Shown: positions 1 to 64,000 of the stretch, one piece after another | Layout of the letters: the number at the start of each line of letters is the position of its first letter | How positions within the stretch are numbered: position 1 is the stretch's first letter | DNA from: Carcharhinus amblyrhynchos | Taxonomy: Eukaryota | NCBI GenBank assembly: GCA_965287045.1 | Contig: OZ336879.1 | Coordinates: forward strand, 56,048,001-56,112,000 | Length of the DNA stretch: 64,000 bases | Direction of reading: 5' to 3' | Made by a program: the position numbers and the translations under genes | The notes under the pieces: generated by a model | Database searches by the model: none | Told to the model about the DNA's origin: nothing | Seen by the model: only the letters and a program-made list of their open reading frames with translations

Positions 1-902
1 CTAGAAACGCTTAAGCTTTTACCCTCTGGGCAAAAGAGGTTGACTCACCGCTAGAAAGGCTATTATCTAAGGGCCATGTTGAGTTGTGTAGGTGAGCATG
101 ATCTTCCAAGCTTTCAAAAAGAAACTTTGAAACTTTCAAATATAGTGAATGACCTCTTTTGGAGTTCTGGTTAAACCAGTCTTTAATGTTGTGCAGGCCT
201 ACTTGCAGTTCATGGATATCCATGGTGAATAAGGTGTTGACACGAATGGTGCCAACCCCATTCACACTGCTGTTCTGATAATTATTTTCACTGACTATGT
301 TTGACCAGGGAAAAGGGAAGCATGAGGTGGTTTCCCACTGCCTTCCTCATGTGGGAAAGCAAACTCATTTCACAAATGATTCTCCTCTTGACATTGAACA
401 GCCATTGTTGTCGGAAGTTGGAACTCCTTCATCTTCACCACTATGGAATTCATTGGATTCACCTTTGGCCACTACTTGTAATCTGAACATGGGATCCTTC
501 CAGATATCACCAGTTGGGCCAGCTGAACTTGGGGCTTGCAAAGGTGTTCGAAATTAATTTTCCATAGCTGTTTAACGGGTAAATCATCAGCAAATGGTAA
601 ATGGTTGTTTTTCAGACTGGAGGATGGTAAATAATGGTCAAGGGTCAGCAGTAGGATCACTCTTTATATGGATATAAATTACTTGGCTACTAGAACACAA
701 TAAAACTTCAAATTTTGCCAGTGATGCCAAAGTTAAAAATATGTGAAACAATGAGGTTGATACCAAAAAACTGCCACAAGCGCATAAATATGGCAGAATG
801 GATAAACATGTAGAAGATGGAATTTAAACCAGAGAAAGATGAAGTAATACATTTTGGCAGAAGGACAAATGACGACAATTTAAGACTTAATTTTAGTTAT
901 TA

Positions 903-1197
903 ATTCTTTCACGGGTGTCATTTGTTGCCAGCCCCTAATTGAACTGAATGACTTGCTAGACAATTTCAGTAGGCCTGGGGTCATATGTAGGCAAAAAGAG
1001 GTAAGTGGTTGGAAGAGTTCAAGAACATTAGTGAATCAGATTTGTTTTCTTATGACAATCAATTATAGTTTCATAGTCACCAAGACTAACTTTCAATTCC
1101 AAATATTATCAATAGAATGTAAATTACACCAACTACCATGGTGGGATTTGAACCCCTACATCCAGGTCTCTGAATCATGAATCTAGTGACATTACCC
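903..1197 (-). mobile_element. Old tRNA-headed SINE, same family as 26566-26920 and 55357-55690
   Basis: Reverse complement shows a ggttcaaatcccaccatgg B-box-like head and the ctgattcactaatgttc body, matching the other copies. Confidence 0.55.
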
Positions 1198-1373
1198 TCT
1201 TTGCAGGAACAGAGATACATGGAGATTATGTGCCTAGGTCTTTGAAAGTGGCAGATTATAATGAGGGAGTGGTTCGCAAAACATATGGGATCTTGGGCTT
1301 TATAAATAGTTGTACTGAGTATAAAAACAGCAACGTTATGCTGTACCTCTGGTTAGACCACAATTAGAATATT

Positions 1374-1819
1374 GAGGGTGATTCTCCCAAAAAATTCATG
1401 TGAAAACTGGAATAAATCATACTAGTTTTTTCACCACTGCCTGACCTTCCGGTGGGGCCCAATTCCCATCCCTTCACTCCAGTGGAGTCAGACCGTTGGC
1501 TCCCTGCACGTGGGGAGCTATAGTAATCCCCGTTAGAGTGAAATATTCCCAGCTGGGGGGGGCGGGTAGAGGCTAGCAGGCCCAGAAATTTCAGTCCCAG
1601 GCCTGCTAATGCCATTTAAAACAGATGCAGATGAAGGGTTATATGTATAATACAGCTCCACATCTATTTCTGGTGTGGAGCTGACATGCCAGAAATCCGG
1701 TGCTGGGAGCCACACTCCAGGCCAGACATCCAGCACGGATCGTGCTAATCCAGTGCCACTAAACCTGCTGGCCTGCTGTACTGATTTTTTTAGCGCAGCA
1801 GAAAGGGAGAGTTGCCCCC
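1374..1819. mobile_element. Non-autonomous DNA transposon (MITE), PIF/Harbinger-like
   Basis: Imperfect 15-bp TIRs gagggtgattctccc / gggagagttgccccc; 3-bp TSD att (1371-1373, 1820-1822); removal restores the CR1 sequence. Confidence 0.65.
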
Positions 1820-2254
1820 ATTATGTCCAGTTCTTTAATATGGGTTTGAAGGTCCTCGACGGTTCCAGGCTTGATGGATTTTAGACACAAGGCTAGATTG
1901 GAGAATATGGGGTTGTTCTTCTTGAAAAATGGATGTTGTTTGGTGACCTGATTGAGGTGCACAAGATTATGGCAGCTTTAGATATTTTAAGAAAATAAAA
2001 GCTATTCTGACTAGTTGATGATACAAGGACTAGGACGTATAGATCTGAGGTTTCATTGAAGAGATGTAAGGGGGAATGTGAGAAAGAACTTCATTATGCA
2101 AAATAAGTGAATATACCTAAAAGTCATTGTCTATGAGGGTGGTGGAAGCTGAGACAATCAATGATTTTTGAAAAGAAATTATGTGGACACTTGAAGGATG
2201 TAAAATTGCAGGACTATGGGGATAAAGTGGGGAAATTGGAATGACAGAATTACA

Positions 2255-2566
2255 GGGTAGTGCGGTGGCACAGAGGTTAGCACTGCTGCCTCACAGCGCC
2301 AAGGATCCGGGTTCGATTCCCGGCTTGGGTCACTGTCTGTGTGGAGTCTGCACATTCTTCCCATGTCTGCGTAGGTTTCCTCCAGGTGCTCCAGTTTCCC
2401 ACACTCCAAAGATGTGCGGGTTAGGTGCATTAACCGTGCTAAATCCTTAGTATCAGGAGGACTAACGAGGGTAAATGCATGGGGTTATGCAGATAGGACC
2501 TGGATAGGATTATGGTCAGTGCAGACTCGACAGGCTGTATGGCCTCCTTCTGCACTGTTGGATTAT
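2255..2566 (+). mobile_element. HE1/V-SINE-type tRNA-derived SINE with CR1-type tail
   Basis: A/B boxes (tggcacagaggttag, gggttcgattccc), V-domain-like core gtgtggagtctgcacattcttcccatgtctgcgtaggtttcctcc, tail ggcctccttctgcactg. Confidence 0.9.
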
Positions 2567-2685
2567 AATAAAACCAGGATATGTCAATGGTCTCTTTCTG
2601 TGCAGTAATGGTTCAATGGACACAAGTTTTGTTTCAAGCTCAGAACGCCGATGTGAATTTTTGTTTCTAACCCCATAGGATGCCT

Positions 2686-2770
2686 GGGTGGCCCAGTGGT
2701 TTGCACTGCTGCCTCACCATGCCAGGGACCTGGGCTGCTGATGCATGTGAGAGAGAGAGAGAGAGAGAGA
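2686..2770 (+). repeat. SINE head fragment followed by (GA)n microsatellite
   Basis: gggtggcccagtggtttgcactgctgcctcac...gggacctggg; (GA)n at 2749-2770. Confidence 0.7.
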
Positions 2771-3776
2771 CCGATAGAGTGGATCTTTAATGATGGAGTC
2801 ACCTTCCAAAGAGACGATAGAAATGATTCAATTTAAAAAGGCCAAAGCTGGTAGGCCATCATCTGGATGGTCACTGGCTGCAGATCCTTCTCCCATAAAC
2901 AAAATAGCTCAGGGGTGGTTGCGTGCTGACAACCTGGCTGCTTTTTCCATATCAACTCACAGTCATCTCCACCATGGGTCCTGCCTTCATTGGGATCAAA
3001 ATTCTGCTCTACAACTATGTGTCCATTATCTTCTGAAACAATTCCAGCCCAATGTTTCATTGGTGTAATGAGGCAAATTTTTGAGGCTGGGAGTAAGGCT
3101 GTTATTGGAAAAAGACTGGGGGAAGTCTAGCATTACATTTGCTGTTTTCCTTGCTACATCTGACATAGTTCTTGCTGTCTCTGACAAATGCAGAATAAAT
3201 AGTCCTCTTCCTTTCACTGTTTTTATCTGAAGTGTACAAAAAGACAAAGAAGAAAGCAAAATAAAACAGAAAGGAAAAAGTCTATAATGCACATTCCATT
3301 ACTTTTATAATCCAAGGGTGATGACTTTAATAGCTCTGCCATGGAATTTTATTTAGTTTTACCTTTTGACTTCTTGTTGCATCAGTTAGTTATTCATTGA
3401 AACATAAAAGCATTTAAAATAACATGTTTACCCCGGTTCAGCGTTGGATGCTATAAAGTCACATTTAAACGTACAAGCACAATTGTATCGTTTGTATTAG
3501 TGAGATTACTCATTGTGCTTAGAATTAATAAGTTGCCACTAAAGAGTTCAAGGTTGTCACAAATCACAATTCAACCTGAAGTTGTTTTTATCCCTCTTTC
3601 CTTTAAGTTAGAGTCAAACCTTATGGGGGCAATTATCCCATCCCATTGTGCTAATTTTCTAGCGCAACAGGGTGGGAGAATCTTGAGGCTGGGCATGTGT
3701 GGGATCCGTGCATGGGTTCCTGCCGCATCCACGTTTTCCAGCGCCAGATTTCCAGTGTCGTCAGATCTGCACTGGA

Positions 3777-4081
3777 TTTTCTTTTTATTCCAATTCAATC
3801 CAATCAAATCCAATTTAGAGTCTCAACAAGTTGAGACATTCCCGATCCAAGCTGACAAGACAGGGCTCTCACCTCCTGTCTTGGGCTTGATCTACATGAT
3901 CCAAGCTGATTGGAGTAAGCATAGCTCCTCCTCCAAGGCTTGATCTCATTTGCATCTTTGCCAAAAGTCCGTGATGCCGCTTTAAAAAATTACTTCAAAT
4001 GAAGCTGAAATGTCACTTAATGACTTCAATCAAGCACAGCATGTTGATACTACACTTGATCTTAGCCAAAAGGCCGAGAAG
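3777..4081 (-). mobile_element. U2 snRNA-headed retroposon (SINEU-like) with poly(A) tail and TSD
   Basis: U2 nt 5-40 at the 5' end; AATAAA plus A-rich tail at the 3' end; flanking direct repeat agatctgcactgga (3763-3776) / agatctgtgctgga (4080-4093). Confidence 0.8.
4046..4081 (-). pseudogene. RNU2: U2 snRNA 5' fragment (nt 5-40, includes branch-point recognition GUAGUA)
   Basis: Minus strand reads CTTCTCGGCCTTTTGGCTAAGATCAAGTGTAGTATC, identical to the conserved vertebrate U2 5' sequence as recalled; the rest of U2 is absent. Confidence 0.92.
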
Positions 4082-4506
4082 ATCTGTGCTGGAAACCATC
4101 AGGAAGACAGGTAAGTCATTTGAATCTTTATTTAAATGTACTTTCAATGTAATTAGCGGGTCTGGGACTGAATTTCCTGGACCCATTAGCATCTCCCACC
4201 CTGCCAAAGTGTTTCACTCCAGCAGGGTTTACAGTAGCTCCCCACTTTTGGGGAACTAGCAGCCTGTCCCTGCTGAAGTGAAGGTAGAGGATTGAGCGCT
4301 GGTGGGAGGGAGAAGGGGGGGGTGCGGTGGTATCTCTTGAGCGTGAGCAGCCTGGCAGTGCCAGCCTGTGCCTGTTGGCAGTGCCCATGGGGTTAAGTGT
4401 CCACACCCAGGGGCCCTCTTGGCTCTGGGGTCCAGCGGTTGGGGCCTGATGGGGCAGGGCCTAGAGGCAATCGATGGGTGGCCTGGCTGCCACTCTGCTT
4501 TGGGAT

Positions 4507-4645
4507 CAACGTGTAAGTTAGGGAGATTAGCAGGGTGAATATGTGAGGTTGCAGAGGTGGGTTGGAATAAGATGTTCAATTTGAGTGTTGGTGGAGCCTT
4601 GATGAGCTGTAAAGGCCTCCTCCTACGCTATAGGCATTCTATGAT
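4507..4645 (+). mobile_element. 3' half of an HE1-type SINE
   Basis: gggagattagcagggtgaatatgtgagg...ggcctcctcctacgctataggcattctatgatt matches the tails of 22078-22400 and 32107-32409. Confidence 0.6.
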
Positions 4646-4943
4646 TATAAATTATAGTAACACTGCTTTAAGTTATGCATTATTTTACAGTTTGTATTAA
4701 TTGTATGCAAAAGATTCTGTAAAATACTACATTTATTTTTTAAATCTTGCTCAGTCAGTTAAACTGGCTTGGACAATACTCAATTTGAGTTTTGTTATAT
4801 CGGAACTTAGTACTGTGTTGAAACACACTACTGCTATTAATCCATGATTAAGAAGTTAAGGGTTCTTAAAAACAATAATGTGATAAGGCAGCATCAACAT
4901 GTTTTTTGAAAATGAACTCATGTTTATTAGTTTATGAATTTAT

Positions 4944-5257
4944 TACTAGGGGGCACAGCCTCAAGATAAAGGGGGGGCGGTTTAGAACAGAGTTGAGGAG
5001 GAACTTCTTCACTCAAAGGGTGGTGAATCTCTGGAATTCTCTGCCCGTTGAAGTGGTGGAGGCTGCCTCGCTAAATGTTTTTAAGACGCGGGTTGATGGG
5101 TTTTTGATAAGCGAGGGGATTAAGTGTTATGGGGAGAGGGCAGGAATGTGGAACTGAGACATGACAGATCAGCCATGATCTTAATGAATGGCGGGGCAGG
5201 ATCGAAGAGCTAGATGGCCTACTCCTGCTCCTATTTCTTATGTTCTTATGTTCTTAT
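4944..5257 (+). mobile_element. CR1/HER1-type LINE 3' end
   Basis: Encodes TRGHSLKIKGGRFRTELRRNFFTQRVVNLWNSLP (CR1 ORF2 C-terminus); ends in (ttcttatg)n. Confidence 0.9.
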
Positions 5258-6010
5258 ATTTCGAGAAGGAACAGGCAAGGTGGATAAAGGGGAAACTGTA
5301 GAGCTGGTGGACTTGGATTTCAAAAGGCATGTGACAAGTTGACGCAAGATACTTCACAAGAAATGAGCATCTGATGTAGGAGGGAACTTATGATCATGGA
5401 TAACTGGTTACCTAACAGAAAGGAGACAGTAAAAATAGGTAGGATTCTTTCGGAGCAGCAAGCTCTAAGTTGTGGAATATCACAGAGATCAGTGTTAGGT
5501 CCTCAACCATTTACAATCAATATCAATGACTAGAATGAAGGGGCTGAGCATATGGTAGTTAAATTTGTTAATAACACCAAGATAGGTAGGAAAGTAACAA
5601 AGCAGAAAATGCTGGAGAAGCTCAGCTGGTCTGACAGCTTCTGTGGAGAGCCAATGTTTCGAGTCAGGATGATCCTTTTTGTTTTGTTATAGATTGCAGC
5701 ATCTGCAGTATTTTGCTTCTAATTTAGGTGGGAAAGTAAGTGGTCAATTAGAGGTAGAGAGTCTGCAAATGGAAGTAGACAGGTTAGGTGAATGGGCAAA
5801 AAAAAATAAGATGGAGTATGAAGTGGAAAAATGTGAACTTTCTCACTTTGCTAGGAAGAGTAGAAAAACAGTGTATTATTTAAATGGAGAAAAATTTGCA
5901 GAACTTCTTAGTAGAGAGGGATCTGATTGTCCTAGTACATGACTCTCAAAGAATTAGTATGCATGTACGGTAGTTAATTAGGAAGGCAAATGGAATGTTG
6001 CTATTTATTG
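5258..6010 (+). mobile_element. Degenerate CR1 RT fragment
   Basis: VDKGE..V.LDF.K..DK-like segment; ORF remnant SLQMEVDRLGEWAK...VEKCELSHF. Confidence 0.75.
5598..5724. mobile_element. Penelope-type terminal repeat insertion (family B), inverted two-piece structure
   Basis: Minus piece (cagaaaatgctggag...ctgtggagag...tttcgagtc) joined to plus terminal piece (cagcatctgcagtattttgcttc); TSD taggt(a/g)ggaaagtaa at 5583-5597 and 5725-5739. Confidence 0.7.
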
Positions 6011-9000
6011 AATGTATATGGGGACAGCAAAAGATGGGAATGAGGCTGGCAGCATTGTTAGGTATGTGAGGATAAGGTAGAGTCTCTGGATGTTAGTCAT
6101 GAGTTCTGAATGCTGAAGAGTGCTGCTGGATGAGTAATGGTGGTGTGGTGTATTGAACAGTGTGTGTGTTCTTGATGGTGCAGTGGGTTAAATATGTCAG
6201 TCACAGGCCAACTGTGTGAGGTTAATTGTATATTTTGTAGGACTGCTATCAGGTCCTTGTGTCCAGACACTGGGAATTGTTCTCCTTACTCACCTGCTCC
6301 CAATCCCTTCTGAGCGTGAGCCTCCAAGCTGCCTGGAAACCTGGTGTCTCTCTTGCTATTCACTTTCAGTTGAAGGTCTCCAGAGCTATATCTTTGACTC
6401 CAAATCTCCCTCTCTATCCTGTTCTATTTTCCATCCCTACAATTGAATAAATAACAGTCAGCATCACCATTGTGTGATTCAGTGTAGTCTCCCTTTTGGA
6501 GGAATAAACTTCTCTGAAGAACAGAAGATTGGTTTTACCACATTTTAACAGTAGAATATGAGCTTTGCTGGCTCGGCCAACATTTATTACTCAACCCTAA
6601 TTGCACTTGTTCAGTCCCCTGCCGAACATATAGACAGACAGCAGCAGAGAAACTGCTCAACCCGAGGCTACAACCATGGAAATGAGGTGCCACCCACTTC
6701 CACTGGAATCAGTGTGGGCAGGTCATAAATCAAAACCTCACACCTGATTATCAGTGCCATCCAACTTTTGGTCCTTGTTCTCCATATCAATTCACTGACT
6801 GATCTGGACATATTTGGGGAGGTAATTAATTGATCTAGGTTCGAGAGTGTGATAACTGAAATCTATTCAAAGTAAATTCCTCTCTGGTCCCCTCACCATA
6901 TCATCATGCATTTGCAGGAAGACATTCAAAACTTCGAAACTGTAAAGTATTGATCACATAGGAATGATTTTAAATTGACTAGACCCATTTCTATCTGATG
7001 TTCTGTACTGCCACTTGTAAATCTCTTCAACTCCAGACTCACCCAATTCAGACAACAGGAGCTTTGGTCCCCTGAGCTTTGGAAATGTGCTGCTACAACT
7101 TGAACTGCTGTGGTTTTGCCTCTCAAGTCATTTGCTGTCCTGTTTGACTGCTACATTGATGTTGACCTATTAGACCTTTTCTCTAATATTTCAACATCTG
7201 TTGTATACTATAAAAGCTATCAGCTTCCGTGAGATTTTTTGGAATTTGTTTTGTTTATAACCATTAAATCTTCTTGACTAAAGACATTTCTGGTTGTCCT
7301 GCAATGGATTTTTATCTGAAAAAATTGTATCTGCTGCATAAAATATGTGCTGCTAAAGCCTGAACCATGTGCTCCCACAGAATGTGAACAAAACCTTGAT
7401 TAAAAAGTGGATACCTATAAACACAATGCATGCAGAAACATGTCAAAAATGGATTTTAATTGTGTATTATCAAGTATTATAATTATTTAGGCTATATTAA
7501 TAAGCCATAATAATAAAATATCATGAAGCCAAAATACATTGGATAGAATATTACACCTAAAGATTGGGTGCATGCTATCCTGGAGGCTCATGTCATCGCA
7601 CAAGAAGGCATTGGGCGTGCATCCCCACGCTATCGCCCACTTAGTAGCATTTTGGTCAGTGGGCATACACGAGAGTTGGAAACATGACAACCAATAATGA
7701 AGAAGCCAATTTAAATGATTTAAACACCAATTGACTAATACTTCATGTTGCCCTTCTGCCATTAGGGTTGGCAGCAGGTGGGCTGAATGGCAGAGCGGCC
7801 TTTACATTTAGGCTGCAACCTCGATCGAGGGCAGGATGAAAGGTCGGGGTTCAAATAAAATTGACAGATATGTTTGGGGATTGTAGTTTGTGTATGATTG
7901 TGCTGCCTAGATACTGGTGGCATGTTTTTTCCGTTGATATTAATTTTAAACAGGTCAGCAGCTCTCTGAGACAGCTCCACAGTGACCCTCCCTCTGAGGG
8001 AGCACATTGGGAGTACCAACCCACACCGCCCTTTTTCTCTGCACATGCTCTCTTCCTACTCTCCCTGACAGCACACTGCCTTTCACAGCATGTGTTTCAT
8101 GATGGCTGCTCAGCCAGTTTGAAATCACGCTCCTGGGTTAATTGCGCTGCTTTGGGGCCTATTTAATGTGTGCGTGCTCAATGGGTGAAATGATATTCAG
8201 GCCATAAGGGCATCCATACATTGACAATTACATTTTGAATGTCCCCACTACTAACCCACCAGGATCAGCACAAAAATATCCTGCAACAGCCTTTGGCAAT
8301 GTGATGACGTAACTGAGACCTATTCTTCCTAACCCATATCACAGGCCGATGCGAGTTGTTCCAGTTCTGACCTTTCCCATGTGTTTGCTAACTGGTTTGA
8401 AAATGATTCCTTATGCCATCATTTCAGTTGTGAATAAGTACATTTACATTTAAGGTCAAACATGGATCATTGAGCAATGCCGCTCATCACATTGTGCCAA
8501 ATAGGTACTGTTCCTCTCTGCCTCTTGTCACTCAGCCAATATTCGAAACAGACCCATAATTTTCCTTCAAATTCATGAACTAATCTTTCACTGAGAATTC
8601 CTCGAGGGACTTTATGGAATCCCTCAATAAACTCTATGCGAATAACATTTATAGAAATTTCCTCTGTCCATTGCTTTTGTCACTACTCTGCCACTACTTT
8701 GTCACTAAAATTGATCAGTTTTGCTGGGTGTCACCTGTTCTTTCCAAATCCACACTAAATCTCATCAGCTGAAATTTTCAATAAGTCCATTCTTGGCTGT
8801 AGATTCCAGTGTCACAGACAGTATTTATTTGTTCTGCTGCCTGTGATCAATATGTTTTGTTCAGAAAGAGGTGTATATTTTCTTACCCTTGGAGTGGATA
8901 TCCAATTAAATTATTCAGTAGCAAACTTTGATGAGTTTAAAAGAAAGAACATGATATAGTTTCGCCTTGAAGGCCACAGAAGATGTGTTTATAACATAGA

Positions 9001-9662
9001 CAAACAGATTGATTATCAAATGTAAATCATTCTAATACATCTCTGGCAAGCAGCAAGAGTGGGAAAGTTGCCCTGTCAGACATCTGCAGAGGTAATGGAA
9101 AACCACTGCAGCGCCTTGCCAAGCATTACCATGGATCAATGTCCTGTCGGGGCATAGTATCTGAAGAAAAAGAGAGACAGAGAGAGAGAGAAATTTATTC
9201 TCATACATTTACCCCAAATTAAACTCAACGTCACACACACTCAGTCTCACTCCTGCACTCAGACACACCAAGACTGGATAAAAATAAAGGTCATGCACTT
9301 CTATAGGTTCCAATTGTCTCAGTCTCTGATGATCTTTGGAGTCCCATGTGGCAGGCCTGTGGTCTTTTAAATGGATTTGATGATTTGAAATTTGAGTCAC
9401 AGTCTTGTAAGGTGAAAGTTTCACAGCAGATTGCGAGATTTCTTTCAGCGGCACTTCCACATGGTTGGTTTATAGGTGAACATTAAATTGGAACAGATAC
9501 ATACTCCAGCTGTCTGATGCTCTGCAGCTTGTGTCTGAGTCTGGTTCACAGAATGGCTGAATTGATGCTTCTAATGACTTTGGTAGAACAGCCTATGCAC
9601 AGCTCCAAACTGATCTTTTAAACAAACCATGAAAACCTATCTGTCTCCATGTAGTTTTTCAT

Positions 9663-9968
9663 AAAGTTTAAATTATTAGTCACAAGTAGGCTTACATTAA
9701 CACTGTAATGAAGTTACTGTGAAAATCCCCTCATCACCACACTCCAGCACCTGTTCGGGTACACTGAGGGAGAATTTAGCATGGCCAATGCACCTAATCA
9801 GCACATCTTTTGGACTGTGGGAGGAAACCAGAGCACTCGGAGGAAACCCACGCAGACACAGGGTGTACGTGCAAACTCCACACAGACAGTGACCCAAGCC
9901 GGGAATCAAATCCAGATCCCTGGTGCTGTGAGGCAGCAGTGCTAACCACTCATGCTTCTGTGCCACCC
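9663..9968 (-). mobile_element. V-SINE with alternative (tail-B) 3' end
   Basis: HE1-like head and core; 3' end ggggattttcacagtaacttcatt...aagcctacttgtgactaataa. Confidence 0.9.
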
Positions 9969-10389
9969 ATTAAGTTTAAAGCATTTCTAAATAATGTGTG
10001 GTGTTCGTGTTGATTCCGCAACCTGTGCTGTTAGTTAACATCTCTGAGGATTTGTAACAATCAGCTTCTTTATTTTAGACTAACCAATTCAAATTAGATA
10101 CTTCTTCGACTGCTTTGGGGGACGGCATTGTGTCACATCAGCTGGAATGTTCTCTGGCTCCCTCTTAAAATGCAGGATGGCTCTAAACCGCAAAAGAGTT
10201 CAGGTGACCTTTGGGTGCCCACACTTTCATGTCCATTTTACCAAATGTGAAGTTAGTTTGAAATTCAGAATATGGTAGTAGGTAGTGGGCATGGTGCCAG
10301 TAATGTTCCAACAACAGATTTGGGGTAACTAGCTTAGAATTTCCTGGTTTCCTCTGGCACCATTTTTTTAAAAAGCAGTGTGATATGCA

Positions 10390-11700
10390 CAATTTTCTAA
10401 TCTAAAGGAATAGTTCCTAAATTGAGAGGACTTCAAAACATCATAATCAGGGCCTCTTTAATCCTCTGACCTATTTCTTTTAAAACTTTGGGATGGCAAC
10501 TCTCTGCTCCTGGGGCCTCATAATACTTCAGAGCCATTATTTATTCAAGACGAATAATTTGCTTATGTTAATTTAGGTGTCTCTGCAATGTTGATTCAAT
10601 ATTAGCCTCCTTCCTCTATTGTAAATATCATTGGATGATTATTATTGAATGTGTCCATATTTTGATTTGCAATATCACTGTTGTCAGTTTTCAAGGGACC
10701 CACATTTCTATCTACCAGCCTATTTTTCCTACAATGATTGTAAGGGTTACCCTGTTGATTTTGATATCCTGTGCAAATTCATTTTCACATTCCCTTTTTG
10801 TAGCTCAGCTCCGTCTTTATCACCCTTTGTTGTTTTTTGTATCACTACATAAATCAGAACCTGTGTTCTTATTTACATTTTTGTATGCTTTTTCTTTTAG
10901 TTTTATGTTGCCACTTACCTCTTTAATCACCTGCCATTTTCTCTTTTGGCCAGCAGAGCTGTTGCCTGATCTTTAAGGCTATAAATCTGGTCAGTATCTT
11001 AATTTTTTTAAAACACCTTCCCCACTAATCTTCTGTCATTTTACTCATTAACATATTTGCCACTTTACTGTGAACAATTTGTGTCTCATCCTAAAAGCTA
11101 AAATTTTAGCAGCTGCTTCATGTTTTCCTTTTCAAGCACAACATTGAGCTCAATCATAAAACAATCACTGTTCATGTGTCATTTTGCTGGTAACTAAATC
11201 TGGCTTTTTACACATAATTCAACATAATATAGCCTGCCCCCGCCTTGATACTGGGAAATATTGTTGCAGAAAACTACCCTGGATACATTCATTAAATTTG
11301 CCAGCTCATGAGCTTGTCTGTTTTTCTTAATCTATATGGATATTTACCCCCACATTAAACTATTCTGCCTTTGTTTGACTGATCTCTGCATTTATATATA
11401 TGACAGTTTTACTGTAACTCCCACTATTGTCTTAAATCTCTAATTTTATCCATAAAGACTCCACTGACTGATTAGCTCTCATTATATTCTCCATCATTGG
11501 ACTGATATCCATCATCTTGGCTAACTTTCCTGTAAAACTTCTAATCTGGTATATTCAGTTCTCATTATCTTGCGGCCATGCCTCAGTGACGAATGCTACA
11601 TCACACTCTTCAATTTGAATTTACAACTGCAATTAATTCAACCTGTTCCTTACACTATGCACTTGAACATAGACCACTTATCAGGTCCATACATTCTCGC
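10390..11700 (-). mobile_element. Highly degenerate CR1 ORF2 fragment
   Basis: Pyrimidine-rich plus strand typical of antisense CR1; ttcttttaaaactttgggatggcaactctctgctcctgggg corresponds to PGADXLHPKVLKE. Confidence 0.5.
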
Positions 11701-11883
11701 ATACAATTCTGCTGTATCATGCTTTACTTTTAATGCCGAAGAGTATGAGTTGGGTGACAAATTGAACCCCCAAATGCCTGCATGAATGCAGAGAATATCG
11801 ATTAAAAATAATTACTTAGTTATAATATTGCTGAAATTCAAGAAAACAAGTGAAAACTTAGAAACAATGTGACGCTGTCATAT

Positions 11884-12008
11884 GGGGCAGGATTTTACGG
11901 CCTCGCTTGGAAGAGAATGGAAATTCCAGCCCGAAGTCAACAGAGATTTCCGTTGTTGGACCTTCGCTCGCACCGATTGCATGGCAGGCGAGGTGGTAGA
12001 GTTCTGGC
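11884..12008. mobile_element. ~125-bp MITE
   Basis: ggggcaggattttac...gtagagttctggc termini; internal similarity to 14400-14526, 18590-18714 and 33519-33622. Confidence 0.6.
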
Positions 12009-12146
12009 GATAATCTGCCACTGCCTTCTTTAAATGCTGTACCACATCAACAAAATGTGTGCGGTACCTTAGAAATAAGCATGCCTTACCAATCAAAAAA
12101 TACATTGGTTAGTTCATTCATTTCCTAACAATGTTTGAAGACAAGG

Positions 12147-12272
12147 GGGTGAATTTTCCAGTTCCACCCGCCACTGGAATCTTAGTGGGCAAGGGGTGTA
12201 CCATGGAAAGGGCCATTGACGTCAAGAGGGATTTTCCAGTTGCGTGCTGAATGCGGCTGGAAAATCCCACCC
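12147..12272. mobile_element. ~125-bp MITE
   Basis: TIR gggtgaattttccag / ctggaaaatcccaccc; internal ccattgacgtc motif shared with the family. Confidence 0.65.
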
Positions 12273-12829
12273 AATTTGCATTTCAGATTATGTGGTTGCA
12301 GTAGAACATTTCTAATTCTAAAATACAAAGTTGTGTCTCAATCAAAATGGCTTTAATAGGTAGTTCTTTAGTTTTTAACATCAAGTGTTAATAAAATAAA
12401 ATATGTCCAACAGTACGCAGATGATCATTAAGTTGGCATCAATTTACTTATCCTATAAATCTTTTCTCATAGATTCCAAAGTATCTATTGCCTTCTTGCC
12501 AAATATTGGGCAGAAACTTACAATGTCAATCAACATGTACTACATGCATTGCACATGTGATGACATGTGATAGTTATGATACATGTTTATAATTGGATCC
12601 ATGCTCTGCTAAGAAATCAATTGATAATTGTTGAAATTATTTTCAAACTCAAAGGGAATCTGATCTGAAAATAATTTCAGGATTTTATGATGAAATGTGA
12701 GCAGGGAAAAGTACAACTTAAATAACCATTGGGTGAGTATGTGGTTCTTGGGTTAGCAGTCAATAGGATGTATACTTTTTGTCTGTCTGATTAATACAAA
12801 GTAACTGGTGAGTTTATTTTTCACTTAAT

Positions 12830-14192
12830 CCTGAGATGTAGAAGTCACTGGCAAGGTCAGCATTTATTTGAGTTGCATTTGAGAAAACAATGGTGAGTTG
12901 CCTTCTTTTTGAACCACTGAAGACCATACAAAGAATAAAGAAAAGTACTGCACAGGAACAGGCCCTTCAAGCCCATGCCAATCATGATTTGTTAACTAAA
13001 CTAAAAAAACCTTTTGCCCTAACTCGGTCCTTATCCTGCTATTCCCTTCCTATTTATGTACCTATCCAGATGTCTTGTAAATGTTGCTAATGTGTCTGCT
13101 TCCACACCTCCTCTGGCAGCGCATTCCAGGCACCCACCACGCCCCCGACACATCTCCCTTAAACTTTCCCCCTTCAGGCACATTAAAGACACTCCCACAA
13201 TATAGTAATATAGAAAGTTTCAGGATTTTAACTCAGTGATGATGAAGCAATGGAATGGTGTGTGATTTGGAGGTCAACCAGATAACAGTCACATGCATGA
13301 ACTGCCCTTGTCTGCCAAGGGTAGTGGAAGTTGTGGATTTGGGCAGTGTTGCCAATAAGACTGTAACAATTTACTGCAGAGCATCTTTTATATAGTACAC
13401 TCTTCAACCAGTGCTGGAAGGAGTGGATGAATGTGGAACAAGTGGACTATTTTTGGTTGATGTGAAACTCGTAATGGTGTTGCAGCTGCTCCCATCAAGG
13501 GGAATAGAGACTGTTTCAACGACTAACTTGTATTGTTTTGACGGTGGTGAGTCTTTGGGAAACCTGGAGGTGAGTCACTCATCATGGAATAACCAGCTTT
13601 GATCTTCTCCACTCACATTTATGTCAGAGTGATCTAAAGCAGGCTTTCCTTGGTTGATTTTATGGATCTGAAGACACATTTAAAAAAAATTATGTGATGT
13701 GGCATGGCTGGCTAGGCCAGCATTTATTGTTCATCCCTAGTTATCCTTCAGAAGTTGGTGGTGAGCTGCCTTCTTGAACCGCTGCAATCTATGAAATGTA
13801 CGCACACCCACAGCGCTGTTGGGCATGGAATTCCAGGAATTTGACCCAGAAACCATGAAGGATCGTTGATATATTTCCAAGTCAGGATGGTGAGTGATTT
13901 GGAAGGGAACCTTAAGGTGGTGGTGTTCCCAGGTAACTGCTGCCCTTCCAGATGATACAGATAATGGGTTTGGAAGGTGCTGCTTAGGAATCTTAGTGAG
14001 CTCTTGCAGTGCATTTTGTAGATGGTACACACTGCTGCTACTGTTCATCGGTGGTGAAGGGAGTAGATGTTTGTAGAAGGGGTAGCAATCAAGCTAAATG
14101 GTGTCAAGCTTCTTGTCTATTGTTGGAGCTGCACACGTCCAGACAAGTGGAGAGTACTCAACTGCACTACTGACTTGTGCCTTGTAGATGGT
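12830..14192 (-). mobile_element. Two 3' fragments of a CR1/L2-group LINE (family also at 24880-27090), with a CR1 3' end nested at ~12930-13175
   Basis: Diagnostic antisense tail ggctaggccagcatttattg..catccctag..ggtgagctgccttcttgaaccgctgc; ORF remnant SWNSMPNSAVG..LQRFKKAAHHQLLK. Confidence 0.75.
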
Positions 14193-14399
14193 CTCTAATA
14201 TGATGGTATATCTTTGTACTTGCGTCTTTCCAGGCATCCTGGATCATTTGCTCATGAAAATATGCCACTGAAATTCCAAAATAGTCAAATTTCCTTTCTC
14301 TGGCTCCTTGCACCATCATCCGAACTGCTGCAACTATAAACTAGAGATATCTTTGACATTCAGGAAATAATTGTGACCTTTGTCAATTGTATCTTTATG

Positions 14400-14526
14400 T
14401 GTGGAATTTTCCGGTTGTGATCGCCCCAAAACCGGAAAATCCCGCCCAAGGTCAACGGACCTTTACATGGTCTGCCCCTCACCTGCAGCGATTCCCATGG
14501 TGAGCGGAACAGGAAGATTCTCCCCA
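14400..14526. mobile_element. ~125-bp MITE
   Basis: gtggaattttcc...ggaagattctcccc termini; internal aaaatcccgcccaaggtcaacgga. Confidence 0.6.
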
Positions 14527-17500
14527 TATGTCCATATAGCATGCCCAATGTCACCATGCTGTGAATCATAGCTCTGGCCACAATATCTAACCATTCTATC
14601 GTTATGGTACAAGTAGGCCTCAAGATCCAGCTTAGCTGGTACAAGGATTGAACTTGCACTGTTGCTGTTATTCTGCATCACACTCTAGCCAACTAGGCTA
14701 ACTAACTCCCCTTTTAGTGCTGCTGAAAATCCTCTCTGATTTGAAAGAAGCTGCATCTTTCTAGGCACCAAATGTTCCACACGTGAACCTGAGTTTGTAA
14801 TGACTGGTGGATTGCAGTTTGGGAGTCCTCAAACATCCTCTTACTACTAACACCAGAAGACCCATTGAGGTCACTCAAGTTATGCTTAGGTTGATACAAC
14901 ACCCCAGTTTGCAAAACTGCCACATCTTGTCACAGAAAATCTACCCCCGTATCTGTTTGCAAAATATAAGAGAGACTAACAATTAAATAACATCAACTTC
15001 TGAAACATTAAATGCCATTTCATCCAAAAGATCATTTGAAAGAATTATGGGGAACTGAGCCAGGATTTTAGCAAGGTTGTTGTAGTGCCGTTTCAGTGCA
15101 CAGAAAACGTTCCTTTTTTGTGAAGAAGTATAAAACCTAAAATTGTAATATTAGCATCTGAATGTTTAATGCAAGTGTCTGAAATTTCTTGTTTTGCATT
15201 TTTATCTCGGACCTCAGTATCACTCTATAATTCCTGCACTATGATTTTTGAAAAAAATATTTTTTTCCTATTTGTTATCTATATTTATCATCATTGTTGT
15301 AAGCATGAATGGTATCTATACAGCACACACACACATGATAGAATCTGGGTGAAATAATGTTTTCGTTTATGTAGCGTTATCAGTAATACTTTTTTAAAAT
15401 CTTGTGCAATAACTCACATGAATTGTAATGGCATCATACATTGGAATAGTTTTGAAATGTTTTTGCTGCAGATCTGTTGTCAGTCTTTGATCTCTGTGGG
15501 CTTGAATTCAATCTTTGCCAAGGAAATAAATAAATAAGTTTCTACTGATGTGTTGCCTGTACTTCTTTGGCAGAAGGCAGATGCAAATGGCTTCATTTTA
15601 AGATAAAGTTAGGGCCCGAACCTTAGTTTTGTTAATAACATGCCTTGAAAATATTGCACAATAAACAGAGGAGAAAATTCAAAAATAAAGAGCTAAAAAA
15701 AAGGATATTGAAAATTTAGAACAATAGGTAAGGTTAATTTAAGTGTTCAAATTTTCCTGCAGTGTTGTTTGTCAAGTTATCAGAACTGTCTGTGAGATTC
15801 TGTAATTCATTGCAAGCAATGTAGACCAGCTAATCTATTTCTACTAATTGAGTCAGAGTGCTGTTACTTTTCACAGGGAACACTACAGTCTTAATAGGTA
15901 CATACTCTACACATTTGAGACAAGCAAGCAGCTCAGCAGGCTGCTTGAGAATTCACGCAGCATGTCCTGTTATATGGCCTGTGATAAATTGTTGCTATTG
16001 ATTAATTTTCATGCTGTGATGTCAGAAAAATGCCTTGAAAATGCGTTGCTTAAAATGTCCTAATCCAGATTAACTCCTTGCAATCCTGAACAACGCAATC
16101 ACATAAATGGTCATTTTAAGGAGCAACTGTTTAAAAATGTTAACATATGCTATCTCATGGGTGACATTATCTGAAAACACAAGATTTAATTCTATTGCCA
16201 GAATTTTACCGCCACATCTGCCCTGGAATCAGGGCTTGCGAACAGAATTCTTCATTGGCCTCGGGTGGGATTTTATGAGCCTCGCCCGAGTGGGGTTGTG
16301 AAAAGCTTAATGATGACACTAATGATGATGCCTAGCCTTCCCTTTTGCTCTTTTATTCTCAGGCTGCTACTCAACTCTTCAATGATCAGTCAAGCGTTAA
16401 GTCTTACATGAGTCAAAAATTCTCTAGTTTAATACAAGCAAAACTAAAGCCATCCACTCTGGACCCTGTTAGTTCTTTCACATCCTTATCATTAATTCCA
16501 TCAACAACCTCAATTACCACCTCAGGTTATATCTAGTGATGCAAAATCTGGTACATTTCTACTGGTTCTGATTTGCGTCCCTTCTTCATGTCCACTCTGT
16601 CACCAATTGTACCTCATTTCACTTATTGCACATTTCCCAGCTACACATAACCTCTCCCTTATTAGCATTTGTTATATTGGCTGTACTATTTGTAAACACT
16701 AAGAACTAACTCTTATGTAATGCACTGGAGTCATGTGCTAAGCAACAAAATGCATCAGCCCACTGGACTCATGGAGAACTACAAGAAATACACTCAGTGA
16801 AGCTCCAACATTTTTGAGCCTGAAGTATGATTATGTCAAACTTACTATACTCAGGAGAAAAAGAGAGGGTTCTCATTATTAAGCCCTTATAACTGGGCAC
16901 AGTCCGCAGGGAGGAGTAATTTTCAAGCGCAAGAGTTGGCTTCCTGCGGGTACACTTGTTTCCAAAGGTGTGATGGCTTTCTCCATTTGATTCCGAGTGC
17001 CCAAGAAGGATGGAATACCTTCCCATCAGGCCATAGTCATATACATCACTGTTTGCCTGGTGATTTGCCCTCATGGTTCAATCTCAAAGGTGGTAGGATG
17101 GGACCCTTAAAATGGCCTCATAAAGACTTCAAGTGATTGCTAGGCCAGAAGGCCGTTCTCAACTTTTTCCACCCTGAATCTAAACAGGGAATATTGGAAG
17201 GCAATGAGGTCTCTATCCAACAGCTTCCTGTTCCATTATATGGCCCCACCACCTCCAAGTCCAGCCTCTGCTTTACATTCCCATTAATTCAATTTCAGAA
17301 ATGTGTTTCAATGGAAAACATTCTTCATAAATTGTAAGAAAAGAAAAAAATATCTGATTAAGAAAATATAGAAACCATTTCAGTGGCTATTGTAGTTTAC
17401 TGTGTCATTAAACTGTTCTGTAAATTATTTTGACTCCAATGATGCCCCAAGAGTGTTTTTCCTTGAGCCCAAAAGACATTCAGAATGTCTTTAGCTACTC

Positions 17501-17852
17501 GTTCTCAACTAAGATGTAATACAAGGAGATATATCGTATGAAATTGCTATTTCATCAGAAACCAGAAGAATGATTTTTGCCCTTTCCTGATCTGGTTAGG
17601 AAATGAATATTTTCCCCACCTTCTTGATACACTACAATTGTTCGGGCAATTTGCAAAACTGACATGACTATTAATCTTAAAACAAAAAAAAATCACATTT
17701 ATTTGTGGAAAACTATGGAACTGTTTTTAGAGTCCTTGGACGTGCACTTAAACTCAGGAGTCACACAAGTATTATTTGGCATAGTTACCTTTTTATGGCA
17801 ATTCAATGAGAATTGCCAGGGTTGAGAAATGAAATTCTTCTCTTATGGTTAA

Positions 17853-18146
17853 AATTTATTAATTAGTGTCTCAAGTAGGCTTACAGTAATACTGCAATGA
17901 AGTTACTATGAAAATCCATTAGTTGCCACATTCCGCCACATACTGATGGAGGATTTAGCATGGCCAATTCACCTAATCAGCATGTCATTTGGATTGTGGG
18001 AGGAAACCAGGGTACCCAGAGGAAATCCACACAGACATGGGGAGAACGTGCGGACTATGCACAGACAGTGACCCAACAAGGAATTGAACCCTGGGTCCCT
18101 AGTGCTGTGAGGCAGCAGTGCTAACCATTGTGCCAGTGTGCCACCT
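17853..18146 (-). mobile_element. V-SINE, tail-B subfamily
   Basis: caagtaggcttacagtaatactgcaatgaagttact...gtgctgtgaggcagcagtgctaacc. Confidence 0.88.
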
Positions 18147-18589
18147 GATACAATCAGTCTAAATGCCAGATCAAGCACAGTGCTGCTATGATGAGAACTA
18201 CAATCAGCCTATTCTGCCCTAACAATGTGTCTTAATTCCATCCACCAATTGCAAATATCAGAGTAAATTTGCTAATTGTACGGGTCCATTTTTCCCAAAT
18301 TGATAGAGTTCCAATTCCTTTTGTATTAGATCCTTTCACACCAAACAGAATATCCTCTCCATCACCAAAGCCATTTGGTTTTATCAATGCAAAATCACTT
18401 AACCCCACACTTATTTCAGTCCCAACATTGTGCCTCGAGGCTACAACTTTTTCAATGTTAATTTTGCCTTTATCCACTGTCCATAAACTACAACTTGTTC
18501 AATGCTCAAATAAATGTTTTTGGTCCATTGTTTGCATCCTTGTTGACTCATAACACACTTCTTGTCTCCCAACAAAATTTTAAATGACT

Positions 18590-18714
18590 CGTCAGAATTC
18601 TACCGCCCCGGCCACCGTGGAATCAGAGCAGGCGAGGGGTGGACAATGGAAATGTCCTTTGAACTTGGGTGGAAATTTCCAGTCTCGCTTGAGCAAGGTG
18701 GTGAAATCCAGCCC
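18590..18714. mobile_element. ~125-bp MITE inserted in an L2-like relic
   Basis: cagaattctacc...ggtgaaatccagccc termini; family-shared internal ggcgaggggtggacaatgga. Confidence 0.6.
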
Positions 18715-20339
18715 AATATCTTTATACTGATGCTCCTCCATCCACATTATTTCTGTTGACATCCCTTTGTGCAAATTTTCAGTCTTGTATCTTTGTATTC
18801 TCCCCACCTTCAGTCCACTGTTGGCAGCAGAGCCACTGAGCTGCCTCAAACCCAAGACCAGTTTAAATGGTAGCAACAGAAATCCAATTACCTGATCCCA
18901 AAATGGAGAGCAAACTCACTGCAGCACTCATCAGGACCCAAGGCTGCACCATGATTGGTCAATGAATTAGCCAGTGCCAGGTTGGCCACCTTATCAAAAA
19001 TGTTCACTCATCTGCTGGACTTGGCAACCAGTTGGAGGAGTAGCAGCCACAGCAATATCACCAAGATGGTGTGCACTGCCATGGCTAAAACTGGAGGAAG
19101 AGAACGCATCAATGTCCTGCACCCTTGCAACCAATTAGGGTGCTGGAATGAGAGCAGGGTAGGAAAGTGATGAAGGAAGGCAGTAATGTTGCAGAAGGGT
19201 GGCCAGTCCATCGATCAAAGAGTGCCAGAAAATGAGCAACCCCCAGTCCCCCCCACCTCCACTGCTCAGCATCCACTGGGAGGCTGCCATTGTTTACTAG
19301 GTAATCTCCCCAAGGGACAGAGGGCCCCGTTGCTGTTAGTTAATTAAAGCAAAGGCAGAAGGACGCTGAAGAGGGCTCTGGGTGGGAAGACTGCCCATCA
19401 CCTTCACCACTGCTGGAAAGATGGCATGGCGGCTGATAGCCATGTCACTACACTTCCCACCAATCTTCCTGCATCATTTTTACAAACTCTCCCACCTTCT
19501 GTCCCATCCCCAAAGGCATGATAAAATTCAGCTCCTATTTTCTGGAATTCTCTCCTTAAGTCATTTTGCCTCTTAATTTCTCTCTCCAATTTTAAGAGCT
19601 CTCTCACAAATGTTTTTAACCAAACGCTCAGTCACTTTGACTTTCATAGTTGAACATTCAGTTTTAAGTCACTTTTGCCTGTGTTCTTTCTTCCCCTGTG
19701 GCAATGTTTTGGGCTATTTCCTTTGTAAAGTGTGTTTTATAAATGTGACTGTTGTTTATTTTTATTGACCTGTAATAATAAAGAGAATTCACAGTTGCGT
19801 AAAGTTGAAATCCTATTGTAACGATTAGCATCTGCGTCAGCTGTTTAGTGCTGAAGAGCTGCTGGCCATCTGATTGTTCAGCAGCTCTTGGAAGCGGGAC
19901 ACCCTCCCTCGAGGGCGGAAAGCCATGAGCTTGCACCATTAACTGACAACTATAAAATCTGATACTCTGATTAAATCACTCTCTCAGCAGAATAGTTACC
20001 TGGGAACAATTGGAAAAATAAGAAACTGATTTTATAATGTTATAAATGTACCAATTGCTTATAAAGGATTTGGAAAATAAGTTGCAGGTTCATTCATTTA
20101 GACAAGGCACATGAGTTAGATAAAGATCAAAAGCTTGAAGACATTAGCTGTAGTGCTGTGTGTGCTGTGTTCTGCTTATAGGACAAAGTGAAACTGAGTT
20201 TGAATCACATAACACATTTCTTTTCCAGTATTGGAAAGATGCTATTTTAAAGGCAACAGCAACAAAATCAAAGACTCTGGAATGGTTTTGATTCTTTTAA
20301 CAGAATATTTACCCAGGAAAAGTGGGTAACTCCTGGGTA

Positions 20340-20820
20340 ACTATAGCACTGACCCCACTCCCGACCTCCAACTAGATCCTTTGCATACTGTCCCAAATAC
20401 TCAGCCACCCACCCCATTCCCAATTATCTTCCCGAACTCCCAACTACCAGTCCCAACACCCCCCCCCCCCGGCTACATCCCCCACTCTCCTGACTATCTA
20501 CCCAAGTCCCTGACTACCCTTTGACAACCTCCATTGTCTCAACTATGGTTCCACCCCAGACTGCCCATCCAGTACCCTCCATCAACTACCCTCCCAACCT
20601 TCAGAGCCATCCTGCCTCCTTAACTGACTATCCAACAATACCCAGCTGATTATCTGACCATCCCCCCCACCATCCATTCAACGCTCCCCCCAGCTGACTA
20701 TCCGAGCAGCCCTGAACGACCACCTTCCCAACTGACCACCCAACACACCACTCCAACCCATCCTAACCCCAAACAGTGGCCACATGACCTATCCACACCC
20801 CCTTCCCCCTACCCCCCTCC
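20340..20820 (+). repeat. C-rich low-complexity / degenerate minisatellite
   Basis: Recurrent (c)tgactacc / caactacc / ccccc units. Confidence 0.6.
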
Positions 20821-21089
20821 TGTCTACTTAGCTTAGACACTACCTTCTCAAAGTGACTGGGACCTTTTAACTTACCTGCCCAACGGTAAATAGTGCCTTA
20901 AAAAAGGGGCACGCTTCCTTTCGCCCATGTCTGTTATTGTAATTGAAAGCCCCGGGAACCTGCTCACTACAATTTTCTGAGGAGGTCCATGAGGCAAGTT
21001 TCATTCTGAAATATAAAGCTACATTTCTAGTGTAAATGAAAAGAAGTGGGCTGGCAACCCAACTGTGATTGCCAGTCCATGGAAGTTCT

Positions 21090-21195
21090 GGTCTGTTCAC
21101 TCTGTTTCTCGCTCCACAGATGCTGCCAGACCTGCTGAATATTTCCAGCACTTTCTGCTCTTTATTTCCAGCATCCGCAGTGTCTTGCTTTAATT
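21090..21195 (+). mobile_element. Penelope-type terminal repeat fragment (family B)
   Basis: ctccacagatgctgccagacctgctgaatatttccagca...ttccagcatccgcagtgtcttgcttt. Confidence 0.7.
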
Positions 21196-21196
21196 T

Positions 21197-21271
21197 TAAA
21201 GTAAAGTTCATTTATTAGTCACAAGTAGGCTTATGTTAACACTACAATGAGGTTACTGTGAAAATCTCCCA
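21197..21271 (-). mobile_element. Isolated tail-B SINE 3' end
   Basis: tttattagtcacaagtaggcttatgttaacactacaatgaggttactgtgaaaat. Confidence 0.75.
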
Positions 21272-21343
21272 GTAAATGAAACAAGAACCTGTCCTGGCAG
21301 GTCCAATGCAGGATAAATCTGAGGACTGCAGTAATGAAACAAG

Positions 21344-21455
21344 ATGTGGACATGCCAGCGTCGGGTGATGAAGGGGCAAACCCCGAAAGCTTGTGAGTTT
21401 GCTATCAGATAAATTGGTTGGACTTTAACCTGGTGTTGTGAGACTTCTTACTGTG
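21344..21455. mobile_element. Solo Penelope pLTR (family A, related to 48999-52797), inverted two-piece structure with hammerhead remnant
   Basis: Minus terminal piece gatgtggacatgccagcgtcgg plus plus-strand TGATGA-A-GGGG-caaa-CCCC-GAAA-GCTT-gtga...ggtgttgtgagacttcttactgtg; TSD aatgaaacaag at 21333-21343 and 21457-21467. Confidence 0.8.
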
Positions 21456-22077
21456 AAATGAAACAAGTACATGCAGTGGAATCCCAATACCGTACATGCA
21501 GTAGATAAAGTTAATCAACTATGTTTACAATCACTGCCTGTCTGTAGCAGCAATATAAATGGGCTGTGGGAACGTGGAAGTATCAAGCGCCTCCTAGCAT
21601 TTGTCAATATTCAAACAACTGATGTGGGAATTCAACTTAAATATTATAAAATTAAATTCCTGTTGAATTTTAACATTGTAACTTTGCCCCACTTCTGGCT
21701 GTGTTTACAGCTCAAAACCATGCATAAGAGCTACCAATTCAGCATTCGTACTTAAACTGATTGTTTGGGAAATGGGAATACATGTTAGTTGGGGACTGAG
21801 CAGTGAGTATCTTTATGTACTCATATTGTCAGATTGAACTAGAGCCTCGGGAGAAATTAACACAATGAATAGAATCTTCCAGTCCCACAAGCAATGCGAA
21901 GTGTGGTGGGTGACAAAACATCAACAAATTAAGTTCCCTCCAGCGGGAAATTAGAACCTTCAGTTTTACAATTGTAAATCAATCATGTGCACCTGAGTAG
22001 CTTCACTTCTCCCACAACTTTGAGGTCAGTGGATGCTGCTTTCATCTTCTTGGGGACCACTCATAACTTCATTCTTA

Positions 22078-22400
22078 GGGTAGCAAGGTGGCACAATAGT
22101 TAGAACTGCTGCTTCATAGCACCAGGGACCTGGATTCGATTCCAGCCTTGAGTGACAGTCTGTGTGGAATTTGCACATTCTTCCCATGTCTCTATGCTCC
22201 AATTTCCTTCCACAGCCCAAAGATGTGCAGGTTAGGTGGACTGGCCATGCTAAATTGTCCCTTAGTGTCCCAAGAGGGATGAGTGGGGTAAATAGGTGGG
22301 GTTATAGGAATAGGGCCTGGGTAAGATGCTCTGTCGGAAAGTAGGTACAGATTTGATGGGCTGAATGGTTTTCATCTGCACTGCAGAGATTCTATGATTC
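22078..22400 (+). mobile_element. HE1/V-SINE with CR1-type tail
   Basis: Head ggtggcacaatagttagaactgctgc; tail tctgcactgcagagattctatgattc. Confidence 0.88.
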
Positions 22401-23825
22401 AATGCCAGTAGTGCAAGTTGTGCAGAGGCTAAAGTGAGGGAAGTAGTAGGGCGGAGTCGAAGCTGGACCCGGGAAGCAGTCTAAGAGGGGGAAAGGAGGG
22501 AGGCTCTTCAGGTGCTCGGTAAATATGGTGCTTGGAAGTCCAAGCCTATGAGTTAATATTTGGGAGGGCAACTTGCCAGCCCCACTGTGACGAGATTCAC
22601 CATGCTCCATGCAGATCAGTAAGTTACCAGCTGAAGTGCGCACAATCGTATGTGTTCAGCCATTCCACTAGCCGGAATCACTTGCAGTTCCACACCCTTC
22701 TGGGAATTTAAACATCAGAGCAAAAGATTCTATCCAGTATTACTATTACACTGTCCTTTGTGTGGAGCAATGTTCTGGGGTTTTCAAAAACATACGAGTA
22801 GTAATGAAATTCAGGGTAAATAGTGTGCATCTGTACCAGGGAGTACAACTTTCACTGAAATATAGATATGATGAATCTCCTGAGGAGCAGGGGGAGAAAG
22901 TTTACCACTATCATTGAGTTGTGTTTTCCTGCAGGAACTTTGCAAATTGTGCAGTGAGTCTCCAGCTTTCCTGTGAATTGGACATATAAAAAAAGTACAA
23001 ATGTTAAACAGAAAATTATTCTGTAATCAATTGCATATAAACTCTCCCATGCTGATAACCTTGTGAACAGCCCACCACCATATTGAAATTCTGAGTGCCT
23101 GGTACTCACAGGCATCCCTTGAATATAGCATAATGAAAATGTGAATCATATGAAATATTGCAGAACAGAACTGAAGGTAATGCAATTCTTTTATCTCACG
23201 TTTCATAATTCAACATTTAATTTGTCCCTTTTGCTAGGAATGACCTCAGGCTCAGTGTAACAAAAGCAATTGGCATTTATCTTCAACAAAGCTTTTAATT
23301 GAAGGGCAAAGGTGATACGCCTTTTCAGCACCTTAATCACAAAAAAACTTTGTTTTTTGGAAAAAATGGAATAGAAACCATTTCTATCACTTTGTATGAC
23401 CAGATTGTCCATTTCACAAGTTCATAGTTATCATCAGCAGGGCGTTACTGAGTGTTTTAAAGAAATACATTTTAAATCATTGTACTATTCACATTAACAT
23501 TTGTTCAAATACCTTTCAGAATTTTAATTTCCCTTGTAAAATATCAGCAAGTCCTCAGTTATTTGGTAGCAATATTAGATGGAGTCAATGCTGAGATGTG
23601 AAATTAAACTTTGAGCAGACACTACTGTATTTGTCTTCTGGAGATGACTGAATTGGATAGAATAAACAGAGGTTTTTGTGATATTGATGACTGGATGCTA
23701 TGGGGAAGTTTAACCCCCCAAAAATGGGTGGATTCAGTTTTGCTGCCATTTGAAAATTTAAAACATTTCAATCCCCCTCAACCCATTGACGTGTGTTTGT
23801 TGGAGCAGGTACAGAGGAGATGTCA

Positions 23826-24041
23826 GAGGTAAGTTTTTCACTCAGAGGGTGGTGGGTGAGTGGAATCAGCTGCTGTCAGTGGTGGTAGAGGCAAACTTGC
23901 TGGGGTCCTTTAAGAGACTTCTGGATGAGTACATGGGATTTAATGGGATTGAGGGTTATAGATAGGCCTGGTAGGTATGGATATGATCGGCACAACTTGT
24001 GGGCCGAAGGGCCTGTTTGTGCTGTAGTGTTCTATGTTCTA
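23826..24041 (+). mobile_element. CR1 3' end
   Basis: ttttcactcagagggtggtggg...gggccgaagggcctgtttgtgctgtagtgttctatgttcta. Confidence 0.85.
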
Positions 24042-24879
24042 CTAACAGCGGCAGGTTGAAGGGCAAACAATCAACTTGTTCCCAGGAGGCAAGTTGGCCG
24101 TTTAAACATTATAATGAGGCAATGTGCTTCAGATTTAATTTTTCTTGCGTGTTTAACCCTAGCTGGCCAGTTTTCCCAGGCATCAGCTAATGGGGGGTGA
24201 GGACTACTTTGTGGCAAAGTTAATTTCATTCACAACAGTGCTTGTGGGTTCAGAGGTGCAGGAATACTTCCTCCCAATCCACCAAGCTATTCTTCTTCCA
24301 TGCCTGCCATTCAAAAACTCCCTTTCCCTCCCAGATAAATCTCCAACGTCCTCCCCGCATTCCCATTATCCCAGCTGCAGGGTCTCTACTTACTCTGGGC
24401 CAGCAGGCTCTTTTGGAGCATTCCTTGCCTGACCAGCAGCCAAGTCTATCAATCAATCTGCCTTCCAAGTGAGGAATCTGTCATGAAATAATGGAGCAAC
24501 CAAAGACTCTTCTCTCTGCTAACAGAGACCACCCCAGGAAATATTGTAGCTTAGATATCATTGAATTGCTGTTTGTTATTTATAAGGAAATGTTTCATTT
24601 GTGCTTTTAATAAGTGAGCTAGAAGCCCCGCGATAAACTTGAAATATTGAAGATCAAAACCCAGATCAGCTGATGTACACACCAATTTTGCAACCTTACG
24701 ATGCTTTAAAAGGGCCACTTATTTCTAATTAGTTGCAGTTGGATTGATTTTCTTTGAAGTTTTGAATTATTTGAGCTTGTATCCGTCACATGAACAACCC
24801 ACTTACAATACCTGTTTATAATTGGGAGAGATTACCAGGTAGGTCTGATGTCCAATGTTCTCACACCCCATCAATGATA

Positions 24880-27090
24880 ATGCTAAAAATTCATGTGCTT
24901 TAGGGAAGTAAAGCTGCTGTCCTTGCCTTTCCAGTCTGATATACATGTGACTCATGATCCACAGCGATACATTTGATTCTTACCTGCCCTCTGAAATGTT
25001 CTAGCAATCCCCTCAGTTGTACCAAATTTCCACGGATAAATCATGAAGGAAGGAAAAAGGACAGATCACCTGGCATCACCTTAGGAACTGGAGATCAAAT
25101 TGGAAACCCCAGTCATGTCAATGTTACGATGTCCTTCTTATTAACACCAGGGGCTATTGACAGAGCTAGCCTATGAACTTATCAAGTAACATAGTCAAAC
25201 TCACTGAATCACACCTTGCAGCTAAACTCCCCGACACCACCAGCATGATCTTGAGTATGTGCTGTCTCAGTGGCAGGTTGGACCACCCAGAGGTGGTGGC
25301 TCAGTTTATTGCAGTCAGGAGTGGGTTGTCCTATGAGTTTTTAACATTGTCTTTGGACTCTATGAAGTCTCATAGCATCAGGTCATGGCCAAGGAAAATC
25401 CTATGGATTTCTACCTGCTTCCCTCACTAAGTTGATGACTTGATATTACTCTATGTTGAACACAATTTGAAAGAATGTGCCAGGAATGCCACAGCAGCAC
25501 CTCTACTGACTGAGTCCTGAAGGGCAAATCTCCCAAAATGGGTCTGTGGAAGATGACAAGGGAACCAACAAAAGGGAAAAAGCTAGAGGACCTGTTTTTC
25601 AGCAATCTACCTGTTGCAGGTGCATCTGCCCATGACAGTATAGGTAGGAGAGACCGCATCACAGTCCCTGTGAAGAACAAATACAAGAAGGCTGAGGTTG
25701 TTGGAAGTCAACTATTTCAGTCGCTGGGCATTGCTGCAGAAGTTCCTCAGGGAAGTATCTTCGGCTCAACCTTCTCTAGCTGCCTCACCAATGACCTTCC
25801 TTCCATCATAAGGTCAGCAGTGGGATATCTGCTGATATGTGCACAAAGTTTGTAGCCGTGTACAACTCCTCAGGCACTGAAGCCTGCGCCAGTATGCATC
25901 AAGATCTGGACAACATTCAGGCTTAGGACAAGAAAAGCATGTAAAATTCACACTGCACAAAAGCCAGAAATGATTGCCTCATCAAGAGAGAATCTAACCA
26001 CCTCCCCTTGACACTTAATGATATTACAATCACTGGGTATCACACTATTAACTTCCAGGGGGTTATCATTAATTAGAATGTGAACCGTACTGGCTATACA
26101 AACAATGTGGCTACAAGAACAGGTCAGGAGCAAGGAATTTTGAAGTGAATAACTCACCTCCTAATTCCTCAAAACCTTTCCTCCAGCTACAAATCATTAG
26201 TCAGGAGTCTGATGGAATACTCTCTAGTTACCTGGGTGAGTGCAGCTCCAACAACACTCAAGAAGCTCAATATAATTCAGGATAAAGCCAGCTGCTTGAC
26301 TGGCGTCCCATCCCACCACCTTAAACATTCATTCCCTCCACCACCAATCCACAGTAGCAGTAGTGTGTACTCTGTAAAAATGCACTGCAGCAACTCGTCA
26401 AAGCTCCTTTGACAACTCATTCCAAATTTGAGACTTGTACCAACTAGAAGGACAAAGACAGCTGATGTAAGGGAATGCTGCTGCTACTTGCAAGTTCCCC
26501 TCCAAGCCACACACCATGCTGACTTTGAATTTTATCAATATTTCTTCGCTGTTGCTTAATCAAATGGGGGAGGCAATGACACAGTGGTATTGCTGCTGGA
26601 TTGTTAATCCAGAAACTCAGGGTAATAATGCACTGGATGAGTGGGTTTGAATCCCACCACCGCAGATGATGGAATTTGAATTCAGTAAAAATCTGGAATC
26701 GAAAGTCTAAAGATGATCATGAAACCATTCTTGATTGTCGTTAAAACCCATCTGGTTCACAAATGTCCTTTAGGAAGGAAATCTGCTGTCCTTACCTGGC
26801 CTGGCCTACCAATGACTCCAGAACCACAGCAATGAGGTTGACTCTTAAATGCACTCTGAAATAGTCACTCAGTTCCGGGGCAATCAGGGATGGGCAGTAA
26901 ATGCTGGCCCAGCCAATGGTGAATAAAAGGAAATCAAGATCCTGGAGCTGCCAATGTCACAGTATTGTGGGTGTAGCTGGGCTGCAGTAGTGTAAGAAGG
27001 AGGTGCATCACTACTTTCTCAAGGGCAACTAGAGGTGGGCAGCAAAAGTTAGCCTTGCCAATGATGCCCCCATCCCATGAAAGAATAACA
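24880..27090 (+). mobile_element. Internally deleted CR1/L2-group LINE (5' UTR, APE endonuclease remnant, RT remnant, 3' tail)
   Basis: IVKLTESHL and PTKGKKLEDLFFSNLP..DSIGRRD (endonuclease), then EVPQGSIFGSTFSSCLTNDLP (RT) and MEYSLVTWVSAAPTTLKKLNIIQDKA; tail aagggcaactagaggtgggc...catccc. Confidence 0.75.
26566..26920 (+). mobile_element. tRNA-headed SINE nested in the LINE above (DeuSINE/SacSINE-like tail)
   Basis: Head cacagtggtatt...gggtttgaatcccacc; tail gggcaatcagggatgggcagtaaatgctggcccagcc. Confidence 0.75.
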
Positions 27091-28187
27091 GAACAAAAGC
27101 ATAAAGCAATATCAAAACACTAAACTGAGCTATTCCTGGTAAGGTGCAACTTTTGCTTGCCTTGAAATTTAACATTTTGAGATGAATGGGCATTTCTTTT
27201 ATTTTATTAAGCCAATGGCAACAAAAATAGAATATCTACCCATTTTGTTCAATTTGTACGTTCATGTGATAGTAATGTGAAATTTGTAAATGAAAATGTG
27301 TGCCAGATTCCATTTTCAATGCACCTTTTATATTTGACATTGATTTGAATATTTTTGAAAAGTTAATTCTATGTTCCCCACAGAATTATAAATTAGTATG
27401 CCCTGTGGGTTTGAAAAACAAAATCTTCAACAGTCAAATAATTTTATAGATGCCTTTTTTTTGCATAATTGAAATGTATAATTCTGCTCTAATTACACTT
27501 GCAATCAGCACCATCCAGTGTCATTATAGGTTGTAAATTTTGAATCTGTCAACTTGCCTTTAATTTTCACTTTGAAAAATAATGGACAGAGCGCAGAAAG
27601 CTGAAAAATGCACTGTAACAGTGATCATCAAATCCATTAGTTTCTTTTTCCCCCTTTGTCGGGGAGCAACTCCAACAGAGGGAGTAAAAGCCTAATAGGT
27701 TTGTTGATTTGAGTTATAGTTTTTGTAGCCTACCTGCCAACCATCGGTGTTTAATGCTGACATCAATGAGCCTGTAAATGTGACAACTATTGGACCTATG
27801 AACAGTCAACCTTGACTGTCAGGAAGCTTTTGATTTCAGTTGCACCTAAGGTTATTTGCATTTTAGGTAAGGATTTTTATCACGTCTTAAGATGTCTCAT
27901 TTGGTCTTTGTGGCATGTGTATCAGATTCTATGTCAACTTTGTATTAAGACTAAAAGCATTGTAAGGTAAGGGAAACCTATTTAGTTTGCTTTTATCAAC
28001 CTAAAATTGGCAAATTAATCTAAGAGACAGTGGTTTTCTACTTATCATGATTTTAGTTTCAGAAGCACAATTCTAGATAATGAGCCGAAGTATAACTCTG
28101 CACAAGTGAATGTGCTTTGAATGAGTTAAAATCTCATCCAGTACAACAAAAAAGCATTAAGTGGAACTTTTTTCAGTTACACATATA

Positions 28188-28280
28188 GACTCAAGATATT
28201 AACTGTTTCTTTCTCCACAAATGCTGCCAGACCTGCAGAGTATTTCCAGCATGTTCTTTTTTGATTTTAGATTTCCAGCA
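28188..28280 (+). mobile_element. Penelope-type terminal repeat fragment (family B)
   Basis: ctccacaaatgctgccagacctgcagagtatttccagca...agatttccagcatctgc. Confidence 0.7.
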
Positions 28281-28619
28281 TCTGCTGTATTTTGATTTCT
28301 TTCTGGCCAGGATACTAATGTGTTCCTTGCATAACACCTTTCGTTTGGATGATATAAATGGAGTCAAAAGAGAAGCTAATCCTTGTGAAATCAAGGTCAA
28401 GAACTTTGAGATTAGTTTTGTTTATTTCTTTAGCTTGGGAAGATTGAAACCATTGTCATAAATCCTCAAGACAAGCTCCACTCCTTAGCCATCATCTCAA
28501 TTTAATTCCTCAATAATAGTCTGAGATGGAGCAAGATGTTAAAAAGTGTCATATTTGACCCTGTGATGAACTTGTAACCACACATCTGTGTAATCTCTAA
28601 GACTCTGTCCAGAACTTAA

Positions 28620-28790
28620 CTCATCTGATTGATCTCAGAACCCTCATCCAGGTCATTGTTGTCTCCAGACCTGACAATCCTGATACACTCCTGACTGATC
28701 TCCCACAATCTCCCCCAGTATATCTGACCACCTCCAAAATGTTGCTGCCTTTCTCTCAAATCACACCAATTCACCCAGCATCCCATGTTT
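28620..28790 (+). mobile_element. L2 LINE RT C-terminal relic
   Basis: ctcatccaggtcattgttgtctccagacctgac reads LIQVIVVSRPD, similar to the L2 motif LIHAFVTSRLD; followed by an LQNVAA-like segment. Confidence 0.5.
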
Positions 28791-31037
28791 CGGGGTGGGA
28801 GACATTAAAAAAAATGGACAGGCTTCCCTCTGGAGTCTTGCAAACCCTGACTTGAACACAATTTTATGGTGGGGCTGGCAGAACTTCAGATGGGAAGCCC
28901 ACCCATGCCTCTAAAAAGGTCTTTCAGTGGCCACTTAATGACCTCGTAAGATCCTTTCCACCCCCCAGCCCCAATTTTCAGACTGGCAGACGCCTGATGT
29001 CTAAGGGTGGGAAACAGAAAAAAGCTCCTGCCCTCAATCTCATGCAGGAAGGTGGCGGGCTGGGGTGAATTTACAGCAGGGTCTTCTGCTGGTGCCTGCC
29101 ATGGTAGGCTGGAAAACCTGCCAGTGGCTGGTGTGAACCTTGTTTGCATCCCATTAAAATGAAGCAGATGAAGACTGACCCGCTCATGCCAGGTTCTCTA
29201 TGATGCCAGTGGGAAAACAAGCCCGCATGAAACATGTTCAGAACAATGTGACATGCAGATGTTGGGTTTTCTCTGAACAATGCCTGGGGCTGCCACTGGA
29301 ATTTAGGATGGAGGTTATCCGTAACCCTGGAACCTGGAACACCACAACAGTAGGTTGGGGAGCACCTGCAGGTGGGCCTTCCAGATTAGGGCCAGCACTC
29401 TCTGACCTCACCCACAGCTGGGATTCTCCTTTCCCGTTGCAGTGAACAGAGATTTGACTAAGCACCAAATTCTCCATTGTCACCCATAGAGGTGGCAGAT
29501 AGGAACAGCTGAAGAATTCTGGCTTGGGTGTCCTGGAAGGGAAGGTCCATCTTCCAGCCTCAGGTGTTCTTGGAGATCCCTCTTTGTTCTTAGGAGGTCC
29601 ATCTTCCATCTCAGAGTGCTCCCAGGGACCTTTTTTTCATTTTCAAGATGTCTACCTTTTTTCTTAAATAGGGGGTCAGTGGTGTTAGACTCCTCTCCAA
29701 TATGGCACCCAGATATGATGGCGGCGGACTGCACAACATCCAGACCTGTCCCACCACTGCATGGAGTGTAAACACTCGGGTACATAATTAATAGTTTTGG
29801 GACCTGAAGATTTGATGTTTTTTCCTACTGGCCTCTGCAGCGGGAAGAACTCCGCATTCATGCCGTGGCACAAAATGTGAGAATTCTGTTATGAAAAGTC
29901 CCCACTGTTCCAGATTTATTAATTGAACTTAAATTGGGATTTGAACCTATATCCCTTAAGCCTTTGGATTACTAATCCTGTGACATTAAAACTGCACTCC
30001 TGTCCTCCCTTTCACATTAGAAAAATCCCTATTTACACAAAGACTAATGGAGGTGAAGTAGCAACAGGTCCTACCAAGCCTTTAATTAAAATAAACAGGA
30101 TCGCGATACAATTAAAGCACCAAAATGTACTGATTAGCTTTCATGATGTGTAAATTTAATGATTGAATTTCCTGGAATTGTATAACATTATATTAGATTT
30201 AGCTTGTTGATTCCCATAAGGACACGTTTCCCCACTGTCCTATAATCATTAGTAGCTCTGACAATAATTCGTAGTCCAGCAGCAGCTTAGACAGACAAGT
30301 AAGCATGCTGTGTCAGAGGCCAGCTTCAGAAGCTATTAGTATGTGCGTGTTTGCCATAATAAGTGGATGTTAAAGGTACTTGTACTGGAAAGAGTAGGGG
30401 GAAATTGTGAATACCTACCAGCTTTTACGTTTTGAATTATTTGCATTTTAACACTTAAAATGTAATAACATTTTTAGATGGGGCATTGGGCAAATATATT
30501 ATCTTTTCACTCACCTCACTCAGTCTTGTACAAGTAGAATAAATTGCAGCCTTCATTTGGTTCTTTGGGTGTGTTTATTGTTATAAAATTGTAGCTTTTG
30601 TTGTTGATTGGTCAGACAGTTGCGCTTGTGCATTCGGCTTACACTGTGTTCGGCTCACATTGTGCATGTGAGGTTTCTCCCAACGCTGGCATCATGAGCG
30701 TTCACCCACAGCCAGTGTTAGTACAGGTCGCACCTGCATGCAGTGACTTATTCACTCAGCTGCTTCTCCAGCTCTGGTATCAGTTTGCCAGTCACTGTGC
30801 TGCCATTTCCCAATGCCAGCAACTCACAGAGCCACCCCACACCTATCCATTGCCAATCTACTCCCCCTGTCGTCTCTTGCTCACCCTTTTTCCCACATCC
30901 TCACGCACCTGTCTTCTGCACTGTGTGCCATGCTGTGCTCTGCCTTCCCACTGTTGTCAGCCATGGTCTATCAGACTGTATCTTGATTGTCCTCTGGACT
31001 TCAACACCTCTGTCTCTAACCTGGCCGACTCTGGATT

Positions 31038-31336
31038 AAAGTTTACTTATTAGTCACAAATAGGCTTACATTAACACTGCAATGAAGTTACTGTGAAAAT
31101 CCCTTACTCGCCACACTCCGGCGCCTGTTCGGGTATACTGAGAGAGAATTTAGCATGCCCAATGCATCCAATCAGCACGTCTTTTGGACTGGGGAGGAAA
31201 CTGGAACATCTGGAAGAAACCCACATTGACACGTGGAGAATATGCAAACTCCACACAGTGACCCAAGGTGGGAATCAAACTCGGGTCCCTGGCACTCTGA
31301 GGCAGCAGTGCTAACCACTGTGCCACCATGTCACCC
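31038..31336 (-). mobile_element. V-SINE, tail-B subfamily
   Basis: Full head, core and tail, collinear with 9663-9968. Confidence 0.9.
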
Positions 31337-31389
31337 AAATCATGGGCTTTGAATTAAAAATCCAATTTCATGCAGCAGGCCTAGACTAC

Positions 31390-32451
31390 TGTTGGGATAT
31401 CTTTCAAAACTATGGGTATTTTTAAATAAAAAAAGACATTGCATTATCACTTATATGCTGACTTGGAGATGTTTTTAAAGAAGGTTATAAATTCACCTTG
31501 GACTGGGAGTAAGCCTGTTTTCTCCTGAGAAATCACCTGACCTGCATAGCACTTGAGGATGATTTGTTTGTTTGTATTGAACTGCAATCACTTTAATTCA
31601 AAACCGAAAAGCAAAGGCTCTGAGTTACTGGAGATCACCTGGCAGAAGCAGCCTTTAAGTTTTGAATCTTTTGGTTATTCTCCTCTATGGCAAAGTCTGG
31701 TTGGTGAGAGCTTCCAACTGTCCACCAGGACTAGCGGCTTATCTTGATACAAGGGAACTCCGGATCAACAGAATCAAGACTCTGCAAATTTTATCCTTTA
31801 TTTTATTATCCTCTCAAACACATCTCTACAGTGAGACTCTATCTTCTTGTCCTGTTTCCCTGTGTGTTTCTGTCTGTCTGTGTGTGTCCCAGCAAGAGTT
31901 TTTTAGATAGATAGTTATGCTTCCAAACTACAATTTTGTGTTAATCAGTACTTGCAACTTGTTGAAAATGAATTTTGTTTTATAATAAACTAATAATTTT
32001 GTTCTTTACAGAAAGAAGCCCGGTTAAAGTCTCTTTTATTCTGTTTACCAGAACCATTCTGGTGAGAAATTAAACTTTTAAGATAATGGTAATGCCTGTT
32101 TAGGACTGCTTAGCATTGCTGCCTCACAGTGCCAGGGACCCTGTTTTAATTCCCAGCTTGAATGATTGTGTGGAGTTTGTGCATTCTCCCTGTGTCTGTG
32201 TGGGTTTCCTCTGAGTGCTCTGGTTTCCTCTCACAGTTCAAAGATGTGCGGGTTAGGTGGATTGGTCATGCTAAATTGCCCCTTAGTGTCAAGGGATATC
32301 TAGGGTAAATGCATGGGGTTATGGGGCTAGGGCCTGAATGAGATTATGGTCGGTGCAGACCCAATGGACCGAATGGCCTTCTTCTGCACTGTGGGGTTCT
32401 ATGATTCTAGTGGGGCTAGATAGTAATGTTACAACCATCCTGGTTGTAACA
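31390..32451 (+). mobile_element. Possible solo LTR with SINE insertion
   Basis: Starts TGTTGG, ends GTAACA, with internal AATAAA (31984) and GT-rich tract; no clean TSD. Confidence 0.35.
32107..32409 (+). mobile_element. HE1/V-SINE with CR1-type tail
   Basis: tagcattgctgcctcacagtgccagggacc...ggccttcttctgcactgtggggttctatgattcta. Confidence 0.88.
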
Positions 32452-32809
32452 CTGTCATCAATAACAGTTGTAATATATCAATATTATTGTTACATTTCCT
32501 GTGGCTCAAAATGTAGCATTGTTTGTAATTTCCAGTTTAAGGTATTTTTGCCTCGTTGTGACCCAGTCATCAATTATGAAACAAAGCATCTAATGCAAGG
32601 ATAATCAGTGTTTCTGCTTGAGTTCAAATCAGAAATGAATGCATCGCTAGCTTTGATGTCACAGGCATTACAACTGCATGTGCAAGAAGTGCATTCTGTC
32701 TGTCGAGACATTACCAAACCTAGCGTTGTTCTAATTAGCTTCACTAACTTACATACAACTTTTGAGTGAGCTTGTTTACTTTGAGGTGTTAAAATAGATT
32801 TGAATTTAG

Positions 32810-33170
32810 ATGTGGTACAGTGGTTAGCTCTGCTGTCTTCACAGCGCCAGGGACCGGGGTTCAATTCCGAGCTTGGGTAACTGTCTGAGTGGAGATTGCA
32901 CATTCTCCCTGTGCCTGCATGGGTTCTCTCCGGTTGTTCCAGTTTCCTCCCGCAGCCCAAAAATGTGCAGGTTAGGTGGATTAGCTGTGCTAAATTGCCT
33001 TTTCGTATCCCAAGATGTGTCAATTAGGTGGATTAGCCATGTTAAGTGCACCAAGTTATGGGGATAGGGCAGAGGGGTTGGACCTGGGTGCGATGCTCTT
33101 TCGGAGAGTTGGTGCAGGCTCCATGGGCCAAATGGCCACCTGTACTGGAGGGATTCTACAATTTTATGGT
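32810..33170 (+). mobile_element. HE1/V-SINE
   Basis: gtggtacagtggttagc...gggttcaattcc; duplicated ttaggtggattagc segment. Confidence 0.85.
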
Positions 33171-33518
33171 TCTTTGGACACAGCTCAGTGTAAACACCAC
33201 ATTTGTTATTGTTAATCTAGATTTGATTTAGAGGTAATTAAAGTATTTTAACATGTCTTACAATCATTCCCCTCCTGGAAGATGAAGCAGATATGAAGAA
33301 GTGAAAAGAGAGGGTATATGACGCACGTCAGTTACATTTTTCAAGTGAGAACTAGGCCAAATGCAATAGGTTGAGTGAGAAGCAAAGAGCAAGATAAGAT
33401 TGCCAAAGATACAATATGTTGACAATGGACATGTATGCAAATAGCAATGTTATCAAATAGTAATTTGATAAAGCGAAGCAATGAAGTAATAGGCATAGAT
33501 AAGATGAATACACATAGG

Positions 33519-33622
33519 CTGCCACGGGAATTGAAGCGGGTGAGGGGCAGACAATGGACAGATCCATTGACCTCAGGCGGGACTTTATGGTTCGGGATAA
33601 GTGAGGCCATAAAATCCCGCCC
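33519..33622. mobile_element. MITE fragment of the ~125-bp family
   Basis: gaggggcagacaatgga...ccattgacctc...taaaatcccgccc. Confidence 0.55.
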
Positions 33623-33627
33623 ATCGT

Positions 33628-33926
33628 CTTTTTCCCAGGGTAGAGGAATTGAAAGCTAGAGGGCATAGGTTTAAGGTGAGAGGGGAAAGATTTAAAAGGG
33701 ACCCGAGAGACAACTTGTTCACGCAGAGGATGGTGCGTATGTGGAATGAGTTGCCAGAGAAAGTGGTTGAAGCAGGTTCAATAGTATCATTTCAAAAGCA
33801 TTTGGATAAGCACGTGGGTGGGAAAGGATTAGAGGGATTTGGGACTAACTGGGAGGGCACATCGCTGGCATGGACCATTTGGGCCGAAGGGCCTGCTTCC
33901 ATGCTGTATTGCTTTATGACTCTATG
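33628..33926 (+). mobile_element. CR1 3' end
   Basis: ARGHRFKVRGERFKRDPRDNLFTQRMVRMWNELPEKVVEAGS; tail gggccgaagggcctgcttccatgctgta. Confidence 0.9.
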
Positions 33927-34349
33927 ATAAAGAGAGCTAATGCATTTTGGAAGAAGGGATGGATATTGGTGATATTGACAATATTGCCTAAATTGCAGAG
34001 ACTAAATTGTATCTTTTGAAGGTGGCGGGATTTACTGAGCGAGTAGTTAACTCAAGCACAACTAAAAGCATTGAGTACAAAGTATTGAGGAATGTTCCAC
34101 TGAAAATTTTTAAAGATCTGGTTAGGAATTTTGAGAAGGTATAGAGGTGATTTACCAAAATGGTTCCAAGGATGAGTGATGTTAACTGCATGTTTAGGTT
34201 AAAAATGTTAGGGTTATTCTCTTTATAAGATTAACAGCAATTTTGTAGATGTGTACCAAGAATTATGTAGGATAAATAGTACAGAAACAAGTCATTCAGC
34301 CCAACTAACCAAATACTCATGTTAATGCTTCACTTGACCCTCCTCCCAT

Positions 34350-34770
34350 TGATTGATTTATCATTGTCACATGTATTGATGTACAATGCAAAGTGTTGTT
34401 TCTTGAGCACTATACATACAAAGCATACTTTTCTTAGAATACAAAAGGGAGAAGGCAAGTAGAGGGTACAGAATGTAATGTTACAGTCACAGGTGGGGTG
34501 TAGAGAAAGAGCAGCTTAATATATGGTAGGGCCAATCAAAAGTCTAATGGCAGCAGGGAAGAAGCAGTTGGTATACCATCTCAAACTTTTGTATCTTTTA
34601 CCCGACAGACAAAGGTGAGAGTATGTCCGGGGTGCATGAGGTCCTTGGTTATGCTGGTTGCTTTTCCAGGAAGTGTAGACAAAGTCAATGGATTCACAAG
34701 CCTTTGTAGTTTCTTGCAGTCTTGGTTAGAGCAGGAGCCATACCAAGCTTTGATACATCCAGAAAGGATG
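34350..34770 (-). mobile_element. Rex1/Babar-type LINE 3' fragment
   Basis: ILSGCIKAWYGSCSNQDCKKLQRLVN..KATSITKDLMHPGH; 3' UTR homologous to 57245-57420. Confidence 0.75.
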
Positions 34771-35330
34771 TATCTCTCTGTATCCACTCTATCAAAACCT
34801 TTCACAACATTCACAATTTACCTAGAATCATAGAAATAGAAATCATAGAATCAAAGTGCTATCCCACAAACTTATCTTTTCTCAAGAGAAAAGAGATGGA
34901 GCTTGTCAATCTTGATATGTATAACCACACATTTCTGATGTCATCCCTGTAAGTTTCCCTCACATCCTCCCCAGTGCCTCTATATCTTTCTTTAATATTA
35001 TGGAGGCCAGAATTGCACACAGTACTTAAATTCATGTATAGGTTTAGCATAATGTTCCTAGTTTTTTTTAGTTCTATTCTACTCAAAACGAACCTTGATG
35101 CTTTATTTGCTGTTTATATTGTGTGGCTAAATTGCGGCACAACTTTCAGTGATAGGTGTATTTGTAATTCAAGATCCCTTTATTCCTCTGCACCATCATT
35201 CAAGTAATAAGTATTCTCCTTATTCTTCCTACCAAATGAACAATCACCCATTCAACTGTTGAAATTCATTTGCATGTTGTTTTTACAATTTATAAGTTTA
35301 TTAATGTCCTGCTGTAATTTGTTGGACTCC
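34771..35330 (-). mobile_element. CR1 RT C-terminal fragment
   Basis: IELKKTRNIMLNLY..YCV-like remnant (ggccagaattgcacacagtact); ccactctatcaaaacctttcaca. Confidence 0.65.
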
Positions 35331-35977
35331 CCTTTACTATTGACTAATATTGACTAAACAACTCACCAAAGCAAATCCCATCAAATAACCCACCATTTTT
35401 TCTTCTTCGCCCTCCCTCCTCCTCCACACCGCCCCCCCAACACACACGCACCAGGTTTGTCACCAAATTCAGATCGTGAGCCAGATTTTACTCTCATAGC
35501 TCGAGTCAAGAAAACAATTTGGTTTATAGGACCCTATTATACCAAATTTTCACTCCCGGAAGGTGAGGGTGGGATAGAGTTGGACCCACTGACCCCAGAA
35601 CCAGATCATTGACAAGCAAGCAGGGTTGAGAGTGAGAACCTCTGGGACTTTGTCCCCATTGCTTGAGAAGTTGTTAGGACCTTTAGCCCTCAACATGCCT
35701 CCATCCACATCCTATGTCCTCTCCATGCTAAACCATTCCCCCACCATGCTAACATATGCCACCTTCACTCCACCTTACACTCCCATGTTGCCTCAACAGC
35801 CATTCACCCAGTTTCCATTTTGGACAGACCTCAGGAGCCATGTTCAAATGAAAAAAAACTAACAATTTAATAGTAATCGCACTTTGATAAATTTGATACT
35901 GAAAAAAATTCCCCTTCATGAAACCCATTCAAAAAATTTAAACCTCCTTAGTATTCAATTGTTCTAAAAACAAAGTT

Positions 35978-36283
35978 AGAATCATAGAATCCCTACAGTT
36001 CAGATGGAGGCCATTGCACCAACAACAATCCCATATCCCCACAACCCCACATATTAAACCTCTAATCCCCCTGACATTAAGGGGCAATTTGGCATAGCCA
36101 ATTAACCTAACCCGTACATCTTTGACCAAAAGAGAAAATGCTGGAAAATCTCAGCAGGTCTGGCAGCATCTGTATGGAGAGAAAAGAGATGATGTTTAGA
36201 GTCCAGATCTTTGAATTGGGGGAGGAAACTGGAAGACTCGGAGGAAACCAACACATACACAGGGAGAACGTACAAACTCCACA
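35978..36283 (-). mobile_element. V-SINE interrupted by a Penelope family-B piece (36126-36206)
   Basis: SINE core resumes after the insert; duplicated atctttga at 36118-36125 and 36207-36214. Confidence 0.75.
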
Positions 36284-36859
36284 AAGTTCTATTCAGTCAC
36301 CACATCAAAGGCAGCTAATCTTTCAATAGCCTCTTCAAACTGTCAACCAAAAAGTGAACTTGACCCCCCCCCACCCACTGAGATTGTCTTTGAAATTTAT
36401 CCAAGCATTCATAATGTCCTCAGTAATGTCGACAATGAACTCAGCTGAAACATTGGAACAGGTGATAATTTTTTTTATCAAACCTACACCAGGTGACCTC
36501 ACCATCAAAGCAGGCCAACAAAAAGCTTTTTTTTAATTTTAAATTATAGCTTCACCCTGTTTTTCTGAAATTTAAAGGATTGGTGATGTTTTTTGAAGCT
36601 TCAGAACACTTTAACATAATCACCCTTCACAAACATTTATGTTTATTCCATGAATTCATGTGTTAGGACCCTTGGAAGAGTGAAAATGGGGTTGGTTTGA
36701 ACTAAGCACTCATTTCAGATAGCCCTTCTTAGTTTGGGTTTCCTTTCTGTGTGATTTATGTTTAGCCCCCTCCTCCTCTTGGCAGAGAGAATTGAATCTG
36801 TCAGAAATGGAGGAGGCAATTCCACATCTGGATCCTGCCTGCCATTTTTTAAAGTCCCT

Positions 36860-37410
36860 TGAGTCAGCCCAACACTGTGAAATCTGGCCCAGTGTTTTTG
36901 ATTCTAAAGTGCAAATAGTTAATATGAATTGTGCAAAGCAGTGGTCCCAGCACTGATCCTGATGGAAGCACTTCTCACCTCTGCTGCTCTGAATAACTGC
37001 CCTGTGCTTCCACTCTATGCTTTCTGTTTTCAAGCCAGCTAGCAATCCATTCTGTCACTTGTCCCCTGACTCCACAATCTTAACCTTTTTCATTAGTCTA
37101 TTACCAGGCACTTTATTGACGGCCTTTTGAAAGTCCTTATCGTCTACTGTATGCCCATTGACTTCAATCTTTGTAACCTCCACAGAACAATCAATAAGGT
37201 TGGTCAAGCAAAAATTTTCCTTTTGAGACCCATGCTGCCTATACATTATTATTTATTTAGTTGCCAGTAGTTTCTCCATTCTTCAGTAAGATCTCCAATA
37301 TTTTCTTCAACCACTAATGATAAGCTATCTAGCCTATAATTTCTTGGATATATCCTGCTCCCCCTCCTTGAACACAAGAATTATATTAAGTATCTACCAT
37401 TCTTTTGACA
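36860..37410 (-). mobile_element. CR1 RT fragment
   Basis: RQHGSQKENFCLTNLIDCSVEVTK...DFQKAVNKVP (CR1 QHGF..SCLTNLLEF..DFQKAFDKVP). Confidence 0.8.
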
Positions 37411-39216
37411 TTACGGCCAGGGTGTTTATGATTGTGGGGTTTCTCTTCCTGCCACCCAAAGTATTGGCGGGGACCACATCCCCACCAACACTGTCCCACA
37501 GTGATTTCACACTCCAGTGAGCATTTATTGGCTGGAGACAGGACTTCCGCTCTTCACTCAGGAGGCAGTCCTCCCTCAGAGAGCTGATGTTCAGTCTGAT
37601 TATCTGGCAGCTCTTTAGTCTGAACAGCACCACAAGTTGCAGTAGGCAGGATTCTAATCAGTCCTCACAGCCTAAGTTTCGGGATTCCAGGTACAGGTAA
37701 GTTTTGGAGTCGGAGTGAGGATAGTAGAGGAGGCAGAGGTGGATTGGGGTGTTGGTGGAGAGGCTGAGGTGGCAGAAACATTACTGGACCTGAGGGACAA
37801 GGCACACTATATTAAAAGTGGGCTGCTAATGGAGGAAGTGCCACATCCCTCCTTTCTGCCCAAGGCCAGAATCTGATTTATGAATGGATCTCCTCCATAC
37901 ATGGGAACTCCACCCATCAGCCTGAACATTGTGGCTTGGTAAGAAGCAGCCCTTAAATGGTCAGTTATTGGCCACTTAAGGCCCTCAAATGGGGCAAGGA
38001 CAGGCAAGCCAGCCAAGGCCTCACCCACCCTAGCATTAAATTGCAGAAAGGTCGGGGCACTTGGGAACCAAATGGGAAGGCCATCCAGGGAACTGTATGC
38101 CCACCCCTCTCCACTCAAACAAAACCTGCCAGTGGGGAAATGTAAAATTCTGTCCTGCACTGTGAATTACTAACTGTGTATAATATTATCTCTTCTGTCT
38201 CATCTCTTTGTTCCTTTAAAATGCATAGATGCAACCCATTTGGATCAGGCCTTTTACCCACTCTGAATTTGTTTATTTAACTTTGAATACACTTATTTCA
38301 TTGATCATCTCACCACTCCAAGTCATGTTTACCTGTGCCATCTCCGTGTTAAATCCAGAAGTGAAATCATGATTTAATATTGCTGCCATCTGTCTGTTAT
38401 TAACTGTAGTATTATCCTATCTATTCCTCAATAGTTCTATTCCCACCACAGTTCATCTTTTTTATTGATCAATCTGTATTGCTTTATATTTCTTTGCAAC
38501 TTAATTTCATAGTTTCTCTTTGCCTTTCCAGCTTATTTCACTGCTCTCTTTATCTCTTCATATCCTCTCATATCTTGCCACGCTGCTTTCTATGTACTCA
38601 ATGTCTGCCTTTTGCCTTGCTCTCAATTGTTTCCTTATGTCATCATTCATCCATTAATCTCATTAGTGTTTCAGTTGTCTTTTCTTTTTGTGGAATATAT
38701 TTTCCCTACACTCTTGATAACAATTTAAGTATTTTGCATTGATTTTCTGCATCACTGTTTGCTGATATTGTTCCCTGTTTTCTTTGCACAAGTCCTATTC
38801 CATACCCCATGAAATCAACTTTCTCATTATTATCTTTGCTTTCATGAGCTTAGATCCTTCTCTTTTATCATCTTCAAGCATATTGCATTATGGTCACTAT
38901 TGCTTAGATATATTTTATGTACTTTTATTTCTCTTGACTGTCCTCATTCATTTTACATTACTAGGTTCAGTAACAACTTCACTTAGCTTTTTACTGATTG
39001 GGTTAGAAAGGATACAAGAATATCTGTTTGGCTATGGGACAAGGGCGAAAGGATGCAGATTTAAAGGTATGGGCAAGACACACAGTGGAAATATGATTAA
39101 GAAGATATTTTTGTGTGCAGCAAGGAGTAATGGCCCACAACTCACTGCCCATGCAGCTAGTTTGAAATTATCCCAAAAAGAAATTCAGTCAGTACTGGAG
39201 GGAAATAAATTCAATA

Positions 39217-39421
39217 TAACCAAGGCTATCAGTGAGTTCCCCACCCCATCCATAGACCCTGACCCCCAGCATCACCTGCGGATGGTAAATGAGCTGGCAA
39301 AGTTTTTTTTACCAAATTTGGTACAGGTCAAAGAACACTTGAGGCATCTGCTTGAAAAAGGCAAAACGTGGTGTTGAGGCTCCCAGCTAAAGCAAGCATT
39401 GACTCACACCAAAGCAATGCT
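39217..39421 (+). mobile_element. Gypsy/Ty3 LTR-retrotransposon pol relic (RT to RNase H connection)
   Basis: KAISEFPTP...LRMVNELAKFFLPNLVQVKEHLRHLLEKGKTWC*GSQLKQALTHTKAML resembles the AI..P.P..FLGMVNYL.KF.P.L...PLR.LL.K...W.W....AF..K motif. Confidence 0.7.
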
Positions 39422-39503
39422 ATAATAAAAGTAAATTACTGCAGATGCTGGAATCTGAAACAAAAACAGAAAATGCTGGAAAATCTCAGCAGGTCTGACA
39501 GCA
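39421..39503 (-). mobile_element. Penelope family-B terminal fragment
   Basis: actgcagatgctggaatctgaaacaaaaacagaaaatgctggaaaatctcagcaggtctgacagcat. Confidence 0.75.
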
Positions 39504-39811
39504 TGATCACTTAAAGAGCAGTCACATGATTTTGATAGTGATGTCATTCGAGTGTTTCAGAGGCTCCTGCTTTTAGTTTAAGTTTGTACTCTGAACAGAC
39601 AAGAGCACCTGGAGTAAATCTGTTGTTGTTAGTTTGAATCTTCATGAGCAAGCCACATCTTTCTCTTCTTGTGTAAAGCCTACAATCCTGAACGTGGTTA
39701 GGATATTACAGGCATAGGCTGGGATGCCAATCAGCCACCCACTCCATGGAGGTTGGTGATCAATCTAAATCATTCAGGTTTCAATTAGGCATGATGTTGT
39801 ATGATGTAGAG

Positions 39812-40124
39812 TGGCACAGTAGCACAGTGGTTAGCACTGCTGCCTCATAGTGCCAGGGAACCGGGTTCAATTCCTGACTTGGAGTTTGCACATTCTCCCC
39901 GTGTCCATGTGGAGTTTGCACATTCTCCCTGTGTCTGCATGGATTTCCTCTGGGTGCTCCGTTTTCCTCCCATTATCCAAAGACGTGGTGGTTAGGTGGA
40001 TTGGCTATGGTAAACTCTCCCTCCATCTACCCGAACAGGTGCCCGAGTAAGGTAGCCGGGGATTTTCACAGTAACTTCACTGAAGCCTTAATATAAGCCT
40101 ACTTGTGACTAATAAATAAACTTT
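39812..40124 (+). mobile_element. V-SINE, tail-B subfamily, with a 30-bp internal tandem duplication
   Basis: tggagtttgcacattctccc(c/t)gtgtc repeated at 39880 and 39910; tail ttttcacagta...cctacttgtgactaataaataaacttt. Confidence 0.9.
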
Positions 40125-40233
40125 AATTTTATTTTTGGGGAGCAGTCTGCTATTTTGCAGGTGGTGGAGCAGCCCCCTACTTCATGGGGAGGTCATCAGC
40201 TTAATAGAAACAGCCTTCCTGTGGCACTCCAAG

Positions 40234-40338
40234 GTAAAAAGTCTGACAACACCAGGTTTTAGTCCAACCTATTTATTTGATAATATACTCGCAAGCTTTC
40301 GAGGGGACTGCCTCTTCGTCAGGTGAATGGAGAGTTCT
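40234..40338 (-). mobile_element. Solo Penelope pLTR (family A) with intact hammerhead core
   Basis: Minus strand tcac-CTGACGA-A-GAGG-cagtcc-CCTC-GAAA-GCTT-gcga, then tcaaataaataggttggactaaaacctggtgttgtcagactttttac. Confidence 0.85.
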
Positions 40339-40899
40339 CTGTGCCATTGGAGAGGGAAGCAAAATGTTCCATCAACCAGGCTGAACATCAATAATTCACC
40401 TGGAGTGATTTCCCCACTGATCCAAAGGATCCACCTCCCCAACTCTAAAATATCAAATTATTTTTTCCTGTGTCTTAGTAAATCCCACCTCTCCTGATTG
40501 TTCAGAGTACAAACTGAAACTAAAAGCAGGAGCTTCTGAAACACCCTGATGGAGCTGGCGAGGCTTTACAGTTGCTAGCCCTGTGAATAGGCTAGCAGGT
40601 TCAGAAGCCCATCTGTCATTCTTAATATGATGGCAAGCTTAGTGGCCAACGGGCAATAACTCTGACTTTAAATGCTCAGAAAAAAACATGCATTCATGTG
40701 GCCTTTTTTATGACCACTGTTCATATCAAAGTCAATGCAATACTTTTTGAATCGTTTTGGCGTAGGAAACGTGGTGCTGCATATATGCACATGAAATCCT
40801 CACAAACATCAATGTGATATTGGCCAGATAATTAACTGTTTACCAAATAATGAGGCATCTTGTTCAATTCAGGAACCAAAAGGAACACTCTGCTTTAAA

Positions 40900-41320
40900 A
40901 CAGACATGGGAGGGGGAAGAAAAGTACTTGTAATGAGACCATGTTGAGAGGTGAAAGTTATGATGGAAGGTGATCTGTAGGATGACTGGCTTGTTTATTG
41001 AAGGTGAGGATATTACCACAGTCATGGGGTAGAATGAGAAAGGGTATCCATGTGCGAGTGTAACTGACCCAGGGCTGGGCTCCATGTTCCACTATGAAAT
41101 CCTCACCTGAGCAAAATTAAGACATTTTGGAAGGTGCCATTATCAGGTGCCATTTGGGTTTCAAACAGAGGCATTGATAAATCCTCACAACAGAGTGGCA
41201 AGAAATATAATTCAGATCAATGTAGGGATCGGTAGGCTCATTGCAGATGTCAGTGGAAAGCCCATTTCTGAAACAGAGATAGAAGAACAGAAAAAGGAAA
41301 TCAAAGATGGACCTTAATGG
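40900..41320 (-). mobile_element. Ancient Penelope-like RT relic
   Basis: GLSTDICNEPTDPYIDLNYISCH resembles the thumb motif HLSTSLYRKPTDNLTMLHFSSFHP of the young element. Confidence 0.45.
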
Positions 41321-41900
41321 AGTGATAATAATCCAGTCAACCAAACATAGTCAGCTTTTACGTACAGCAAGATCTTGTAAGAAACAAGATTGATTTAATT
41401 ATATTTTTTTTTCTAAGCAGTATTAGTTTAAAGCAGAAGTATTGGCCATGCTACAAAACAACACCTATGCTGATCACTGAATTAAAGCATAGGATTAGTG
41501 AAGTTTACCATTACTAGTTGGTTTTTAAGTTTCCGCCTGAAAACAGAAAAAAAGTGCAAATCTTGGTTTTCGTTTTACTCATACTTCTGAAAATATCGCA
41601 ATTAAGTTTTTCAAGGTAGTCATGTATGTTCAAGGCTTCAGAATGGCAGATGGGCCTCCTTTATTGGAACAAGGTTGGTGCTTTTTATCTGAAATTAATT
41701 TAGTTAGAGGTGCTTTGGATGATAGATAAATTGAAAATTTCTGAAGTTCTGAATAAGAACTGAAAATACTTTATCAACTAGAAACATTGGGTCAGAATTT
41801 TCCGTTTGAGGCAGGAGTTGGAAGTCGGGTCATTTCCCGACATTGTGATCCCAGGTCCTGAGAACCCACCACTCATATTTTCATCTTGCAAAGTAAAAGG

Positions 41901-42040
41901 CACTTTGACAAAGGATCGTCAGGACTCAAAACATTAGCTCTTTTCTCTCCTTACAGATGCTGAGACTTTCCAGCATTCTCTCTTTTGGTTTCAGATTCCA
42001 GATTCCAGATTCCAGCATCCACAGTAATTTGCTTTTATTA
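41901..42040 (+). mobile_element. Penelope family-B terminal repeat with decayed hammerhead
   Basis: ttgacaa-aggatcgtcaggactc-aaaac-att (decayed CTGACGA..GAAAC) followed by the family-B tail; flanking caaagtaaa at 41889 and 42041. Confidence 0.7.
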
Positions 42041-44419
42041 CAAAGTAAAGGTGAGCTAGATTTGGTGCCATCATCCCTTGAAGCAGGATGGAGGAAGAAA
42101 ATGAAACCAGTTGGTGCAGACAAGTTAGACTGTCTGCCTACATTAGCTTGTACATTGGCCCAGTTCTGAAGATGAATGTAAGGCTCTCAAACCCACACCC
42201 TCACTCTCATACTCCCCCATCTCTTCATGTCCCCCATATCCTAATGCCCCCATATCCACTCCATACCCTTCATTTCTCCCTCATCCTCAGATCCAGTCAC
42301 CAACCCCACGTTCTCTAAATCCCCCCCATGCCCACAGACCTAGTATCTACTATGTACAGAATCTTGTGACACACTGGGGAATCTTTGAGATGCTCATAAA
42401 ACTGTCAAAATAAACAACCATTCAAAAATTGCTTCAAAAAACATAATCCTATTATTTGGTCAAAAAGTTGGCAAGCTAAATGAATTCTCATTGACTAAAT
42501 TTTCCAACTCAGCAGCTCCACCGTTAAAGGGCCCCGTTCCACCCCAGGTTCATTTCTGAAAGTAGAAGCAGGATAAAGTTGATCCCATTAACTCTGGAAG
42601 TAAATCGTATGTGGTCACCGAGGTGGGCGAGTGCTGTGCTTGGTTATTTAGAAGGTCCACCTTGGTTCTCTCAGTTGTTTCAAAGGCTGATAAACCATTT
42701 AATCCTCACACCGCCTCACACTCCATCCATTCCCATGTCCCTCATAAATCCCATATCACTTCTATGCCAACTCCTGCCCTGCTCTCACCCTCCTTGCACC
42801 TTCATATGTCCATGATGTGTCAACCCTCCAACCACCATCCCCATGCCTTCAAATACCTCTAATACAGCCCACATAGCCATTCATCCAGTATCCACCAGGG
42901 TTAGATCTTAAGAACAATGTTTAGATTAAAAGAAAACATTTCATAACACATGAACCTCTCACTTGTGCACAGTCAATATACAAAGTGCTTCCTTTCATGA
43001 AAGCATTTCAGAGGTTTTTAAATTCTTACGTGGTTAATCTGTTATAAAACAAACACACTTCCATTCAGTAGCCACATCAAACTTAGCAAATCCTTTAACG
43101 TTCTCTTTAAACTGTCAATAAAACTGTGAACCCACTGCTGAAAATATGGTTTTTCAGTTTTGAATGTCGGCCAGGCTTTCATAATGATATAATAGCAACC
43201 CTTGAGAAATGATGACAAGAACTCTGCTGAAGCAATGCAACAGATGGTCATATTATTTTTCACCGACACTAGATGCCCTGTCAATCACTTCAGTCCAATA
43301 ATAATTGTTTATTTTAACTCTCATTGACCGCTAAAATACGAGTTTTTAAAGTTAATAGAGCAGAGGATTTAAAAAGTTTTAGATCATAATACTTAAACAG
43401 ACCTTATCTGCCTTCACAAGCATTTACATCTGCTCTATCAATTTCTGACTTTTAAGTGGCAGGTTAAGGTCCTTGGAACTGTAGTTCTGTATACTGGGCA
43501 CATAGGCACGTGGTGTATCGACATTATGGGTGTAGGTGACTGGGCATGAAGGTGAGGCAGCAAAGCAAGGTTTGGAACAGATGTGGGGCCATGGAGTCTG
43601 TTTGAACTCAGTACGAAGTTCAAATAGCCTAACGAGTTTGGGTTTTTCACTTGTGTGAATCACACCCAGTTCCCTTTACCTTGCCAACCAAAAATGGATC
43701 TGTTGAAAATCAGGGAGTGACATTAAGTCCAAGTCCCACCTACCATTTCTAAAGGTCAGATGGGATTTCCTGACTTTGCAAAAATCCTGCCCTCAGATCC
43801 CCCGAACAGCAGTATCAACAACCTCTGCTGAACTAAATTCATTGGTAGATTTTGGAACTCCATCAAGCATTCATAATGAGACAACTGCACAAAAAAGCCT
43901 TCCTGAGCTTAATACATTATAACCTTTGAAGTCATTGAAAGAGCTCAGCCGTTTGTTCAAGATTTGAAATGTTTTGTTGAATGACAGCTTATGTCTGAGC
44001 TGTCATTCAATAAAAAAATTATATCATGGGATAATTGACATAGTCAAATCTGTATATTACTATTTTTCAATGCAGTGAGCACGTTATTCACTGGATAATG
44101 TAATCTAATGCATCTGAAAACTTCTCCACTTTCACAATGCTGGTCAATTTAATGGTCGCTTCCCATTAAAGAACAATGGTTTTCATCAATCCCTGCACTA
44201 AGACATATTTAACTTATCATACAGACTTATATCATGACATGTAACATTATCAACACCTTTTATATTACTTGTCAAAAGATTCCTGCCTCCAAAACAGATG
44301 TTCCCATGGTTCCTGACACCTCTGAATCCATGATAGGAATGGCAAGTAGAAGACACACATGTTTTTTTGCCATCGACCAATGTGGGTTTGGCTCATGTGT
44401 GAACAGAAGAATGTGGCCC

Positions 44420-44515
44420 CGTTGACTCTCTCCACAGATACCGCAAAGTTTGCTGAATATTTCCAGCATTTTAAGTTTGTAGTTCAGATTTCCAGCATTC
44501 ACAGTATTTTGTTTT
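44420..44515 (+). mobile_element. Penelope family-B terminal fragment
   Basis: ctctccacagata...tgctgaatatttccagcat...cagatttccagcattcacagtattttg. Confidence 0.65.
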
Positions 44516-45994
44516 TGGACTTGGTATCTTGTTTGATAACAGATTTTATTTCATGATAATCCCATGGTGCATCATGAGATTAAAAATAATATATAAGTGC
44601 AAGTTATTGTTCTTGTCATTAAGTCAAATGTCCAAAACCATGGGATCTATAATTATGGTACTCAATCATCCCCTCATGTGATGATTTTCATAGACTTTGG
44701 CAGGAATTTTCCGACCTCTCACATGGCTGGGATCATCCAGTCCCACTGCTGTGAGCAGAGATTTGGTTGAGCACTAAATTCTCTGTTCTCGCTGGCAGCA
44801 GTAGCGGGGAGTCCAAAACCAAAGAATTTGTGTTTAAATGCACTATTTACAGTATTGTTCAGCTGACCATCTTTATTTGACAGACTGAATTTCAAGGGAA
44901 AATAGGAAATATTGTTCATTGGATAGTTTAACTATATTCCCAGTGTGCATAACAATGAACTCCATAAACTAGCACGAATGTAATTTCTGCAAGACTGGAT
45001 TACATAATGTATAATCACGAACTGTTGTTACTGAGAATCAAGATTCCTTGAAAAGAAATATTCTGTCTTAACATCAGCCAGGAGAATACAAAAAGCCTTG
45101 GCAGACTGCTTTATTTGGTTAATCCATTTCAAACTATCTCTCGGTTTCAAGTATTGCTAAGTGCTGCTCAACACGTTACCCGTGCAGTTTATTTCTAAGA
45201 ATAAATTAATCTCTTTCACAGATTAACATGTTATGAACAATGTTAAGCTGGTTATTTTAATCATTTACAGTAACACATGATATTCTGTAATTCAGTCATT
45301 ATCTTAACTTTAAAATGGCCAGATTATCAACCCCAAGAGATTCATGCATTGTTTAAAATTGTAACTTCCGTCTTATTATGAATAGGATCTTACTTATGGA
45401 AGTAGCAAAGGACCATAAACACAAACAATAACAACTGGGGTTGTCAAACCATACTTAAATCCTAGGGTTGGATTTTAATTCAGAACCTTTTAACTTTGCA
45501 TATATGCATTATTTCGATGTTGTTTAGGAATGTTTTAATTTGACAGAATGGCCTGAATTTTCAAACCAAAGTGGAGGTGGTAATGGAGGTGGACAATTTC
45601 CCACCACTGACCAATGTGCCGGTTTGCCAGGACCTCAGGGCCATTTTGGAACATGCTGGTTTGAGAGTCAATCTGCTATGTGGCTGCAGAGTGCAGGTTG
45701 CCAATTAGGCCGACACACAGGCTTATTAAGGCAGTTCTGCTACAGCTATCGGGAATTTTCCAGTTCTGCCTCCATGCTGGCCAAACAGGACTGATGAAAG
45801 GAAGCAGTGAGACTGTGAGGACAGTGCTCTATATAGTTTGTTAGCCACCTTTGCCACACCTAATATATAGCCACTGCTGCAACCACAGGTTACCCTTTTC
45901 CTTCACCTTCATCTTCACCCTCCACTCTGCACTCTTGCAGCTGTGGTCCATTTTAACATAAGAACTTTTGAAAGTTGTTGAGAGGGCATCCCTA

Positions 45995-46330
45995 TCCCCA
46001 TTCATTATTGGGATGTGGGCATCACTGACCAAGCCAATATTCATTTCCAATCCCTGTTTGCCATTGAGGCAGTGGTAAGCTGCCTTCTTAGAATGCTTTG
46101 GTTTGTGTGTTATAGGTCCAGCCATAGTGCAATTAGGGAATGAATTCAGGATTTTCACCCAGATACAGTGAACAACGGTGATATTTTCCAGGTCAAGATG
46201 TGAGTGGCTTGGAGGGGAACTTGAAGATGGTGGTGTTCCCATGTGAATGCTGCTCTTGTCCGTCTAGATGATGGGTGGCCATGCGTTTTGAAGGTCCTGT
46301 CGAAGGAGCTTGGGTGAATTCCTGGTGCAT
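45995..46330 (-). mobile_element. CR1/L2-group LINE 3' end
   Basis: gggatgtgggcatcactgaccaagcc...gctgccttcttagaa...ggaggggaacttgaagatggtggtgttcccatg. Confidence 0.75.
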
Positions 46331-47356
46331 TCCTCTCACATTTTTATCTATATCAGCAGCTCTCCGCTTTGATGGTAACCCTGCTACTCTTTCAGGCTTC
46401 CTTTTTTGCTCTCCAGGAATCCACTCGCCAGCTTTAATTGGACTGGTGCGAGCTCACCTTCTCACCACCCATTTGTTGGAATTCACAAATGGCAATGGGC
46501 ATGTCACATTAATGTTGTTCAAGGTTGATACCCAAAAATAATCCTGATGTTGGGGTCCCTACTACAAAATAAAAATACATCCCTTTTGTCTGGGATTATC
46601 ACCTAGTATGTGCAGGCACAAAATACAACCCAATAAACATACTGAAAGCACATTGCTTTCAAAACCTTTTGATTGGACAAACAGAATTCAGGAAAAAAAT
46701 AGTTTCATTTATATTTAATTCCTTTACCATTTACTTCAAATGCTTTTTCTCTCCTCTACATTTGTAAGAGCAAATTATGTCAGATACAGTAGGGAACTGC
46801 TAAACCTGGAGGTAGAAGGATAGGGGGTTGTTTTTTCTGTTAAGAGATTTACTGACGCTTTGGTCAGATAGTGAAATCCCATCAGTTTATGGGTCTGACA
46901 TGCAGTCATGTGTGAGATGAGTTTGTCAGAAGTGTGAACCAGGAGCTCAGTGGAAAAGCATTGTAACATTGAACAGGCAGCCTTGGAGGCCAGGGAATTC
47001 AAGCCTTTGCCTGATTGCACTCGAAGTCTGTTAATTTCAGGGACAATGTGTCGCGTTTAAAAGAAAAGAAAGGATTGTAGGAGAGACATTAATTTCATAC
47101 CTGTATAGTTGCAGGTTCAATCTCAAAATGTAGGCTGCCTCTTAGCATGAGCAAAAGGTTTGAGTTCCATTTGACCATTACTTCTGTGGCTGATTTGTAA
47201 ACAGGGAACAAGGGAAGGCCAAGACGATTATGTTAGCCAGAATTGCACTACTGACTTAATGCTCCACAATTACCGCACCCCACCTTATCCACTTTGTGTG
47301 ATACTGCTTTGAAGGTGACTTGTTATGCTTTAAAGTATTGAATGTGTAGGACATAA

Positions 47357-47473
47357 AGGCTGAAATTCTCCAGCTATTCATGCTGGGAGGATTCTCCGGT
47401 CCCGCCAGCAGCACACACTCGCCTGCGGGTGACATCAAGGGAATTCTGGCTGAGGGCCGAAGAATCTCACCCA
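47357..47473. mobile_element. MITE
   Basis: ggctgaaattctcc / gaagaatctcaccc termini. Confidence 0.5.
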
Positions 47474-48439
47474 CAGAATCCAGACTTGAATCATTTGGGA
47501 TAATACTGAGTTTGAGTGGTATTGCAAAATGTGTCAAGAGACAGAGTCGATAGAATGTGAGTCAATAGACCATTTTACATCTCGCATGGTTTTTATCTCC
47601 ATTGAAGACAATGCAAATAAATCATGGAACCAATGTAAAATGGATTGCCAATTTGATAACCTATTTTCACAAAGATGCAAAATTAAAAGTACCCCTGCAG
47701 ATTTTTACAGTACAAAGAAAACCACTCAGCTCAGTCATTTCAGTGCTGGCTATTTACCAGAATGACACAAAACTAATACCACTTTCCTATTTTCTCTGTA
47801 TAGTCATGTTTCATTACCTGTTTGAAATACTTTGCAAACTTTCCCTTACAAGATGCCATTGTCTCTGCAAGAACTAATCTCTGTGAAAAGCATTACATGC
47901 TCCAATAACTCTGTGAATAGAGATTTCTCCAAACTCTCTCCTCATTCTCTTGGTGGTAATTTTAAATTAATAACTTGTCACTGTTGCCTCAATTGTCTGC
48001 CCCTTTTCAATCAAACAAATATCTATGCCATTTTATGAATCTTTATCAAATCTCCTCTCACTTTTCGATTGGAAATAATCCCATTAACTCAAGGCTCTCT
48101 TTAAAAATAAAATTTCTCATCCTGGCATTATCCTTCTGTGTACTTTTATTTGCTGTAATGCCCTTTTTTTTAGGTTTCAATATGGATCACCTCTCATTCT
48201 TCAAAACTCTGCAGAACACAAGCCCATTTTCTGCAATCTGAGACACACTGAACAACACAAGACTCTTTTTACAAAAACAAACTTCCTTCTTTACTCTTGT
48301 ATACTATGCCATTATTGATAAAACTTAAATTTCTATGGACTTTGCTGATGGCTTCATCTCCCTGCGTTGATATTTTGAAGGAATTGTGCACTTGAACTAT
48401 TTGGTCTCTGTTCATTCACTTTTTGGTGTCCACGAAGAA

Positions 48440-48998
48440 GAATCATATAAATTCACAGCACAGAAGGAGGCCATTTTTCTTCATTATGTCCACACACCGG
48501 TTGGCAAGGAGCCACTCTCCAGTTCTTGGTCCATGTAGGTTATTGCATTTCCAGTGCTTATCTAGCTACTTCTTATGAGGTTATTACCTTAACCACCTTT
48601 TTAGGCAGTGAGTTCCAGATTCTCATCACACTGAATGGAAGTACTTACCTCAAATCCCATCTAAATCTTAAATCCAAAAAACTTCTCAGCTGAGGGGAAT
48701 AGTGCCTTTCTATCCATTCTGTTCAAACCCTCATAATATATACACTTCCATTAGGTCTCCCCTCAGTTTCCTCTGTTCTGAAGAAAACAATACTCACATA
48801 TCCAATCCTTCCTCATAACTTAAATAAATTCTCCAGTTCAGACAACATGCTCATAAATCTTCATTTTAATCTCTCCAGTGCAATCATATCTTTCCTATAG
48901 CATAGAACTGCACACAATACTTCAGTTGTGGCCTAACCAGTGCTTTATATGGTTCCGGTATAATCTCCACATTCTCATATCTATGCCTTAGCTAATAA
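48440..48998 (-). mobile_element. CR1 3' portion, left part of the Penelope host
   Basis: cacagcacagaaggaggccatt, gagttccagattctcatcac, agaactgcacacaatacttcagttgtggcctaacc; continues collinearly at 52798. Confidence 0.8.
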
Positions 48999-49055
48999 AG
49001 TAAAATGTCTGACAACACCAGGTTTAAGTCCAACCGATTTATTTGATAGTACACA

Positions 49056-49089
49056 CACTAGCTTTCAGGGTTAGTCCCTTTGTCAGGTG
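49056..49089 (-). ncRNA. Minimal type I hammerhead ribozyme motif (core G8 mutated)
   Basis: cac-CTGACAA-AGGG-actaa-CCCT-GAAA-GCTA-gtg. Confidence 0.7.
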
Positions 49090-49288
49090 AATGGAGAGTT
49101 ATGGCCTCAGACAGAGCATATAAAGCACAGACAGTTTACAGATTACTGATTAGAATGCGAATCTTTACACCTAACCTGCTGTTCCAGTCCTGAAGTGGCT
49201 GACAATGTGAGTGAAAGAAGCACTGATGTGTATTGTCTCCAGACAGTACAGTAAGTGAGGTTTTGCAAACCCAGGCAAGTCACGGGGG

Positions 49289-51334
49289 TTACAGATAGTG
49301 CGACATGAACCCGAGATCCTTGTTGAGACCGTCCTCATGTGTGCAGAACTTGGCTATCAGTCTCTGCTCAGTGACTCTGCGCAGTCGTGTATCGTGAAGG
49401 CCGCCTTGGAGAACGCTTACCCGAAGGTCAGAGGCTGAACGCCCATGACCACTGAAGTGTTCGCCAACAGGAAGGGAACAGTCTTGCCTGGTGATTGTCG
49501 AGAGATGTTCATTCATCCATTATTGTAGCGTCTGCATGGTCTCCCCAACGTACCATGCTTCGGGACATCGTTTCTTGCAACGTATGAGGTAGACAACGTT
49601 GGCCGAGTTGCAAGAGTATTTACCGTGTACCTGGTGGATGGTATTCTCACGTGTGATGATGGTATCCGTGTCGATGATCCGGCATGTCTTGCAGAGGTTG
49701 CTGTGGCAGGGTTGTGTGGTATTGTGGTCACTGTTCTTCTGAAGGCTGGGTAGTTTGCTGCAAACAATGGTCTGTTTGAGGTTGTGTGGTTGTCTGAAGG
49801 CAAGAAGTGGGGGTGTGGGGATGGCCCTGGCGAGATGTTCGTCTTCATCAATGATATGTTGAAGACTCCAGAGAAGATGTCGTAGCTTCTCCGCTCTCGG
49901 GAAGTACTGGACGACGAAGGGTACTCTGTCCACCATGTCCCGTGTTTGTCTTCTGAGGAGATCGGTGCAGTTTTTTGCTGTGGCGCATCGGAACTGTCAA
50001 TCTATGAGTCGAGCGCCATATCCTGTTGTTATGAGGGTATCTTTCAGCGTCTGGAGGTGTCTGTCATGATCTTCCTCATCTGAGCAAATCCTGTGTATAC
50101 GGAGGGCTTGTCCATAGGGGATGGCTTCTTTAACATGTTTAGGGTGGAAGCTGGAGAAGTGGAGCATTGTGAGATTGTCTGTGGGCTTGCAGTACAGTGA
50201 GGTGCTGAGGTGACCGTCCTTAATGGAGATGTGTGTGTCCAAGAATGCAACTGATTCTGGAGAATTGTCCATGGTGAGTCTGATGGTGGGGTGGAACTTG
50301 TTGATGTCATCATATAGTTGTTTCAGTGATTGTTCACCATGAGGCCAAAGGAAGAAAATGTCATCGATGTATCTAGTGTATAGCATCGGTTGAAGATTCT
50401 GTGCGGTGAAGAAGTCTTGTTCGAACCTGTGCATGAAGATGTTGGCATATTGAGGTGTGAATTTGGTCCCCATGGCTGTTCCGTGTGTCTGGATGAAAAA
50501 CTGGTTGTTGAAGGTGAAGACATTGTGGTCCAGGATAAAGCGGATGAGTTGTAAAATTGCATCTGGAAACTGGCAGTTGTCGGCATTGAATACTGAGGCA
50601 GTCGCAGCAATGCCATCGTCGTGGGGGATGTTGGTGTAGAGCGCTGAGACATCCATTGTGATGAGGAGTGTCCCTGGTTCAACTGTTCCATGTGTGCTGA
50701 GTTTCTGTAGGAAGTCCGTAGTGTCGCTACAAAAGCTGGGGGTTCTTTGTACAGTGGGTTTCAGGATGCCCTCGACGTAGTCGGAAAGGTTCTCACACAG
50801 AGTCCCATTGTCTGATCTGATGGGACGGCCGGGTGTGTTTGCCTTGTGTATCTTTGGGAGGCAGTAGAGATCTCCAACGCGGGGAGTACGTGGAATGAGA
50901 GCATGGAGGGTGCTCTGAAGGTCCGGATCAAAGGTCTTGATCAGAGTGTTGAGTTGACGAGTGTGTTCTTTGGTCAGATCTGTGGGTAATTGTCTGTAGT
51001 GTTCCTCATTGTTTAGTTGTCGGTACACTTCTTTACAGTAATCCGTTCTGTTCAGCATGATGATGGCCCCTCCTTTGTCTGCTGGTTTGATGACAATGTT
51101 GCGATTGGTCTTGAGAGCGTGAATGGCGTTGCATTGTGCTTGGGTGATGTTCGGGGCTGTCTTGTGAGTGCGGTTGATGAATCTGGTGTTAACGTACCTC
51201 CTGATGGTTTGGGTGTACAAGTCCAGTCGAGGGCAGCGGCCTTCCGGAGGAGTCCAGTTGGATTCCTTCCTCTTAGGTTGCTGCACTGCGGATCTCTCTG
51301 TTGGCTGTTCTGGTTCATTGGCTGTCTCATTGAC
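49289..51334 (-). pseudogene. Penelope RT + GIY-YIG endonuclease ORF, 5'-truncated, two in-frame stops
   Basis: IKPADKG, LPKIHK, MDVSALYTNIP, GTAMG, RYIDDIF; C..LCKTC linker; NVVYLIRC..C...YVGET; ORFs 49997-51358, 49520-49936 and 49289-49516 are in one frame, separated by TGA and TAA. Confidence 0.92.
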
Positions 51335-52459
51335 TTCTTCACCGCACAGAATCTTCAACCGATGCTATACACTAGATACATCGATGACATTTTCTTCCTT
51401 TGGCCTCATGGTGAACAATCACTGAAACAACTATATGATGACATCAACAAGTTCCACCCCACCATCAGACTCACCATGGACTATTCCCCAGAATCAGTTG
51501 CATTCTTGGACACACGCATCTCCATTAAGGACGGTCACCTCAGCACCTCACTGTACCGCAAGCCCACAGACAATCTCACAATGCTCCACTTCTCCAGCTT
51601 CCACCCTAAACACGTTAAAGAAGCCATCCCCTGTGGACAAGCCCTCCGTATACACAGGATTTGCTCAGATGAGGAAGATCATGACAGACATCTCCAGACA
51701 CTGAAAGATACCCTCATAACAACAGGATATGGCGCTCGACTCATAGATTGACGGTTCCGATGTGCCACAGCGAAAAACCGCACCGATCTCCTCAGAAGAC
51801 AAACACGGGACATGGTGGACAGAGTACCCTTCGTCGTCCCGTACTTCCCGGGAGCGGAGAAGCTACGACATCTTCTCCGGAGTCTTCAACATATCATTGA
51901 TGAAGACGAACATCTCGCCAGGGCCATCCCCACACCCCCACTTCTTGCTTTCAGACAACCACACAACCTCAAACAGACCATTGTTCGCAGCAAACTACCC
52001 AGTCTTCAGGAGAACAGTGACCACAATACCACACAACCCTGCCACAGCAACCTCTGCAAGACATGCCGGATCATCGACATGGATACAATCATCACACGTG
52101 AGAATACCATCCACCAGGTACACGGTAAATACTCTTGCAACTCGGCCAACGTTGTCTACCTGATACGTTGCAAGAAAGGATGTTCCGAAGCATGGTACAT
52201 TGGGGAGACCATGCAGAAGCTACGACAACGGATGAATGAACGTCGCTCGACAATCACCAGGCAAGACTGTTCCCTTCCTGTTGGCGAACACTTCAGTGGT
52301 CATGGGCGTTCAGCCTCTGACCTTCGGGTAAGCGTTCTCCAAGGCGGCCTTCACGATACACGACTGCGCAGAGTCACTGAGCAGAGACTGATAGCCAAGT
52401 TCTGCACACATGAGGATGGTCTCAACAAGGATCTTGGGTTCATGTCGCACTATCTGTAA
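51332..52459 (+). pseudogene. Second copy of the Penelope ORF C-terminal half (RT YIDD, thumb, GIY-YIG), one in-frame TGA
   Basis: YTRYIDDIFFLW...GARLID*RFRC...VVYLIRCKKGCSEAWYIGET...VGEHFSGHG...GLNKDLG; the two ORFs are in frame across TGA 51749-51751. Confidence 0.92.
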
Positions 52460-52670
52460 CCCCCGTGACTTGCCTGGGTTTGCAAAACCTCACTTACTGT
52501 ACTGTCTGGAGACAATACACATCTCTTTAACCCGTGATCAGTGCTCCTTCCACTCACATTGTCAGCCACTTTAAGACTTGAACGGCAGGTTAGGTGTAAA
52601 GATTCGCATTCTAATCAGTAATCTGTAAACTGTGCTTTATATGCTCTGTCTGAGGCCAGAACTCTCCATT

Positions 52671-52704
52671 CACCTGACGAAGGGACTAACCCTGAAAGCT
52701 AGAG
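52671..52704 (+). ncRNA. Minimal type I hammerhead ribozyme motif (core intact)
   Basis: cac-CTGACGA-AGGG-actaa-CCCT-GAAA-GCTA-gag; AATAAA at 52717-52722. Confidence 0.8.
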
Positions 52705-52797
52705 TGTGTACTATCAAATAAATTGGTTGGACTTAAACCTGGTGTTGTCAGACTTTTTACTGTGTTTACCCCAGTCCAACGCCAGCATATCTACATC

Positions 52798-53960
52798 TTA
52801 GCTAATACAGGCATAAATTATCTGTGTGCTCTCTTGATCACTCTGTCTGCCTGTCTTGCCATCTTCAGGGATCTATGAGCATGTATTGCAAAGGTCCCTC
52901 TGTTTTTCTATACTTCTCACTATCTAATTGTTTATTGTGAGTGCTCTTGTCTTGTCAGCCTTCCCCAAAAGCGTGACCTCACATTTGTCCCGATTGAAGT
53001 TATTTGCTAGTGTTGCACCTACCTAACTAGTCCATTGATATTGAAATTTAAGAATTCAAGAATATAGGCAGAGAAGTAGGCAATTCAGCACATTGAGCCT
53101 TCAATATGATCTAACTGATCTTCATTGCAATGTGTTTTACCACTCTATCCTGTTATCCCTTGATGCCACTGGTGATTAGAAATCCAGCCATGTCTGCTTT
53201 AAACACACACAATGACTGAGCTTCTGCAACTCGCTGTAGCAGAGAATTCCAAGATTCACAACCCTCTGAGAGAGAAAAAAAAACTCCTCATCTTGGTCCT
53301 CAGTGGCCACCCTCTTTTCTGCGTCTTATATCTGCATCTAACCTATCCATCCCATTAAGTTTTTTAGGTTTCAATGTGGATCATCTCTCATTCTTCAAAA
53401 CTCTGGAGAACACAAGCCCATTTTCTGCAATCGCTCTTTATAGGTCAGTCCTGCCATCCTGGGAACGCATCTGGTGAATCTTCATTTCACTTTTTCTATT
53501 GCAATAATATCCTGCCCAAGGTAAGGGGGGTCATGCTTCCAGGTGAGGATCTGCCTCCTGGGGGATGGGGGGGGGGGGATCTGTCGAGGTTGGGGGTCTG
53601 CCTTCCAGGGGGATTTGCTTCCTGCGGAGTTGTCTGCCTTCCATGGGGGGAGGTGGGTCTTCTGAGGTGGCGGGCATGGGGGGGGATCCTCACTTCTGAG
53701 AGTAATTGCTTTCCAGTCCTCCTCCTCTACACTATTGGCCAGAAAGGATTGAATAGTGATGGTCAGAGCCTCTGTTATTTCTTCTTGTGTTTCCCTTAAG
53801 GCCAAGGATACAGTTCATCTAGGCCGGGGGATGTATCCATCTTCAAACATATTAAAACCGTTAATACTTCCTCCCTCACAATGTTAATTTAATCTAATAT
53901 TTCACACTCCTCCTCCCTGATTGTAATATTTGTATTTCTCCACTTGTGAAAACTAAACAC
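52798..53960 (-). mobile_element. CR1 fragments (right part of the Penelope host plus an additional CR1 3' piece)
   Basis: gccatcttcagggatctatg..., agagaattccaagattcacaaccctctg, catctaggccgggggatgtatcc. Confidence 0.7.
53522..53700 (+). repeat. G-rich degenerate minisatellite
   Basis: Repeated (ggg)atctgccttcc(a)gg-like units with long G runs. Confidence 0.6.
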
Positions 53961-55356
53961 AGGCTCAGGTTTTCATGTTTGAGGTGGGAAAGTGGAGTTG
54001 AGAACTTTTCCAAAGTCGCAGTCCCACCTCCAATCCACGACTGTCAGTTAGCCAGTAGGACTTTCATATAATGCAGATGGATATAGATGTGCAGGGGGCT
54101 GGTTCTCAGATGATCAGGTTAAAAGGCAACCTCTATTTGCAAAGAGATCACCTGGTTCTGCAGATCAGTGTGAGCCCATCCCCAACCCCACCACTACAGT
54201 ACTTCATAACCCCATACCCGCCACCCCTCTGCTCACCTCTCATGAACCTCCCTCCACCTTCCTAAATTCCTCATCCTACTTACCCTTTTCCTTCACCTGC
54301 TTACTCCTTGCAAATCCCTTACCACTCTGAATGCCACTCAATGCCACCAACCGCAGCACTTGTCCCTCCCCCCCCCATCCAGCCAGCCCACCGGCCCATG
54401 CAGCTAGCACCCACTCAAAATGGAACTCATAAGCCTTAAACAAATATCTGGAAGACTTTAAAAAACTCACAAACTTCACTTACAAACACCAATCCTGTAT
54501 CGAAGCTCATAGTTCTATTGAAATAACAAACATTGCTTGATGGCCACTTCTAAAATATTTTCTTCAGAATAATACCATTTATTCCTTGCCTTCAATTATC
54601 CTAATCTAAACTTTGTATCCCTTTTGTTTTAATTTTATTCCTTCTGACCATTCTTGTATATCTAATTCTGTTCTGATTGCTTTTAAAAGGTTTCTCCTGA
54701 TTTGAAAGCAATTGTCTCAATCAACTGACCACATTAACTATTTCATGTCATATCACTTATCAAGTAATGGAACATAACTGAGACCCATTCTTCAGTGCAT
54801 AATCACCAAGCATGTCCATATGTGAGTTTCTTCACAGATAACAAGTCACATCTGCACAATTGTCTGAATATTATACGTTCCATCTGATACTTGCTGGTGA
54901 GCTTGTCAAAAGATCATGGGAAGATTGGGTTCTGAAGATCTTTGCTTATGGTAGTGGCAATGTACATTAATGTACATTAATATCAGATTAATATATTCCA
55001 TTAAGCTGTGCCCTGATGATTTTTCCAATTTCTATTTGATGGTATAATTTTTTCTGTCTCTTCATTATTTTTTCACCTTCATTTAGTTATCATTCTATCT
55101 AAAGGAAATTTACTTTCCAATGCCACATCCTCATATTAAAGAAAAAATATTCCGCTGTGGTCGGAGAGGTCCATAGTAAAGTAGAAGTTCCTAGGTCCAT
55201 AGTAAAGAATCACCAACCTTTGAGTCACCTTGGTTCTCTGGCGCGACACAGGTTGATGACCACAGGTCTGCTCCTTGCAGCCCTGATTCATTTTGAAAAT
55301 TGGAATTTACTCCAGTTTTAGAATATTTTTGGGAGACTCCCACCCAATATATTTCA

Positions 55357-55690
55357 AGGGAAGGTGTTGTGCACTGGTATTTTCACTGGACTGGTAATCA
55401 GGAGACGCCGGTTCTGAGGACTTGGGTAATATCCCAGCACAGTAGATGGTGGAATTTGAATTCAATAAAAACCTGGAATTAAAAGTGAAATAATATCCAG
55501 GAAATTATTGCTGATTGTCAGAAAAACTTATCTGGTTCATTAATGTCCTTTAGGGAAGGAAATCTGCCATCTTTAGCTGGTCTTGCTGACATGTGACCCC
55601 AGACCCACAGAAATGGGGTTGTCTCTCAAGGGCAATTGGGGATGGGCAATAAATGCTGGCCAGCCAGCAATGCCCATATCCCATGAGAAA
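55357..55690 (+). mobile_element. tRNA-headed SINE, same family as 26566-26920
   Basis: ggtggaatttgaattcaataaaaacctggaatt...tctggttcattaatgtcctttagggaaggaaatctgcc...aagggcaattggggatgggcaataaatgctggcc. Confidence 0.8.
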
Positions 55691-57244
55691 ATAAAACAAG
55701 TCATGAAATCATATATTTTTCATTTTGCAATGCCTTCATTAATGTTCTCATTTGAAGATTTCAGTCTGTCCTAGAAGTTTGGGCTGAATGCTGATATTTT
55801 TTGCCCAGAACTGTGGTACTATGACTCAAACTGAGTTGTCTCATCTGAGTATTTGGCACAGTTATTTCCCCACTTGCTTCAGTGAGGAGATCCCATGCTG
55901 CTTGTCAAATTAAATGTCGTGCTACAGGATGCAAAGAAATTTACTGAAATATATGTGTGTTACACAAAAGACAAGTTGAAGATTGCATGTGTATAAATCC
56001 TACTCCTGGATGATATATGTTTGATTGTAGGAGGTCCAGGAGAGTGCCAAGAACAATACTGCTTGATATCATAACCAGAATTATTTATCTGTTTTAATCT
56101 GGACCAGCTATGTTTCAGTTTAACAGCCACCTCGAAGCTCATATATCAAGGTGATCAGATGAAAAAGTCAAAAACTTAGATTTAAATGTGGTTGCTTTCT
56201 TTATCATGATGTAAATATTCATTGATGCGTGAAAAAGAACATAGATTTTGCAAGGGACTTTTTAAGTTTATTTGCCTGGAGTAGCAAGGCCTAATAGGAG
56301 CTGGAAGGGACTGGTGCCTCCTCTCCACACAGTAACCATTTTACTGAAATGTTCACAGAAATGACTTTATATCTAATTTTCCAATAATACAAACAGAAAA
56401 TGCAGGAGATACTCAATAGCTGTACAACATAAGGAGAAAAGTAAACCCAAATATTAACTTGGATTTCATGGTGGAGTGAGGTGAGGGGTGGCAGATGGAG
56501 GAGAGGATAGGGGCACTGGATCTGGAGGGCAGATGGATTAGAACAAAGGGGAGGGTACCCTCTCCCACCCTTCCCCCACGAGTAATGAGTCCCCCACTTT
56601 GTTCCTACCTTTTCAAAGAAGCCATTTCAAAAACAGCCTTTACGCTTTTGCCCACCTGCTGCCGCCCAGCATTCGATGGCAATGGAGCTGGATTGATGCT
56701 GTTAATTGACAGTTAATTCAGCGTAATGGTTTCAATAAGTCTAAGAGTGGATGGCTTAGTGAATGCCTTCCCCACTACCTATATGATGCTCTGTTGAGAT
56801 TAACCAATTAAATTTAAAAAAAACGGAGAGACAAGAGGGCAGCACCTTAAAGAGATATTGCATCAAAAAAAATGAAATCTCAAAGGAAACTTAAAACATT
56901 CAAATAGCAAGTAACGTGAAGGGCCGACAAAACACCTGAATCTTTGCGGTACCCACTGAGGACAGAATGCCCAATATTATGATGACCAGGCTGGGTGTGA
57001 ATGGGAATGAGGTAGACTAGGTACCCAACATATTTTATGTACCACCCCCCATTAAAAACACATCCAGCAGGGCTTCATAAAATCCAGTCCTAGGTTTCTC
57101 TGCCCACAAACGCTGCCAGACCAATGGAGTAGTTACAGCAATTTCTATTTTTATTTCAAACTTCCAGCATTGACTTTCAATAAAATATTTTGTGGGGAAT
57201 AATATTATCATGAATGCAAACCAAGTTATATCAAGCATCACTGT

Positions 57245-57845
57245 TTTGATTTGATTTGATTTATTATAGTCACATGTATTAGTATACAGTGAAAAGTGTT
57301 GTTTCTTGCATGCTATACAGACAGAACATATCATTCATTGAGTACATAGGAGAGAAGGAAATAAGAGGGTGCAGAATATAGTGTTGTAGTTACAGATAGG
57401 GTGAAGAGAAAGATCAGCTAAATAAATGACAGATGCATTATTATTTATTAGTCACAAGTAGGCTTACATTAACACTGCAATGAAGTTATTGTGAAAATCC
57501 CTGAGCTGTCACATTCTGTCACCTATTCAGGTACATCAAGGAAGTCTTTAGCATGGCCAATGCACCTAACCTAATTCTAATGGCAGCAGGGAAGAAGATA
57601 TTCTTGAGTGAGATGGTGTGTGTTCTCAGACTTTTCGATTCTTTTCCCTGACTGAAGAAGGCGGAAGAGACTATGTCCAGGGAGTGTGGGGTCCTTGATT
57701 ATGCTGGTTGCTTTTCTGAGGCAGCGGCAAGTGTAGATGGAGTCAACGGATGGGAAGCTGGTTTGCATGATGGACTGAGCTACGTTCACAAACCTTTGTA
57801 GTTTCTTGAGGGCTTGGTCAGAGCAGGAGCCATACTAAACTGTTA
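57245..57845 (-). mobile_element. Rex1/Babar-type LINE 3' fragment with nested tail-B SINE piece (57440-57572)
   Basis: VAQSIMQTSFPSVDSIYTCRCLRKATSIIKDPTLPGHSLFRLLQSGKR; 3' (aatca)n microsatellite. Confidence 0.85.
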
Positions 57846-58632
57846 TCTGTCATTTGTGAGCTCGACCTACTGAATTCAAATGGGTGCAGGGCTATCTTAT
57901 TGGAGAGTGCGTTGAGAGGGCAATATTAAATATGAAGTGTTGCAGATGTCAGGGTGAGGCCAGTAATTGTTTGGGAATGCGCTGAAGCTGAATGCTCAAA
58001 TAATCATTGGTTTTGCTTAAAAGCCCACTATATAACAGCCTCATCAAGTTCATTATTGTTATTAGATTTCAATTCTTTAAATTGTATTTGTTTTAAGGGA
58101 ATTTGACATGAAAGCATAAATCAGATTGGTAAATGGACTTCAAACTATAAAAGCTATTAATCACACAAGCTCCAAGCTTAACTGTATTATTTTTAGTTAG
58201 TCTGCCAGAGGTTGCCAACTATAACGCTCACCACCATGATTAATGGTGATTTTATGCAGCAACCTCCTCAAGTCAGATACATTTAATTATAGTTTGGGAA
58301 TTTTTGTATCCAATGGGAATTGAATGTCAAATAACCATTGCCAGTTGAATGATCAGATATTAAATCAATAAGTATCTTGTGAATTAAAGTTTGGTCACTT
58401 TTGTTAGAAAAATCTATCTGAAGAAAGAGGAAATTCTATTTTCTGGTCGCAATGGCTTTTCTCTTTAAAAAAAATGGACAGGTAGAATTTGGTTCCTTTG
58501 CTCTCTAGTGCAAATTCTTAACTTTTGAAGAATTGATTATTTTGATGACAGTAACCAGAAATATAAAAAATAAATCAGCACAACAAAGTTCAGGGAAATG
58601 TATTGAATAGTATATAACATGTCTGTATTAAA

Positions 58633-58901
58633 TAAAGTTTACAAGTAAGGCTTACATTAACACTGCAATGAAGTTACTGTGAAATTCCCCTGGTCACCAC
58701 AGTCTGGCACCTGTTGAGGTCAATGCACCTAACCAGCCCATCTTTCAGAGTGTGGGAGGAAACCAGAGCAAACCCATACAGACACAGGGAGAACATGCAA
58801 ACTCCACACAGACTATGACCCAAGCAAAGAATTAAATCTGGGTCCCTGGCATTGTGAAAACATTGTGCTACCATGCCGTCCCACTGTGCTACTGTGCCAC
58901 T
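58633..58901 (-). mobile_element. V-SINE, tail-B subfamily
   Basis: ggcttacattaacactgcaatgaagttactgtgaaa...gtgggaggaaaccagagca...gcaaactccacacagac. Confidence 0.85.
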
Positions 58902-59659
58902 TGATGGTAAAGAACTTGAGTATTGCTGAAAAAAGAAGCATTAGGACATATGGAAAGATGCCAAATTTAAGTGTGAGCTGCAATTTTATGTGCATAAATG
59001 AGAAAAGGGTGCTGATTGGGTAACTTAACTCTGGTCAAAGTGTTGTGATGGGAAAAGAACCAAGGAACTATTGCATTTCATATTTTTGCTTCATCAAAAA
59101 GGCAAAATGTGTGGACATGTTTCCCCCATGAAGGACAGTCCCCTGTATGTGAACATATGTAGGTTCGAGCAAGAATAAGTGAAACACATTGTGAGTCTAA
59201 CTGATAGGGCAATAATCTCCTGGATCCCCAGCATCAGATTTGAAGGGTACTCTATAATCCATCTTAAATTTCTCTTGAAAGTTCTCAATTGTCCAGAGAG
59301 CTAATTTCTCCTGGACTGTTGTGCTGCACTGGGGACCATTCAACAAAGTGAACTTGTAAACTTTATAAATTGTAAACTTTGGATGGTTAAGCCAGTTTTC
59401 CCCTCAATGTTAATCTGAAAGACTTAGAAGGAAATAAAGCACTTTGAACTTCAGAGTACAGTGTCTCCTCTCTAATGTGTGGAAACCCACCCCAACATCC
59501 CATTCATTGACCTTCAAAACATAGCTTCACCCTTTTAATGGGAGTTTTAAACGCACCTGCTTTATGGCAGCTAGTTCTCTAAAAGGGAGCATGTCCTCCT
59601 TTGCAGCACTCCTTTAACATTCTATTGTTGCAGCTTTGCTCCTTTTAAGTCAAGAAGGA

Positions 59660-60205
59660 TTGGTGAGCTTTGGTGAGTTGCTGCAATGCAATTTGTAAAT
59701 GGTACAAGTTGCTGCCACTATGTGTCAAACATGGAAGGAGTGAATATTGAAGGTAGTAGATGGGGTGCCACTCAAATGTGTTGCTCTTTCTAGGTTGGTG
59801 TTGAGCTGTTTGAGTGTTGTTGGACCTGCACTCATGCAGGCAAGTGGAAAGTATTCCGTTACACTTCTTCCTGACTTGTGCCTTCGCAGATGGTGGACAG
59901 GGGAATCAGGAGGTCAGTTACTCACTGCAGAATTCCCAACCCTTGACCTGCTCTTGTAGCAGTGGTATTTATATTGCTGGTCCAGTTCAGATATTGGTCA
60001 ACAGGATGTTGACAGTAGAGCATTCAATGATGGTAATGCCATTGAATGTCATGTGGAGATGGTTAGATTCTCTCGTGTTGCAGGTTATTATTGCCTGATA
60101 CTTCTGTGACACCAGTCATACTCATCACTTGTCAGCCCAAGCCAAGATATAAACATGGACTACTTCGGTAATGAGGAGTTGAAAATGGTGCATTGTGCAA
60201 TCATC
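59660..60205 (-). mobile_element. CR1/L2-group LINE fragment
   Basis: Antisense-collinear with ~25850-26410 (gagtgttgttggacctgcactcatgcaggcaagtggaaagtattcc). Confidence 0.7.
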
Positions 60206-60914
60206 CTTGTTAGTTGAATGTTATTTATTAATGAAGGAAAAGACTGTTGCTGGTAGGTAGGATTATACTGCCTTTAATATGATCGCAACGTAAAACTTTT
60301 GTGAATGAATTGATTACTCTGCTCTTCATTGTTGAATATCATAAGCCACATATGACTGCTGTCCACTAATCTTATGGAAGGATAGCTTTTCAAAAGAAAG
60401 ACATTCTACTGTATTTCTAAATTTTTAACAATGACTTACTTTTCATACATGCATTTAGAAATAAATATTTCTCATACTTTGATCAAATGACCAGAGTTGC
60501 TCCTTAGGCAGGTAATCAACATCAAAGCTTCTCATGGTCTTGTGTGTTGACAAATAGGTTAAGCTTCATTCGAATTATTTATTATGGTAGAAAGCTAGAT
60601 TGGCACCAGCACTTGCATGTATAATTTAGCACAGAGCTTAATCAGGTTTCTACACGATCACTACGATTTAGATTATTCCTCACTGTATTTTCCATTTTAT
60701 TTAGGATTATCCAAGGAACACTCTTTGACAAAAGGAAAAGAAGTTGGGAAAATGTATTTGAGATAAAATTCTACCAAAATGTATACAAGAAAAATATTTA
60801 GTATTTGGTTTTTTCCTATTTTGTGCTCAACATGATGGATGATAGGAAATGTTCAGGAATTAATAAAATTCATCAGATTAGAAGTTTGCACAGTGTACAT
60901 TAGACTATTTTATC

Positions 60915-61260
60915 TTCGTGATGCTGGCCACGGCTACATTTATTGCCCATCTTTAATTGCCCCGAGTTGGAGCTGGTTGAACTTCTTTCAATTCTTTGAT
61001 AGGATATGGGCATCAAGCGGCCAGCAATTTTATTGCCCATTCCTAACTACCTTTAAAAAGGTGTTGAGCCTCCTTCATGAACCGCTGCAATGGGTGCAGA
61101 TACACGCACAGGGCTGTTAGACAGGGGGTTCCAGGATTTTGACTCAGTAGCAATGAAGGAACAGCAATATAGTCTCATATCAGGATGGTGTGTGGCTTGG
61201 AGGTACAACTTGCAAGTGATGGCATTCCCATGCATCTGCTGCCCTTGCCCTTCTAGGTCC
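60915..61260 (-). mobile_element. CR1/L2-group LINE 3' end(s)
   Basis: Two tttattgcccat tails; SKSWNPLSNS remnant. Confidence 0.7.
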
Positions 61261-62479
61261 TCCCACCGTTTGTTAAGCAGGGAATTTATTTTCATCATTA
61301 TTGAGTGTTTAAGTCTTGCGACACTTCTCAATTTATTTTCATCATTATTGAAAGTTTTAGTTTTGCATTGCTTTTCAAAGCTCAGATGACAATGTGACCC
61401 TATGTTAAAGGAAGTAGGCTTAATACAAATGGCGATTCAAATTTAACTGGCTGGTATTTTGAAAATTCTATCAGAGGCCATTTAAACCTCCAGTTGTGAT
61501 AGATGCAAAAATAATTGACCAGTTTTTTCCTTCGAAGAATTATTTTTGTCCAACAACTTCTATTTCGATTTCTCAACGTACTAGAAAGTTACTTTTTAAA
61601 GCACACTCCACTTTCAATTTTAAATGCTGCTCAACTTGTTAATTTTATAACATCTTCAAAAACTCAGAGCCGGCATTAGCATTCCAATGTAAATGATTCT
61701 AATTTATGATTGTGACTGAATAAGATGAAAATAGCTATTATACAACTGAGAATCACTGATCGGGCAGATTCAGGATTTTGTAGCAGGAATGAAACCAGAG
61801 GACTGAATGGTAATAATTGATTCAGTGCAGTGGCATATGGAACCCCCAGGAACATAATTTAAATTGAGGTGTTGTAGAGTGTAAATGTGATCTATGCAAT
61901 AACTATTTCACAGTCAGATTTGTCACATAGGACTGGAATTCCATTTTATTATCAATGGGCAGAAAATATATCACATGCTGCCACCAAGCAAAGTCATTTA
62001 GTGTCCAAAAGACACAACAGAAGATTATTTTGTTACATTTTCTAAGCTATACTATTATATGACTAGATATCAGGCAATAACAGTAAACTGCTGATTGCAG
62101 GGAATGTGAGATCCATTTATGGCAGCGACTACTAATATTACATACATGAGGTTATCTCATGAAAACCCAAAATATGCAACAGTTGTTTATCTGAGGAAGT
62201 TGTGACCTCTACGTTACATAATGGATGTTCAAAGTCAAGAACGTATCACATGGTAAACTCACATCTGACCACACCATATGACATCTACTGCATTTAACAA
62301 TACCCCTTGTAAAGTTGGACAAGAAAAAAAGCAACCAAGGTTACTAGATACAGTTAGAACAAGTGACATTTTTTCGTCAAAAAGAAGGGTAAGAAGTGAC
62401 CTAATAGATAGCTTGAAATGTATGAAGGACCTCAACAGAGTAGCCAGAGAGAAAATACTTTCAATTGTACACATTATCT

Positions 62480-63830
62480 GCTGCACTTCTTTTAACAGCT
62501 GAACAAATTGCTTCTCACTGGGGTTGAGATAATTGGCTTCCAACAACCACAGCTATCTTTATTTGTGCAAGCTATTATTCCAACCCACAGAGGGCTTTCC
62601 CCTGAATCTAATGATGCCAGACTTGATCAAATGCTGTCTTGAATACAAGGGTAAACACACTCCCACCTTATCTCTTGAGTTCGGCTCTTTTGTCCTTGGT
62701 GAGATGAAGACAGTAATGAGTACAAGAGCCAAGTGGACCAGACAGAAACCACAATGAGCATATTGAATAGGTGCAGTGAGATTGCACTCTCAGCAACATC
62801 TTCCATCATTTTTCTGATGATCAAAAGTAGACTGATGGGATGGCAATTGGTCAGATTGCATTTATCCAGAATAGAACATTAAAAAAACTCATTTGGGATA
62901 TGGGTATCACTGTTAGGCCAGCATTTATTGGTGAGCTGCCTCATGAATTGTTGCCGCCATTGAGGTGCAGGGTACAACCACAGTGCTGTTAGAGAGGGAG
63001 TTGAGGATTTTGACCCAGTGACGGTGAAGAAATGATGATTTATTTCAATATCAGAATGGTAGGTGACATGGAAGGGAACCTCCAGGTGGTGATGTTCCCT
63101 GGTATCTGCTGACTTTGTCCTTCTAGGTGGTAGTGGTCACGTGTTTGAATAGTGCTGCCTAAGGAGCCTTGGTGAGTTCCTCCAGTGTATCTTATAGATA
63201 GTACACACTGTTCCCATTATTTGTTGGTGGTAGAGGGATTAAATATTTGTGGAAAGGGTATCACTCAAGCAGGTTGCTTTTCCCTGACTGATGCTGAGCT
63301 TTTTGATAGTTGTTGTGCTTTGTCGAGTCAGGAGGTGAGTTAGTCAACACAGGATCCCTAGCTTGTAACCTGTATATAGCGAGTGCAGTTCAATTTCTGG
63401 GCTATGGTAAGCACCATAATGTTGACACTAGAGGATTCAGCGACCAAATGTCAGGGGACAATGGTGAGATCCTCTCTTGTTGGAGACTGTCATTGCCTGG
63501 CACTTACATGGTGTGAACATTACTTGCCACTTGTCTGCCCAAGCCTGGATATTGTCTAGGTCTTACCGCTTTTGGACGTGGGCAGCTCCAATATCTGAGG
63601 AATTATGAATGATGAAAACTTTGTGCAATCATCAGTGAACATCCATCTCCACTTCTAACCTTATGATAGAGGAAAGGTTATTAATAAAGGAAATGAAAAT
63701 GGTTGGGGCTAGGATACTATCTGAGTTATTCCTGCAGTGATGTCACGCAGCTGAAATGGTTGGTTTTCAACCACCACAACCATCTTTCTTTGTGCCAGGT
63801 ACAACTCCAACCAGCAGAGGGTTTCCCGGA
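62480..63830 (-). mobile_element. CR1/L2-group LINE fragments
   Basis: gacttgatcaaatgctgtcttga (IKAAFD), aggccagcatttattggtgagctgcc, tcatcagtgaacat (MFTDD), ggactagg..cctgcag (GVPQGS region). Confidence 0.7.
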
Positions 63831-63837
63831 TTCCCAT

Positions 63838-64000
63838 TGTGGCAAGTTGGCACAGTCATTAGCACTTCTGCCTCACAGTGCCAGGGATCCCCGTTCAGTT
63901 CCTAGCCTGGGTCACTGTTCGTATGGAGTCTGTGTGGTTTCCTCCGAGTGCTTCAGTTTCCTTCCACACTCCAAAAGACATGCTGGTTAGGTGCATTGGC
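63838..64000 (+). mobile_element. V-SINE, cut by the window end
   Basis: ttggcacagtcattagcacttctgcctcacagtgccagggatcc...ggtttcctccgagtgc...ggttaggtgcattggc. Confidence 0.85.

Follow-up and report, generated by a model that had tools for sequence, protein, structure and literature searches.

A U2 snRNA-headed SINE family in the shark Carcharhinus amblyrhynchos and its probable mobilisation by a Keno-type LINE

Introduction

What is the short element with a U2 snRNA start that lies on the minus strand at 3777–4081 of a 64,000-nucleotide stretch of the Carcharhinus amblyrhynchos genome (assembly GCA_965287045.1, contig OZ336879.1, positions 56,048,001 to 56,112,000; the window hereafter), which enzymes moved it, and where was its RNA made? 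SINEs headed by small nuclear RNAs (SINEU) are described only from crocodilians, where they are linked to Tx1-Mar, and the available text of that description leaves their transcription open (PMC4494074); the status of SINEU as of 2018 is given, in the part of the source available, in PMC5786205. Keno (Tx1 clade) and Utopia are LINEs that target U2 genes (PMC4640811, PMC4494074; both in their available parts).

Results

Anatomy of the window copy and its target site

Table 1. Features of the window copy, its target-site duplication (TSD) and the surrounding repeat, in window positions
Feature	Position	Strand	Evidence
Old dispersed host repeat, left part, MITE-like	3624..3762	+	
TSD, 3' copy	3763..3776	.	
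AATAAA signal (3784–3789) and A-rich tail (3777–3783)	3777..3789	-	
Short pentamer repeat tract	3790..3815	-	
3' hairpin; one U-A pair has become C-G in the young subfamily, a compensatory change	3820..3837	-	columns 262–273: UA 23, CG 11
Structured unit 2: duplicated in tandem from unit 1 but differing in its 9-bp upper stem; loop highly variable	3844..3892	-	
Structured unit 1: lower stem, internal loop and upper hairpin, the last variable; subfamilies differ by a compensatory change at one pair	3898..3945	-	
Second copy of U2 stem-loop I (nt 4–27), closed by extra pairs	3952..3977	-	
Spacer between the two U2 segments, 68 nt	3978..4045	-	
T5–6 run common to the subfamilies; Sm-site-like, without the final G	3984..3989	-	
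Predicted hairpin: body pairs with U2 nt 26–36 and masks the branch-recognition sequence	4029..4060	-	
U2 snRNA head, nt 5–40 (stem-loop I and branch-point recognition sequence)	4046..4081	-	Rfam RF00004 and genome U2 genes
TSD, copy on the 5' side of the element; shares two bases with the start of the head	4080..4093	.	
Old dispersed host repeat, right part	4094..4508	+	

The head, which the original prediction had read as a perfect 36-nt segment from the U2 5' end, is identical at 36/36 positions to nt 5–40 of both types of U2 gene in the genome, and it is matched by the Rfam U2 family with E=6e-8 (Table 1). The second, degenerate U2 segment (3954–3977) has the 20/24 identity to U2 nt 4–27 that had been counted before; because the column majority of 30 copies departs from U2 at only one of these 24 positions, its decay is mostly private to the window copy. 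The spacer (put at about 70 nt beforehand), the repeat tract, the AATAAA signal and the A-rich tail are all as described earlier. The SINE is about 310 nt long including its A-tail, and an Rfam search of its body returned no family. The window copy folds, on its own, better than shuffled sequences (z of -2.84; 2 of 100 shuffles were as good). An identity as U2 snRNA gene or pseudogene is rejected, since colinearity with U2 fails over the full length and U2 identity is confined to nt 1–40 and the second stretch of nt 4–27. The window copy is a dead member of a U2-headed SINE family.

The 14-bp direct repeats that flank the element had been taken for a TSD in which a single CpG decayed differently in its two copies. 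Paralogs of the surrounding repeat that lack the SINE carry the target site once, and the ancestral CG is kept in one of 19 such empty paralogs (L162), others having CA or TG; the repeats are therefore a true TSD, and the CpG-decay reading is confirmed. As for the surrounding sequence, which had been called a DNA-transposon MITE, the part of this claim that stood is that it is an old dispersed repeat (about 3624–4508); terminal inverted repeats were sought in it and not found, so the label of MITE is unproven. A preference of the SINE for inserting into this repeat, also proposed earlier, was not borne out: among 110 other copies, not one has it at its flanks (0/110, for this one repeat family). 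Elsewhere in the window, 49997–51358 on the minus strand is a partial ORF for the reverse transcriptase (PF00078) of a LINE that is unrelated, and four other window ORFs of at least 150 aa had no Pfam match.

A recently active SINE family

Searched with a 305-nt query, the genome yielded 2583 first-look candidates, and with a second query 2931. The best 40 of the 2583 candidates, which were scored, are near full length, 92–94% identical to the query (besides the window copy itself) and spread over 21 contigs; 30 of the scored copies have a mean identity of 96.4% to their column majority and unrelated flanks. In a young subfamily the best 40 matches reach 98–100%, and a 36-mer diagnostic of this subfamily has 143 exact matches in the genome (control: 0). 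An old group was reached by using a diverged copy as query. TSDs abut 14 of 65 older copies (shuffled mean 0.5) and 20 of 47 younger copies (shuffled mean 0.27). With its distinct flanks, poly(A) and TSDs, the element is thus the multi-copy retrotransposing SINE that had been proposed, rather than a single-copy sequence, and that a real family of U2-headed, poly(A)-ending, TSD-flanked units exists is close to certain. The earlier reader knew of no such family in sharks; our literature search likewise found no published U2-headed SINE outside crocodilians and no Keno-mobilised SINE (this search covered the literature, with thin coverage of subscription journals; Repbase and Dfam were outside its scope).

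The 5' ends of the copies cluster at nt 1. Out of 30 loci picked by the last 94 nt of the element alone, 28 start at U2 nt 1–23, one at nt 49 and one at nt 145, and none of them (0/30) runs upstream into a LINE body. All copies of a subfamily have the same head-body junction and the same body.

A tree of 45 chosen copies has the form of a ladder leading from old to middle to young copies, with mean pairwise identities of 79.2%, 94.1% and 99.7%, respectively, and with terminal branches that shrink along the ladder from 0.04–0.17 to 0–0.003 (the age order rests on these terminal branch lengths; the midpoint root was used for drawing only). In the younger subfamilies alone does the U2 match extend to nt 40; in most old copies it stops at nt 36–37. 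The second U2 stem-loop is fixed in all subfamilies examined, and so the earlier notion of stacked U2 heads fails for it as a recent 5' addition; the notion does hold for sporadic extra U2 heads on single copies (L194, L336, L347 and L397). Short non-U2 5' extensions are common to a few copies (L228, L341, L351). Fifteen public sequencing runs (nine studies, eight organism labels, one run possibly being the source itself) contain at least half of the sampled words. The family is recently active and widespread.

Two loci have young SINE copies in tandem (L226 and L227), L226 holding three copies with one repeated TSD between them. In another copy (L289:673–890, minus strand, near the start of contig C334) 33 of 47 As are changed to G, whereas in 174 other copies the median is 3.8% and the highest value 18.6%; this excess is likely to reflect ADAR-type hyper-editing of the RNA before reverse transcription, or else it may be an assembly error at the contig end.

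A Keno-type LINE shares insertion sites with the SINE

U2 genes of two types are found in the genome, in a 10.55-kb array on contig C45 and in 407-bp arrays on contigs C98 and C334. The 407-bp type (G000, C98 and C334; L167–L172 and L289–L328) forms a compact tandem array with a variant 3' half. A search for the zf-RVT domain, in which 150 of 1155 candidates were scored (the partner LINE was judged among these), found Tx1-type LINEs with a 1190-aa ORF2 within the U2 arrays. The partner LINE has the order endonuclease, RT, zf-RVT, an APE-type endonuclease and a Tx1-like affinity by its named homologues; the named proteins most identical to a LINE ORF from this genome come from rays and sharks (49–59%), and those of tetrapods reach about 40%, as would fit an elasmobranch host. 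In 457 kb of the 407-bp arrays, all 44 insertions (44/44) end in an A-tail followed by U2 nt 39, each with the tail of the LINE; they occupy 44 of the 472 U2 junctions sampled in these arrays, the other 428 being intact. The insertion point in the U2 arrays is between nt 38 and 39, and the 5' junctions in the 407-bp arrays fall mostly at nt 45–57, not at nt 40. Keno and Utopia are reported to have the same 3' junction at U2 nt 39 (PMC4640811, available part). We call the partner Keno-type because of this junction and its APE-type endonuclease; judged from its sequence, it is an intact and young Keno-type Tx1 element.

Many Keno copies are dispersed outside the U2 arrays. For example, a full-length copy with two ORFs (L177:1909–7355) starts at U2 nt 1 and has a 25-bp TSD and no promoter; it lies outside the arrays, and Keno in this genome is not strictly U2-specific. 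At the edge of the 10.55-kb U2 array, Keno copies form tandem trains (L232 and L240; C45:1830001–1850000).

The contigs of the first 100 young SINEs of the match list contain 88 Tx1 matches, and four of these SINEs follow one of them at a distance of no more than 1.5 kb, where about 0.005 would be expected; a Keno tail is directly upstream of eight of the 100, and Keno is directly downstream of one (one of the 100 was read in part). At four loci (L216, L274, L275, L277) a single TSD is present in three copies, one at each outer end of the Keno-SINE pair and one at the boundary of its two members; since such tandems carry a TSD between their members, these were separate insertions. Young SINEs are also found at nt 38/39 or 37/38 of the heads of older SINEs (L207, L273, L283; L219, first flagged as such an insertion, proved a false call and was left out of this count). 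The eight SINEs behind a Keno tail, several with a triple TSD, indicate that both elements likely use the same endonuclease. The original prediction of mobilisation by a Tx1 element is borne out by these shared sites and TSDs, and it is very likely that Keno is the mobiliser of the SINE. Its further suggestion, that the body came from a Keno 3' UTR, found no support: a comparison of the body with two Keno families gave no match below E=0.07 beyond the U2 parts, and no 3' tail is shared between SINE and Keno. One Keno 5' UTR contains a short complement to the U2 head, of 10 nt in the array copy but 8 nt in the copy tested, and no weight was placed on it.

At four further loci (L012, L071, L231, L330) the SINE and Keno both lie at one site of another repeat, apparently the 5' region of a LINE. 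Head-to-head pairs of SINE with SINE and of SINE with Keno, 30–320 bp apart, were observed at L072, L104, L125, L137, L179 and L228; these pairs possibly arose by priming on both ends of one break.

Traces of U2 genes in SINE copies

Evidence for sources inside U2 genes, which the original prediction did not anticipate, comes from both sides of the element. Downstream, the tail is followed by U2 nt 39–47 or more in seven SINE copies (reversed control: 0); three copies run on to U2 nt 112–149, with their best match to the C45-type gene (86/88, 100/111 and 71/74). Such copies (L185, L189 and L190) could alternatively be SINE insertions into U2 pseudogenes, which exist in the genome. In L186 and L187 the U2 sequence stops at nt 47 and is followed by another A-tail, and L187, whose first base is nt 41, has no U2 sequence upstream; insertion into a U2 pseudogene cannot explain the pattern of these two copies, whereas read-through would, if the source lay in a U2 gene. 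Upstream, L191 has 12 nt from just before the 407-bp U2 unit as well as U2 nt 39–47, and L397 (one of 35 copies with an intact start) has 9 nt from just before that unit, with one CpG transition and lying behind a true U2 fragment. The Keno copy of L177 shows, in addition, that RNA of the partner can begin where U2 itself starts. Taken together, U2 nt 39 onward in seven copies, upstream U2 bases in two and the nt-1 start of L177 argue that the sources likely lay in U2 genes and used the U2 promoter. The U2 sequence that begins at the exact Keno junction and the flanks from two U2 gene types fit movement between U2 genes.

An intact source copy was not found. A pattern of promoter plus head plus body had one match, which is not a promoter, and neither U2 promoter was matched in the 47 copies that reach nt 1–2 or in 70 more young copies; 5' start positions called in this last set, unreliable where copies have indels, were not used. 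The search for a source took in about 115 of the 143 young copies. No SINE was among the 44 array insertions (0/44; 457 kb of 407-bp arrays), sequence flanking the C45 array and two small contigs yielded no source copy, and a search pattern for more extended read-through that ends in another A-tail had no matches. The missing source may have been lost, may be unassembled or may be among the remaining young copies, roughly 29 in number.

In three U2 retropseudogenes (L223, L224, L225) the sequence extends into the 3' flank of the C45-type gene, which means that unprocessed U2 precursors were retrotransposed.

Structure of the SINE RNA

Folding of the alignment gives, unprompted, a hairpin in which U2 nt 26–34 pair with the body. 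In a structure of 60 pairs, 93% are paired. The predicted pairing of the branch-recognition sequence, U2 nt 33–38, is 0.84–0.99 in three SINE copies, and 0.20–0.55 in two U2 genes and two Keno heads. In 22 old copies, hairpin loops are more variable than stems (0.233 vs 0.105), and unpaired positions outside loops are as conserved as stems (0.113 vs 0.105). Double-change cells number 31, against 15.5 after shuffling (0 of 500 shuffles reached this number) and 11–20 in slid controls; the pairs with double changes are 12, no more than in the slid controls (9–15), and the covariation comes mainly from two pairs, each probably reflecting one event. Selection on RNA structure is likely. That the hairpin serves to mask the branch-recognition sequence is a tentative proposal from the predicted fold, with a little less than an even chance in our judgement, and binding of Keno may be a candidate role of the structured body.

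Comparison with known elements

The shark element resembles crocodilian SINEU-1, -2 and -3, as characterised in the available text of their description (Kojima 2015, PMC4494074), in having a U2 head, more than one U2 segment, a length below 500 bp, poly(A) and TSDs, as well as tandem copies that sandwich a TSD, an internal oligo-T and sporadic extra snRNA heads; a Tx1-clade mobiliser and the lack of a LINE with the same 3' end are further likenesses. The features of the SINEU class are thus found in the shark family: a 5' head from U1 or U2 snRNA; a short (<500 bp), non-coding unit with 3' poly(A); movement as a unit, with dispersed copies, TSDs and no LINE with the same 3' end; and a Tx1-clade mobiliser, indicated by nicks shared with Keno, which is indirect evidence here as in the original paper. 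The same text also shows differences (PMC4494074). The partner of SINEU-1, -2 and -3 is Tx1-Mar, with Mariner-N4_AMi as target, whereas that of the shark SINE is a U2-targeting Keno, in which we found the Keno features of an APE-type endonuclease, Tx1-clade affinity and a 3' flank at U2 nt 39. The crocodilian elements prefer a non-autonomous DNA transposon, a feature that the shark SINE lacked (0/110) in the one repeat family tested. On transcription, left open in that description, shark copies offer the flanks of U2 genes that they carry, and their structured body is without a described counterpart in SINEU, a distinction that is drawn from descriptions, not sequences. We conclude that the shark element is a new variant of SINEU, by class features rather than by homology of the body sequence.

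Unlike Keno itself, the SINE encodes nothing, and the two have no common sequence beyond U2. R2 SIDE and the R2/R1 hybrid SIDE of 28S rDNA are likewise non-autonomous and associated with the target of a site-specific LINE in a multicopy RNA gene, and they are co-transcribed with the host RNA gene, in which respect we liken the shark SINE to them; a SIDE is, in the text available, an internally deleted LINE with a ribozyme 5' end that is found in rDNA (PMC3414825). The shark SINE, in contrast, is not derived from Keno, keeps the 5' end of the host RNA and has spread to thousands of sites. Identity as a SIDE is rejected, as the SINE is not built from the 5' and 3' ends of its partner LINE.

Discussion

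A proposed life cycle and its alternatives

The SINE shares the sites of Keno, and it is likely, reasoning from the copies in the genome, that it is copied by Keno enzymes and is transcribed only from sources at the Keno site in U2 genes. In a U2 gene with a SINE inserted between nt 38 and 39, the external U2 promoter would drive Pol II transcription that begins at nt 1 and runs through the insertion, so that U2 nt 1–40 would become the head of the SINE. The RNA would end at its own AATAAA and A-tail, sometimes reading on into U2 nt 39 and beyond, and would be reverse-transcribed by Keno ORF2p at sites with a weak preference for A before and T after the cut. Dispersed copies would be promoterless and die, which would account for the single, ladder-like lineage. 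From time to time a copy would re-insert into a different U2 gene, at its Keno site, and so renew the source, and array turnover would remove old sources. In the most speculative step, the predicted hairpin over the branch-recognition sequence would keep the U2-like RNA from disturbing splicing; candidate sites for the binding of Keno would be the second U2 stem-loop and the two duplicated units. A broader and more tentative reading, somewhat less probable in our judgement than its contrary, is that of a gene-squatting SINE: a promoterless lineage long sustained in sharks by re-insertion at the Keno site, switching between U2 types and a splice-safe hairpin, with thousands of U2-head decoys diverting Keno.

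The first of two alternatives that we consider unlikely, and of similar weight, is a standing, host-selected U2-derived ncRNA gene with its own snRNA-type promoter, of which the dispersed copies would be processed pseudogenes made by Keno. A single lineage of ladder form that spans 20% or more of pairwise divergence, loops of old copies that vary about twice as much as stems and 5' ends at nt 1 would all suit such a gene, and the Rfam alignment places the T-run on the Sm site of U2; but this Sm-like run is without the final G, no such gene was seen among about 115 young copies, and U2 nt 39 onward at the exact Keno junction, together with the flanks of two U2 gene types, speaks against it. In the other, to which we give marginally less weight, a single template switch to U2 RNA fixed the head, and transcription started from chance upstream Pol II promoters or by read-through from Keno, as proposed for crocodilian SINEU. 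Extra 5' pieces and U2 heads on single copies do point to frequent template jumps, eight of 100 young copies lie behind Keno, the non-U2 extensions of L228, L341 and L351 are of the kind expected, and no source was found in the U2 arrays. Yet the 47 copies that reach nt 1–2 have no common upstream sequence, the TSD between Keno and SINE in the tandems marks separate insertions, and this alternative leaves both U2 nt 39 onward and the upstream flanks of U2 unexplained.

Two further alternatives are much less probable than these. The SINE could be transcribed by Pol III from A-box-like and B-box-like motifs inside its U2-derived parts, and each of the two duplicated structured units does begin with a match to what we take to be the B-box consensus. 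Pol III terminates at T runs such as T5–6, and transcription by it is unlikely because of the T5–6 run at nt 97–102 in all subfamilies; the head has a T4 besides, no class of copies that starts after the T-run was seen among the 30 tail-selected loci, and AATAAA or variants of it precede the tail. We therefore give very little weight to Pol III transcription, and despite the B-box-like matches the element is not a classical Pol III SINE. Least probable of all, and in our view nearly negligible, is that the copies arose one by one as chimeras in which U2 RNA was joined to a Keno or Utopia 3' end. The head does stop close to the site of these LINEs, but all copies of a subfamily have the same junction and body, and no LINE with this body was found at the tail-selected loci or in the two Keno families compared.

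Significance

Promoter borrowing from U2 genes is a testable answer to how promoterless snRNA-headed SINEs are expressed, as the partner LINE is identified, intact and young, a subfamily at 99.7% identity is at hand and footprints of U2 genes occur on both sides of the element. The shark family extends SINEU-like elements beyond crocodilians, and it offers a case in which a site-preferring Tx1 enzyme moves a non-autonomous RNA in trans with no tail in common. SINE copies offer lineage markers for sharks. If the gene-squatting reading is true, the copies with U2 heads would be decoy targets that spare the real U2 genes from Keno.

Follow-up and report, generated by a model that had tools for sequence, protein, structure and literature searches.

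A candidate U2-headed, SINEU-like retroposon in a shark genome carries duplicated hairpin modules with paired changes

The window analyzed here, a 64,000-nt stretch of shark DNA, contains an insertion with a U2 snRNA head, a 14-nt target site duplication, an A-rich end and two duplicated hairpin modules that differ by paired changes; a paralogous copy of the interrupted repeat retains the empty site. We take the modules to be the structured body of a U2-headed (SINEU-like) retroposon, short and non-autonomous, that was inserted by target-primed reverse transcription, with the hairpins selected for docking, and assign this reading a probability of roughly 0.5.

The insertion is 303 nt long, lies at 4079–3777 on the minus strand and holds both modules between 14-nt direct repeats. 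The 5′ target copy (4080–4093, minus), whose last 2 bases are also U2 nt 5–6, and the 3′ copy (3763–3776, minus) are identical at 12 of 14 positions, and the two mismatches would fit a single decayed CpG. The upstream part of the host repeat (4094–4324, minus) aligns to 1432–1645 of the plus strand (68% identity, E 2e-20), and the downstream part (3618–3762, minus), which has an inverted-repeat-like terminus, aligns to 1669–1826 plus with a score of 79 against a shuffle maximum of 47.5. Because both flanks align, in the right order, with a single repeat (1432–1826 plus) in which the target occurs once (1669–1682), the paralog carries an empty site. The spacing of the aligned blocks is 23 nt in both the insertion-bearing and the empty copy. 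The paralog extends over 1369–1826 (plus) and has imperfect inverted ends; those of the host repeat are flanked by TTA/TAA, from which we take it to be a non-autonomous Harbinger-like transposon, a family label that we assume. The arrangement shows retroposition into a DNA-transposon-like repeat, and we are highly confident that the insertion was retroposed. The one copy seen sits inside a host repeat with inverted-repeat-like ends.

The insertion starts with U2 nt 5–40 (4046–4081, minus), in which 36 of 36 letters equal the Rfam U2 consensus, and U2 identity ends at nt 40. The Rfam U2 match (50.7 bits, E 4e-07) covers 3887–4085 with model positions 1–192 aligned; the head carries the score, and without it the body matched nothing in Rfam at E up to 10. 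In the predicted fold, U2 nt 26–39 pair with the first 14 bases of the body, forming a head hairpin ("module 0"; 4029–4060, minus; centroid structure) of 14 contiguous pairs with no mismatch. Counted by eye, 10 of these pairs are Watson–Crick and 4 are G–U (chance about 3e-5 over 20 registers); read on the sense strand, the hairpin has 4 G–U versus no A–C pairs, a 1-in-16 outcome by chance. The predicted 14-bp stem buries U2 nt 33–38, the branch-point recognition bases. According to the accessible part of PMC13019295, the branch helix comprises U2 nt 33–45 and the base of the BSL is G25–C45. At the base of the head hairpin, the 5′ arm is that of both modules and the 3′ arm differs by one G. 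The basal helix shared by the three hairpins (5′ AGAUCAAG, 3′ GCUUG(G)AU) has a U–G pair in the head hairpin that is C–G in the modules, and the head hairpin, module 1 and module 2 look like one family.

Between the head hairpin and module 1 lie two small, weakly supported hairpins (3992–4028, minus; pair probabilities 0.55–0.84), followed by a T6 run that aligns to the U2 Sm site (3982–3991, minus; U2-equivalent position 95–104). This Sm-like run lacks the G after the U-run, and 18 such runs occur on the minus strand of the window (about 0.002 per 7-nt slot). Directly preceding module 1, the U2 5′ segment occurs once more in degenerate form (3954–3974, minus; 18 of 21 positions identical to the head, chance about 3e-5). 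The 5′ part as a whole is of ordinary stability, with a folding z-score of −1.14 that 28 of 200 shuffles matched.

Module 1 (3898–3946) and module 2 (3844–3893), 49 and 50 nt long, were found together with the ensuing palindrome on the minus strand, where the original prediction had placed them, and the proposed identity of AGATCAAG at the module start with U2 nt 24–31 agrees with the Rfam consensus. The target duplication, the empty site, the second U2 piece and the head hairpin, which were not part of the original prediction, identify the element and hint at the origin of the modules. Module 1 consists of an 8-bp basal helix with a bulged G, a C/UCA internal loop and a 6-bp upper stem that can be extended to 8 of 9 pairs; module 2 has the same basal helix and internal loop below a 9-bp upper stem. 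The two are collinear duplicates with one gap in their alignment. Identity is complete over the first 10 bases and the last 12, which take in the unpaired C, the UCA and the bulged G. The terminal loops differ. The predicted identity of basal stem and internal loop thus extends to 22 of 22 bases, but the stem is not flawless, having one bulged G. The upper stems, described earlier as completely different and perfectly paired in both modules, differ only in part and are not both perfect: among nine pairs, five are changed on both sides, one is changed on one side, two are unchanged and one is broken in module 1.

The changes number 0 of 22 in the basal helix and internal loop versus 8 of 12 in the upper stem (Fisher P 2.7e-5). 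The observed covariation is reached by 13 of 500 shuffles, and slid registers yield 0–1 double-changed pairs. Six pairs are present in both minimum-energy folds, and the probability that they would stay paired by independent substitution is 3e-4, or 3e-3 if G–U is allowed; the covariation is based on two sequences and on a structure derived from those same two sequences. The collinear alignment strengthens the covariation reading, and the paired changes are suggestive of a selected structure within the element, without being proof. The claim of a selected RNA structure is thus favored by the paired changes and by a fold that beats shuffles, but is tempered by the number of sequences (n = 2), their origin in one element and the lack of an Rfam match; we consider selection on the RNA of the modules probable. 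Since the head is intact, the copy would be young and the differences between the modules would predate it, having arisen in the master lineage.

On the minus strand, the predicted fold of 3820–3945 has three distinct hairpins and an energy of −47.7 kcal/mol. Comparison with shuffled sequence had been set as one refuting test, and the stretch beats its shuffles (z −2.82, 1 of 200 as good). Taken alone, module 1 gives z −2.23 (4 of 200 shuffles as good) and module 2 gives z −3.45 (1 of 200). In the fold of the body, the mean pair probability of the module helices is 0.72–0.98, and cross-pairing between modules is at 0.0007. When minus-strand 126-nt tiles were scanned over window positions up to 54,471 of 64,000, 5 of 433 folded as well or better and 17 of 433 had z-scores of −2.8 or lower (12 shuffles each); the module stretch is in the top few percent of tiles and is not unique. 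Other strongly folding tiles in this noisy 12-shuffle scan are 7096–7221, 19822–19947, 30910–31035 and 37462–37587, and the host repeat is strongly self-complementary, with 4198–4323 and 1426–1677 among the tiles of lowest z-score. The whole body reaches only z −1.62, which 12 of 200 shuffles matched. The modules consist almost entirely of Watson–Crick pairs and are strand-symmetric, and the fold of the plus strand is as good as that of the minus strand or better (z −4.44, 0 of 200 shuffles), so energy alone cannot choose the strand.

The third palindrome (3820–3837, minus) is present as predicted, but it folds only as 7 bp with a CUUG loop and is commonplace, since perfect arms of at least 8 bases with a spacer of up to 4 start at 11 sites in the window. 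Its 5′ half resembles the 3′ arm of module 2 (11 of 12 positions with a 3-nt gap). The tail (3777–3815, minus) consists of ATTGG pentamers in degenerate form, then AATAAA and an A-rich end that is a short, interrupted A-run.

No second copy of the element is present in the window. A covariance model (R1) built from the two modules detected no further module in 1–4042 and 4084–64000 (63,959 bases), and its best other match, the modules' own reverse strands apart, had an E of 0.24. Among loci matching the module pattern (35 metagenome, 1 viral and 13 prokaryote), none resembles the body beyond the pattern; a metagenome locus with two pattern matches (L011, contig positions 942–1110) was rejected as a relative, being an unrelated tandem repeat that is otherwise dissimilar. 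Part or all of 3700–4150 occurs in 24 runs, drawn from 14 studies and covering 12 coded organisms, at shares of 0.19–0.71, for which an orthologous locus in related sharks looks the same as a family; one row with a share under 0.2 is left out of the run listing. No RNA sample is listed among the 24 runs, and 6 of the 24 rows are RNA by guess only. The shares of 0.38–0.45 in three organisms (A–C) exceed the 23% of words lying outside the body (P about 0.02) and probably include body words, although slow-evolving orthologs would give the same. We are inclined to regard the element as a member of a multi-copy family of which one copy was seen.

Translated searches with two of the six frames gave no match, and there was no Pfam or protein match in those two frames (Pfam covered 4 of 8 long frames). 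The stop-to-stop frame 3401–3943 was dismissed as a gene and attributed to chance. The window contains no partner LINE with the same tail. A scan for bacterial promoters and terminators was empty and is not relevant here.

The anatomy of the element was compared with that of SINEU. In the accessible part of PMC4494074 (Kojima 2015), SINEU elements are described as having heads from U1 or U2, U2 sequence that was added repeatedly, polyA and oligo-T, and as inserting into a non-autonomous DNA transposon. SINEU-1, -2 and -3 are reported from crocodilians only, none having been found outside them; the same text leaves SINEU transcription open and reports no LINE that shares the 3′ half of SINEU-1. 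The shark element likewise has a U2-derived head and repeated U2 pieces (36/36 and 18/21), is short (303 nt, against <500 bp) and non-coding with oligo-T inside and an A-rich 3′ end, and was inserted with a target duplication (12/14) into what looks like a non-autonomous DNA transposon. Four features that define SINEU are thus present: a U2 head, a short non-coding sequence, retroposition with duplication and repeated U2 pieces. The differences concern the host (shark versus crocodilian), the host repeat (Harbinger-like, by our assumed label, versus Mariner-N4), and the covarying-hairpin body and hairpin-locked head, neither of which is discussed in the accessible text of PMC4494074. Judged by anatomy, we call the shark element SINEU-like and do not assign it to SINEU-1/2/3. 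SINEU is mentioned only in passing in PMC5786205 and PMC5381603, and snRNA, SINEU and Tx1 appear nowhere in the accessible text of PMC5499810. The literature searched held no description from sharks; Repbase, Dfam and subscription papers were outside this scope, and the element may be catalogued as an unnamed repeat. Its occurrence in a shark would mean either a further origin of snRNA-headed retroposons or a much greater age for them.

Parts of the element also recall other systems. Keno (Tx1 clade) and Utopia are described in the accessible part of PMC4640811 as LINEs that target the U2 gene, inserting at nt 38/39. The U2 sequence of the element stops within 2 nt of that site, whereas the element has no ORF and no downstream U2, and its duplication consists of host-repeat DNA. 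Insertion of Keno or Utopia in a U2 gene was rejected because the 3′ flank is host repeat and not U2 nt 39 onward, with no U2 remainder 3′ of the element. Stringent LINE tails, as presented in the accessible part of PMC5135761, contain a stem-loop whose internal loop is asymmetric and, in UnaL2, includes an unpaired C; UnaL2 also has a pentamer repeat. Both modules resemble UnaL2/UnaSINE1 and ZfL2 in having an asymmetric internal loop with an unpaired C (C/UCA), followed by a pentamer repeat. In contrast to UnaL2, which has a conserved terminal loop (GGAUA), the modules have a constant base and a variable loop; moreover, there are two of them and they do not directly adjoin the pentamer repeat. 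The 5′ arm of the modules equals the 5′ arm of the U2 BSL from G25 onward, which is also the U6 helix Ia strand (PMC13019295, accessible part). Unlike in the BSL, this arm is fully paired in the element, and nt 33–38 are within the stem of the head hairpin and not presented in a loop.

If the element is a SINEU-like retroposon, its master RNA would have acquired U2 5′ pieces on more than one occasion. Modules 1 and 2 would then have come from duplication of a head hairpin seeded on U2 nt 24–31, an origin suggested by the basal helix common to all three. Under selection on the master RNA, the basal helix and the C/UCA loop may have been held to their sequence and the upper stem only to its shape, a pattern that would suggest a protein-binding site on a spacer helix. 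The likeliest reader of the hairpins would be an ORF2 protein supplied by an L1/Tx1-clade partner, or else a host factor that delivers the RNA to it. Because the T6 run would stop RNA polymerase III, transcription would be by RNA polymerase II from a promoter outside the element. Reverse transcription would be primed at the A-rich end, and the master RNA would be copied in trans by an L1/Tx1-clade enzyme. The 14-nt duplication and the AATAAA point to an L1/Tx1-type enzyme; an RTE-type enzyme would presumably fit them as well. Docking of ORF2, as opposed to another protein or a stability role, is a tentative assignment that we hold at somewhat under even odds. The terminal loops differ, whereas recognition in UnaL2 needs a conserved loop, and L1-clade enzymes are regarded, in the accessible parts of the sources, as relaxed, with polyA alone sufficient. 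The single copy, the plus-strand fold, the z-score of the whole body, the lack of a partner LINE in the window and the short A-tail also count against the preferred reading. As compact covarying units, the modules offer a concrete cis-signal for mutation.

We weighed several other explanations. The element could be a chimera, one-off or recurrent, of U2 with the 3′ UTR of a Tx1/Keno-type LINE, the modules being the LINE's own 3′ UTR signals; the reverse transcriptase might have switched from the LINE 3′ UTR to U2 snRNA, or a Keno-type element lying in a U2 gene might have been co-transcribed with U2 nt 1–38. Consistent with such a joining, the U2 sequence ends 2 nt past the Keno/Utopia junction (PMC4640811, accessible part), some Tx1-Mar LINEs carry U1/U2 heads (PMC4494074, accessible part) and the modules lie 65–170 nt from the 3′ end. 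However, the pairing of the first 14 body bases with the head and the second, older U2 piece inside the body argue for a long joint history of head and body, and there is neither a U2 remainder after the element nor a coding remnant; we regard a chimera as unlikely. Fold-back template switching at the DNA or cDNA level, which would have copied one arm onto the other and produced the changes without RNA selection, would fit the strand symmetry of the modules, the reuse of short words in their arms (CAAG/CTTG, AGAC/GTCT), the likeness of the third hairpin to an arm of module 2 and the frequency of palindromic repeats in the window. Left unexplained by it are the identity of the unpaired C, the UCA and the bulged G below paired bases that changed, and the G–U bias of the head hairpin; it appears improbable.

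Still less probable, in our estimation, is that the RNA is a disarmed mimic of the U2 snRNP, in which a polymerase II master at the Keno site, an Sm ring, a locked head and locked BSL-like docking helices would take the RNA through snRNP biogenesis to a Tx1 enzyme. The locked branch-point bases would then keep the RNA from disturbing splicing, and such a mimic, if real, would answer how snRNA-headed SINEs are transcribed and mobilized. We give the least credence to a retrocopy of a shark-specific U2-like small RNA, either a variant snRNA or one of the Sm class, that has a function in the host and the modules as its 3′ stem-loops. The Sm-like run does occupy the U2-equivalent position with hairpins on either side, and Rfam model positions 1–192 are aligned, but nothing in Rfam matches the body, the G is missing from the Sm-like site, the head hairpin buries the branch-point bases, and the AATAAA, pentamer tail and internal U2 duplication suit a retroposon. 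A functional U2 snRNA gene was rejected on the missing G and on the absence of any Rfam model matching the body at E up to 10. The hairpins are also not an iron-responsive element (no CAGUGN loop by inspection), a K-turn or C/D box (no tandem G–A by inspection), a 7SK GAUC motif (no flanking U bulges) or an HDV-like ribozyme (no Rfam match).

Several other features of the window were noted. A repeat of about 300 bp, which we take to be a common shark tRNA-derived SINE, is present in at least seven copies that are 70–84% alike (2254–2567, 9662–9967, 17850–18145, 22075–22400, 31035–31343, 32107–32409 and 39801–40127); ARAGORN detected no tRNA in the window. Around the start of the target at 4087–4097 (minus), 9 of 11 letters (GGTTCCCATCA) match the target duplication of SINEU-3 (PMC4494074, accessible part), a likeness observed by eye and post hoc that may be due to chance. 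From one end of the host repeat to the empty site is about 300 bp (1369–1682), and Tx1-9_AMi of crocodilians is described as inserting about 300 bp inside Harbinger elements (PMC4494074, accessible part); the agreement is possibly a lead for the partner LINE, or a coincidence. The longest frame of the window encodes a reverse transcriptase; its best named relatives, at 63–89% identity, belong to four genera of sharks, which marks the window as shark DNA. An inverted duplication (48999–50416 and 51332–52761; 95.5% identical, with a 915-nt spacer) surrounds a 454-aa reverse transcriptase frame, many relatives of which carry a GIY-YIG domain, so that 48999–52761 is probably a Penelope-like element.

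What the first reader, a model, noticed from the sequence alone, without database searches (positions are those of the whole stretch)
48987..52807. Young Penelope-like element forming a ~1.4-kb inverted repeat with a clear TSD
Seen: arms 48999-50416 and 51332-52761 are near-identical inverted copies (identity not computed; many differences are CpG-type), separated by a ~915-bp spacer holding the more N-terminal RT. Both 3' ends point outward. The host CR1 is interrupted with cttagctaata duplicated, extending to ttagctaata(a/c)ag. Inverted pLTRs are known for Penelope, but here the inverted arm spans ~2.3 kb of coding sequence and is longer than the arm carrying the terminus. Inference: a single event with two cDNAs primed from opposite target strands and joined at a gac microjunction; read-through transcription would give long dsRNA (siRNA or ADAR substrate). 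The Cys-rich RT-EN linker suggests the Neptune group.
Basis: partly seen in the sequence, partly recalled or inferred. Interest (0 to 1): 0.7.

Follow-up and report, generated by a model that had tools for sequence, protein, structure and literature searches.

The report
Ordinary inverted Penelope-like retrotransposon insertion
This is a dead jumping gene of a known family, inserted as two back-to-back partial copies in the layout typical of that family; it is real but ordinary, apart from a weak hint that its two mirror-image halves later copied from each other.

Summary
The inverted repeat is real: arms 48999-50416 and 51332-52761 differ at 44 of 1414 columns (96.9% identical) plus two deletions, around a 915-bp spacer, inside an exact 11-bp direct repeat that interrupts an older LINE. 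It is two 5'-truncated, head-to-head copies (2334 and 1466 bp) of a highly repeated Penelope-like element, probably Neptune-type. The right copy carries a 36-nt extension that the left lacks: the PLE 'tail'. The arms share rare variants, which favours one event. Two details fail: the central overlap is 1 nt, not 'gac'; and the copy is not very recent, since both copies have stops and the tail-flank junction appears in two other organisms (flanks about 2% and 4% divergent). Best mechanism: both target strands primed cDNA, one at each of the two known start sites, and the cDNAs were end-joined. One weak extra: the arms are more alike than that age predicts, hinting at gene conversion. The central and left junctions were not confirmed by reads.

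The parts
48987..48997 (+). Left copy of target-site duplication (exact 11 bp; to 49000 with one mismatch against the right copy)
   Evidence: the left letter (A at 48998) matches the state in the old LINE copy at 1225-1400
48999..51332 (-). Longer 5'-truncated PLE copy (2334 bp), ends at the tail-less 3' site; lacks about the first 200 codons of the ORF
   Evidence: tblastn of an 881-aa homologue covers it from about residue 200 to the end; family continues beyond 51332 with other letters
48999..50416 (-). Left arm of the inverted repeat; private 16-bp deletion near 49227
50417..51331 (-). 915-bp spacer = N-terminal part of RT present only in the left copy
   Evidence: (RVT_1 E 9e-11)
49289..51331 (-). 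ORF remnant of left copy: RT, CX4CxxC linker, GIY-YIG EN; in-frame stops at 49997-49999 and 49520-49522
51332..51332 (.). Head-to-head junction, 1-nt overlap, no palindrome
   Evidence: (table 7)
51332..52797 (+). Shorter 5'-truncated PLE copy (1466 bp) with tail; starts at about residue 507 of 881
51332..52459 (+). ORF remnant of right copy: YIDD at 51377-51388, in-frame stop 51749-51751 (same position as in the left copy), CX4CxxC linker 52040-52066, GIY-YIG core with two Cys 52157-52204
52246..52416 (+). Longest run identical between arms (171 bp; left counterpart 49332-49502), holding the three rarest arm-shared variants: possible conversion tract
   Evidence: p 0.016-0.059
52671..52705 (+). 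Minimal hammerhead-like motif (CTGACGA, 4-bp stem II, GAAA, palindromic AGCT); core changed to CTGACAA in the left copy (49081)
   Evidence: motif type as in PMC4209133; no Rfam match
52762..52797 (+). 36-nt PLE 'tail', present on the right copy only
   Evidence: family 3' ends at 52797 (117-157 loose ends per run); the stretch 52735-52800 folds into a stem-loop, z -2.6
52797..52807 (+). Right copy of target-site duplication (first C shared with the tail)
48587..48986 (-). Downstream part of the interrupted old LINE (CR1-like by recalled motifs)
52808..52885 (-). Upstream part of the interrupted old LINE

Best explanation
One retrotransposition event of an EN+ Penelope-like element (Neptune type). 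The GIY-YIG endonuclease made staggered nicks 10-14 bp apart in an old LINE. Each target strand then primed reverse transcription on element RNA (two RNA molecules, or two units of one tandem transcript): the bottom strand from the outer start site, giving the 1466-bp copy with the tail, the top strand from the inner start site 36 nt upstream, giving the 2334-bp tail-less copy. Both cDNAs stopped early and were joined head to head almost bluntly (1-nt overlap); gap filling made the TSD. The copies have since decayed neutrally. Shown: anatomy, TSD, tail, domain content, junction overlap, shared variants. Inferred: the two-primer route, by analogy with in vitro work on a Poseidon element. It has no demonstrated function for the host.
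For: TSD flanks the whole 3.8-kb unit, none at the centre. Left end stops at the same point as two unrelated old family fragments in the window (21366-21455, 40234-40338), right end at the family's main 3' end. Of the 16 right-arm differences from the family majority that one search listed (264 further rows of that table were not shown), 5 are shared with the left arm, two of them carried by at most 0.6% of family depth in all 4 runs; 10 are private to the right arm and 1 lies in the left arm's deletion. PMC11167929: a PLE protein nicks and extends both strands, starts RT at two sites that bound the tail, and is predicted to be a dimer. PMC8557442 and PMC3846280: inverted truncated copy + tail at one end + TSD is typical. 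Neither copy contains the other (left has 915 extra 5' bases, right has the tail), so neither is a plain copy of the other.
Against: No read or contig spanning the central or the left junction was displayed. The in vitro data are for the Poseidon clade and stop before second-strand synthesis. Shared variants could come from later gene conversion and then say nothing about the template. No Neptune-labelled reference was available for a tree.
Confidence: 0.7

Rival explanations
1. Fold-back or self-priming: one cDNA (or an antisense template) primed on itself and copied back, making a hairpin intermediate that the endonuclease resolved, leaving the tail on one end only.
For: Proposed for head-to-head PLE structures in PMC3846280; PMC8557442 ascribes the tail to EN-mediated resolution of an intermediate. 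Explains shared variants and the shared stop codon without a second RNA.
Against: No palindrome at this junction, a 915-bp loop, and only 1 nt of complementarity between the putative primer end and its landing site. PMC11167929 later tied the tail to two RT start sites.
Confidence: 0.2
2. Two independent insertions, the second landing at the 5' end of the first in opposite orientation.
For: The family is very highly repeated (summed contig depth 1.6-3.9 million at the 3' end against 6.5-23.5 in the next flank bin); PLE endonucleases can cut their own sequence (PMC11167929); arms differ by 3.1%.
Against: One TSD around the whole unit and none around either copy; rare variants shared by both arms; tail/no-tail geometry is the canonical single-event signature.
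Confidence: 0.05
3. Assembly artefact (fold-back chimera or mis-join of family copies).
For: Central and left junctions were not among the displayed contigs; inverted PLE units are known to trouble assemblies (PMC8557442).
Against: A fold-back read would give identical arms; these differ at 44 sites with private deletions. The TSD and the LINE continuity would not arise from a mis-join. The right junction is matched by contigs in 4 of 4 runs laid.
Confidence: 0.04

Closest known systems
EN+ Penelope-like elements, inverted arrangement with tail (PMC8557442 Fig. 2; Adineta vaga Pen2a/Pen2, PMC3846280)
   Same: Head-to-head inverted 5'-truncated copy, tail on one end only (36 nt here; 30-40 reported), TSD of about 10 bp (8-10 reported in A. 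vaga), minimal hammerhead in the terminal repeat.
   Different: Arms are 1.4 kb and include RT C-terminus and EN, whereas the A. vaga examples read had arms of about 180-220 bp (one 304-bp internal piece); no direct pLTR; neither copy is full length; no palindrome at the centre.
Neptune clade PLEs
   Same: C-terminal GIY-YIG with two internal Cys and a His pair; CX2-5CxxC linker between RT and EN; closest named relatives are sea-turtle proteins at 46-48% identity.
   Different: No tree with labelled references; target is an old LINE, not the microsatellites for which the Neptune linker was hypothesised to select (PMC8557442).
PAc (Poseidon of Anolis carolinensis, PMC11167929)
   Same: Two 3' end points separated by a tail, near a stem-loop; A/T-rich target.
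   Different: Different clade (no linker in Penelope/Poseidon); mechanism shown there in vitro, only inferred here.
Drosophila virilis Penelope copies with long inverted repeats (PMC3681739)
   Same: Rearranged copies with long inverted repeats inside the element body, reported as the source of siRNA.
   Different: No transcript or small-RNA evidence for this locus.
L1 twin priming (recalled; no paper on it read here)
   Same: Both target strands act as primers, giving an inverted segment inside one TSD.
   Different: In L1 the two cDNAs copy successive parts of one RNA with little overlap; here the same 1.4 kb is copied twice from two fixed 3' start sites.

Membership tests
EN+ Penelope-like element | Single ORF with RT followed by C-terminal GIY-YIG endonuclease | tested here: met
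   RVT_1 E 9e-11; 52-63% identity over RT and EN to 881/882-aa homologues in one frame; listed homologues carry PF00078 and many PF01541. Pfam itself gave no GIY-YIG hit on the window's EN.
EN+ Penelope-like element | CCHH motif, two Cys inside the GIY-YIG core | tested here: met
   YLIRCKKGCSEAWYIG and downstream HFSGH in the right copy, same pattern in the left; a like pattern in 102 of 120 listed homologues
EN+ Penelope-like element | 30-40 bp tail at one end | tested here: met
   36 nt, 52762-52797
EN+ Penelope-like element | Target-site duplication | tested here: met
   11 bp exact; empty site not seen
EN+ Penelope-like element | Minimal hammerhead ribozyme motif in the terminal repeat | tested here: inconclusive
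   Core pattern found at 52674 and 40322, but the same loose scan also gave 2 other hits in the window; folding not better than shuffles; no Rfam match; GAAAGCT invariant in 4 of 4 ends
EN+ Penelope-like element | Partial tandem forming direct pLTRs (full-length active form) | tested here: not met
   Both copies are 5'-truncated; no direct repeat of the element end inside the unit. Truncated and inverted forms are accepted variants (PMC8557442), so this marks the copy as non-autonomous, not as a non-member.
Neptune clade | CX2-5CxxC linker between RT and EN (Neptune and Nematis; absent in Penelope/Poseidon) | tested here: met
   CHSNLCKTC in both copies; definition from PMC8557442 passages
Neptune clade | RT phylogeny groups with Neptune references | not testable with these tools
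   No clade-labelled PLE proteins among the 120 listed hits; vertebrate species sampled in 10.64898/2026.07.22.740005 held only Neptune and Poseidon
Penelope/Poseidon clade | No Zn-finger linker | tested here: not met
   Linker present
CR1 LINE (host of the insertion) | RT C-terminal motifs and 3' end of CR1 | tested here: inconclusive
   Flanks are homologous to other decayed repeats in the window and continuous across the site; the Atlas gave unnamed clusters only; the name rests on recalled motifs

The most novel reading that the evidence does not exclude
A 1.4-kb-arm, about 97%-identical inverted repeat has persisted in a vertebrate lineage across speciation events while its arms were partly homogenised by arm-to-arm gene conversion; and because this family is extremely abundant, its long head-to-head units form a natural data set that can decide between double target priming and self-priming as the origin of inverted PLE insertions.
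Probability: 0.3. Interest if true: 0.45.

Novelty: new member of a known kind. Interest (0 to 1): 0.2.

Why it matters
As a single locus it matters little: it is a dead copy in a published arrangement. It is a clean worked example in which each end matches one of the two PLE reverse-transcription start sites, consistent with priming on both strands, a step not yet shown in vivo. If arm-to-arm conversion is real, dating such insertions from arm divergence would underestimate their age. The shared tail-flank junction is usable as a presence/absence phylogenetic marker.

Tried and rejected
No whole genome is held, so the frequency of long-armed units in the family could not be counted. Rfam: 0 matches at E<=10 in 48500-53300. 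PDB sequence search: 2 matches at E 0.66-0.67 (group II intron-like RT), uninformative. Host exons: the 140 longest of 142 stop-to-stop frames of >=75 aa outside the element gave 3 Pfam rows, all below their cut-offs; short exons would be missed, so genic context is unknown. No RNA holder listed among 23 runs, which says nothing on expression. 'gac' microhomology rejected. Fold-back annealing at the junction: 1 nt only. A-to-I editing of the templates: among the rows displayed, sense-strand A>G against T>C was 5:1 in the right arm and 1:2 in the spacer; too few and too filtered to support it. Extra CpG loss in the spacer relative to the arms: none (o/e 0.61 against 0.58 and 0.65; window 0.26). 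Clustering of arm differences on its own: not significant (longest run p 0.15; non-CpG p 0.14). Total arm divergence against organism B flank divergence: not significant (44/1414 against 39/913, p 0.17); non-CpG arm divergence against organism A flanks: p 0.53. Earlier findings: two look-ups returned nothing. Paper searches that found no description of conversion between PLE arms or of 'twin priming' applied to PLEs, judged from listings only: (Penelope/Neptune in sharks) gave nothing useful.

Full report
OBSERVATION. The arms align over 1414 columns with 44 mismatches (96.9%): 33 transitions (20 at CpG) and 11 transversions, plus 16 bp missing from the left arm and 4 bp missing from the right. 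The spacer is 915 bp. An exact 11-bp direct repeat flanks the unit (48987-48997, 52797-52807); about 5e-4 such matches are expected by chance in 40x40 positions. It extends to 14 bp with one mismatch. An old repeat copy at 1225-1400 aligns to the right flank and then to the left flank, so the interrupted LINE is continuous across the site, and that copy has the left-hand letter at the mismatch. The label CR1 is from recalled motifs; the Atlas returned unnamed clusters only.

WHAT IT IS. The unit is two 5'-truncated copies of one element, head to head. The left copy (48999-51332, minus, 2334 bp) matches an 881-aa homologue from about residue 200 to the end at 60%; the right copy (51332-52797, plus, 1466 bp) from residue 507 at 63%. 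RT is detected by Pfam (E 9e-11). Both copies show the CX4CxxC linker, the GIY-YIG core with two Cys and the His pair; 94 and 102 of 120 listed homologues carry the linker and the CC..HH pattern. By the definitions in PMC8557442 (passages) this is an EN+ PLE outside Penelope/Poseidon; the linker is shared by Neptune and Nematis, and a 2026 preprint (10.64898/2026.07.22.740005, passages) found only Neptune and Poseidon in its vertebrates, so Neptune is likely but untested by tree. The host is probably a non-mammalian vertebrate (inference from CpG depletion and turtle relatives at 46-48%). Both copies are dead: one in-frame stop at the same position in both, a second in the left. A minimal hammerhead-like motif of the kind described in PMC4209133 (parts 1-2 of 4 read) lies at about 52671-52705, with its core changed in the left copy; this rests on pattern and context, not on folding energy or Rfam.

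THE ENDS. Contigs of four runs were laid on 50417-54000 (4 of the 23 runs listed; three studies; X1 may be the source of the assembly). The family is very highly repeated with a strong 3' bias (summed depth is not a copy number). Its 3' end falls at 52797 in all four runs, so the right copy has a 36-nt extension (52762-52797) beyond the left copy's end. The two other old fragments of the family in the window stop at the left copy's end point. [quoted passage not shown] Since the tail may be on either end, a longer tail-less copy is not an anomaly. What I did not find described is arms this long without any direct pLTR, but PMC3681739 (passages) reports Penelope copies with long inverted repeats giving siRNA, and the primary papers it cites were not read.

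THE CENTRE. Family contigs follow the left copy through 51332 and then diverge (X1, X5), so only one G is shared between the copies; 'gac' is not a microhomology. There is no palindrome, and the left cDNA end has 1 nt of complementarity to its would-be fold-back site. No contig spanning this junction or the left junction was displayed; the tool showed only a small part of what it laid.

ONE EVENT. Of 16 displayed positions where the right arm departs from the family majority, 5 are shared with the left arm (51710, 52308, 52357, 52365, 52705), 10 are private and 1 falls in the left deletion (264 further rows of that table were hidden). Two shared variants are carried by at most 0.6% of family depth. 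The family has both the 16-bp and the 4-bp segments, so each arm lost one privately. With a single TSD around the whole unit, two independent insertions are unlikely, and non-identical arms argue against a fold-back artefact.

AGE. Contigs joining tail to right flank were seen in 4 of 4 runs: X1 52772-53280 (0 differences), X2 from 52768 (3), X5, organism A, from 52770 (7 in 404), X6, organism B, from 52776 (21 in 505). They hold only 22-30 element letters, below the tool's 31-letter rule for bridging, as expected where a contig meets a high-copy repeat. An empty allele would add 13, 17, 15 and 10 mismatches over those letters, more than X1, X2 and X5 have in total; for X6 the count matches its background (18 in 408) and an empty allele is disfavoured but not excluded. 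So the insertion predates a split of about 2% and probably one of about 4%. It is young only relative to its surroundings (CpG o/e about 0.6 against 0.26).

MECHANISM. PMC11167929 (parts 1-2 of 4 read) shows that a purified Poseidon protein nicks and extends both target strands, starts RT at two sites that bound the tail, near a stem-loop and without homology to the target, and is predicted to dimerise. The locus fits this directly: one strand primed at the outer site, the other at the inner site, two truncated cDNAs end-joined. The stretch around the tail folds into a stem-loop (z -2.6, 1 of 200 shuffles as good) with the inner end point in its loop. The joining and the use of two RNAs are inference (0.7). 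Self-priming with endonuclease resolution (PMC3846280) remains possible (0.2).

THE ONE LOOSE END. Non-CpG arm divergence is 20 of 1292 (1.55%, CI 0.9-2.4%), below the 4.2-4.3% flank divergence from organism B (p 1e-4 to 2e-3), though not below that from organism A (p 0.53), and total arm divergence is not significantly lower (p 0.17). The three rarest shared variants all lie in the longest identical run, 52246-52416 (p 0.016 or 0.059 by null; noticed after the fact). Arm-to-arm gene conversion would explain both; unequal lineage rates, low-depth contigs, an empty allele in X6 or a rare source copy would too. I put it at about 0.3. Conversion between inverted repeats is known in general (recalled); listings showed nothing on PLE arms.

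TRANSCRIPTION. No evidence for or against read-through, dsRNA, siRNA or editing was obtained.

LIMITS. No host genome was held; no supplements were read, and those of PMC8557442 and PMC11167929 may hold examples of equally long arms or clade-labelled relatives.

VERDICT. Real, single-event, canonical inverted PLE insertion; new member of a known kind; interest 0.2.

Noticed in passing
window 21366-21455 (+) and 40234-40338 (-): Two short, older 3' fragments of the same PLE group (82-86% identical), both ending at the tail-less site; the 40-kb one keeps a hammerhead core with a different stem II.
   Followed up: partly
window 48166-48238 and 53360-53432: 73-bp direct repeat at 96% identity on either side of the insertion, within decayed LINE-like sequence; much more alike than other old repeat pairs in the window; unexplained.
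   Followed up: no
window 48976-48986 vs 52786-52796: The last letters of the tail resemble the target just left of the TSD (catatct shared, then 1 of 4 matching); chance or limited pairing during integration; not tested.
   Followed up: no
family contigs beyond 52797 (table 7): Loose ends after the tail start with ATGAC in all 4 runs (overall agreement only 0.38), which may be the ORF start of the next tandem unit; one full-length homologue begins M-T.
   Followed up: no
family contigs (tables 5 and 5c): Other family copies show joints from the tail-less end (52760, 52762) to internal sites and an opposite-strand joint 52432-52553, i.e. partial tandems and inversions occur elsewhere; 388 joints were not shown.
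   Followed up: no
window 9662-9967, 17849-18145, 31035-31343, 39801-40127 and 2254-2567, 22077-22400, 32104-32409, 32812-33015: Several ~300-bp SINE-like repeat copies at 70-84% identity to each other.
   Followed up: no
window 1225-1400, 4964-5259, 13715-14094, 23861-23956, 33742-33837, 61019-61258, 62929-63315: Many decayed repeat fragments, several of them homologous to the LINE-like flanks of the insertion; no Pfam match above cut-off among 140 long frames of the window.
   Followed up: partly
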